The notes under the pieces are model-generated. The model was not told the DNA's origin. It saw only the letters and a program-made list of their open reading frames with translations, and did no database searches. Below are positions 1-21,032 of a stretch of 21,032 nt of DNA, one piece after another (position 1 is the stretch's first letter; every line of letters begins with the position of its first letter). The stretch is from positions 1 to 21,032 of the forward strand of contig SUPR01000064.1 in NCBI GenBank assembly GCA_005191425.1. Reading direction: 5' to 3'. This DNA comes from Candidatus Helarchaeota ASGARD archaeon Hel_GB_B (lineage in GTDB: Archaea > Asgardarchaeota > Lokiarchaeia > Helarchaeales > HEL-GB-B). Both the position numbers and the translations under genes were made by a program.

Positions 1-127
1 TCCTATTTTTTAAAAATGGAATTTTAACCATATCATATAATATTTTGGTTAAAATTATTTTGTCGTAAAATATTATTTTCATTAAAGCCCAATTTATTTA
101 AAAAGTAAAATAATTGTTAGATATATT

Positions 128-1264
128 GTGAGAAAATCAGGAATATCAACGCTTCTACTGCACCCTGGAATTGCCCCCCATTGGTTATTAAAAAGAATGA
201 AGAAACTGGCAGAAAAGGTCTTTATAATTTTATATGAAGAGTTTGGTTCAGATTTAATTTTAGAGAGACTTTCGAATCCAATTTGGTTTCAATGTTTATC
301 AAATACCCTTGCATTTGATTGGAATTCGTCAGGGACTACAACGGTTCTTACAGGTGTATTAAAATCAGTTTTAACTGAAGATTATGGCATACTAGTAGCT
401 GGGGGAAAAGGTAAGACAGCACTAAAAACACCTCTGGATATAGAAGAAATTAGCAAAAAATTTGAATTCTCAGAAGATAAAACTAGATCTCTAAAATATT
501 CAAGTAGGTTGGCTGCAAAAATAGATAATGCAGTAATACAAGATTCCTACAATTTGTATCACCATGCAATGTTTATTTCAGAAACAGGTAATTGGACAAT
601 AGTCCAACAAGGACTAAATATTGAAGAAAAATTGTCTAGAAGATATCATTGGCACTCAAAAGGAGTTAATAACTTTATTGATGATTATCCCGATCAAATT
701 ATTGGAAATATTAAACATAAAAGAGTTTTGAATATGACTTCAAAAGAAGCAGAAGAAAGCAGGAAAACATGTATAGATTTAGCGAAAGAAAAGCCTCGAA
801 AAATTGAAAATTTATTCAATTATCTCACATCTTATAGTAAAAATAAAATTTTATATTATTTGGACGCCCAGTGCCCCTTAAAAAAAGTGCCAGTTTTACA
901 TTACAAATTAATTCCTAAAAAAATGAATTGGAATGCGCTAAAGGAAACTTATGAATTTCAACCATCAAATTATGAAGAAATAATTAGTATTAAGGGAATT
1001 GGACCTGCAACAATAAGAGGTTTGGCATTAATTTCTGAATTAATATACGGAAATTATAATGATTGGAAAGACCCAGTTAAATATACATTTTGTTTAGGAG
1101 GAAAAGATGGCGTACCATATCCAGTCCCTCTAAAAAGATATGATAATACGATTCAAATTTTAAAGGACGCAGTAGAATCCGCAAAAATTGGAGAAAAAGA
1201 AAAACTTGATGCTATCAAACGCCTAAAAAGATTTGCTACTAATATTAGAATTAAAGTAGAATAA
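128..1264 (+). CDS. DUF763 family protein (archaeal, function unknown; HhH-like motif near C-terminus)
   Basis: GTG start. N-terminal LHPGIAPHWLLKRMKKLA, WFQCLSNTLAFDWNSSGTTT, YHHAMF, WTIVQQG, RYHW and FCLGGKDGVPYPV match the DUF763 pattern as recalled. KGIGPATIRGL is HhH-like. Confidence 0.9.
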   Translation: MRKSGISTLLLHPGIAPHWLLKRMKKLAEKVFIILYEEFGSDLILERLSNPIWFQCLSNTLAFDWNSSGTTTVLTGVLKSVLTEDYGILVAGGKGKTALKTPLDIEEISKKFEFSEDKTRSLKYSSRLAAKIDNAVIQDSYNLYHHAMFISETGNWTIVQQGLNIEEKLSRRYHWHSKGVNNFIDDYPDQIIGNIKHKRVLNMTSKEAEESRKTCIDLAKEKPRKIENLFNYLTSYSKNKILYYLDAQCPLKKVPVLHYKLIPKKMNWNALKETYEFQPSNYEEIISIKGIGPATIRGLALISELIYGNYNDWKDPVKYTFCLGGKDGVPYPVPLKRYDNTIQILKDAVESAKIGEKEKLDAIKRLKRFATNIRIKVE

Positions 1265-1404
1265 AATTTTCCCAATAAACAATTTAAAAAATAGATCAAT
1301 ATTTGGTTTAAGACATTAATTTAATTAATTTTAATAATTATTATTATGAAATGGATCTTTATTATTAATAGATGATTCAAAATTTCAGAATAATAAATTT
1401 TTGA

Positions 1405-2289
1405 ATGGTATTAGAAAAAAACACTCCAAAAAAGTTAACTTTTAAAACTTTTTTAATTTACTTTAATAAGATGAATAATAAAAATCATTTCTACAAAATT
1501 ATTGGAGTCATAATTTTTTTTATTGTAAGTTCAGCATTCCCATTTTATTTTATCACATATAGAGGAGCTACATTTACTACAATCTATATTTTTTCAATAT
1601 GGTCAGCTCTAATTCAATTTATATTAGGGTATATTGTTTTGGACAAAAGAAAATTAATTTTTGTGATAATTTTTTGGGTTTCCTATTTCATTTTTGTAAT
1701 TGGGGCAGATTTTTATGGAACGAAGGCAATAGACCCGCTTTTATATGGATGGATTTATGGTATTTTTTTTCTCATGTGTGGATTTATACTTTATAAATGG
1801 GAGATAAGATCAACATTACATGATAGATATGCCTTAATTATTTTTGGATATTTGTTTCAAGGAGTTTATGATTGGGTTTGGTGGGGAATTCAATATTTAG
1901 ACCCATTAGTCCCTCCCTATGGCAATTGGAACGATAAGTTCTATGTAAATTTAATAGTCCCAAATTCGACCTTATTTTCGGTTTTTATTATTGAATTAAT
2001 TAATTTAGTATTAGGAATAATTATTGTTATTTCATATCCAAAAGAAAATTGGGATTTCCTAATATTTTGTACTCACTGGTTATTTCTACAACTTTTAACA
2101 ATAATTTTGAGTTGGAACAAAATAAATTTTCCGTATATTATTTTATATATTGGAGTAGGTCTATCATTTTCTTTATATTTATTGCTAAAATATAAGAGAG
2201 ACGATGTATATTTTTTCTTTAAAAATTTAATAGGCCGAATTGAAGATTTATTTAACCAAAAAGAAGTAAAAATATTGAGAAATTTTTGA
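1405..2289 (+). CDS. Multi-pass integral membrane protein, unknown function (start may be ATG 1471)
   Basis: About 7-9 hydrophobic aromatic-rich segments over 294 aa; no recognised family motif. Confidence 0.7.
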   Translation: MVLEKNTPKKLTFKTFLIYFNKMNNKNHFYKIIGVIIFFIVSSAFPFYFITYRGATFTTIYIFSIWSALIQFILGYIVLDKRKLIFVIIFWVSYFIFVIGADFYGTKAIDPLLYGWIYGIFFLMCGFILYKWEIRSTLHDRYALIIFGYLFQGVYDWVWWGIQYLDPLVPPYGNWNDKFYVNLIVPNSTLFSVFIIELINLVLGIIIVISYPKENWDFLIFCTHWLFLQLLTIILSWNKINFPYIILYIGVGLSFSLYLLLKYKRDDVYFFFKNLIGRIEDLFNQKEVKILRNF

Positions 2290-2293
2290 AATA

Positions 2294-3427
2294 TTATATT
2301 TTATTTAATATATCAATAATTTTTTGGGTAATTTGTTCTGTTTTTGCAAATTTATTTTGTTGTTGATAAATTTTTGGGACTAGATCTTTAGGAATATAGC
2401 GCCAATTTTCTTTAAAATTTTCTAATAAAAGAAAATATTGTTTTATACTATCTTCTAATAATTTAGCTTCATCAAGTCCTAAATGTTCTAAAAGTAATTT
2501 TAAAGAAAGAATTGCAGCAATTGGGTTAGCTATACTAAGGCCTGCAATATCAGGAGCACTACCATGGACAGGTTCAAAGTATGGGTGTTTTGATCCAATA
2601 CAAGCACTAGGAGTTACTCCTAAACCACCAACTAATTCAGAACCTAAATCGCTTAAAATATCTCCATACTCATTTATAGTCAATAAAACATCTTGTTGTT
2701 CAGGAAATCTAATAAGTCTTCTAGCCATATCGTCAACATAATAGTCATTTATTTTAATTTTATATTTTTTAATATAATTTTGGGCAATAGAATAAGATAT
2801 TTCTTTAAATAATCCATCAGTAGCCATCATAACATTTGATTTGTGAACAATTGTTAGTTTACCTTGAAATCCTTGAGATTTACGTTCAACAGTTTTCTCA
2901 CAAGCTAATTTAGCTATACGTTTAGATTCATATTCAGTAATTATTTTTATGGCATAATGACCATTACTAGACTTAAAAAACCGTTGGTATTTATCTTCCG
3001 AGATAATTTCCTTCTTTACAAGTTCTTGAATATTGCCCTCACCTAGTCTAATTACACTATATAATCCTTCTAAATTTTCTCTAATAATTAGAAAATCAAT
3101 ATTATTAACATCTTTTAAGGGTGTTCTCAATCCTTTATATAGTTTACAAGGTCTAATATTTGCAAAATTATCAAGCCCAAATCGAAGATAGAGCAATACA
3201 TTTTTAGCTTTTGTATGAGTAGCTCCAAATAATATAGCATTTGAATCATCAATTGCTTCCTTGGTTTCTTGCGGGAACGTATCACCAAACATTTTTTCGG
3301 CTTGATCTCCAGCATATGCTTTTATTATCTCTATTTTTTGAGGTGCCAATTCAGTAAGAACTTTATATGCAGCATCAACTACTTCGATACCAATACCTTC
3401 TCCGCCAATTAAACAGATTTTTTTCAT
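2294..3427 (-). CDS. Isocitrate/isopropylmalate dehydrogenase family enzyme (LeuB- or AksF/homoisocitrate DH-like; NAD-type motif)
   Basis: GGEGIGIEV, LRFGLDNFANIRP, IRENLEGLY, VHKSNV..TDGLF, NEYGDILSD, FEPVHGSAPDIAG. Confidence 0.9.
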   Translation of the reverse strand: MKKICLIGGEGIGIEVVDAAYKVLTELAPQKIEIIKAYAGDQAEKMFGDTFPQETKEAIDDSNAILFGATHTKAKNVLLYLRFGLDNFANIRPCKLYKGLRTPLKDVNNIDFLIIRENLEGLYSVIRLGEGNIQELVKKEIISEDKYQRFFKSSNGHYAIKIITEYESKRIAKLACEKTVERKSQGFQGKLTIVHKSNVMMATDGLFKEISYSIAQNYIKKYKIKINDYYVDDMARRLIRFPEQQDVLLTINEYGDILSDLGSELVGGLGVTPSACIGSKHPYFEPVHGSAPDIAGLSIANPIAAILSLKLLLEHLGLDEAKLLEDSIKQYFLLLENFKENWRYIPKDLVPKIYQQQNKFAKTEQITQKIIDILNKI

Positions 3428-3470
3428 AATAAGACCAATTTAAATAATCATAAAGTTAAAAATTTTGAGA

Positions 3471-4631
3471 TTATTTAGTTAATTGTTTTATCTTATTTGC
3501 AATTGCATCGCCCACTTCACTTGTAGATGAGCTACCACCAAGATCATATGTCCTGATTTTACCTTCTTTCAATACTGCTTGAACTGCCTGATCAATTAAA
3601 TTTGAGCCCTTTTTTAACGTTGATTCGTCATTATTTTTCATTGATAACCAATCTAGCATCATTGCTCCGGCTAGAATTGTAGCAATTGGGTTAACAACAT
3701 TTTTTCCAGTATATTTAGGAGCACTTCCATGGAGAGGTTCGAACATTCCGTATTTGTCACCAACATTACCACTTGCAGCCATTCCGAGCGAACCCTGTAG
3801 TACTGCAGCTAGATCAGTCGCAATATCACCAAACATATTAGGTACAACACAAACATCAAACCATTCAGGTGTTCTAATTATCCACTGAGTAAACGCATCA
3901 ATAAAAGCATAATCTTGTTCTATTTCGGGATATTGAGGAGCGATCTCTTGATAAATTTTGCGAAACAATTTACAACCAGCAGTGACATTACTTTTATCGA
4001 CACAAGTGACTCTTAATTTTCCATCTTTTGGAGAACCTTTATTTCTCCGTTTACAATATTCAAATGCAAACTTTATAACACGTTCAGAACCTTTACGAGT
4101 AATAAGACGCACATCAGTTGCGATTTCAGTTTGACCGCCACGATTTAGACCACCATGAGTATCTGAATAAAGACCTTCTGTATTTTCTCTAATTGTTACA
4201 AAATCGACATTTTTAGGACTCCAAATATTGCGGAATTCTCCAGATATTTTGTGTTGAACCCCTTCAAAAAGTTTAGTTGGTCTAATATTTGCGTATAAGT
4301 CCAAACCAAATCGTAAGCCGAATAAGATATCTAATCCGACCATGCGTCCTGATGGATAAGAAACAGTTTTTCCTGTCTGTGGGTCAGTCCATCCAATTGC
4401 TCCTAATAGAATTGCATCGGCTTCATTTTTACATACATCAAAAACTTCTTTTGGCCATTCTTCTTTTTTTCCTGTTTTAAGATAATATTGTGCTCCACAT
4501 TCATATTCAATGAATTCAAAATTAATGTTATTTAGATTCTCTTCTACTGATTTTAAGACTTTTAACCCTTCATGTATGATTTCAGGACCAATTCCATCAC
4601 CAGGCAAAACTACTATTTTAAATTTTTTCAT
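3471..4631 (-). CDS. Isocitrate/isopropylmalate/tartrate dehydrogenase family enzyme (LeuB-like; KY coenzyme motif)
   Basis: LPGDGIGPEI, LRFGLDLYANIRP, IRENTEGLY, VDKSNV, NMFGDIATD, FEPLHGSAPKYTG, RTYDLGG. Confidence 0.9.
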   Translation of the reverse strand: MKKFKIVVLPGDGIGPEIIHEGLKVLKSVEENLNNINFEFIEYECGAQYYLKTGKKEEWPKEVFDVCKNEADAILLGAIGWTDPQTGKTVSYPSGRMVGLDILFGLRFGLDLYANIRPTKLFEGVQHKISGEFRNIWSPKNVDFVTIRENTEGLYSDTHGGLNRGGQTEIATDVRLITRKGSERVIKFAFEYCKRRNKGSPKDGKLRVTCVDKSNVTAGCKLFRKIYQEIAPQYPEIEQDYAFIDAFTQWIIRTPEWFDVCVVPNMFGDIATDLAAVLQGSLGMAASGNVGDKYGMFEPLHGSAPKYTGKNVVNPIATILAGAMMLDWLSMKNNDESTLKKGSNLIDQAVQAVLKEGKIRTYDLGGSSSTSEVGDAIANKIKQLTK

Positions 4632-4658
4632 TTAATTACCTTCATTAATGATAATTTT

Positions 4659-4847
4659 TCAATATTGTCTTTGGCTAAACCCTTTAATGAAATTTGTATA
4701 AAAAATCGTTGCACATTCAATACAAAAAATTTGTCCATCAATTACTTTAAAATTATTATCAGTAATTTCCTTTCTACAATTAATTACTGAACATCTATTA
4801 ACATTGCCTTCAAAAATCTGTTTTAAAAATCTCAAAAAGTATTTCAT
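4659..4847 (-). CDS. Small Zn-finger protein (C-x4-C-x17-C-x2-C, treble-clef/LIM-half-like)
   Basis: 62 aa ORF co-oriented between trpB2 and the dehydrogenases; CSVINC...IDGQIFCIEC. Confidence 0.6.
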   Translation of the reverse strand: MKYFLRFLKQIFEGNVNRCSVINCRKEITDNNFKVIDGQIFCIECATIFYTNFIKGFSQRQY

Positions 4848-4922
4848 AATTAAGATATCTTTTAATTTGATGAATAAAAAATTTTTTCCTTTTTAAAAAA
4901 ATAGAAGATGAAAGAAAATATT

Positions 4923-6233
4923 TTAAATACCCAGAACTTGTTCGTATCCAGAAAGATCCATCAATCCATGACCAGAATGGTTAAAAACAATGACCTTTTT
5001 TTCGCCGGTTTCTTTACATTTTCGAGCTTCTACGATTGCATGATGAATTGCGTGAGCTGTTTCAGGAGCTGGGATTAAACCCTCAACTTTTGCAAAAAGA
5101 TCTGCCGATTGAAATATTTCTTCTTGTGGATAGGTTACAGACCTAATAAGGCCTTCATGGACAAATAAAGATGCCGAAGGTGCAGCACCATGATATCTTA
5201 ATCCACCTGCATGAATGGGTGGTGGTATAAAGTCGCAACCCAAGGTATACATTTTTAATAATGGAGTTGATTTTGCTGTATCACCGAAATCATATCTATA
5301 TTCGCCATTAGTCATCGAAGGGCATGCAGTAGGTTCGACCGCTACAATATCAATTTTCTTACACTCTTTTCGGAGAGATTTACCCAAAAAAGGATAACAA
5401 AAGCCTGAAAAATTTGAGCCACCACCGACACAACCGATCATTATATCTGGAACTTTGTCTATTTTTTCAAATTGTTTGACAACTTCTTCTCCAACAATGC
5501 TTTGGTGTAGAAGAACAAAGCTTAATACACTTCCAAGCGAATATTTTGCTGTAGGGTCTTTCATAGCAACTTCAATAGCTTCACTGATAGCTATGCCTAA
5601 AGAACCATTATATTTTGCTTTATCTTTCAAAAATTCTTTACCACATTCTGTTTGATCACTTGGACTTGCCACACAATCAGCGCCGTATAAGTTCATAATT
5701 ACCTTTCTGAGTGGTTTTTGTTCATAGCTTATTCTGACCATAAAGACTTTACATTTAATTCCAAATAAGGCACATGCATAAGACAGAGCAGAACCCCATT
5801 GTCCAGCGCCAGTTTCGGTAGTTAATGTTTCCAGCCCCTCTTTTGCTGCATAATAAGCTTGCGCAACAGCAGTGTTTGGTTTGTGACTGCCTGGAGGAGA
5901 CAAATCTTCTCTTTTATAATAAATTTCAGCTGGAGTATCCAAATATTTTTCTAACCTAACAGCTCGACATAAGGGTGACGGTCTTCCAAGACTATTCATA
6001 TAGATATCCAATAATTCATCGGGTATATCAATATATCTTTTATCACTGACTTCTTGTTTTATACATTCTACTGGAAACAATTCCATAAGGGGTTCAGGAG
6101 GCATTGGTTCTCTAGTTGCCGGGTTCAGAGGGGGAGGAAAAGGTACTGGAGAATCTACGGAAATATTGTACCATTTTCTTGGCATTTCATCAAGTGTTAA
6201 AATAACTCTATTTTTTTCGACCATTTTTATCAA
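4923..6233 (-). CDS. trpB2: Tryptophan synthase beta chain, type 2 (TrpB2); probable start ATG 6224
   Basis: PLP lysine motif GSHKPN, TTETGAGQWG, VGGGSNF, HAGGLRYHG, PAPETAHA and the long N-terminal WYNI extension typical of TrpB2. Confidence 0.95.
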   Translation of the reverse strand: MIKMVEKNRVILTLDEMPRKWYNISVDSPVPFPPPLNPATREPMPPEPLMELFPVECIKQEVSDKRYIDIPDELLDIYMNSLGRPSPLCRAVRLEKYLDTPAEIYYKREDLSPPGSHKPNTAVAQAYYAAKEGLETLTTETGAGQWGSALSYACALFGIKCKVFMVRISYEQKPLRKVIMNLYGADCVASPSDQTECGKEFLKDKAKYNGSLGIAISEAIEVAMKDPTAKYSLGSVLSFVLLHQSIVGEEVVKQFEKIDKVPDIMIGCVGGGSNFSGFCYPFLGKSLRKECKKIDIVAVEPTACPSMTNGEYRYDFGDTAKSTPLLKMYTLGCDFIPPPIHAGGLRYHGAAPSASLFVHEGLIRSVTYPQEEIFQSADLFAKVEGLIPAPETAHAIHHAIVEARKCKETGEKKVIVFNHSGHGLMDLSGYEQVLGI

Positions 6234-6360
6234 CTATACATATTACATTATCAAAATTTTTTAATTTTTATTTTTAAAATTTTTAAAAATTTATTAAAAT
6301 TCAATAAAATATTTTGTAACAAAAATTATTTATTAAAATCTGTTGAATATGACACTAATT

Positions 6361-6495
6361 TTAGTTATTCCAAGGCCATATAAAAGGAGTATCAGTGAAG
6401 TTTAAAAAAAAATCACTATTTACCGACTTTTTTCTAAAAATTCCGTTCTTTACTTTAAATCGTGTCATATATATCCTTTGGTGTTTATTATGCAT
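6361..6495 (-). CDS. Candidate Trp leader peptide (44 aa from ATG 6495, or 35 aa from ATG 6468): ...MTRFKVKNGIFRKKSVNSDFFLNFTDTPFIWPWNN
   Basis: Hand-translated. Two TGG codons near the stop; located in the 5' region of trpB2; flanked by a 9-bp inverted repeat (6347-6355 and 6462-6470). Confidence 0.45.
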   Translation of the reverse strand: MHNKHQRIYMTRFKVKNGIFRKKSVNSDFFLNFTDTPFIWPWNN

Positions 6496-6516
6496 TATTG
6501 TATTTTTTTTTTTAAT

Positions 6517-6536
6517 ATTGTCATTTTTTTGACAAT
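6517..6536. promoter_or_regulatory. Inverted repeat ATTGTCA-N6-TGACAAT (operator or 5' hairpin) in the divergent trpB2/ACT-regulator region
   Basis: Perfect 7-6-7 palindrome read directly from the sequence. Confidence 0.45.
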
Positions 6537-6558
6537 TATGTGGTTTTGGTTACATACA

Positions 6559-6577
6559 TTTATATTTAAACTTTACG
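6559..6577. promoter_or_regulatory. Putative TATA box (TTTAAATA on minus strand, 6563-6570) with purine-rich BRE-like flank; may serve both directions
   Basis: TTTATATTTAAA at 6559-6570. Assignment is weak in such AT-rich DNA. Confidence 0.3.
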
Positions 6578-6619
6578 GATATTAATATAGAAAACTAGTT
6601 TGAATAAATTGGTATAACA

Positions 6620-7189
6620 ATGTCGCTTAATAAAGATGATCTAGAAAATTTTTGGAAAATAATTAAGAACCTATTTAAGAAGAGCCCCAAAAAAATTGAA
6701 GTAATCAAGTTGCTATTGATGTCTGGTTTTTCAATTAAAAATAAAAAGATTTATTGCAATAATATAGAAATTCCCAATACTAGTATTGCAAGCGCTTTAA
6801 AAATAGATAGGAGGTCAGTAATTGGTACTATTGAGAAAATATATCCATCTAACAATGAGATTTCTAAGCTTAACGATGAAGATAAAAAAAATTTAGCTAT
6901 AATACAAAAGGTGTTGAATAATATTTTCCCCGTTGGAATCTTTGTTTGGGATAATAATAAGAAGGTAATTGAAGTTACTGCCGATTCAAAGGAATTTGGA
7001 ATAATATCAAATGTTACAAAATTTATTGCGGATGAAAAAATAAGTATAAGACAAATAATTGCTACTGACCCAGATTTAGACCTTAATCCGCGATTGACTA
7101 TATTTACAAACGAAGAGGTTCCTGGAGAAACTTTATCAAAAATTTTGGAAATAAAAGGAGTCTTAACAGCATCATATGGTAAACGATAA
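6620..7189 (+). CDS. ACT-domain regulator of amino-acid metabolism (COG2150-like)
   Basis: N-terminal GFSIK..KIYCNNIEIP...IA.ALKIDRRSV (HTH-like); C-terminal ACT-like ISIRQIIATDPDL..PRLTIFT..VPG. Confidence 0.85.
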   Translation: MSLNKDDLENFWKIIKNLFKKSPKKIEVIKLLLMSGFSIKNKKIYCNNIEIPNTSIASALKIDRRSVIGTIEKIYPSNNEISKLNDEDKKNLAIIQKVLNNIFPVGIFVWDNNKKVIEVTADSKEFGIISNVTKFIADEKISIRQIIATDPDLDLNPRLTIFTNEEVPGETLSKILEIKGVLTASYGKR

Positions 7190-7218
7190 ATTACTTTTAT
7201 TTCAAAATATTTTAAAAA

Positions 7219-7485
7219 TTATTTTATCAAATTAACTTTTGCTGTAACTATTGTAATAACGTCCAATTGCTCCAGAAATATGAATAAATAGGGAAAACCA
7301 TCACTTTTTCTTACTATATACCCATATCTAAATTCATCATTTTCAGATTCTTCAATAGTCGCAATAATTTCGCCTTCAATATAATCCCCAAACTTTTCTT
7401 TTGCATCTTCTTTCATGTCAAGCCCAAAAAAATCACCAGTAAATCTATAAAACTCCCAAAATTTATCGTGCTCTTTTAATTTCAT
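7219..7485 (-). CDS. Small acidic hypothetical protein
   Basis: 88 aa ORF with a GGTGA Shine-Dalgarno-like motif upstream of the ATG. Confidence 0.65.
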   Translation of the reverse strand: MKLKEHDKFWEFYRFTGDFFGLDMKEDAKEKFGDYIEGEIIATIEESENDEFRYGYIVRKSDGFPYLFIFLEQLDVITIVTAKVNLIK

Positions 7486-7808
7486 AGTAATTCATCACCA
7501 TAATTTTAGATTTAATAATAAAAATCTTAATTAAAAATTTTATTGTTTGGACTTTTTACTTAAATTGTAAAAAAAATCAATAAAACAAAAGATAATTTAA
7601 TTTAAAATTTGGATTAAACATTGAATTAAATAAATAAATTATTCTTAAAAGACCATACTCTATTTTAAGAAAATTAATAAATTTATCAAAAATAAAAAAA
7701 AATAATACGTGAGAAAAATCATATTTTTAAGATTGTTAGAAGATAAAAATGATAAGTTATTTGTATTTTAAAAAGATAAATGGTGGATTATGAGATAATG
7801 TTTTAGAT

Positions 7809-9440
7809 TTATTTTTTTCTAAATTTCATCAGATATAAATTCATTCCATTAATCATAGCTTGAATACTGGACATAACAATATCCGGATTAACAGCCCTAG
7901 CATTAATATAGTTTCCAAACATATCTTCGAGTTTTACTTTTACTCTTCCAAGTGCATCAGTACCACCGGTGATAGCATCTAAATGATATTCACTAAGGAA
8001 CAATTTTCCATATCCGAATTGTTCCCAAACTTTAGCTAATGCATTGTAAGATGCATCAACAGGGCCAACACCAATATCGGCTGCAACTTTCTCCGCCCAA
8101 TCATTATTTGTCTTTACTTTTAACCTAATAGTAGCAGATGGTGTGACATTTTTACCACATATTACGGATAATTCCTCTAGTTTTATTGTTTGTTCTTCAT
8201 TTGGTACCTCACCAATTACAGATATGGCAATTTCGTATAAGTCCATATCAGTAATTTTTTTACCCTTGTCGCCAATTTTTTTAACGCGATTTCTGATTTC
8301 ATTGAATTGGACGTCATTGACTATTATCCCGAAACTTTCCAGTTTGGCACCTAATGAATGACCGCCGGTATGTTTACCAACTTCTATTGATTGTTCAAGG
8401 ATGTCAGTCAAGGTATCTTTACGGTTGATCCCAATTAATTCAGGAGTTAATGGCTCATATGTCCTAGGGTTTTCAATTACTGCATGAGCATGAATACCAC
8501 TTTCGTGTTTAAATGCATTTGTTCCGACCATTGGAAAATTAACTGGAATTTCTAAGCCACTAAGTTTTTCAACTAATTTAGAGGTTTCATAAAGGTATTT
8601 ATATTTAATATTTGTAGAAATACCATATAATGCATAAAGTGACATAACTACTTCTTCCATTGCTGCATTTCCAGTGCGCTCGCCAATTCCAAGGACTGTT
8701 GTTTGGACTTGAGAAGCGCCCATTTCGACTCCAGCCAATGTATTTGCCGTTGCAAGCCCAAAATCATTATGACAGTGTACAGATACTCTGACACCCTTTG
8801 GAAACTGCTCAATATTTTTCTGAATAATATAAGAATAAACTCTTGGAACAACGGTACCAACAGTATCAGGAATATTAATTCGAGTAGCGCCAGCTTCAAT
8901 TGCCATTTTATTGGCTTTAATTAAGAAATCTAAATCGCTTCTAGTAGCATCTTCTGCTGAAAATTCTATCTTTTTTCCAAAATGTTCTTTGGCATATTCA
9001 ATTTCAGTGGTAATAGCTGAAAGAACTTGTTCCGGCGTCATTTTTAATTTTTCTTTCATATGAAGTTCGGATGTGGCAATAAAAACGTGTATGGCGTCCA
9101 TATCACATTCAATAACTTTATCAATATCTTCACGATTTATTCTCGCTAGTCCGATTATTTCAGCATCTAAACCTAATTTAGAAATTTCCTTACAAGCTAA
9201 ATAATCACCTTCGGATACAATTGGCATACCTGCTTCAATAATGTCCACGCCTAATTTGTTTAATTGGGTCGCTATTTGAATTTTTTCTTGAAGAGTAAAA
9301 GAAATTCCAGGTGTCTGTTCACCATCTCGTAAAGTCGTGTCAAAAATATAGACTTTTTCAGGCAAATTCAAATTTTTAAGCAAATCTTTAATGTGCTGCG
9401 ATACTAAAATTTTATCAATGTTTTTACTTTCAGACATCAC
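7809..9440 (-). CDS. leuA: 2-isopropylmalate synthase / (R)-citramalate synthase family (LeuA/CimA) with C-terminal regulatory domain
   Basis: FDTTLRDGEQTPG, HCHNDFGLA, GIGERTGNA, FKHESGIH, GVGPVDA, ITGGTDA; GAGGT SD upstream. LeuA and CimA cannot be separated by eye. Confidence 0.85.
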   Translation of the reverse strand: MMSESKNIDKILVSQHIKDLLKNLNLPEKVYIFDTTLRDGEQTPGISFTLQEKIQIATQLNKLGVDIIEAGMPIVSEGDYLACKEISKLGLDAEIIGLARINREDIDKVIECDMDAIHVFIATSELHMKEKLKMTPEQVLSAITTEIEYAKEHFGKKIEFSAEDATRSDLDFLIKANKMAIEAGATRINIPDTVGTVVPRVYSYIIQKNIEQFPKGVRVSVHCHNDFGLATANTLAGVEMGASQVQTTVLGIGERTGNAAMEEVVMSLYALYGISTNIKYKYLYETSKLVEKLSGLEIPVNFPMVGTNAFKHESGIHAHAVIENPRTYEPLTPELIGINRKDTLTDILEQSIEVGKHTGGHSLGAKLESFGIIVNDVQFNEIRNRVKKIGDKGKKITDMDLYEIAISVIGEVPNEEQTIKLEELSVICGKNVTPSATIRLKVKTNNDWAEKVAADIGVGPVDASYNALAKVWEQFGYGKLFLSEYHLDAITGGTDALGRVKVKLEDMFGNYINARAVNPDIVMSSIQAMINGMNLYLMKFRKK

Positions 9441-9489
9441 TAATTACCTCTTTTATTTTGTTAAAACTATTAACAATTAATAAATTCAT
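9430..9489 (-). CDS. Candidate uORF MNLLIVNSFNKIKEVISDV overlapping the leuA start out of frame
   Basis: Hand-translated. ATG 9489 lies inside the 3' arm of a hairpin; TGA at 9430-9432 lies just inside leuA. Confidence 0.3.
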   Translation of the reverse strand: MNLLIVNSFNKIKEVISDV

Positions 9490-9549
9490 TCCAAAGTTCT
9501 CTATGTTAGAAAAAAAGCCAAAAATTTTACCGAACTTTGAGAACTGAAT
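9484..9549 (-). promoter_or_regulatory. Leader hairpin upstream of leuA (16 bp, two single-nt bulges, 32-nt loop)
   Basis: mRNA ATTCAGTTCTCAAAGTTC (9549-9532) pairs with GAACTTTGGAATGAAT (9499-9484). Confidence 0.55.
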
Positions 9550-9556
9550 CCCTCAT
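9527..9556 (-). CDS. Candidate leader peptide MRDSVLKVR covering the 5' arm of the leuA leader hairpin
   Basis: Hand-translated ATG AGG GAT TCA GTT CTC AAA GTT CGG TAA; preceded by a minimal ATG GTG TAA (9568-9560). Confidence 0.3.
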   Translation of the reverse strand: MRDSVLKVR

Positions 9557-9722
9557 TTTTTACACCATTAATAGTTGTACGAATAAAAATTGAAAATGTT
9601 TTAAAAAATATAAACTTTTTGCTTCTTTAATTTAAAAGTCAAATTCTTTTTTACTTTTAAAACTGCAAGGGAAAATTCAATAGACCCGCAAATTTAAATA
9701 AATTAAGTAAATAGTTTTTAAT

Positions 9723-10355
9723 ATGGAAATTATAGATAAAGTATATTCGATTGACTCCATTGGATTTGATAGTAATTGCTACATAATAGGAAAAAATGAA
9801 ATTACAATTGTTGATACGGGAGCATCGCCAGAATACGCTAAATTTATAATTGAAAAGATTCGATCTTTTGGGTTAGACATTTCAAATATTCATAAAATAA
9901 TTATTACCCATCGACATCCAGACCATATTGGAGGACTTAAAAAATTATTGGAATTACTATCATCTAATTCAATTTTAGTATATGTACATAAAAAATTTAT
10001 CACTTATTATAAATTATCTAATGTGAAAGGATTATCAGATGGAGAAATTTTAAATTTAGATGGTTTATTATTTAAAATAATTTATACTCCGGGACATACG
10101 GAAGATTCGATATGTCTTTATAACGAGAAGTATAAGATTTTGATATCGGGAGATACTGTCTTTTCCTTTGGCAACATAGGAAGAGTAGATTTACCAGGAG
10201 GAAATATAAAAAACTTAGTTAAGTCTATTGAAAAATTGGCTAAATTAGATGTTGAATTTTTACTTCCAGGACATATGGACTTTGTAATGGAAGGAAATAA
10301 ACATATTAAGCAATCACTTCAATTTGCTAAAAGTAATTTAATTATTTATGAATAA
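9723..10355 (+). CDS. MBL-fold metallo-hydrolase (glyoxalase II-like)
   Basis: THRHPDHIGG (HxHxDH), TPGHT, LISGDTVF, PGH. Confidence 0.92.
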   Translation: MEIIDKVYSIDSIGFDSNCYIIGKNEITIVDTGASPEYAKFIIEKIRSFGLDISNIHKIIITHRHPDHIGGLKKLLELLSSNSILVYVHKKFITYYKLSNVKGLSDGEILNLDGLLFKIIYTPGHTEDSICLYNEKYKILISGDTVFSFGNIGRVDLPGGNIKNLVKSIEKLAKLDVEFLLPGHMDFVMEGNKHIKQSLQFAKSNLIIYE

Positions 10356-10383
10356 TAATTATTAATTTTTGTCTTTTTTAACT

Positions 10384-11022
10384 CTATTCTATTTTTTTTC
10401 TAATTATTTTTCCATATGGTTCTGTTTCTTGAAAGATTTCGCCCCGAAATTTGAATATTTCTATACTACCATCAAGGCGCCATGTATTTGGCGGTAATCC
10501 TGCTTTTAAACAGGTATGATTAAGAAATTCATTGATATCCCATTTCCATTCCACTGGAACTTGTGGTAATAACAGTCCTCTAAAAAATCCTTTAGAAACA
10601 ATAAGTCCATCTCTTCCAATTACGATATTTTTTATATAATCATCTGGAGAATACGCTTGAATTTTTTCTGGAGGAGTCAATATCGTTACTTCTACAATAA
10701 TTTTATCAAGTTCATTTGGCCTAACTGGTGGAAATCTTGGGTCGCGTAATGCTGCACTTATTGCTGAATCTATAGTTGCTTCAATTAAAGGAGAATCTGG
10801 ATATGGGTGGCCAATACATCCACGTAATTGGTGGGTATTAGGAGATGTTAATTTGTTTAATGTTACAAATACACCCGAACTTCTTTTTAATATTTCAGGT
10901 ACATTTTTTGGTACTTTTATTTTTTCATTTTTTTTCACAATTGCATCTACAGCTTCACGAGCTGTTTTACATATTAATTCGCCCTCTTCATCGCTATATG
11001 CATATTCCAAATAATTCACCAT
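10384..11022 (-). CDS. AMMECR1-domain protein
   Basis: GVFVTL, LRGCIG, DPRFPPV, GRDGLI, GLLLPQV, CLKAG. Confidence 0.95.
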   Translation of the reverse strand: MVNYLEYAYSDEEGELICKTAREAVDAIVKKNEKIKVPKNVPEILKRSSGVFVTLNKLTSPNTHQLRGCIGHPYPDSPLIEATIDSAISAALRDPRFPPVRPNELDKIIVEVTILTPPEKIQAYSPDDYIKNIVIGRDGLIVSKGFFRGLLLPQVPVEWKWDINEFLNHTCLKAGLPPNTWRLDGSIEIFKFRGEIFQETEPYGKIIRKKIE

Positions 11023-11358
11023 TTTTTACTTTTTTATTTTTAATTTTTTCATCTTTAGTGTTGAAATAGTTTGATTAAATTAAAAAACATTGTGATGACT
11101 TTTTAGATACTATTATTTTACCAAATTGAGTAATGCCTATTTCTGAAAAAATAAGATAATTCTTTCTTTTAACTGTTTAATAAACTCTATATTTGATCTT
11201 TTTAAATTAAAAAAGAATGAATAATTAAAGTATAATCATCTTAAAATTAATTTCGGTTTAGTTGAATTATTTATAGTATTAGTGAATTTTATCGGATAAA
11301 TTAATTTGTTTTAGTGAAAAATTATTCAAAAGATAATAATTAGATCATTCTATTCTTT

Positions 11359-12369
11359 TTGACTTTTAAGACCAATAATTTTATTTGCTTTTTTTTCATT
11401 TTTTTCTTCATGAAAGAAGTAAAACACGTTAAAGTTTATAATGATATGACCGTAGACGAATTAATAAAAGAGATGCGAGAAGGTGCAGGTTTTGGAGCTA
11501 GAAGGTTATCAGAAGCTGTTGATATTTATGAGGAAATGATAAAAGACGAAGATGCAACAATATTTTTAACGTTAGCAGGGGCTTTAGTTCCAGGCGGTAT
11601 GAAAAAAGTAATTATTGATTTTATAGAAAACAATTATGTGGATGTATTAATAACTACTGGGGCGATGCTAACTCATGACTTAATTGAGGCATTTGGGTTC
11701 AAACATTTTCATGGCCGAGCAAATATGAATGATGAAGAACTTCAAATAAAAGGTCTTAATAGAATTTATAATATTCTTTTACCAAATGAAGCATATATTG
11801 GTTTGGAGAAACGGTTAGAAGAAATTTTTGGTACAATGGACTTAAAAGAAATGAGTACGAGGGCATTTTTTTATGAATTGGGTAAAAATCTTGAAAATAA
11901 AAATTCGATCTTAAGAGCTGCTGCAGATAATGAGGTACCAATTTTTTGCCCTGGAATTTCAGATAGTGTTTTTGGATACCATATTTGGTCATACAGCCAA
12001 TTGCATTCGATTCCAATTAATATTTTCAATGAACATAAAGAGATTGTGGACATAGCTTTTGAATCTCCAAAAAAGGGTGCCTTAATTTGTGGTGGTGGAG
12101 TCCCAAAACATTTTGTGGCTCTTGCGATGCAAGTAACTGGTAAGGGACTAGATTATGCTATACAAATTACGATGGACAGACCTGAACCAGGTGGTGTAAG
12201 TGGCGCCAGTTTGAACGAAGCAGTATCTTGGAATAAAGTCGACAAGAATGCAAGAAAAGTAGATGTAATTTGTGATATTACGATTGCTCTTCCAATTATT
12301 TTAGCATCATTACTGACTAGATGTAAAAATCATAAAAGAATAAAGAAGAAATTCGAATTTTATGAATAA
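11359..12369 (+). CDS. dys: Deoxyhypusine synthase family protein (probable start ATG 11410)
   Basis: FLTLAGALVPGG, ITTGA..HD, NRIYNI, PIFCPGISDS, GGGVPK, YAIQIT, SGASLNEAVSWNK with the catalytic Lys position retained. Confidence 0.85.
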   Translation: MTFKTNNFICFFFIFFFMKEVKHVKVYNDMTVDELIKEMREGAGFGARRLSEAVDIYEEMIKDEDATIFLTLAGALVPGGMKKVIIDFIENNYVDVLITTGAMLTHDLIEAFGFKHFHGRANMNDEELQIKGLNRIYNILLPNEAYIGLEKRLEEIFGTMDLKEMSTRAFFYELGKNLENKNSILRAAADNEVPIFCPGISDSVFGYHIWSYSQLHSIPINIFNEHKEIVDIAFESPKKGALICGGGVPKHFVALAMQVTGKGLDYAIQITMDRPEPGGVSGASLNEAVSWNKVDKNARKVDVICDITIALPIILASLLTRCKNHKRIKKKFEFYE

Positions 12370-12402
12370 TATTTTTCTTTTATATTATTTTATACTGATT
12401 AA

Positions 12403-13542
12403 TTAATTATAGATATTTACCATCTTTATTTTATTTCCTTCAATTTCATAGAAATAACCATGAGATTCTCGAATTATATTTTCAGCAATTCTTCTATGAC
12501 TAGGTCCACGGAGTCTTGCTTCAGAGGGCCATAATAAAATAGTAATAATTTTTTCTTTTAATAATTGTTGAGAAATTTCTTTTAATTCATTTTCAATTAT
12601 TTGATGATATTTAACATTGAAAAAAGGTGGTGGTGGTATATTACTTAATGGTACATTGCTCCCACCATCAGTTAAAATGACCAAAACTGGAATTATATTT
12701 TTATTGCGTTTTTGTTCTAACTTTAATACTTCCATTCCTTTTACCAATCCTGAAGCTAATGGAGTCCATGAATCTGAAGAGATTGTAGACAATTTATCTA
12801 CAACTAAATTTAAATTGACTGTTGGTTCGCAGAGGACAACTGCATCATAGCCTTGAAATACTACTAGTCCAACTCGATCGCGATGTTGGTAAGCATCATC
12901 ATGAAGTGATAAAATTACTTCTTTCATTTGCTTCAAAATTCTAAACATAGAGCCACTGGCGTCCAATACAAAAACAATGGATAACGGAGCTTGATATTGT
13001 AGGATTTTTTCACGTATATCAGGCATTTTCAATTTTACTGCTAAATTAGATTGTGAGGCTCTAGCTTTTTGATATGGTGCAGCTGCTCTAATTGTTGCAT
13101 CTAGTGCAATAGATTTTGGTTTATCATTTGGAATTTTATATTTAATATATTTTCCTTTATCAGTGTCACCAATTTGCTTTTTTCTTTTACCCAATGAAAA
13201 TTTTCTTTTATCAAGGGGAATATTCCTACTGTCAAATTTAAAAATATCACCAATTTTTTGATATTTTCTTTCCTTAAAAATAGGTTGAAATTCACTTTTT
13301 GGCTGGAAATCTTTGTCCTTAGAAAATGGATGTCCTAATTCGCCTTCATTAAAATCAGATTTTGAGTTTTTTGAGTTTTCTTGTTGTAAACTTGCAGAGA
13401 TTTCTTGAAAATCCCCACTCATTGCACCCTCAGTTTCTTCAGATATTTTATCTACATTTTCAGGTTGTTCTCCTTGAGATGAAGTTTGTGATTCCATCCC
13501 ATCTTGTTGTTCGACTGAATCTAGCTGCTCATTGTTTTTTTT
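12403..13542 (-). CDS. chlD: Chelatase ChlD/BchD-like C-terminal part: acidic linker plus VWA domain. Frame is open from 13542; first ATG 13497.
   Basis: [24 protein letters not shown] (MIDAS), [27 protein letters not shown]. Confidence 0.85.
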
Positions 13543-14609
13543 TTAATTTCAGGGTTTTCTTCTAAAGATTGTTGTATAGCTTGATTGATTTTTTCTTCAA
13601 TTTCACCAGGGCTTGAATATCCAAGTCTTCCTATTCTTGTTCTTAGGGCTAAACGAATCGCGGTTTCAACATCTTCTAATTGGACAATGGGATGTTTATT
13701 AAAAGCAGCAAGAGCTTTTGAGCACCTATTAATAGTAATTTCACCCCTATGGGTCTCTACATTTAATTTAGCACAAACTTCAACGATTAATTCCATGAGT
13801 TCTTGAGGCATTACAATATTACTTAATAATTTTTTAGCTTCAACAATTTTATTTTGAAGGTCTTGTTCTGCATCTTTAAATTTGTCTATAAATTGCTTGG
13901 GATTACTATCAAATTCATCTACATTTTTCAGAATTTTGAATCTTTCAGAAGTATCTTTGATAGACTTAACTTCAACTGCAAGCCCTAATCTGTCAAGAAT
14001 TTGAGGTCTTAATTCACCCTCTTCAGGGTTCATAGAACCAACTAAAATAAAATTTGAAGGATGAGAGACCGATACCCCTTCTCTTTCAACTATATTTACA
14101 CCAAAAGCTGCAGCATCAAGTAAGTCATCAATAATATGGTCGCTTAATAAGTTAATTTCATCTACATATAAAATATTACGGTTGGCTGAGGCAAGAATTC
14201 CCGGCTCAAGAGCTTTTGATCCCTCTCTAATGGCGCACTCAATATCCAATGAACCGACTACTCGATCTTCAGAGCATCCAATAGGCAGGTTCACAACCTT
14301 CATTGGAATTTTGATCGATTTTAATAGCCCATTTTTTGATTTTTCTATACATGTCGCACACCACTCCTCTGGATGATAAGGATCATCGTTGAAGGGACAA
14401 CCTTCATTTACTTCTATTTCTGGTAACAAATTTGCCAGTGCTCTTACAGCTGTTGATTTTCCTGTTCCTCTTTCACCCCTAATTAATACACCACCAATTA
14501 ATGGATTAATAACATTTAAGATTAGGGCTAATTTCATTTCTTCTTGTCCAACAATAGCTGTAAAGGGGTATATAAACTTTTTCAATTTATTAATACTTCC
14601 ATTATACAA
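13521..14609 (-). CDS. chlI: Chelatase ChlI-like AAA+ subunit (also the N-terminal half of a frameshifted chlD)
   Basis: [13 protein letters not shown], Walker A GERGTGKS, Walker [26 protein letters not shown]. Confidence 0.9.
13535..13544 (-). other. A10 slippery run at the ChlI/ChlD junction (-1 frameshift site)
   Basis: ATT AAA AAA AAA ACA ATG AGC AGC TAG in frame 0. The -1 frame is closed by TAA immediately before the run and is open after it (AAC AAT GAG CAG...) into the VWA ORF. Confidence 0.7.
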
Positions 14610-15713
14610 TTAGTTCTTTAGAATAAATCCAAATTAATGCCTTTTAAATATTAGTTCTAAAATTGCACATCTTTTCTTTATAAATATGGACATTTTCTTT
14701 TAATAAATTATAATTTTATAATTTTATTGGTTATCACTCTTAAATTTAAACTTGAAAAACAACATAAAAATTTTAAAAAAGTGCTAAAAATAGAATAAGA
14801 GAAAATTATTTAGTTAATTAAAGAATATTTGAAAAAATAAAATTATAACTAAATAAGAAAAACATGATCAAAAAAAATACTATACTATTGTTCGATAATA
14901 ATTTTTTTAATTTTATTGTAGAGAATTTAAAAAAAGATTGAGAATTAAAAGGGTTATTAATTATTATTTCTAAGGGGTTTTACCAAATTTGGATTCTAAG
15001 TCCGAACTAAATTAAGAATTATCTCCTTGTAAATTTATTTCTAGCTTTTTAATAGAGAATGCAATGTTTGATACTAAAATGCCATTATCTTTTTGCAACA
15101 TTAGATATCTGTAAATTGCATTTATTTACATTACTGTTATCATTATATACATTTTTTTTTAATATTTTCTTTACCCCTAATCGGTAATAACTGGCTTGAT
15201 GTCTGTCTTAATAAATGATATAATGGTCTTATAATCACAAAAGTTCTATCTATCGTAGACTTGCACCATAACTTAAATTATTTATATATTCCAATTTCAA
15301 GCAATGTCAAGCAATGTCTGAGTTATCAACTTGGTGTATATAGAACCTGAATTTTGCAATTCCTTGCAGATTGTTTTATTACTCTTATAATCTTGCAGTA
15401 AACCATATCTTTCAATGGCTTCTTGTGTTCTTATGCCACGATATCGGCATTATTTTTAATTAATTTTTAATCTATATTATATAATCTTTGTTGATGTACA
15501 TTCAATATCTTCTTTGAAGTATCATCTCTTACTATCTTGCGCTTTTTATCATAATTTCAAGAATGGTTTAACTAAATTGTATTTATACGAAAATGAGATT
15601 CCCGATTCCAATTATCAAATTATTTATGTAGACAATGAAATTAAATGGACAATACAACCTAAAAAAGATACTGAAAAGATGTTGGCCCCTGTTTACCCTT
15701 ATTTTAATTTAAC

Positions 15714-15944
15714 ATGAGCTAGAAGAATAAAAAAAGTATAATAGGTGGTGATAGGACTCTCTCTTCGTTGTTGATGGGTATTAAAAGCTGGAGCGCTACC
15801 CTTGCAACTATTGAAGAGTATAAGGAAACGATATTAAAATAATCTGCAAAGGAAAATTTAAAGGCATTTGATATCATCAAAAAATTGGAGAAACACAGGA
15901 CGATTTTAGAAATTATAATAAGTCAGTTTGATAGAAAAACTTAA
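15714..15944 (+). pseudogene. Probable gene remnant, 77 codons with in-frame TAG (15720) and TAA (15840)
   Basis: MS*KNKKSIIGGDRTLSSLLMGIKSWSATLATIEEYKETILK*SAKENLKAFDIIKKLEKHRTILEIIISQFDRKT*. Composition is protein-like and helical; family not recognised. Confidence 0.3.
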
Positions 15945-16213
15945 ATATTTTAAAATAAAAGTGTAAATTTCAGAAAAATTCAAGGACTTTATTTATAGAG
16001 GGTTTATAACTTCAATGAAATTATTAACCTAATGAAAAAACTTGCCTTGTGCTCTAAAAAGGCTTTCTTATAATAAGGAGGAAAGAGTAATCCTTTCCAA
16101 TGACACCGCTCAGTCTTTGTTGGTTGAAATTTTGAAATGATAATTAGCCTTGCAAAATTTAATAAGATAAAAAATATAATAATAATTAAAGGATGAATAA
16201 AGAATGAAATAAA

Positions 16214-16768
16214 ATGACTGTTCAAAAATTTAATTGTTATAAATGTGGACAGCGAATTGCAGTAATAAAAGCGCTAATAAAAGGATATATAGTTGTAGTA
16301 GCTGGTAAGTGTCCAAATAGACATGGAGTTAAATTATACCTTCAATTTAAAAAAATGGATCGATGGATTGATGACATGAAAATTAGTGTCTATCAATGTA
16401 TTTGTGGCAATGAATTACAATTAGAACAAGTTTTACCGAGAGGGGCATATGTAATTTTAAGAATGCGATGTCCAGTGCATGGAGTTGTTAAAAAATATGT
16501 TGCATTGCCTATTTGGAATGAAATGGAAAGTCTAATACCCATAACAAAAAAGTTTGAATCTGAAAAACCTACTGAGGAATATATTTCTCGCGAAGTATAC
16601 CAAGAAGAAATTGCAACAACAAAAAATAGGGATTGGGAAACAAATATTGTTGATAATACTGAAGAATTACAAGATCGTATAAGGGATATAAAATATTGTC
16701 CTTATTGTGGAGAGGAAGTTACTCCTGGCAGTTTTTTTTGTACAAACTGTGGAGCAGAACTAAATTAA
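16214..16768 (+). CDS. Multi-Zn-ribbon protein (two CxxC/CxC...CPx(x)H units plus C-terminal CPYCG...FCTNCG ribbon)
   Basis: CYKCG...KCPNRHG; CICG...RCPVHG; CPYCGEEVTPGSFFCTNCG. Confidence 0.8.
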   Translation: MTVQKFNCYKCGQRIAVIKALIKGYIVVVAGKCPNRHGVKLYLQFKKMDRWIDDMKISVYQCICGNELQLEQVLPRGAYVILRMRCPVHGVVKKYVALPIWNEMESLIPITKKFESEKPTEEYISREVYQEEIATTKNRDWETNIVDNTEELQDRIRDIKYCPYCGEEVTPGSFFCTNCGAELN

Positions 16769-16948
16769 TTTTTATTTTTTTGCTTTTTATAAAATCTTTT
16801 TTTAAAATTATTAAAATCATGAATAAATTATTATAACATTTTTTATAGTATTATAAAAGGTCGTTTAAAGATATAAAACAAAAATATGAGACCTTTATAA
16901 ATTAAAATAGTAAAGGTTATATTCAATAATAAAGATTCAATAAAAATT

Positions 16949-17914
16949 GTGTTTAATATGCCAATTGGATTAGCTTTGATCGGATGGACCAATAAAACTG
17001 GATTTTATTCGATGTATCAGTATCCTAATACAGTTATTACTGAAGAAGAAGTAATGAGAATTGGTAGTGTTCATAGGATGCGGTATCTAGAACCGAGCTT
17101 TATTACATTAAACCTTAAAAAATTTAAAGTGGCTAGCTTCTACAGCGGGATGAAAACTTCAAGGTGGGTTGTTGAACCAAATTATGTTATTTCATTAATT
17201 TTAGATTTATCCGAAAATGCAGAAGCATATTCTGAAATTTTACCGATTGCTAGTTTAAAAATTTTAGAGAGTATTAAAACAGGTTTCTATCAAAATGTAA
17301 TGGCAGGAGTATATGAAGATATAAATTTGGGAAGAGTAATCGTTAAAAAAGAAATTTTACAGAAAATTTTTCCGCCAAAAGTTGAAGAAAAATTAGATAT
17401 AAACAAGCTAAAGGAATTACAAGAAAAAGTTCAAGAACAAGAAGGAATTATTAAAATGCTACAAGGATTGCTTGAGAAAAAAGACGCGCCATTGCCAGAC
17501 AATATAAAAAATTTAGCCGAAATAGATATGTTAAAAACGCGTTTAAAAATGAAGGACGAAGAAATAGTTGGGTTAAAAAAGAAAGTTTCAGAAGCTGAGA
17601 TGAAAGTATCTAGAATTTCTCTCCTTGAAGCGCGAGTACGGACTTTAACTGCAGACATTAAGGAAAAAAATGACTATATAAAAGAATTAAAGCAAAAATT
17701 ATCAGAAGTACAACCAGTAAGTACAGATATTTCTAAAAATGCACTAGAATCTGACCAAATTTCAAGATTTAATCAGATCATTAATGAACAAAATACACTT
17801 ATTCAACAATTGAAAAATCAGATTGAATCAGGAGAAACTGAGAAAGCAATGATTGCAAGCATTACTGAAGGAATAGATGCAAAAAAGGGGCATAGTAAAT
17901 ATATTGGACTATAA
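16949..17914 (+). CDS. Longin/uDENN-like N-terminal domain plus long coiled coil (probable start ATG 16958)
   Basis: PIGLALIGWTNKTGFYSMYQYP resembles the opening beta-hairpin of longin/uDENN folds; residues ~150-300 are K/E/Q heptad-rich. Fold call is by eye. Confidence 0.6.
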   Translation: MFNMPIGLALIGWTNKTGFYSMYQYPNTVITEEEVMRIGSVHRMRYLEPSFITLNLKKFKVASFYSGMKTSRWVVEPNYVISLILDLSENAEAYSEILPIASLKILESIKTGFYQNVMAGVYEDINLGRVIVKKEILQKIFPPKVEEKLDINKLKELQEKVQEQEGIIKMLQGLLEKKDAPLPDNIKNLAEIDMLKTRLKMKDEEIVGLKKKVSEAEMKVSRISLLEARVRTLTADIKEKNDYIKELKQKLSEVQPVSTDISKNALESDQISRFNQIINEQNTLIQQLKNQIESGETEKAMIASITEGIDAKKGHSKYIGL

Positions 17915-17935
17915 TAGCAAATTTTAAGTGGTATT

Positions 17936-19165
17936 ATGAGTTTAGAGGTTCACATCGATGATCTCCTAGATTGGTTTAATGATGCAGTTAGAAAAAAAGT
18001 GGAACCTACTAAAAGGATTGCGGAAAAAAAAATAAGCAAATTCAAAGATATTATTAGTGAATTTAAAGATGCATGTAATAATCTGTATAAAGTAGAACCA
18101 TCTGCAATGGATCAAGAAGATTTATCCGCAAAATCTGCTCAACGGTTATCTTTAAAATATAAAAAAGAATTAGAATCAATAAATATTCCCGAAGAACCAT
18201 ATACATATGAATCAATGGAAACTTTTAAAAAAAATCTTGGGAGATTGATAAATAATTTTCTTCAATGGGGTAGAAAATTAATTCCAAAATTAAGCTATAT
18301 TTATAAAAAAGAAATACAAGGAATTAATTTCTATTTTCAGAGTCTTGGAAACGAATGGAAAAAATTTTCTAGATTTATTGAAAATAAATATAAAGACATA
18401 AGAGAAATTGATAGGACTATTTCTAAAATTCAGAAATTGCAAGATATTTTTCAACAAATTCAAGAGCAAAGACGTAATCAAAAAGAAATTGAATTTAAAA
18501 TTGAAGAATTACAAAATCAAATAAAAGAAATTGAGGAAGATCTTGAAAAAATTAACAAAAATTCCAATCTAAAAAAACTTTCTGCTTTAGAAATTGAATA
18601 TTCAAAACTAAAACAAAAGTTAATGGGACAAATTGGTGCATTAAGAAAAGCTTTTTTAAAATTTGAAAAAATTTTAGGTGATAAATATCGCTTAACACCT
18701 GAACCCGGTAAAAAACTGATAGAATATTATGAATCACCCTATAATACCTTTATAAAGGAAAAAGAAGGTTATCCAATTTTAAAAGAAATTTTATCAGAAT
18801 TAAAAAAAGCGCTTGAAAATAAAGATTTAGATTTAAGCGCAAGTAAAAATCAAAAAGCGATTTCTAAAGTAAAAAGTATATTGAATAATTCATTATTACC
18901 ATTACAAAAAGAACTGATAGACATTGAAACAAAAATTAAGGAAATTAATGATGATCAATCTATTAAAGATCTAATTAAAGAAAAACAAGCATTAAAAAAC
19001 AAAAGCAATCAAATTAAACTCCAAATTGAGGAAGAACAAGTAAATTTAAATAAGATTATTGATAATTATGACCGCAATAAAGATAAAATCATTGAACAAA
19101 GATCTGAATTAATTAAAAAAATTAAAGAAATTACCAAAAAAGAAATTAATATTAAATTTGAATAG
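17936..19165 (+). CDS. All-helical coiled-coil protein, unknown function
   Basis: 409 aa, K/E/I/L/Q heptads, no Walker motifs. Confidence 0.8.
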   Translation: MSLEVHIDDLLDWFNDAVRKKVEPTKRIAEKKISKFKDIISEFKDACNNLYKVEPSAMDQEDLSAKSAQRLSLKYKKELESINIPEEPYTYESMETFKKNLGRLINNFLQWGRKLIPKLSYIYKKEIQGINFYFQSLGNEWKKFSRFIENKYKDIREIDRTISKIQKLQDIFQQIQEQRRNQKEIEFKIEELQNQIKEIEEDLEKINKNSNLKKLSALEIEYSKLKQKLMGQIGALRKAFLKFEKILGDKYRLTPEPGKKLIEYYESPYNTFIKEKEGYPILKEILSELKKALENKDLDLSASKNQKAISKVKSILNNSLLPLQKELIDIETKIKEINDDQSIKDLIKEKQALKNKSNQIKLQIEEEQVNLNKIIDNYDRNKDKIIEQRSELIKKIKEITKKEINIKFE

Positions 19166-19167
19166 GT

Positions 19168-19371
19168 TTGAACAAAATGTCAACAAATAGACCGCTAATA
19201 AAATGTTCAAAATGTGGTAAAGAAAAATTTAATACCCGATTATGCGCTCTTTGGGGTAAAAAAAGAGTTATCTGTGTTGACTGTTGTATGGAAATACAAA
19301 AAGCTGGAAATTGTAAGGTTAGAGGTTGTCCATATAGAATTATTTCTACTTCTGACAAAAAATTAGGTTAA
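19168..19371 (+). CDS. Small 8-Cys Zn-binding protein (probable start ATG 19177)
   Basis: C-x2-C-x9-C-x9-C-x2-CC-x8-C-x4-C; starts immediately after the upstream stop codon. Confidence 0.7.
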   Translation: MNKMSTNRPLIKCSKCGKEKFNTRLCALWGKKRVICVDCCMEIQKAGNCKVRGCPYRIISTSDKKLG

Positions 19372-19614
19372 ATTTATAAGTAAAATATAATAACCTCATG
19401 AATTATTTAATTTAATAATTGTTTTTATTGAATATAAATTAAAATTCTCTTTTTATATTTCTTATTTGCTTATTTATCGAATTTATTTGATATTTTAAAT
19501 AAATTTATTAATAATAAGTTTGCACCAAAATATTATAAAAATGGAATTATTTCCTATTTTATCGCATTCAATCGAAATAAATATTAATCATTTTGTAATT
19601 TTAATCCACGATAG

Positions 19615-21032
19615 ATGTATCGGGAGTTTTTGATAGTGTCAAAAAGGTCATATAACGCAATTTTATTGTTAAATATTATATTATTAAATTTTTTAGTATT
19701 ATGTTTAAGTATAAGCATTGAAAATCCATCTAAATTAGATTCATTGGCGTATATTCAGAATAAAAGTGAAAATAGCCCATATATATATAGTAATCCACCC
19801 GAAATTAATTATCCAATTGGTGAAAACGATACATCTCATCTATTTTATTATTATAGAAATTTAACTTGGTATAAAGCCAATTTAACATGGAATGCTCTTT
19901 CATCAAATACAAAAGATGTTTATGGTGGATTTAATTCATCTTTAGCTAATTTAAATAAAAAAGAATTATTAGCCAATTTAGAGGCAGGTAATATATTAAT
20001 AGAACTCTATAAAGCAAATTTATCACAATCTTATTTAAATGCTTCAATTAATTTGACAGAGTATATTATTAACACATTTTGGAATGGAAGCATTAAATTA
20101 TTTATATCAAGTGTAAATCGAACAGGTAGTCCTATTTCAAATATTTCATTTACAGCAGATAATTTGTTATCAATTGACTTATTATTAAAAATGTATGATC
20201 TTACTAAAAATCAGACATATATTGATATTGTAAATCAGACAATTAAGGAGCTAAACAGGACTTTATGGGACCATCAATATAAAGGATATTACCGAAGTAA
20301 TAACCAGAGTGATCTTTTAGGTAAGAAATATTTATATGAAAATGGTCTGGGTCTACTTATAAATTTTAAAATATCAAATAATCCTATTTTTAATGCCAAT
20401 ATCAGAGATTTGGCTTATTCTAATTTTATTACATTATATAAGGAAATAGATAATAATTTAAAAAATGGGACAAATGGATATTTCTCAAGTGGATACCGAA
20501 ATTGGACACGAAATGGACTATCTACCAATAAAAACTTAAGAGATAATTCAATAATGCTAAATGCATTCATAGAATTTTATAGATTAACACATAATGATTT
20601 CTATTATGATAAAATCTTAGATGTTCTATCATTTCTAAATAATTTTGTTGATAATACTAAATCAGAACCTGCTTTAGTTTATGAACTCAACTGGAATGGT
20701 AGTACAATGATAAATAAAACGATCTTGACAAAATTAAATTCAGAGATGATTATTGAATTGCTTGACCTCTATGAGATTACAAATAATGGAACTTATTATT
20801 TAACTGCCAATAATTATTTTAATTTTCTAAATACATATTTGTGGGACAGCAATTTAAATATGTTTAATTACTCAATCACTTTTGGCGGAAATAATAATAC
20901 TCAGAAATATGTAGAAACAAATTCAATTGCTATTAGGGCATTGATTAATTTTAGAACAGAGAATTTTTATCTGACGAGAGCAAATACTACAATTTCATTA
21001 TTATTACATCATTTAACGACAGAAAATGCATT
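19615..21032 (+). CDS. Secreted or membrane-anchored glycoprotein with six-hairpin-glycosidase-like (alpha/alpha toroid) repeats; truncated by window end
   Basis: Hand-translated open frame of 472 codons with no stop. N-terminal hydrophobic stretch (AILLLNIILLNFLVLCLSISI), repeats of L..LY..T.N..Y...LWD...GYY, about 23 N-x-S/T sequons. Confidence 0.8.
   Translation, partial: MYREFLIVSKRSYNAILLLNIILLNFLVLCLSISIENPSKLDSLAYIQNKSENSPYIYSNPPEINYPIGENDTSHLFYYYRNLTWYKANLTWNALSSNTKDVYGGFNSSLANLNKKELLANLEAGNILIELYKANLSQSYLNASINLTEYIINTFWNGSIKLFISSVNRTGSPISNISFTADNLLSIDLLLKMYDLTKNQTYIDIVNQTIKELNRTLWDHQYKGYYRSNNQSDLLGKKYLYENGLGLLINFKISNNPIFNANIRDLAYSNFITLYKEIDNNLKNGTNGYFSSGYRNWTRNGLSTNKNLRDNSIMLNAFIEFYRLTHNDFYYDKILDVLSFLNNFVDNTKSEPALVYELNWNGSTMINKTILTKLNSEMIIELLDLYEITNNGTYYLTANNYFNFLNTYLWDSNLNMFNYSITFGGNNNTQKYVETNSIAIRALINFRTENFYLTRANTTISLLLHHLTTENA

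Follow-up and report, generated by a model that had tools for sequence, protein, structure and literature searches.

The trpB2 and leuA genes and a divergent regulator

The window analyzed here is the whole stretch of 21,032 nucleotides from the ASGARD archaeon Candidatus Helarchaeota Hel_GB_B. It carries two amino-acid genes on the minus strand, trpB2 (4923–6224, with its ATG at 6224) and leuA (7809–9437), and between them a regulator gene on the plus strand (6620–7189). The names that a first-pass annotation had given to the two biosynthetic genes are borne out: trpB2 encodes a stand-alone TrpB-like PLP enzyme (match to NF009057, E = 2e-202), and leuA a 2-isopropylmalate synthase with the LeuA allosteric domain (HMGL-like and LeuA_dimer domains), whose ATG at 9437 is the start common to its relatives and is preceded by the Shine-Dalgarno sequence GAGGT (9450–9446). 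In a family search, trpB2 was the only tryptophan synthesis gene found in this genome (93.7% complete); it yielded no member of the trpA, trpC, or trpE families, and trpB2 is therefore the sole tryptophan-forming step, a tryptophan-salvage gene. The regions upstream of the two genes had been called unusually long, which the intergenic gaps do not confirm: they measure 395 and 285 bp, where divergent pairs in this genome have a median gap of 331 bp.

The gene between them had been read as an ACT regulator serving both. Its position and a weak ACT match (E = 0.019) stand, and its identity is that of a TrpY-like protein of the HTH plus ACT type: it matches the NCBIfam family TrpY_fam (NF053754, E = 5e-38) over model positions 1–160 of 163, scoring 130.6 bits where the family cut-off is 180. 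No solved-structure relative was found for the protein. The gene is tied to trpB2 only, since the two are adjacent in all seven loci of families f1 and f2, whether or not leuA is close by, and their divergent arrangement is preserved in G001, G002, G004, G006, L063, and L064. This pairing with trpB2 rather than leuA suggests that the TrpY-like protein is probably a second control layer on trpB2. An AT-rich TATA region, ACATTTATATTTAAACTTT (6556–6574), with a core ACATTTAAACTT kept in G002, G004, and G006, likely serves both the regulator gene and the trpB2 leader as a shared or bidirectional promoter. A TRP-box-like hexamer, TGTATA (6240–6235, minus strand), lies 12 nt 5' of the trpB2 ATG and is a candidate operator; hexamers of the T(G/A)TACA type occur at 5.5 per kb across the seven TrpY-like/trpB2 intergenic regions versus 0.9 per kb in the background, a six-fold enrichment overall, with one alone in the window. 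The arrangement recalls TrpY of Methanothermobacter thermautotrophicus, where a small regulator gene and a trp gene are transcribed in opposite directions from promoters that overlap, with TGTACA-like boxes in the region between them (PMC6737238). It differs in that the target here is a lone trpB2 instead of trpEGCFBAD, the regulator scores below the NCBIfam cut-off, and the operator is putative. The TrpY homologue of T. kodakarensis does not regulate trp genes (PMC6737238).

A tryptophan-codon uORF upstream of trpB2

Two uORFs had been described upstream of trpB2 on the minus strand, and both are present: one of 9 aa (6524–6495) and one of 44 codons (6495–6361), the stop of the first overlapping the start of the second (TAATG). 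The longer uORF, for which no Shine-Dalgarno sequence is evident, ends in I-W-P-W-N-N-stop, so that two Trp codons (6378–6376 and 6372–6370) fall within its last five codons, 3 and 5 codons ahead of the stop (6363–6361), which is itself 137 nt from the trpB2 ATG. The nucleotides at 6378–6370, TGGCCTTGG, are the W-x-W (here W-P-W) core of a family of Trp leaders (f4/f5 type) found before trpB2 in Lokiarchaeia, in which a uORF with TGGCCTTGG lies 115–190 nt 5' of the gene. Counterparts at the same site end in ..SWLYWRKL* in G001 and ..FTWHWH* in L064. The W-x(1-2)-W ending is thus kept in three species diverged at genus level, while the remaining peptide is not alignable, and the reading frame is preserved across a 3-nt indel (TGGCCTTGG versus TGGCTGTATTGG). 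An open frame from the ATG to the first Trp codon at least as long as that observed arises in 0.17% of shuffles for the window, and in 0.67% and 0.84% for the other two species.

Across Lokiarchaeia, an upstream uORF with two to five Trp codons near its stop is found at 19 of 30 trpB2 loci (22 of 30 if GTG and TTG starts are admitted), with endings such as ..FWRWQWPWRF*, ..WRWQWCWRWQ*, and ..TWPWH*; families f3, f4, and f5 carry two to five Trp codons and the same TGGCCTTGG core. We scored the Trp feature at leuA loci and the corresponding Leu feature at trpB2 loci (30 each) as a cognate cross-control. The Trp feature is found at 2/30 leuA loci and in 19 of the 6861 uORFs of this genome; the relatives in these counts are non-independent samples. 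Conversely, 20 of 23 leuA genes in sister families have a uORF of 31–40 codons ending in four to seven Leu codons, 87–101 nt upstream, whereas a Leu-run ending (LLLL or longer) occurs at one of the 30 trpB2 loci. The idea of lineage-wide sensing through cognate-codon uORFs therefore holds before trpB2 and leuA in the class Lokiarchaeia, but does not extend to the further amino-acid genes of this genome that were inspected: no cognate uORF was found there before hisG, ilvC, argG, an ilvB-like gene, two leuCD-like loci, or the other HMGL-family paralogues (isopropylmalate/citramalate/homocitrate synthase-type).

It is very improbable that every one of these uORFs arose by chance in intergenic DNA rich in AT, even though such frames are abundant. 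The 2048 upstream regions of this genome contain the 6861 ATG uORFs counted above; a 9-aa uORF occurs in 25% of those of at least 250 nt, and one of at least 40 aa in 21% of long regions. A W-F-W uORF specific to the window lies on the opposite strand, and an L/V-rich uORF ahead of one HMGL paralogue is not conserved. Chance does fit the 9-aa uORF before trpB2, whose peptide is not conserved; in G001, too, a 9-aa uORF overlaps (ATGA) the beginning of the long one, but its peptide is unrelated. It is contradicted for the 44-codon uORF by the cross-control and the shuffle tests, and for a 9-codon uORF before leuA (9556–9527, described below) by conservation in nine of nine genomes.

The 137-nt spacer between this uORF and trpB2 (~12% GC) shows no conservation in relatives and could hide a proximal promoter. 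It contains a T5 run (6325–6321), a candidate oligo-U termination site; this run is unconserved, and although relatives have T5–T7 runs in their spacers, such runs are frequent at this AT content. A predicted long-range helix (6474–6346; arms 6474–6459 and 6360–6346) encloses codons 10–44 of the Trp uORF, its 3' arm beginning 1 nt past the stop, but it shows no sequence conservation among relatives, and three of 100 shuffles fold as well as the leader does (a weak z of -2.0). Compared with the Trp leaders of f4 and f5, with which it shares the gene, the position, and the TGGCCTTGG core, the window uORF is longer, has only two Trp codons, and co-occurs with a TrpY-like regulator. The stop-codon hairpins of those relatives (GGCG/CGCC in f4, GCUCUAG/CUAGAGC in f5) and their conserved downstream block TTGAATTCCAAT are both absent from the window, where a degenerate ATTGAATTTTAAT (6305–6293) is the only remnant of the block. 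We conclude that the W-P-W uORF exists as first described and is a conserved, though weakened, member of a class-wide family.

Alternatively, control could be by transcription factors only, with the TrpY-like protein acting at a proximal trpB2 promoter, the Trp uORF of this genus a decaying and now functionless relic of an ancestral leader, and an unknown factor binding the conserved DNA block before leuA. The constant divergent pairing and the enriched hexamers, one of them close to the trpB2 ATG, agree with this. Moreover, the number of Trp codons falls from 4–5 (f4, G003) to 2 (f1) and to 0–1 (f2) where the TrpY-like gene is present, and L031 retains an intact regulator gene although its trpB2 has become a pseudogene. 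Because the genus-level relative L063 has a single Trp codon in its trpB2 leader, and f2 has at most one together with a very short intergenic region, the leader element may be decaying where a TrpY-like protein is present. However, three species retain the reading frame together with its two Trp codons although their leaders cannot otherwise be aligned. Trp-rich uORFs are also seen in families that yielded no TrpY-like gene, so that the role of the Trp codons is not limited to that of an operator for this regulator. Together with the leuA evidence given below, this makes control by transcription factors alone unlikely.

A conserved nine-codon uORF upstream of leuA

Two uORFs likewise precede leuA as described, a 9-aa MRDSVLKVR (9556–9527, minus strand) and a 19-aa MNLLIV.. 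(9489–9430, minus strand) that overlaps the leuA start. The latter had been singled out as the cognate element for its L-L-I-V codons. It has no counterpart in G001 or L064, the overlapping uORF of L031 is not enriched in Leu, and its occurrence is probably due to chance; the conserved element at leuA is the 9-codon uORF, 89 nt from the gene. Conservation in sister taxa thus extends to one uORF at each gene, and not to the 9-aa uORF of trpB2 or the L-L-I-V uORF of leuA. The supposed parallel architecture, a 9-aa uORF and then a longer one, is not confirmed, given the 25% background of 9-aa uORFs and the conserved uORF being a different member of each pair, and the matching 9-aa lengths are best taken as coincidence.

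The core of the 9-codon uORF, start-(x)-GAT-NNN-GTT-CTC (GAT 9550–9548, GTT 9544–9542, CTC 9541–9539), is present with a Shine-Dalgarno sequence in nine of nine Helarchaeales genomes from three families. The SD-like TGGTG (9567–9563, minus strand) lies 6 nt 5' of the AUG in the window and is replaced by AAGGTGA in relatives, one or the other standing 6–9 nt ahead of the start in all nine. The start codons are interchanged among ATG, GTG, and TTG, in G001 the start is shifted by exactly one codon, and the frame is preserved throughout; the stops vary. The core motif occurs once in the genome and stays beside leuA despite rearranged neighboring genes. The Shine-Dalgarno sequence, a start that changes type but keeps its place, and the variable stops are traits of a translated ORF rather than of an operator, which, with the single-copy occurrence, speaks against the unknown DNA-binding factor considered above. 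Further upstream, a TATA-like TTTATAT (9614–9608, minus strand) is conserved in G001 and L031; it would place the RNA start near 9585, for a leader of ~150 nt. Downstream, 10 nt past the uORF stop, a U7 tract (9516–9510, minus strand) forms a candidate intrinsic (oligo-U) terminator; the corresponding tract is T7–T8 in all four f1 species (4–16 nt past the stop) and T5–T6 in f3.

Cognate clustering is weak in this leuA copy, which has one Leu and two Val codons and, unlike the leaders of sister families, no Leu run. Its Leu codon is CTC, which makes up 4% of Leu codons in the genome. The single Leu codon counts against a sensor, and the scant synonymous change also fits an RNA-level motif: across the nine genomes, synonymous variants of GAT, GTT, and CTC are nearly absent. 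The element might then be a structured or protein-binding RNA (GGAUNNNGUUCUC plus the U-tract) whose frame is incidental, with no sensing of Leu through translation. Consistent with this, a segment further downstream, GAGAACTTTGG (9501–9491, minus strand), is complementary to the core and is predicted to form with it a helix that encloses the U-tract, and comparable complements exist in G001, L031, and G006. But the register of the complement differs between species, the pairing shows no covariation, and the fold is unremarkable (z = -0.8), whereas a ribosome-binding site at proper spacing before an in-frame start codon of interchangeable type, moved by a whole codon in G001, is what a translated frame retains. 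We consider the RNA motif rather doubtful, somewhat more so than exclusive transcription-factor control. The related claim that uORF start codons sit in paired segments is true of the predicted folds, as predictions only: the AUG of the 9-aa trpB2 uORF falls within a hairpin, AUUGUCA-A6-UGACAAU (6536–6517), and the minimum-energy fold of the leuA leader (z = -0.8) pairs the 9-aa uORF.

If the conserved uORFs are translated, their products could instead be trans-acting micropeptides, for example subunits of an enzyme or regulator. The ORFs are conserved, and there are leader peptides in bacteria that act in trans, such as peTrpL (PMC7298713). Yet conservation is limited to the cognate residues while length and remaining sequence drift, and the site directly 5' of the cognate gene is retained through rearrangements, so that we give this explanation very little credence.

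Leader peptides as candidate amino-acid sensors

Both uORFs look like bacterial-style, ribosome-based amino-acid sensors. As in the trpL and leuL leaders of E. coli (Rfam Trp_leader and Leu_leader), a short ORF stands ahead of an amino-acid biosynthesis gene, cognate codons cluster close to the stop (as W-x-W in this window and as stretches of four to seven Leu in sister families), the ORF is followed by a U-rich tract, and a rare Leu codon is used. The differences are that the host is an archaeon and that the conserved core of this version of the leuA leader, six codons long, includes just one Leu codon; cognate codons near the ORF end, as in attenuators, are clear for trpB2 and weak for leuA. 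No Rfam family, Trp_leader and Leu_leader included, reaches its gathering score anywhere in the window, and within this genus neither leader showed conserved or covarying hairpins that could alternate as terminator and antiterminator. Archaeal RNA polymerase is able to terminate at oligo-U even when no hairpin is present.

Other short leaders are comparable in part. The tnaC leader and those of the erm, cat, and cmlA resistance genes also have a short conserved upstream peptide with a fixed core and, as is proposed for the window, control by ribosome occupancy, with the difference that the window uORFs show no sign of nascent-peptide arrest or of a ligand. Short arrest or sensor uORFs such as the leaderless poly-Cys uORFs of mycobacteria (bioRxiv 10.1101/834739) share a very short conserved peptide with a fixed core and, if our reading is right, government of the downstream gene by ribosome occupancy. 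The locus had been considered of interest, if the host were an Asgard archaeon, because uORF control is characteristic of eukaryotes. With an SD-led start, cognate codons near the stop, and a U-tract or hairpin after it, the design resembles bacterial leader peptides instead. Features of GCN4-like scanning and reinitiation are lacking, initiation at the leuA uORF and at leuA being SD-led and the conserved feature being the cognate codons. We found no report of ribosome-based leader-uORF amino-acid sensing in archaea.

We therefore favor, at a probability of about 0.65, two separate leader-peptide sensors in the window, one at trpB2 and one at leuA. The sequences themselves show conservation, cognate specificity, maintenance of the open frames, and the presence of a Shine-Dalgarno sequence and start codons. 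We infer that each uORF is translated from the same transcript as its gene; how, and in which direction, expression would respond may be pictured as follows. The trpB2 gene would be transcribed with a leader of ~300 nt containing the 44-codon uORF. When charged tRNA-Trp is scarce, ribosomes would pause at its two Trp codons, and the pause would alter the fate of the downstream RNA such that trpB2 is expressed; the step altered would most likely be premature termination in the U-rich spacer, or formation of the helix directly after the stop. The divergent TrpY-like repressor would add transcription-factor control. At leuA, the ~150-nt leader would present a 9-codon uORF behind a strong SD, with a core, Asp-x-Val-Leu, that is invariant and reads Leu through the rare CUC codon. 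Whether transcription, or the transcript, passes the U7 tract into leuA would then depend on the occupancy of this mini-ORF by ribosomes.

Clustered Trp codons upstream of trpB2

The Hel_GB_B genome (3.5 Mb, 28% GC, 93.7% complete; the window is its contig C145) carries trpB2 (4923-6224) and leuA (7809-9437) on the minus strand, with a TrpY-like gene between them on the plus strand (6620-7189; NCBIfam TrpY_fam E 5e-38, the score lying under the curated cut-off; the ACT match is weak). Close homologues bear the name Candidatus Helarchaeota and those further off Promethearchaeota or Lokiarchaeota, which places the host among the Asgard archaea. The trpA, trpC and trpE families had no match in this 93.7%-complete genome, and therefore trpB2 appears to be the lone Trp-forming enzyme, probably salvaging indole. 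trpB2 was found in 104 of the 121 genomes of the class, and the overall pattern suggests that indole salvage, not de novo Trp synthesis, is widespread across it. Directly downstream of trpB2 comes a tandem pair of genes of the Iso_dh family (isopropylmalate/isocitrate/homoisocitrate dehydrogenase type; 2294-4631, minus strand), a gene order kept in the same-genus genome G001 and in two further relatives' stretches (L063, L065). Elsewhere, 1.6 kb of 19-28% GC (14610-16213) lack an ORF of at least 80 aa on both strands, and neither a tRNA nor an Rfam family was found there; at the gathering threshold, Rfam gave zero matches across the whole window.

The first-pass annotation had described two uORFs before each of trpB2 and leuA as a parallel amino-acid-sensing architecture. 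As an observation this stands in part: all four uORFs are present, but the upstream regions that it called unusually long are ordinary (gaps of 395 and 285 bp, against a median of 331 bp for divergent gene pairs here), and a 9-aa uORF occurs in one quarter of long upstream regions. The parallel pattern of a 9-aa uORF followed by a longer one is therefore without meaning in itself.

At trpB2, the longer uORF has 44 codons and ends W-P-W-N-N-stop (6495-6361, minus strand). The trpB2 leaders of G001 and of the metagenomic relative L064 are no longer alignable with the window, and at the same place both have a uORF of 29-40 codons, with C-terminal ..SWLYWRKL and ..FTWHWH, respectively. For all three species, <1% of shuffles equalled or surpassed the frame open from the ATG to the first Trp codon; from one species to another, the distance separating the two Trp codons varies by exactly 3 nt. 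The W-x-W feature is found in 19 of 6861 uORFs in the window's genome; none of the others precedes a gene that looks trp-related, the downstream genes being judged by eye. The stop of the 9-aa uORF (6524-6495) overlaps the start of the Trp uORF, as TAATG in the window (6495-6497) and as ATGA in G001 (L006:6397-6400), which hints at coupled translation of the two; the overlapping 9-aa peptides of these two species are unrelated, and the overlap is missing in L064.

Across the class, a clustered-Trp uORF with an ATG start precedes trpB2 at 19 of 30 loci (22 of 30 when GTG and TTG are added), versus 2 of 30 leuA upstream regions. In family f4, the Trp leader peptides have 16-21 codons and ends such as FWRWQWPWRF; in family f5, they have ~30 codons and end TWPWH; and in f3, a family of the window's own order, they end ..WRWQWCWRWQ and ..FFWCWQ. 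The core of these class-wide leaders, TGGCCTTGG, is the window sequence at 6378-6370. The W-P-W type is present in single-contig f5 genomes of our collection. In f4 and f5, a hairpin across or beginning at the stop codon is followed by U-rich tracts; the window's trpB2 leader has neither feature. Its spacer is ~12% GC and unconserved, no conserved block emerged from the aligned trpB2 spacers of six Helarchaeales, and the predicted fold offers nothing beyond a long-range helix with a 3' arm beginning 1 nt past the stop (z -2.0). A long-range CATTGGA:TCCAAT helix considered for the f4 leaders was not adopted, as it showed one compensatory change and several mismatches.

On the plus strand, a 31-aa uORF with W-F-W (6490-6585) covers the likely TATA region of the TrpY-like gene and stops 34 nt short of that gene's start; this uORF and the minus-strand Trp uORF begin back-to-back at a common ATGCAT palindrome. 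The plus-strand uORF is missing in G001, L063 and L064, and is probably due to chance. We also considered TGG-N3-TGG as a DNA operator and rejected it, since its second copy consists of the Trp-Phe-Trp codons of this window-specific uORF.

Two forms of leuA leader

We compared the leuA upstream regions of nine Helarchaeales genomes from three families (f1, to which the window belongs, f2 and f3). The 9-codon uORF (MRDSVLKVR, 9556-9527, minus strand) is conserved in all nine, each time behind an SD-like sequence (AAGGTGA; in the window, TGGTG) at a spacing of 6-9 nt. It starts with ATG in f1 and the relative G003, GTG in the relative G005 and TTG in f2; in G001 the start is shifted by one codon with the frame retained. 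Past the start come an optional extra codon, GAT-NNN-GTT-CTC and a variable tail, for a total of 8-14 codons. The Leu codon of this core, CTC, is rare (it makes up 4% of Leu codons in the window's genome, in which a tRNA-Leu(GAG) gene is present). A T7-T8 run follows 4-16 nt past the stop in f1, and there is a T5-T6 run in f3. The uORF keeps its place directly upstream of leuA despite rearrangement of the flanking genes between families. Among these, the gene for a protein of 88 aa that belongs to no known family (7219-7485, minus strand; 57-81% identity across the order in L078, L080 and L082) lies downstream of leuA in f1 and divergently upstream of it in f2 and f3, so that the locus has been rearranged around the leuA leader.

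The leuA core motif occurs only once in the genome, which rules it out as a repeated operator. Predicted folds pair the core with a segment past the U-tract in four species, in differing registers and with no covariation; RNAalifold on four leuA leaders returned only a U-tract:SD pairing, invariant and with zero covariation. In G001, the stretch from the U-tract to the leuA Shine-Dalgarno holds a ~22-nt repeat, GAATTATAYACCATTATTTRA, in three tandem copies (L006:9640-9710, minus strand); the window has none.

In the sister families, 20 of 23 leuA loci are preceded by a uORF of 31-40 codons that ends in four to seven Leu codons, with its stop 87-101 nt before leuA. Such Leu-run uORFs precede 1 of 30 trpB2 loci and make up 26 of 6861 background uORFs. 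The first-pass interpretation is supported in part: it holds for class-wide cognate uORFs at these two genes and fails in other respects. The L-L-I-V uORF proposed as the Leu sensor (9489-9430, minus strand) lacks a counterpart in both G001 and L064, and the overlapping uORF in L031, from a third species of the genus, is without Leu enrichment; we read it as a chance occurrence. The suggested extension to other amino-acid genes also falls away, no conserved cognate uORF having been found in this genome upstream of hisG, ilvC, argG, an ilvB-like gene, two leuCD-like loci or three HMGL paralogues (isopropylmalate/citramalate/homocitrate synthase-type genes). The ten best uORFs in a genome-wide search for amino-acid runs precede unrelated genes (e.g., glutamate dehydrogenase, STT3, PadR, GNAT). 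A 24-aa Leu/Val-rich uORF (..NLLLKKVLLVVC..; C112:22355-22430, minus strand) overlaps the Shine-Dalgarno of an HMGL-family paralogue; as a cognate leader it was discarded, being absent in six relatives. Judged from sequence, the cognate-uORF system of this genome is confined to trpB2 and leuA.

The TrpY-like regulator

Only f1 and f2 yielded a TrpY-like gene, always divergent from trpB2, whether leuA is nearby or not. In f2 the intergenic region between the two genes is only ~100 bp, and its uORFs have 0-1 Trp codon. The TRP box sequence is TGTACA, and hexamers resembling it are six-fold enriched in these intergenic regions. In M. thermautotrophicus, TrpY has been reported to bind TRP box sequences, and it is essentially the sole known archaeal Trp control (PMC6737238). 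Together, the distribution of the TrpY-like gene, the scarcity of Trp codons in f2 and the hexamers suggest dual control of trpB2 in the genus of the window, where, we infer, the leader is gradually giving way to the repressor. In L031 (4100-4400), trpB2 is a pseudogene remnant, with its start ATG changed to ATA and truncated after ~90 codons; one Iso_dh gene is missing and the TrpY-like gene is intact. A PDB sequence search with the regulator gave no match.

Possible ribosome-mediated attenuation in Lokiarchaeia

The conservation of cognate codons, reading frame, Shine-Dalgarno and start codons argues for the uORFs being translated, cis-acting sensors. In bacteria, leader-peptide attenuation is a textbook mechanism; for archaea, our full-text literature search brought up no report of it. 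As in the bacterial attenuators, a ribosome pausing at the cognate codons would affect what happens in the leader, be it premature termination or the fate of the RNA; oligo-U termination, possibly factor-assisted, would be needed in place of the hairpin switch. Oligo-T is a termination signal for archaeal RNA polymerase, and FttA has a role in archaeal termination. We put forward, tentatively and with a probability of about 0.35, a joint reading: ribosome-mediated amino-acid attenuation would be ancestral and widespread in Lokiarchaeia, without the bacterial hairpin switch, and oligo-U or factor-dependent termination would be gated by where the ribosome stands on the cognate-codon uORF. In Helarchaeales this control would be seen in turnover, with the Trp leader shrinking as a TrpY-type repressor takes over, and the Leu-run leader replaced by a minimal Asp-x-Val-Leu mini-uORF, maybe a rare-codon or nascent-peptide sensor. 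Two Helarchaeales variants are new here: the two-Trp leader, which coexists with a TrpY-like regulator, and a minimal leader form, the Asp-x-Val-Leu mini-uORF followed by a U-tract.

If a cultured strain exists among the f5 W-P-W genomes, the idea could be tested at the bench. If the uORFs do sense charged tRNA, transcription-translation coupling would be regulatory in the prokaryotes most closely related to eukaryotes, U-tract termination in archaea could be conditional, and the leaders would serve as easy markers of amino-acid regulons in uncultured Asgard genomes. Helarchaeales contribute an apparent evolutionary hand-over from leader peptide to transcription factor.

What the first reader, a model, noticed from the sequence alone, without database searches (positions are those of the whole stretch)
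6347..6570. Trp-codon leader peptide with start-codon-sequestering pairing upstream of trpB2
Seen: on the minus strand, ending ~137 nt before the trpB2 ATG, an unannotated uORF (6495/6468 to 6361) ends ...FTDTPFI-W-P-W-NN-stop. The 9-mer right after its stop (GTGTCATAT, 6355-6347) is the exact complement of the 9-mer spanning the ATG at 6468 (ATATGACAC, 6470-6462), so the ORF can be closed into one loop. A 9-aa uORF (MTILKKKIQ, 6524-6495) is coupled to it by a TAATG overlap. Known: Trp-codon leaders (TrpL) and Trp-sensing arrest peptides (TnaC) control bacterial trp/tna genes, while the archaeal trp control I know of is repressor-based (TrpY). Inference: a Trp-sensing leader peptide or attenuator in an archaeon. 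Caveats: two TGG codons in 44 would arise by chance at roughly a few percent for this base composition (rough estimate), and no classical GC-rich terminator is visible.
Basis: partly seen in the sequence, partly recalled or inferred. Interest (0 to 1): 0.85.

Follow-up and report, generated by a model that had tools for sequence, protein, structure and literature searches.

The report
Tryptophan-codon leader ORF before archaeal trpB2
A small upstream reading frame that ends in two tryptophan codons sits in the long leader of a tryptophan-making gene in this Asgard archaeon and is kept across 16 related genera, so it is very probably a ribosome-based tryptophan sensor of the kind known from bacteria but not described for archaea in the papers I could search.

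Summary
On the minus strand a 44-codon uORF (6495-6361, internal ATG 6468) ends ...F-I-W-P-W-N-N-stop, 137 nt before trpB2 (6224-4923) and about 45 nt after a conserved BRE/TATA box (6576-6563).

The gene transcribed divergently (6620-7189) is a TrpY-family regulator.

The Trp codons are conserved. Four of six genus-level lineages keep a uORF ending W-x(1-2)-W-x(1-3)-stop while the rest of the peptide and its length (25-44 codons) change. One lineage has lost both Trp codons and one has no such uORF.

Across the class, 35 of 43 trpB2 loci (16 of 21 genera) carry such an ORF on the sense strand, against 1 of 43 on the antisense strand and about 6% of shuffles.

In a closed relative genome, a 90%-identical copy of the leader also precedes trpD, and RNA-derived contigs run from inside the uORF into trpB2.

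The exact 9-mer pairing is not beyond chance: 94% of shuffles hold an equally long repeat. The output mechanism in this lineage is unresolved. A terminator-like hairpin plus U-tract at the uORF stop is clear in other families but weak here.

This scan has found the same kind of leader before on other Asgard genomes. New here are a two-Trp, AT-rich variant and its pairing with TrpY.

The parts
6563..6576 (-). BRE/TATA promoter element (GTAAAG + TTTAAATA) oriented towards trpB2
   Evidence: Read. A TTTA[AT]A[TA]A box with a purine-rich 5' flank stands at the same relative place in all genus-level relatives and in the family f2 loci. Its role as a promoter is inferred, not mapped.
6537..6541 (-). 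Predicted transcription start (about 6539), 23-26 nt after the TATA box
   Evidence: Inferred from the usual archaeal TATA-to-start spacing (my knowledge). No RNA data exist for this organism.
6517..6536 (-). Inverted repeat ATTGTCA-N6-TGACAAT at the predicted 5' end: either a 5'-terminal RNA hairpin or a candidate operator for the TrpY-like protein
   Evidence: a 7-bp hairpin in the MFE and centroid folds. TGTCA/TGACA words recur near the TATA box in L006 and L111. Not tested further.
6495..6524 (-). 9-codon uORF (MTILKKKIQ) whose stop TAA overlaps the first ATG of the main uORF (TAATG)
   Evidence: The L006 lineage also has a 9-codon ORF, overlapping its main uORF start as ATGA. L111 and L116 do not.
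6361..6495 (-). Main leader uORF: 44 codons plus stop, or 35 codons from the internal ATG 6468. It ends F-I-W-P-W-N-N-stop.
   Evidence: Homologous uORFs occur in relatives. The block P-F-I-W-P-W is shared with L116 with synonymous changes (CCT/CCA, ATA/ATT), and L144 has ATC for Ile. No Pfam family matches.
6370..6378 (-). The two Trp codons (TGG 6378-6376, TGG 6372-6370) separated by CCT: the proposed sensing codons
   Evidence: Conservation is shown.
6347..6361 (-). 3' strand of the predicted helix that begins at the uORF stop. It pairs either with 6470-6457 (14 bp, bulged) or with 6381-6373, which holds the first Trp codon (9 bp, -5.1 kcal/mol).
   Evidence: Not beyond chance on its own (local hairpin z = 0.06).
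6457..6470 (-). 5' strand of the long-range helix, covering the internal ATG 6468
   Evidence: segment z = -1.99.
6285..6338 (-). U-rich spacer with oligo-T tracts (T4 6338-6335, T5 6325-6321, T4 6309-6306, T4 6299-6296, T5 6289-6285): candidate archaeal termination sites
   Evidence: Their function is inferred. T-runs are common in this DNA, whose leader is about 18% GC.
6229..6234 (-). Shine-Dalgarno-like GTTGAT 5 nt before the trpB2 ATG
   Evidence: Relatives have GTGAT, AGGTGA or GGAGGT at the same place. This argues that trpB2 mRNA carries a leader. The region is predicted unpaired in all modelled ribosome states.
4923..6224 (-). trpB2 (TrpB-like PLP enzyme, 433 aa)
   Evidence: NCBIfam PRK12391 at 672 bits and TIGR01415 at 631 bits, both above cut-off.
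6620..7189 (+). Divergent TrpY-family regulator gene (189 aa)
   Evidence: NCBIfam NF053754 TrpY_fam, E 5e-38, 130.6 bits, below the 180-bit cut-off. The same divergent arrangement is seen in all genus-level relatives and in family f2.

Best explanation
The uORF at 6495/6468-6361 is a cis-acting tryptophan-codon leader ORF on the trpB2 mRNA.

Proposed steps:
1. Transcription starts near 6539 from the conserved BRE/TATA box (inferred).
2. A ribosome translates the uORF (inferred from conservation of the ORF, its stop position and synonymous changes).
3. When charged tRNA-Trp is scarce, the ribosome stalls at the two UGG codons, which lie 4 and 2 sense codons before the stop (inferred by analogy with bacterial leader peptides).
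4. The stalled ribosome then raises trpB2 expression.

The most likely output step is relief of premature transcription termination in the U-rich 137-nt spacer. The stalled ribosome would keep the RNA at the uORF end from folding. In families f5 and f6 of the same class, that RNA is a clear terminator-like hairpin plus U-tract starting at the stop codon.

A TrpY-family repressor encoded divergently probably adds a second, transcription-initiation layer that responds to free tryptophan.

The sensor part is well supported (about 0.8). The termination output in this particular lineage is the weakest step (about 0.4).
For: 1. The anatomy is confirmed.

2. Rarity: 0.19% of small ORFs in the genome end this way.

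3. Genus-level relatives (79-84% TrpB2 identity) have, in the same place:
- ...S-W-L-Y-W-R-K-L-stop (40 codons);
- ...F-T-W-H-W-H-stop (29 codons);
- ...P-F-I-W-P-W-C-D-stop (25 codons).
Each ends 102-115 nt before trpB2, and little else in the leader can be aligned.

4. Order-level relatives end ...F-F-W-C-W-Q...W-R-W-Q-W-C-W-R-W-Q...I-W-P-W-R-K-L-T-W-H-W and ...R-W-H-W-R-W-Q-W-Q.

5. Class level: 35 of 43 loci and 16 of 21 genera on the sense strand, 1 of 43 on the antisense strand, shuffle expectation about 6% per locus.

6. Synonymous variation occurs inside the conserved block: CCT/CCA, ATA/ATT/ATC, and CAG/CAA and CCT/CCG in family f4.

7. In closed genome G046 a 90%-identical copy of the uORF end plus hairpin lies about 315 nt before trpD (Pfam PF00591, 305 bits).

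8. In four RNA-seq runs of one study, contigs run unbroken from 11 codons before the uORF stop through the hairpin and spacer into trpB2. Their depth is 31-226, against 3-38 for the neighbouring gene's contig.

9. A hairpin whose 5' arm lies within reach of a ribosome stalled at the last UGG, followed by U4-U6, is seen in families f5 and f6 (z down to -4.0). A hairpin containing the last UGG codon is seen in family f4.

10. trpB2 is the only tryptophan-synthesis gene found in this 93.7%-complete genome. There are no hits to TrpA, IGPS, TrpB1 or TrpE, and the one PF00591 hit is weak (45.7 bits, in a 508-codon open frame). It is therefore the natural target for Trp control.
Against: - No expression data exist for this organism, so the transcription start is not mapped. 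Weak TATA-like words (TTTAAAAA) lie between the uORF and trpB2, so a separate trpB2 promoter is not excluded.
- In the window's own lineage the uORF-end hairpins are AT-rich and no better than shuffles (z = 0.06 and -0.38). The stronger hairpins further downstream in relatives L006, L111 and L116 lie outside the footprint of a stalled ribosome and stay folded in all modelled states.
- One genus-level lineage (L118) has W to R and W to C changes and has lost the stop. Another (L115) has no such uORF. Family f2 and three genera of family f4 also lack it.
- Leader-peptide attenuation has not been demonstrated in any archaeon, to my knowledge and in the searched literature.
- The RNA evidence comes from contigs of a distant relative, from one study, and cannot show transcript ends.
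Confidence: 0.6

Rival explanations
1. Same sensor, different output. The ribosome stalled at the UGG codons acts after transcription. It could shield the downstream mRNA from 5'-to-3' decay, as described for ermC in Bacillus subtilis. Alternatively it could alter translation initiation or re-initiation at trpB2, without any regulated terminator.
For: The spacers differ widely in length (79-360 nt) and sequence between lineages. In the window's genus no convincing regulated terminator is predicted. A 5'-stabiliser mechanism needs no conserved downstream structure.
Against: The predicted accessibility of the trpB2 SD-AUG does not change between the free, stalled and terminating states (0.5-0.85 unpaired in all). 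This speaks against an SD-sequestering switch. Families f5 and f6 have an obvious hairpin plus U-tract exactly at the uORF stop, which this model leaves unexplained.
Confidence: 0.2
2. The uORF encodes an independent small protein with a Trp-rich C-terminus (or a peptide acting in trans) that merely neighbours trpB2. Regulation of trpB2 is then by the TrpY-like repressor alone.
For: A gene caller called the 35-residue ORF as a gene in a sister strain. This genome does hold true small-protein genes ending in a similar motif: three paralogues ending P-W-A-P-W-P-F-P, each with its own promoter and T-run terminator. The TrpY-family gene is adjacent.
Against: Peptide length and sequence are not conserved apart from the Trp codons and their distance to the stop. 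The ORF is always on the trpB2 strand and upstream of it. The same leader precedes trpD in G046. Most of the class has the uORF without an adjacent TrpY gene.
Confidence: 0.07
3. The nascent peptide is an arrest peptide that senses free tryptophan in the ribosome exit tunnel (TnaC-like). On this reading the W-x-W-x-stop motif acts as peptide rather than as codons.
For: The motif W-P-W followed by one to three residues and a stop recurs (W-P-W-H, W-P-W-Q, W-P-W-N-N, W-P-W-C-D). The constant closeness to the stop resembles arrest at termination.
Against: The residue between and after the Trp residues varies freely (P, A, Q, R, H, C, L-Y), and the number of Trp residues ranges from 2 to 5. Induction by high Trp would be the wrong sign for trpD and for a Trp-forming enzyme.
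Confidence: 0.05
4. The repeated UGG triplets are a binding site for an RNA-binding regulator (TRAP-like) and are not read as codons.
For: In family f4 the UGG triplets repeat with a 6-nt period, often as UGGC.
Against: Spacing varies (6, 9 and 18 nt). Only two triplets are present here. They are always in frame in an ATG-started ORF that stops 0-4 codons later. No TRAP-like partner is known in archaea (my knowledge).
Confidence: 0.03
5. A chance ORF in an AT-rich divergent promoter region.
For: A single sequence gives only modest significance: 3% of shuffles of this upstream region produce such an ORF. The 9-mer pairing is at chance level.
Against: Conservation across 16 genera and the strong strand bias.
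Confidence: 0.03

Closest known systems
Bacterial trp leader-peptide attenuator (E. coli/Salmonella trpL; Rfam Trp_leader RF00513)
   Same: A short ORF in the 5' leader of a tryptophan-synthesis gene, with two Trp codons a few codons before its stop. Across relatives the Trp codons are conserved but the peptide is not. A U-rich region follows. In related families a hairpin plus U-tract follows the stop.
   Different: - The domain is Archaea (Asgard).
- The uORF is longer (25-44 codons here, against 14).
- The Trp codons alternate (W-x-W) rather than stand in tandem.
- No four-segment terminator/antiterminator set can be identified in this lineage.
- No Rfam match.
- The target is a stand-alone trpB2.
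- A TrpY-type repressor gene is coupled to it.
- Archaeal termination uses oligo-U and possibly a factor, rather than the bacterial hairpin mechanism (my knowledge).
TrpY repressor of Methanothermobacter thermautotrophicus (trpY divergent from trpEGCFBAD; it also controls trpB2)
   Same: A TrpY-family gene is transcribed divergently from a trp gene across a shared AT-rich promoter region.
   Different: The match is below the family cut-off (130.6 against 180 bits). No TGTACA TRP box lies in 6225-6619. The intergenic region is 395 bp and holds a conserved Trp-codon uORF, which is not part of the described TrpY system (my knowledge).
Simple ribosome-occlusion attenuators (E. coli pyrBI leader; mycobacterial polycysteine leaderless uORF attenuators, bioRxiv 10.1101/834739, title and abstract seen)
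   Same: A ribosome on a leader ORF physically decides whether the RNA immediately downstream folds. No elaborate antiterminator is needed. This fits families f5 and f6, where the hairpin's 5' arm starts at the stop codon.
   Different: Those are bacterial systems. For this window the corresponding hairpin is weak and unproven.
TnaC / tna operon leader (E. coli)
   Same: A Trp-related leader peptide whose ribosome stalls next to its stop codon and controls termination downstream.
   Different: TnaC senses free Trp through a conserved peptide (W12, D16, P24) and induces a catabolic operon. Here the peptide is not conserved beyond the Trp residues, and the targets are biosynthetic.
Trp-rich leader ORFs of other Lokiarchaeia, noted earlier in this scan on other genomes (e1-4846286, e1-3579130, e1-4761651, e1-2568219)
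   Same: The same position before trpB2 (and before the trp operon), the same W-x-W signature close to the stop, and the same class of organisms. I re-derived this independently.
   Different: - Those are 16-21-codon ORFs with 3-5 Trp codons inside GC-containing conserved hairpins.
- The window's genus has a 25-44-codon ORF with only two Trp codons.
- Its leader is very AT-rich and has no significant hairpin.
- It has an adjacent TrpY-family gene.

Membership tests
Ribosome-mediated trp leader-peptide attenuator (trpL type) | Short ORF in the 5' leader, same strand, upstream of a tryptophan-synthesis gene | tested here: met
   uORF 6495-6361, 137 nt before trpB2.
Ribosome-mediated trp leader-peptide attenuator (trpL type) | Two or more Trp codons near the end of the ORF, conserved in relatives while the rest of the peptide drifts | tested here: met
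   4 of 6 genus-level lineages, and 35 of 43 loci in 16 of 21 genera of the class. Antisense 1 of 43.
Ribosome-mediated trp leader-peptide attenuator (trpL type) | Intrinsic terminator (hairpin plus U-run) between the leader ORF and the structural gene | tested here: inconclusive
   Window: T4/T5 runs at 6338-6285, but the hairpins are no better than shuffles (z = 0.06, -0.87 and -0.38). Relatives in families f5 and f6 have a clear hairpin plus U4-U6 at the stop.
Ribosome-mediated trp leader-peptide attenuator (trpL type) | Mutually exclusive antiterminator and terminator pairings set by ribosome position | tested here: inconclusive
   The strand 6361-6347 has two possible partners, 6470-6457 or 6381-6373. 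Ribosome-masked folds show no consistent switch in the genus.
Ribosome-mediated trp leader-peptide attenuator (trpL type) | Leader ORF and structural gene lie on one transcript | not testable with these tools
   No RNA run holds the window. In relative G046, RNA contigs bridge the uORF end and trpB2, but contigs cannot show transcript ends.
Ribosome-mediated trp leader-peptide attenuator (trpL type) | Match to the Rfam Trp_leader covariance model | tested here: not met
   No Rfam family at gathering score in the window. There is no Trp_leader hit even at E up to 10 in 6150-6650. The element is therefore analogous to the bacterial RNA family, not a member of it.
TrpY repressor system | TrpY-family protein encoded next to the regulated trp gene and divergent from it | tested here: inconclusive
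   NF053754 at E 5e-38 but 130.6 bits, below the 180-bit cut-off. The arrangement is conserved in families f1 and f2.
TrpY repressor system | TGTACA TRP boxes in the promoter region | tested here: not met
   No TGTACA in 6225-6619. The window has four, all elsewhere, at chance level. Relatives L006 and L010 do have TGTACA beside the TATA box.
TnaC-type arrest peptide | Conserved peptide residues needed for arrest, and induction by free Trp | tested here: not met
   Only the Trp residues are conserved, and the flanking residues vary. The response to free Trp cannot be tested here.

The most novel reading that the evidence does not exclude
Leader-peptide sensing of charged tRNA-Trp is an ancestral, class-wide control of tryptophan synthesis in Lokiarchaeia-type Asgard archaea. 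Such control is a hallmark of coupled transcription and translation in bacteria. In the window's Helarchaeota-like genus it is combined with a TrpY-type repressor, so that one promoter region would integrate free Trp (through the repressor) and charged tRNA-Trp (through the ribosome). This would be the first ribosome-mediated attenuation system in archaea, found in the closest prokaryotic relatives of eukaryotes.
Probability: 0.55. Interest if true: 0.9.

Novelty: new variant of a known kind. Interest (0 to 1): 0.8.

Why it matters
Amino-acid control through leader peptides is textbook biology for bacteria, but it has not been established for archaea. I found no report of it in the searched literature.

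If it works as proposed, three things follow:
- Asgard archaea would be shown to use ribosome position on a nascent or young mRNA as a metabolic sensor.
- That in turn bears on whether transcription and translation are functionally coupled in the lineage nearest to eukaryotes.
- It gives a concrete, compact element (a 315-nt leader with two codons to mutate) for testing archaeal termination and coupling.

The window adds a variant with a TrpY-family regulator next to it. It also adds natural 'mutants': one lineage without the Trp codons and one without the uORF. These mark where the two control layers can be compared.

Tried and rejected
- **RNA evidence for the window.** No RNA holder is listed for 5600-7200, so nothing can be said about expression in this organism.
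- **The 9-mer as a significant pairing.** Rejected as stand-alone evidence: 94% of shuffles have a repeat at least as long.
- **SD-sequestering switch.** Masking the ribosome footprint at the last UGG or at the stop did not change the predicted accessibility of the trpB2 SD-AUG in eight leaders.
- **Rfam.** No family matched.
- **Canonical TRP boxes.** None in the intergenic region.
- **More close relatives.** The metagenome scan gave only the source contig plus relatives at 63% identity or less. One 84%-identical homologue had no retrievable DNA. The 99% strain is nearly identical, so it is useless for covariation.
- **Other Trp-leader targets in this genome.** None was found upstream of the two class-Ib aminoacyl-tRNA synthetase genes. 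The other intergenic W-x-W ORFs are a separate small-protein family or isolated cases.
- **trpD in G045, G051, G018 and G049.** The hits were only 54-60 bits, in 514-568-codon open frames. By size and score I judged them not to be TrpD, so I looked for no second leader there.
- **Global RNAalifold on the family f4 leaders.** It recovered only part of the hairpins that are visible by eye, because the arms shift between subgroups. I did not pursue a full covariation model.
Full report
**1. What is in the window**

The window is contig C145 of a 3.54-Mb, 93.7%-complete metagenome-assembled genome of about 28% GC. Sources name the closest TrpB2 homologues Helarchaeota or Lokiarchaeota archaea. DNA runs that hold the stretch come from hydrothermal-vent and marine-sediment metagenomes.

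- ORF 4923-6224 on the minus strand is TrpB2 (NCBIfam PRK12391 672 bits, TIGR01415 631 bits).
- The divergent ORF 6620-7189 on the plus strand matches the TrpY family of regulators. The match has E 5e-38 and 130.6 bits, below the 180-bit cut-off.
- The two genes are separated by 395 bp of very AT-rich DNA. The predicted 315-nt leader has 18% GC.

**2. Check of the observation**

- main uORF ATG 6495 (internal ATG 6468) to TAA 6363-6361, ending F-I-W-P-W-N-N;
- Trp codons at 6378-6376 and 6372-6370;
- a 9-codon uORF at 6524-6495 overlapping the main start as TAATG;
- the two complementary 9-mers at 6470-6462 and 6355-6347.

A near-canonical archaeal BRE/TATA element (GTAAAG-TTTAAATA, 6576-6563) points towards trpB2. 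It predicts a transcription start near 6539. This is an inference from the usual spacing, not a mapped start.

The Trp-ending ORF is rare in the genome background. Of 14073 ATG-ORFs of 20-60 codons, 27 end W-x(1,2)-W-x(1,3)-stop, and 10 of these are intergenic.

The 9-mer pairing is not rare. In 1000 dinucleotide shuffles of the leader, 94% contain a perfect inverted repeat of 9 bp or more. The pairing does extend to a 14-bp bulged helix (6470-6457 with 6361-6347) that appears in both the MFE and centroid folds. The segment z-score is -1.99. The same 3' strand can instead pair with 6381-6373, which contains the first Trp codon, but that hairpin is no better than shuffles (-5.1 kcal/mol, z 0.06).

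**3. Genus-level comparison**

TrpB2 homologues of 79-84% identity were found and their contigs fetched. All that reach far enough upstream have the divergent TrpY-like gene.

Their sense-strand uORFs are as follows:

| Lineage | uORF length | uORF ending | nt from uORF stop to trpB2 |
|---|---|---|---|
| L006, L112, L113, L114, L119 | 40 codons | S-W-L-Y-W-R-K-L | 115 |
| L111 | 29 codons | F-T-W-H-W-H | 106 |
| L116, L117 | 25 codons | P-F-I-W-P-W-C-D | 102 |

In an alignment of the six lineages, only three features are visibly shared. These are the TATA box (in the five lineages whose contigs reach it), the Trp-codon block (alignable only among WIN, L116 and L118) and the SD-ATG of trpB2.

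Inside the block shared with L116 there are synonymous changes (CCT/CCA for Pro, ATA/ATT for Ile). The order-level locus L144 has ATC for the same Ile. This is what translation-level selection predicts.

There are two exceptions:
- In L118 the homologous frame reads F-P-F-V-R-S-C-N-D and runs on. Both Trp codons are changed and the stop is lost.
- L115, with a 260-bp intergenic region, has no such uORF.

**4. Order- and class-level comparison**

Further trpB2 loci came from the genome search (29 loci; 13 stretches fetched at places listed) and from the protein collection (3 loci). They show the same signature in other families of the class.

- Order-level relatives end F-F-W-C-W-Q, W-R-W-Q-W-C-W-R-W-Q, I-W-P-W-R-K-L-T-W-H-W and R-W-H-W-R-W-Q-W-Q.
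- Family f4 has 16-26-codon ORFs ending, for example, W-Q-W-P-W-R-W-Q or F-W-R-W-Q-W-P-W-R-F.
- Families f5, f6 and f7 end, for example, A-W-P-W-H, T-W-P-W-H, S-W-A-W-H and N-W-A-W-P-R-R-E.

I made a tally that does not select loci by the feature. It covers the window, the 29 loci returned by the relatives search, and 13 loci chosen by family.
- 35 of 43 loci, in 16 of 21 genera, have an ORF ending W-x(0-5)-W-x(0-4)-stop on the sense strand, more than 60 nt before trpB2.
- 1 of 43 has one on the antisense strand.
- Shuffles give about 6% per locus.

Related genomes are not independent, so I give no P-value. Sixteen genera with different peptide contexts is still far beyond chance.

The feature was not found in family f2 (TrpY-adjacent, with an intergenic region of only about 150 bp) or in three genera of family f4. 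It was not found in most trpB2 contigs of 46-63% identity from the metagenome scan, whose lineages I did not determine. One exception there carries N-N-W-C-W-W-W.

**5. Evidence for a regulon and for RNA**

In the closed 6.0-Mb genome G046, the leader ends A-W-P-W-H-stop and is followed at once by a long hairpin and a U-tract.

RNA-seq-derived contigs from four runs of one study cover the stretch from 11 codons before the uORF stop, through the hairpin, U-tract and spacer, into trpB2 without a break. Their depth is 31-226, against 3-38 for the neighbouring gene's contig.

The contigs break inside the uORF, exactly where an 83-nt near-repeat begins. That repeat is a second copy of the leader, 90% identical over 105 nt. 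Its uORF ends A-W-P-W-H-K-L-stop and it has the same hairpin. It lies about 315 nt upstream of trpD (Pfam PF00591 305 bits, PF02885 68 bits).

One leader in front of two different tryptophan-synthesis transcription units is the classical signature of a shared cis-regulator.

Contigs cannot show RNA ends or strands, so this shows co-occurrence on RNA-derived assemblies, not a mapped transcript.

**6. What the leader may do**

Across the families, the last Trp codon lies 0-4 codons before the stop.

- In families f5 and f6, a GC-containing hairpin starts at or within the stop codon (GCTCTAAG...CTTAGAGC, or CGAGAGTAATT...AATTACTCTCG). U4-U5 follows 5-9 nt later. Z-scores reach -3.5 and -4.0. One base pair covaries (A-U to G-C) in the alignment of eight sequences.
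- A ribosome with its A site on the last UGG would cover the first bases of that 5' arm. This rests on my knowledge of ribosome footprints, roughly 12-15 nt downstream of the P site.
- In family f4, the last UGG codon itself lies in the 5' arm of a short hairpin with the stop in the loop. The arm sequences differ between subgroups (GGCGT/ACGCC, GTTGGC/GCCAAC, ATTGGC/GCCAAT, AGTGGCA/TGTCACT). A T5-T6 run follows 20-35 nt later.

This geometry fits a simple attenuator. A ribosome stalled for lack of Trp-tRNA keeps the hairpin from forming and lets the polymerase read on. A ribosome that finishes and leaves lets the hairpin form before the U-tract.

In the window's own genus the picture is weaker:
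- the predicted uORF-end structures are AT-rich and no better than shuffles (mean z -0.4);
- the better hairpins in L006, L111 and L116 start 12-22 nt after the stop and stay folded in all modelled ribosome states;
- the U-tracts (T4 at 6338, T5 at 6325 and 6289) are unremarkable in such AT-rich DNA.

Archaeal polymerases can terminate at oligo-U without a hairpin, and a factor (aCPSF1/FttA) ends untranslated transcripts (my knowledge). Attenuation therefore remains plausible here, but it is inferred by homology of the sensor, not shown.

Predicted accessibility of the trpB2 SD-AUG is the same in all states. This argues against an SD-masking switch. A 5'-stabiliser role for the stalled ribosome is an open alternative.

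**7. The second layer**

The TrpY-family neighbour suggests repression at the promoter, as in Methanothermobacter (my knowledge of Xie and Reeve 2005 and Karr et al. 2008, which I did not read here).

The canonical TGTACA box is absent from the window's intergenic region. It is present beside the TATA box in L006 and L010. An inverted repeat, ATTGTCA-N6-TGACAAT, sits at the predicted start (6536-6517) and is a candidate operator. It is untested.

The pattern across families suggests two partly redundant layers, and would explain why some lineages of the window's genus have lost the Trp codons:
- family f2 has TrpY only;
- family f1 has TrpY plus the uORF;
- families f3 to f7 have the uORF without an adjacent TrpY.

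trpB2 is the only tryptophan-synthesis gene found in this genome. There are no hits to TrpA, IGPS, TrpB1 or TrpE, and the only PF00591 hit is weak (45.7 bits, in a 508-codon open frame). At 93.7% completeness, absence is not proven.

**8. Comparison with what is known**

- The element works like the bacterial trpL attenuator in its sensor. It is not a member of that RNA family: there is no Rfam match, the ORF length differs, the Trp codons alternate, and no four-segment switch can be identified.
- It is unlike TnaC, because the peptide is not conserved and the regulatory sign would be wrong.
- Searches of the held literature returned nothing on archaeal or Asgard leader peptides.
- Earlier notes of this scan describe the same class of leader on other Lokiarchaeia genomes. 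I reached the same conclusions independently before reading them.

New in this window are the two-Trp, long-ORF, AT-rich variant of a Helarchaeota-like genus, its coupling to a TrpY-family gene, and the natural loss variants.

**9. Verdict**

The uORF is real, conserved and very probably a tryptophan-sensing leader ORF. I rate it a new variant of a known kind, with interest 0.8.

Noticed in passing
G000 C56:32477-32602 (+), C92:36157-36282 (-), C101:860-988 (+) (own genome, outside the window): Three paralogous 41-42-codon ORFs end V-T-A-D-P-W-A-P-W-P-F-P. Each has its own strong TATA box about 25 nt before the ATG (leaderless-like) and is followed by long T-runs. They look like a conserved small-protein family of unknown function, unrelated to trp genes.
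   Followed up: partly
L136:1466-1650 (G046:C1, about 3938780-3938960, minus strand): A second copy of the Trp leader stands about 315 nt upstream of trpD in a closed relative genome. Its uORF ends A-W-P-W-H-K-L and it has the same hairpin. Here the U-tract after the hairpin is replaced by CCAATATT.
   Followed up: yes
L118:1-204 (ERZ27256772 contig, 80% TrpB2 identity): A natural variant of the leader. Both Trp codons are changed (TGG to CGG and TGG to TGC), the stop is lost, and the frame stays open 13 codons further.
   Followed up: partly
Family f4 loci, e.g. L022:714-949, L020:1259-1494, also L013, L018, L034: Between the uORF and trpB2, family f4 leaders carry two further hairpins with compensatory changes (CATTAATTATATTG...CAATATTTTAATG and CACATC...GATGTG types). 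These are kept even in the genera that lack the Trp uORF. Their role is unknown.
   Followed up: partly
window 4659-4847 (-): A 62-codon ORF directly downstream of trpB2 has a weak C4 zinc-finger match (PF01258, E 0.0096, below cut-off). A 58-66-residue gene is called at the same place in the genus-level relatives whose contigs reach beyond trpB2.
   Followed up: partly
window 7219-7485 (-): An 88-codon ORF with no family match lies next to the TrpY-like gene. An 88-91-residue gene is called beside the TrpY-like gene in the genus-level loci that reach it.
   Followed up: no
window 6517-6536: The inverted repeat ATTGTCA-N6-TGACAAT sits at the predicted transcription start. It is either a candidate operator of the TrpY-like protein or a 5'-terminal RNA hairpin.
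   Followed up: no
L010:2740-2980 and L009:1301-1540 (family f2): In the TrpY-adjacent family with short intergenic regions, a single-Trp mini-ORF ends 2-6 nt before the trpB2 ATG. In L010 its TGA stop lies inside the AGGTGA Shine-Dalgarno sequence. This may be translational coupling or chance.
   Followed up: no
window 7809-9720 (leuA and its upstream region): Another first-stage note (e1-5393602 / e1-5393603) proposes branched-chain-codon uORFs before leuA. I did not examine this.
   Followed up: no
L059 (Ga0180009_10001275), about 141 nt before trpB2: A metagenome contig with a 55%-identical TrpB2 has a 25-codon uORF containing N-N-W-C-W-W-W. This hints that similar leaders exist in another lineage, which I did not identify.
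   Followed up: no

Follow-up and report, generated by a model that had tools for sequence, protein, structure and literature searches.

A conserved Val-Leu micro-ORF and an anchored oligo-T tract in the leuA leader of Helarchaeales archaea suggest a minimal leader-peptide attenuator

The window analysed here is a stretch of 21,032 nt from a Helarchaeales (Asgard) archaeon, and the region under study within it is the 5' leader of leuA (9430–9620, minus strand). The predicted leuA product contains HMGL-like, HCS_D2 and LeuA_dimer domains based on a protein family search, and was assigned to 2-isopropylmalate synthase (NF002085, 627 bits versus a cut-off of 517). Its ATG lies at an equivalent position in relatives. 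The leader is long and has a TATA box of its own. Apart from the promoter of the divergent gene, all of the following features are read on the minus strand:

9693–9700, plus strand: promoter of the divergent metallo-beta-lactamase-fold (MBL) gene, TTTAAATA
9607–9620, minus strand: leuA leader promoter, a purine-rich BRE-like AAAAAG (9620–9615) followed by the TATA box TTTATATT (9614–9607)
9563–9566, minus strand: Shine-Dalgarno (SD) motif GGTG of the leader uORF, 6 nt before its ATG
9527–9556, minus strand: leader uORF (uORF1), ATG AGG GAT TCA GTT CTC AAA GTT CGG TAA, encoding MRDSVLKVR
9539–9544, minus strand: candidate sensor codons GTT CTC (Val-Leu), in the uORF1 frame
9510–9524, minus strand: oligo-T tract TTTTTGGCTTTTTTT (T5 at 9524–9520, T7 at 9516–9510), a candidate hairpin-independent archaeal pause/termination site
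9478–9502, minus strand: 3' arm able to pair back on uORF1, GAGAACT (9501–9495) with AGTTCTC (9545–9539), or GAACTTTG with CAAAGTTC
9430–9489, minus strand: second uORF (uORF2, MNLLIVNSFNKIKEVISDV), ATG at 9489, out of frame and stopping 8 nt into leuA; treated as incidental
9476–9483, minus strand: proximal TATA-like sequence TTTATTAA upstream of leuA
9435–9450, minus strand: leuA ribosome-binding site (RBS), SD GAGGT at 9450–9446 and ATG at 9437–9435, with an alternative GTG at 9440

The original prediction placed a TTTATAT box at 9614–9608. This box is present and its position is conserved, as a TATA-like box was found 42–63 nt 5' of the uORF start in 16 of the 17 relatives with enough upstream sequence. 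Based on the TATA box, transcription of the leader is predicted to start at ~9585–9578, ~25–30 nt upstream of the uORF. The 16 sequencing runs listed for 9000–9900 are all DNA metagenomes. The TATA box of the leader is distinct from the promoter of the divergent MBL gene, which lies at 9693–9700 on the plus strand. The leader keeps company with leuA under varied upstream genes (MBL, ilvD, DUF3795 or an 89-aa ORF). TATA-like sequences were also detected ~40–60 nt 5' of leuA in ~6 of 18 leaders (including TTTATTAA here), and transcription from these could yield a short leuA mRNA without the leader.

We compared 18 Helarchaeales leuA leaders, five of them from the same family; a metagenome scan with LeuA contributed only one usable close relative (L074). 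The 9-aa uORF MRDSVLKVR lies where it had been predicted (ATG at 9556, TAA at 9529–9527), and an SD-led uORF of 6–14 codons, starting with ATG, GTG or TTG, was found in all 18 leaders examined. A purine-rich SD-like motif precedes the uORF start by 10–15 nt in every case, as (A)GGTG(A/T) in 13 leaders and as weaker variants elsewhere. Because 16S rRNA is absent from the assembly, SD use was deduced from motif enrichment: across the genome, GGTG is most enriched at -12 to -9 relative to the first ATG of long ORFs, and the position of the uORF1 motif agrees with that peak. A three-codon ORF (ATG-GTG-TAA, 9568–9560) predicted just upstream is present but not conserved as an ORF; its conserved part is GGTG, the SD of uORF1.

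The uORF contains a GTT codon in all 18 leaders, at an offset of 9, 12, 15 or 18 nt from the start codon and in frame every time. The codon that follows is CTC in 15 leaders and CTT in three, and never TTA, TTG, CTA or CTG; in the host genome, CTC accounts for 4.1% of Leu codons, CTT for 16.7% and TTA for 53%. Each uORF invariably holds a single Leu codon along with one or two for Val, with no run. Beyond Val-Leu, the peptide is unconserved even between close relatives, and the stop codon follows after 0–8 codons. The residue at -3 to Val-Leu is D in 11 leaders, Y in five, N in one and E in one, and position -2 is unconstrained. At -4 the amino acid changes between leaders (R, G, W or the initiator), yet its 'GG' nucleotides are kept. 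Synonymous variation comprises one GAT/GAC change and three CTC-to-CTT changes, and the block GG-NAT-NNN-GTTCTY is fixed in nucleotide sequence beyond coding needs. The fixed nucleotides of GTT and CT[C/T], together with the retention of 'GG' before the D/Y codon across different amino acids, imply that RNA-level selection contributes. Only seven tRNAs were identified with ARAGORN, tRNA-Leu-GAG among them, a set too incomplete to use. No further full copy of the motif besides that in the leuA leader was found in a search of the genome, and a look-alike mini-ORF (MKVLLLKKY, contig C105) was rejected, having no downstream gene. In the same genome, the 5' UTR of ilvB is short and SD-led and contains no leader ORF, and ilvD is present only as a contig-end fragment.

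Downstream of the Val codon of the Val-Leu pair, the U5 run of the leuA leader starts after 20 nt and the U7 run after 28 nt. The T tract comprises T7–T8 in all five same-family leaders and T4–T6 in the others, and starts 27–43 nt past GTT in 15 of the 18 (Fisher 3.8e-5 versus shuffles). Its distance to leuA is far looser (71–130 nt), and the tract is therefore anchored to the uORF. No hairpin directly precedes the tract, and a terminator scan returned 0 sites. Like archaeal oligo-T terminators, it has at least five consecutive T on the non-template strand. T7+ runs are ~12-fold enriched just past stop codons relative to coding sequence in this genome, although only 1.8-fold over A7+ runs there, and T5+ occurs in 53% of 60-nt stretches past stop codons (genome GC content 28%, modest strand bias). 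Archaeal RNA polymerase can terminate at oligo-T without a hairpin, and the termination factor aCPSF1 cooperates with U tracts (PMC13675443). The genome encodes aCPSF1 (965 bits), and an aCPSF1 from a Lokiarchaeota member complements that of M. maripaludis (reviewed in PMC13675443).

We assessed pairing between uORF1 and the downstream leader. The 16-bp bulged hairpin of the original prediction was recovered as the minimum-free-energy fold of 9485–9560 (16 pairs), and the proposed shifted register (AGTTCTC at 9545–9539 with GAGAACT at 9501–9495) is indeed complementary. However, whole folds were no better than shuffled controls, and the comparison of fold energies that had been proposed as a check came out at chance level for both the 161-nt fold (z -0.93, 41 of 200 shuffles as good) and the 76-nt fold of 9485–9560 (z +0.08). 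Since the register of the helix differs between lineages, shuffle and swap tests were used in place of a covariance model. In a targeted duplex test of the 5' part of uORF1 against the downstream leader, complementarity was better than chance for the leader studied here (p 0.032) and in nine of 18 relatives at p < 0.05 (Fisher 4.8e-7, a combined value overstated by the kinship of the sequences). In the swap test, each uORF paired better with its own downstream region than with those of other families (mean -2.95 kcal/mol, Wilcoxon p 0.005). The 3' arms differ in sequence by lineage, each being complementary to its own uORF start or Val-Leu region: UGAGGG/CCCUCA plus UCAGUU/AACUGA in L074, AUGAGG-AU/AUCCUCAU in L106, AUGGGG/CCCCAU in L115 and UGGAUCGC/GCGGUCCA in L005. 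Two relatives (L110 and L112) had no such pairing in the targeted test.

The 5' arm lies at the uORF start or the Val-Leu codons, the uORF stop codon is in the loop, and the pairing spans the T tract. As the hairpin encloses the tract instead of preceding it, it cannot be a classical terminator or antiterminator. The conserved position of T5+T7, and its location in the hairpin loop, points to premature transcription termination and not to purely translational control. Pairings that would hide the leuA SD did not exceed chance (Val-Leu block versus leuA RBS, p 0.95; T tract versus RBS, p 0.13), and pairing of the uORF SD with the T tract was at chance (p 0.99). An RNAalifold consensus (on the five same-family leaders aligned with MAFFT) left the 3' arms unaligned, and was discarded after yielding only a weak pairing of the T tract with the leuA SD (p 0.13 when assessed directly). 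No competing second structure above chance was found, and a ribosome on uORF1 would block the one pairing that is supported. Searches of Rfam gave no match at gathering score, and only chance snoRNA or miRNA matches up to E = 10.

Leader ORFs were also identified in sister families of Lokiarchaeia. In two of these (f4 and f5), an SD-led leader ORF of 32–42 codons ending in LLLL(L) precedes the orthologous leuA at 27 of 29 loci, including those of the best LeuA matches within these families (53–60% identity). A third family (f6) has a leader of intermediate form (MTYSVTRGERVLLVSVRRL). The Leu-run leader ORFs and the intermediate form together suggest that leader-ORF control of leuA is a class-wide trait. 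The Leu-run leaders resemble those of Helarchaeales in the orthologous downstream gene, the position of the ORF (~-200 to -90), its SD and a hairpin tied to the ORF, and some contain x-V-L-S-L just ahead of the Leu run. However, they comprise 32–42 codons with four to seven terminal Leu, in contrast to 6–14 codons with a single Val-Leu and no Leu run in Helarchaeales, and their hairpin begins 3–6 nt past the stop codon, whereas the Helarchaeales hairpin has its 5' arm inside the ORF and the oligo-T in its loop.

As every one of the 18 relatives examined keeps the leader uORF, this ORF probably acts as a ribosome-based amino acid sensor. Control of leuA by branched-chain amino acids, as originally predicted, is the most economical reading, albeit not via uORF2, and the T tract points away from a translational-only mode. 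On balance, we give about even chances to the leuA leader being a minimal leader-peptide attenuator that acts at a hairpin-less archaeal U tract. In this model, transcription would start ~25–30 nt before the SD-led 9-codon uORF, and a first ribosome would translate the uORF before RNA polymerase has left the leader. Passage of the ribosome over GUU-CUC (Val and a rare Leu codon, read by tRNA-Leu-GAG) would report the supply of charged tRNA, and its progress would set polymerase read-through of the U5+U7 tract, a putative hairpin-independent pause or termination signal that may be intrinsic or helped by aCPSF1/FttA. Once the polymerase is beyond the tract, the downstream segment would pair back and close the uORF, which would then be read only during transcription. 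We infer translation of uORF1, Leu/Val supply as the signal, termination at the T tract and the sign of the response. Several observations count against an attenuator: the single Leu codon, the marginal hairpin in the leader studied, the commonness of intergenic T runs and the lack of a leader ORF before ilvB. We know of no precedent for a single-codon starvation sensor. A more specific version remains tentative, in which a ribosome at one rare CUC beside Val gates polymerase termination at oligo-U (intrinsic or aCPSF1/FttA-dependent), the 3' arm later shuts the uORF, and the arrangement, within Lokiarchaeia, either arose from the long Leu-run leaders or gave rise to them.

Other readings of the leader were weighed against attenuation. 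An arrangement like that of eukaryotic ATF4/GCN4, in which the short uORF1 would set reinitiation at an inhibitory, overlapping uORF2, is very improbable. Both ORFs exist in the leader of what would be an amino-acid-responsive gene, as in ATF4/GCN4, and uORF2 (MNLLIV...) does overlap the leuA start out of frame as described in the original prediction. However, uORF2 has no SD, is confined to this genome and is not conserved among relatives: three (L106, L107 and L109) have no ATG ORF at this place, and other leaders encode unrelated peptides there. Initiation appears to be SD-led, in contrast to the scanning and reinitiation of ATF4/GCN4, and with the three-codon ORF serving as the uORF1 SD and no conserved second uORF, the idea of a short uORF followed by an overlapping one was abandoned. 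The conserved signal of the leader is in uORF1, not uORF2. A purely translational switch would treat the hairpin of uORF and 3' arm as the ON state and the T tract as mere loop, with a ribosome on the uORF freeing the arm to partly occlude the leuA RBS (OFF). When the uORF was masked as if by a stalled ribosome, 12 of 18 leaders showed a drop in predicted accessibility of the leuA RBS (mean 0.47 to 0.43, Wilcoxon p 0.004), and a control mask had no effect. The change is nonetheless small, direct tests of RBS pairing were not significant, and the response would run the wrong way for sensing starvation, with a stall turning leuA off. As the switch also leaves the uORF-anchored T tract unexplained, we consider it unlikely. 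Leader peptides such as TnaC, SpeFL and those of cat/cmlA are arrest-type sensors, and M-x-[D/Y]-x-V-L might similarly stall its own ribosome on free leucine or another metabolite, with no sensing of codons. The pattern of conservation N-terminal to and at Val-Leu, followed by free sequence and a free stop position, is that expected of arrest peptides. Arrest is nevertheless doubtful, as other synonymous codon families are never used for Val and Leu, the -4 residue varies where 'GG' is kept, the -2 residue is free, conservation is partly at the nucleotide level, and five to eight residues would be very short for a metabolite sensor.

The invariance of GG-NAT-NNN-GTTCTY as nucleotides beyond coding needs would also suit an RNA or DNA site bound by a regulator, with the ORF being secondary. 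The protein could conceivably be a Helarchaeales-specific one of 88 aa, as an orphan of 88–93 aa is a conserved neighbour of leuA in several families, and the actinobacterial LEU element was proposed by its authors to be protein-bound, given that its regulation survived mutation of the Leu codons (PMC1262725). However, an SD and an in-frame start are retained in 18 of 18 leaders despite indels, all of which are multiples of three, and the motif is asymmetric, lies at ~+35 to +50 relative to the predicted transcription start and occurs once in the genome. The 88-aa protein has no match to a nucleic-acid-binding fold, and yielded no Pfam family, atlas match or PDB fold match (the best PDB match, NTF2/SnoaL-like, is weak at E 0.25). 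Overall, an operator of this kind seems improbable. There may instead be no regulatory link to leuA, with the uORF and T tract being an independent micro-gene or short RNA that has a promoter and terminator of its own, or else a conserved but non-sensing leader, and the hairpin arising by chance. Whole-fold energies at chance level, the abundance of intergenic T runs and the proximal TATA-like box before leuA are compatible with this. Yet the element follows leuA under changing neighbours, lineage-wise complementarity beyond the T tract requires read-through transcripts, and Leu-run leader ORFs precede the orthologs in sister families, which makes the absence of a link quite unlikely.

Leader-peptide attenuation is a textbook bacterial mechanism. 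We found no description of it in archaea in the literature searched, and neither 'attenuat' nor 'leader peptide' occurs in the text of a 2026 cross-domain review of termination (PMC13675443). The Helarchaeales leader represents a second, much shorter design for leuA beside the Leu-run leaders, with a fixed Val-Leu, a rare codon and an anchored hairpin-less U tract. If attenuation is correct, coupled transcription-translation would serve metabolic sensing in Asgard archaea, and the interplay of ribosome, polymerase and aCPSF1/FttA at U tracts would be testable on a ~120-nt element. On the more specific version, the prokaryotes most closely related to eukaryotes would possess a minimal single-codon amino acid sensor. 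As a caution for annotation, micro-ORFs of only 6–14 codons, where conserved, can be the working core of a 5' leader in archaea.

Among known systems, leuL (Rfam Leu_leader, RF00512) likewise has a short SD-led ORF with a codon for the end product before leuA, a downstream U tract, and RNA pairing that includes the ORF, so that the fold can depend on where the ribosome stands. Rare Leu codons are also used in the E. coli leu leader. However, leuL has four consecutive Leu codons where the Helarchaeales uORF has one, and the latter has no Rfam match, lacks a GC-rich hairpin right before the U tract (its hairpin encloses the tract) and depends on archaeal polymerase and termination factors. The actinobacterial LEU element upstream of leuA offers a further parallel, namely a candidate Leu-codon leader ORF in a conserved structure, with a mechanism unfit for classical attenuation, where mutation of the Leu codons left regulation unaffected (Seliverstov et al. 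2005, PMC1262725). There, the run of Leu codons is paired with the leuA SD (base stem/pseudoknot), unlike the Helarchaeales Val-Leu block, for which pairing with the RBS was at p 0.95. In E. coli pyrBI, attenuation responds to UTP through coupling of ribosome and polymerase at a U-rich pause, with a terminator hairpin. Similarly, nearness of the leading ribosome to the polymerase at the U tract would decide read-through in Helarchaeales. In the leader studied, a ribosome whose A site holds CUC would extend about as far as the RNA exit of a polymerase that stands 32 nt further on, where U7 ends. Among relatives, the spacing ranges from 30 to 47 nt.

We compared the leuA leader across 18 Helarchaeales leuA loci (protein identity 65-100%), taken from seven species genomes, one metagenome contig and ten contigs found via LeuA homologues. 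The window has a GC content of 28% and carries archaeal genes for deoxyhypusine synthase, AMMECR1, a TrpY-family regulator and a TrpB-like enzyme; its leuA product scores 627 bits as an NCBIfam 2-isopropylmalate synthase, above the subfamily cut-off of 517 bits. The main features are:

7809-9437, minus strand: leuA, with HMGL-like, HCS_D2 and LeuA_dimer domains
from 9723, plus strand: start of the divergent metallo-beta-lactamase (MBL)-fold gene, in opposite orientation to leuA
9693-9700, plus strand: TATA-like box of the MBL-fold gene, TTTAAATA, ~23 nt ahead of its ATG

The gene upstream of leuA differs among the 18 loci (MBL, ilvD, DUF3795 or an 89-aa ORF), yet all 18 leaders share one block: a Shine-Dalgarno (SD)-like motif, a start codon, one to four codons, [D/Y/N/E]-x-Val-Leu and, after 0-8 unconstrained codons, a stop. 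The window's uORF (9556-9527, MRDSVLKVR) had been correctly located by the original prediction, and an SD-led counterpart occurs in every leader. The SD-like motif lies 10-15 nt ahead of the uORF start (ATG, GTG or TTG) and reads (A)GGTG(A/T) in 13 leaders; the ATG-GTG-TAA noted at 9568-9560 is present, but rather than a three-codon ORF it contains the GGTG of the uORF, at the position where SD motifs peak genome-wide. Start-to-GTT spacing is 9, 12, 15 or 18 nt, and GTT is therefore in frame every time. The Val codon is invariably GTT (18/18), the Leu codon CTC (15/18) or CTT (3/18), and the Asp codon GAT (once GAC); across the window's genome, 4.1% of Leu codons are CTC and 53% are TTA. The residues following Val-Leu differ even inside the window's family (KVR*, NIQKK*, KE*, RYQTNKK*). 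Sixteen of 17 leaders have a TATA-like box 42-63 nt ahead of the uORF start (TTTATAT at 9614-9608 in the window, as predicted), which would make the uORF the first element of the transcript, behind a 5' end about 15-35 nt long. In one relative (L006), an SD-bearing segment about -185 to -155 from leuA, AAGGTGAT, is in tandem duplicate (…AAGGTGATTTAGGTTTTTTAAGGTGATATAGCTTG), which suggests a recent rearrangement at the leader 5' end.

The full leader motif was found only once in a search of the window's genome, and no leader ORF was found before its ilvB. An SD-led mini-ORF, MKVLLLKKY (GGTGAT, 6 nt, ATG), on contig C105 of genome G000 (about 11360-11400, plus strand) has no long ORF on its strand within 700 nt downstream and is probably due to chance.

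A T run follows the uORF in every leader, mostly with C before it (T7-T8 in the window's own family, T4-T6 in the others). It begins 27-43 nt past GTT in 15/18 leaders, the distance to leuA being far looser (71-130 nt), and its placement departs from shuffles (Fisher 3.8e-5). A terminator scan of the leader found no hairpin ahead of the tract. Archaeal RNA polymerase can terminate at oligo-T without a hairpin, and the termination factor aCPSF1/FttA cooperates with U tracts (PMC13675443); aCPSF1 is encoded in the window's genome. Genome-wide, T7+ runs are ~12-fold enriched directly past stop codons relative to coding sequence but outnumber A7+ runs there only 1.8-fold, and the tract is therefore treated as a putative terminator.

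The 16-bp bulged hairpin originally proposed is indeed the minimum-free-energy fold of 9485-9560, but energetically it is no different from shuffled sequence (z +0.08; 161-nt leader fold, z -0.93), so that the window's hairpin taken alone is no evidence. The pairing itself recurs in relatives. When each uORF 5' part (start to Val-Leu) was matched against the leader sequence downstream of it, the best duplex beat dinucleotide shuffles at p <0.05 in 9/18 leaders (window p 0.032), with a combined Fisher p of 4.8e-7 that is overstated because the leaders are related. In a swap test, uORFs favoured their own downstream region over the regions taken from other families (Wilcoxon p 0.005; mean -2.95 kcal/mol). 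The 3' arms vary in sequence and register yet match their own uORF:

Pairing between uORF and downstream leader in relatives
L074: UGAGGG/CCCUCA plus UCAGUU/AACUGA
L106: AUGAGG-AU/AUCCUCAU
L002: AGUUCUCAA/UUGAGAAUU
L115: AUGGGG/CCCCAU
L005: UGGAUCGC/GCGGUCCA
L108: GGGGUAU/AUGCCCC

The predicted window hairpin is thus a fairly weak local instance of a pairing that recurs among the leaders and whose loop (32-60 nt) contains the T tract together with what remains of the uORF; the pairing was not seen in two of the 18 leaders (L110, L112). AGTTCTC (9545-9539) does face complementary GAGAACT (9501-9495), and this shifted register, GUUCUC/GAGAAC, is common to the window and the nearest genome (L002). 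With its own TATA-like box, the divergent MBL-fold gene is distinct from the leuA leader stretch; it has no SD between box and ATG (9693-9723, plus strand), and its mRNA is probably leaderless or near-leaderless. A perfect 9-bp inverted repeat (9576-9568/9473-9465, minus strand; AACTATTAA/TTAATAGTT) flanks the uORF SD and whole hairpin and lengthens the minimum-free-energy helix of the 161-nt fold; judged by eye it is not conserved in L106, and in DNA this AT-rich it may have arisen by chance. Inside the 3' arm, TATA-like TTTATTAA (9483-9476, minus strand; 39-46 nt ahead of the leuA ATG) could be a proximal promoter skipping the leader; such sequences occur at about -29 to -59 in ~6/18 leaders (L002, L004, L005, L106, L107 and the window).

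In sister Lokiarchaeia families f4 and f5, 27 of 29 loci have an SD-led 32-42-codon ORF before the orthologous leuA, ending LLLL(L) (e.g., MKMLQNIKDNYNMSNLGQVLSLGLLLNLLLLLL) and followed directly by a long hairpin; of the two exceptions, one locus is incomplete and one has an assembly gap. L032 and L033 also carry such a 32-42-codon ORF. Leu-run leader ORFs (L008-L018, L032-L033, L055-L073) end in four to seven Leu; their stop lies about 91-99 nt ahead of leuA, and a ~55-60-nt hairpin begins 3-6 nt later, its outer stem joining anti-SD-like and SD-like sequences (ACCUUCU/AGAAGGU). In family f6 (L058), a 19-codon uORF with ERVLLV (MTYSVTRGERVLLVSVRRL, about -207 to -150 from leuA) has codons CUG GUU UCC that can pair with GGAACCAG just past its stop, and looks intermediate between the short Helarchaeales and long Lokiarchaeia forms. 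No obvious leuA leader was seen in high-GC family f7, and the literature searched contained no description of archaeal Leu-run leuA leaders.

Because the leaders share a frame-keeping, SD-led uORF tied to leuA, a rare fixed Leu codon and an anchored U tract, and orthologues carry Leu-run leaders, the leuA leader most likely senses the supply of branched-chain amino acids through the ribosome that reads it. It would be a new and minimal form of the control of archaeal leuA by a leader ORF. The spacing from CUC to a polymerase at the U7 end is 32 nt in the window (30-47 nt in relatives); in the window, a ribosome whose A site holds CUC would extend roughly to the RNA exit of that polymerase. Going beyond sequence conservation, ribosome position might gate read-through at the U tract, and the 3' arm, made later, would then shut the uORF.

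The leader could instead act as a translational switch, encode an arrest peptide, serve as a protein-bound operator or belong to an unrelated micro-transcript. As regards a switch, pairings able to mask the leuA SD do no better than chance, and masking the uORF lowers predicted leuA RBS accessibility only slightly (0.47 to 0.43, p 0.004). The second uORF predicted from ATG 9489 exists and reaches 8 nt into leuA, but it is absent in L106, L107 and L109 and replaced by unrelated peptides in other leaders. The actinobacterial LEU element (PMC1262725) calls for caution where an operator is concerned. Overall, the original prediction is confirmed in part, every sequence feature being located but the second uORF not conserved, and its interpretation is partly supported.

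In the trpB2 leader ORF MTRFKVKNGIFRKKSVNSDFFLNFTDTPFIWPWNN (6359-6467, minus strand), nine consecutive T (T9) lie within the reading frame (GAT TTT TTT TTA), whereas the T tract of the leuA leader follows the stop. An 88-aa protein without a Pfam family (7219-7485, minus strand) is a conserved neighbour of leuA in Helarchaeales, downstream in the window and L107 but on the upstream side and divergently oriented in L113 and L115 (61-76% identity). Of its clusters (n=10), one is labelled Deferrimicrobium and the remaining named ones Helarchaeota or Promethearchaeota. AlphaFold models it confidently (pLDDT 89.6) as two helices and a four-stranded sheet, for which no PDB fold match was found, the best hit, at E 0.25, being weak and NTF2/SnoaL-like.

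Follow-up and report, generated by a model that had tools for sequence, protein, structure and literature searches.

A chlD-type gene of an Asgard archaeon, very probably recoded at an A10 run to yield ChlI-like and ChlD-like products

Frameshifted genes annotated as 'magnesium chelatase' have been described in Pseudomonas, Burkholderia, Delftia, Herpetosiphon, Methanocaldococcus, and Methanococcus, and reporters of this family showed frameshifting of 10 to 63%, with higher values on longer poly-A (Antonov et al. 2013, PMC3711429). The A_AAA_AAR site of the family is covered in a recoding review (Atkins et al. 2016, PMC5009743), and Kuznetsov et al. (2022, PMC9227772) reported 169 fs-chlD genes of both the -1 and the +1 type, noting as 'stage 1' those genomes that carry fs-chlD without a large subunit or a tetrapyrrole pathway. 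The class also appears in Antonov 2020 (MBE), as cited by Kuznetsov et al. (PMC9227772). A stimulatory structure downstream of the shift site is usual in fs-chlD genes and is not conserved in sequence (PMC9227772, PMC5009743). A related device operates in dnaX: in Thermus thermophilus the slippage is transcriptional, on a template run of 9 T with stops in both other frames, and in the 'reversed' dnaX of some bacteria it is the long product that requires the shift (PMC5009743). Runs of 9 A or T are efficient slippage sites for bacterial RNA polymerase (PMC5009743); in the literature examined, polymerase slippage is documented for bacteria and viruses, not for the archaeal polymerase. The original prediction for the locus described here had noted that chlD genes of some bacteria and archaea undergo frameshifting at A-rich sites, in agreement with this literature (PMC3711429, PMC5009743, PMC9227772), and had proposed that an Asgard instance would extend it; in the literature on recoded chlD genes, we found no paper naming Asgard archaea.

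The gene under study lies in what we call the window, the whole stretch of 21,032 nt that was analyzed, and its features are collected in Table 1. Translation of the minus strand confirmed the predicted layout, namely, an AAA+ open reading frame that stops four codons after AAA AAA AAA and a -1 frame that opens at the A-run, with a TAA at its edge, and continues into an acidic linker and a VWA domain. Across the run, the 0 frame reads GAA ATT AAA AAA AAA ACA ATG AGC AGC TAG (E I K K K T M S S stop). Since the TAA keeps the -1 frame closed right up to the run, this frame opens exactly at A10. Decoding without a slip gives a product of 362 aa; if the frame moves by -1 past the third AAA, or if the RNA carries an additional A, the product has 358 + 377 = 735 aa. 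These recomputed lengths match the approximate ones proposed originally, as does the trans-frame junction peptide, which by computation includes E-I-K-K-K-N-N-E-Q-L. The gene is solitary and convergent with a deoxyhypusine synthase gene, and 1.6 kb of mostly noncoding DNA lies upstream of it. This upstream stretch (window positions 14610 to 16213) contains no ORF of more than 73 aa and is unusually long for a noncoding stretch in the window; a whole-window Rfam scan, which included it, matched no family. The genome also encodes a full-length eukaryote-type actin (446 bits), which fits its placement in the Asgard Helarchaeales.

Table 1. Positions of the recoded gene, its two frames, and its shift site in the window
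Feature	Position	Strand	Description
Whole recoded gene	12403..14609	(-)	AAA+ module, acidic linker, and VWA; ~735 aa only with a -1 shift at the A-run
ORF1, 0 frame	13521..14609	(-)	ChlI-like AAA+ ATPase, 362 aa, the predicted short product
ORF1 start codon	14607-14609	(-)	TTG
A10 slippery run (putative shift site)	13535..13544	(-)	A_AAA_AAA_A in the 0 frame; codons 356-358, Lys-Lys-Lys
TAA closing the -1 frame	13543..13545	(-)	T preceding the run plus the first two A's of the run
0-frame stop TAG	13521..13523	(-)	Four codons past the A10 run; short-product tail T-M-S-S, nonconserved
ORF2, -1 frame	12403..13542	(-)	379 open codons; stop at 12403-12405; linker and VWA
Linker, acidic and low complexity	13213..13536	(-)	About residues 3-110 of ORF2, from the translation
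VWA domain	12664..12978	(-)	Intact MIDAS: D194-A-S196-G-S198, T260, and D292 of ORF2; Pfam VWA_2 and VWA

The upstream frame constitutes a complete ChlI-like AAA+ module, as the fs-chlD class demands. Its Walker A motif is intact (GERGTGKST, residues 45-53), residues 14-336 of ORF1 align with positions 1-324 of the 337 in the BchI-ChlI model TIGR02030 (418 bits), and further matches comprise the Pfam families Mg_chelatase, AAA_5, and AAA_lid_2 and, over the full length, the ChlI structures 8osf and 6l8d in the PDB (E value of about 1e-104). The downstream frame is a ChlD linker plus VWA, colinear with unshifted ChlD-type proteins. Its VWA domain matches that of BchD (PDB 2x31; E value of 2.4e-12), the MIDAS residues are invariant in a 7-species alignment, and the linker is poorly conserved in sequence yet present in every aligned orthologue. 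The two frames cover TIGR02442, the NCBIfam 'putative cobaltochelatase', consecutively, ORF1 at positions 1-338 and ORF2 at positions 319-591 (183 bits); ORF2 also matches positions 343-571 of TIGR02031. TIGR02442 is a hypothetical equivalog with a curated cut-off of 779 bits, and the sum of 462.9 bits for ORF1 and 182.9 bits for ORF2, about 646, falls under it. The gene likewise stays below the curated NCBIfam cut-offs for BchI-ChlI and BchD-ChlD. Judged by these scores, it is a member of the TIGR02442 superfamily and not of the equivalog.

The original prediction had suggested comparing orthologues for a conserved shift position. The gene is present in all seven species genomes of the order, and five of them require a -1 shift at one and the same site, T-AAA-AAA-AAA(A), with A10 in G000, G002, G004, and G006 and A9 in G001. 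The proteins of G001, G002, G004, and G006 are 50 to 76% identical to the window protein, and in each of these genomes, as in the window, a TAA precedes the run and the -1 frame opens at it. The 0-frame tails of the relatives end at a TAG 2 to 8 codons past the run, in codons unrelated to one another, and the flanking linker DNA is unalignable among the orthologues, so that only the A-run is conserved at the site. That a -1 shift is required both with the A9 of G001 and with the A10 of the window means that an indel within the tract has been compensated downstream. The ORF2 frame stays open for 369 to 379 codons in a 28% GC setting. Metagenome contigs added further -1 cases with A9 (L082), A10 (L084 and L087), and A11 (L086), as well as one in-frame variant (L083). 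The two remaining species of the order, G003 and G005, carry uninterrupted orthologues of 752 to 772 aa that are colinear with the recoded gene; that of G003 has an A11 run in frame with immediate stops in both other frames, and that of G005 has A9, A10, and A9 runs in its linker. Judging from these comparisons, the A-tract is kept in both frame states among sister species, and the recurrence of the site together with the -1 requirement is, at the sequence level, the decisive argument against chance.

Beyond the order, the gene was found in 138 of the 301 sampled genomes of the phylum. Poly-A forms requiring -1 occur in two more Asgard families (f10 and f25), and a +1 form at a conserved N-TTT-TTT-CGN site occurs in three (f18, f23, and f24). 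In the latter, the loci L054 (G067), L055 (G080), L056 (G088), L060 (G104), and L061 (G078) show a 0-frame stop 2 to 7 codons later, and the tree groups the +1 copies into a single well-supported clade. In another Asgard family, a single A is the only departure from colinearity between G259 (A10, needing -1) and G156 (A11, in frame); in the closed genome G265 the gene is in frame. Across a tree of 51 copies, the frame state changes at least 4 to 5 times. The Asgard occurrence extends to at least seven families and, with -1 and +1 forms in several of them, is thus widespread rather than a curiosity of one lineage.

Several side observations came from the same gene family and from the genome G000. 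In two genomes of genus g10 in family f4, 27 nt that include an in-frame TAA are inserted between EVYGK and IEKA(H/Y)EDP (G302, L057:2131-2205; G016, L058:2999-3073 and L040). Excising the insert restores colinearity with more than 20 orthologues, and a small hairpin can be drawn (GGUUUA / UAAACC or UUAAGCC), with MFE folds that were not significant; the insert may be a short tRNA-type (bulge-helix-bulge, BHB) mRNA intron. We rejected readthrough of this TAA in G016 and G302, the stop being located in a 27-nt insert that is absent from more than 20 orthologues; the case has no bearing on the window gene. At one position, shared by both, within a conserved AAA+ motif, G020 (L032, about 3060-3100) and G025 (L065, about 3530-3570), minus strand, have an insert of ~32 nt, not a multiple of 3; G020 has the 6-bp inverted repeat ATCCTA/TAGGAT, and the position is a candidate second mini-intron site in the gene family. 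For the window gene itself, a BHB mRNA intron of 3n+2 nt was rejected: there is no hairpin, the poly-A itself is conserved, and the in-frame sisters differ by a single A. In G000, an A9 run on contig C13 (L076:122-1347, plus strand) links a 212-aa frame that matches no Pfam family to the DDE domain of an ISL3-family transposase, encoded in the -1 frame; this may represent a broken IS or a transposase that depends on slippage. On contig C45 (L077:116-1937, plus strand), a T10 run follows a 328-aa frame and leads into a MatE domain encoded in the +1 frame; this junction may reflect an error in the homopolymer, a pseudogene, or a further site of slippage.

Collectively, we consider it very probable that the window contains one gene of the published fs-chlD kind, in which a slip on the A-run yields a short and a long product. 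Under this model, standard decoding across A10 would end four codons on and release the 362-aa ChlI-like AAA+ ATPase, while in a fraction of expression events a slip of one base on the run would carry synthesis into the linker and VWA and yield the 735-aa ChlD-like protein. The slip could be made by RNA polymerase, which would leave an extra A in the transcript, or by the ribosome, which would shift -1 on A_AAA_AAA. The short and the long products would then assemble into an AAA+/VWA motor of the ChlI/ChlD type, with their ratio set by the run. The sequence comparisons establish the layout of the gene, the site and its conservation, and the lack of a separate start in the second frame; from them we infer that both proteins are produced and at which level the slip would take place.

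The original prediction had pointed to a weak downstream pairing, GATTC/GAATC, as a possible stimulator. We rejected a downstream stimulator of this or another kind: the fold of the 120 nt after the run was not significant (z-score of -0.69), a consensus fold of 5 orthologues contained 0 conserved pairs downstream of the run, and no inverted repeat of at least 6 nt was found within 80 nt. The accessory trait of the fs-chlD class, a downstream stimulatory RNA structure, was thus not found at this gene, and if the shift is made by the ribosome, its efficiency may be low for this reason. Since the homopolymer alone is conserved, no downstream stimulator was detected, and the in-frame run of a sister species is flanked by stops in the other frames, we lean slightly toward RNA-polymerase slippage over ribosomal slippage. 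The retention of the tract in both states, which is the pattern of dnaX, likewise suggests slippage on a homopolymer that gives two products. A bolder version of this idea, which we put forward tentatively and hold to be rather unlikely, takes the tract for a ratio dial operated by RNA-polymerase slippage in a CobN-independent AAA+/VWA machine with a non-porphyrin client, and not for a chelatase device. The dial would alternate between A9/A10, where the long product needs a slip, and A11, where the long product is made by default and the short one by a slip.

The absence of a ChlH/CobN large subunit from the window, stated in the original prediction, held; a genome-wide search located the single cobN of the genome (1201 aa) on contig C92, where it overlaps a second, unshifted chlD paralogue. 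This paralogue is in frame, 595 aa long, with a short linker and no A-run of 8 or more. The operon-like locus (L012:5540-12338, minus strand) comprises the chlD paralogue and cobN, followed by genes for a URO-D-family protein and a 4Fe-4S ferredoxin-domain protein. Within the order, cobN was found in 4/7 genomes, always beside the second paralogue, and the window-type gene was found in 7/7. The suggested search for a separate chlI returned no stand-alone copy in any genome of the order, which leaves ORF1 as the only ChlI-sized subunit. Matches to ALAD (PF00490), CbiC (PF02570), and CbiX (PF01903) were absent from the genome, which is 93.7% complete, and the controls were positive in 6 to 11 reference genomes. 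Given that cobN was found in 4/7 genomes only and that ALAD, CbiC, and CbiX gave no match, we file the gene under the fs-chlD recoding class and do not count it among the demonstrated chelatases for Mg or Co. From this gene content, a classical role of that kind appears doubtful, and the gene product most likely forms an AAA+/VWA motor of the I/D type.

Four other explanations of the split had to be weighed. The run could be a heritable switch acting at the DNA level only, which replication slippage would flip between A10 (long product off) and A11 (long product on), as in phase variation. G156 and G259 differ by exactly the one A that such a switch requires, an in-frame A11 occurs within the window's own order (G003), and the tree calls for at least 4 to 5 changes of state. 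However, 5/7 species of the order, and the window species in six assemblies, are fixed in the -1 state; ORF2 would be silent in all of these, yet it is free of stops and retains an invariant MIDAS at 50 to 76% protein identity. Frameshifting of 10 to 63% by reporters of the same family (PMC3711429) also speaks against a switch confined to DNA, which we consider improbable. A miscalled homopolymer, with a true A11 and an ordinary uninterrupted chlD-type gene, is less probable again, even if runs of 10 are error-prone, the in-frame relative G003 has A11, and the assembly holds at least one further gene-like junction at a T10 run (C45, MatE). Reading A10 rather than A11 had been named in the original prediction as a point to verify, and A10 was present in six independent assemblies from different samples and pipelines (ENA, NCBI, JGI, and Logan), 99.87 to 100% identical to the window, though the look-up queried the exact ORF2 protein and hence returns the split form only, so that A11 alleles may exist in the population. 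An exact-pattern scan of metagenome contigs for this species (A8 plus 0 to 5 bases) gave no match, and near-identical records possibly lay outside the scan. Also against a miscall, the -1 requirement recurs in five species and in several metagenome contigs, whether the run is A9, A10, or A11; finished isolate genomes of other taxa are split in the same way (PMC3711429); and two long frames meet at just 10 of the 1876 runs of at least 8 in the genome. Runs of A or T of at least 10 are themselves depleted, with 55 in 3.54 Mb against the ~165 expected from the base composition of this 28% GC genome.

That two separate genes are present, a chlI-like gene and then a VWA gene starting at ATG 13497, 24 nt past the ORF1 stop, is how gene callers annotate the region, and an ATG does occur at codon 15 of the -1 frame in the window species. 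This ATG nevertheless aligns with a Leu in the same-genus relative, and the relatives lack an independent start of the second frame: their first ATG comes at codon 51 (G001), 152 (G006), 178 (G002), or 180 (G004), downstream of conserved motifs. In these four genomes, the run is exactly where the -1 frame opens, and the in-frame orthologues are single proteins. The case named in the original prediction as one that would count against it, relatives with two independently started genes and no slippery run, was thus absent. Two genes are for these reasons a very remote prospect, and some independent initiation at the codon-15 ATG is possible in the window species alone. Least probable of all is a decaying pseudogene, that is, a once-fused chlD broken by a one-base deletion. 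An intact second chlD paralogue beside cobN and the lack of a detected tetrapyrrole pathway would be compatible with decay, but both halves are stop-free with intact Walker A and MIDAS, and the same break is kept in five species at 50 to 76% protein identity. Based on these comparisons, we reject an error of assembly, independent initiation of two genes, and pseudogene decay, and retain a single recoded gene as the preferred reading.

Both the device and its logic have been published since 2013, and the Asgard occurrence extends the class without adding a new principle; it carries a documented recoding class into the archaeal phylum closest to eukaryotes. For annotation, a single recoded gene should replace the adjacent calls of a 'Mg chelatase-like ATPase' and a 'VWA protein', in many other Asgard genomes as well. 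The Asgard copies offer several solutions at one domain boundary, with -1 on poly-A, +1 on U6-CGN, and in-frame tracts, and the apparent retention of an I/D-type motor where no tetrapyrrole pathway was found bears on the role of 'chelatase-like' AAA+/VWA pairs outside chlorophyll and B12 synthesis.

Compared with the described systems, the gene is closest to the fs-chlD class, with which it shares ChlI-like AAA+ and VWA modules in overlapping frames and a -1 site on A_AAA_AAR or poly-A at the AAA+/linker boundary, by which short and medium subunits would be obtained from one gene. It differs in its Asgard host, in having no downstream structure, in the second, unshifted paralogue beside cobN, and in a tract that occurs in both frame states within the order. 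The ChlI/ChlD (BchI/BchD) motor of Mg-chelatase (PDB 8osf, 6l8d, and 1g8p; BchI-BchD complex, 2x31) resembles it in ORF1, the VWA domain, and the MIDAS; in contrast, the Asgard genome has no matches for ChlH, ALAD, CbiC, or CbiX, its cobN lies elsewhere with a D-like paralogue of its own, and the scores fall under the NCBIfam cut-offs. The tau/gamma pair of dnaX belongs to an unrelated protein family with a different function, that of clamp loader, and its level of slippage is proven in Thermus, whereas for the Asgard gene the transcriptional level is the one we slightly favor. Nevertheless, the two cases are alike in having two products, predicted here, that share the AAA+ N-terminal part, a ratio set by a homopolymer, and nearby stops in the other frames, and in both of them the two genotypes exist, with the long form made by default or by a slip.
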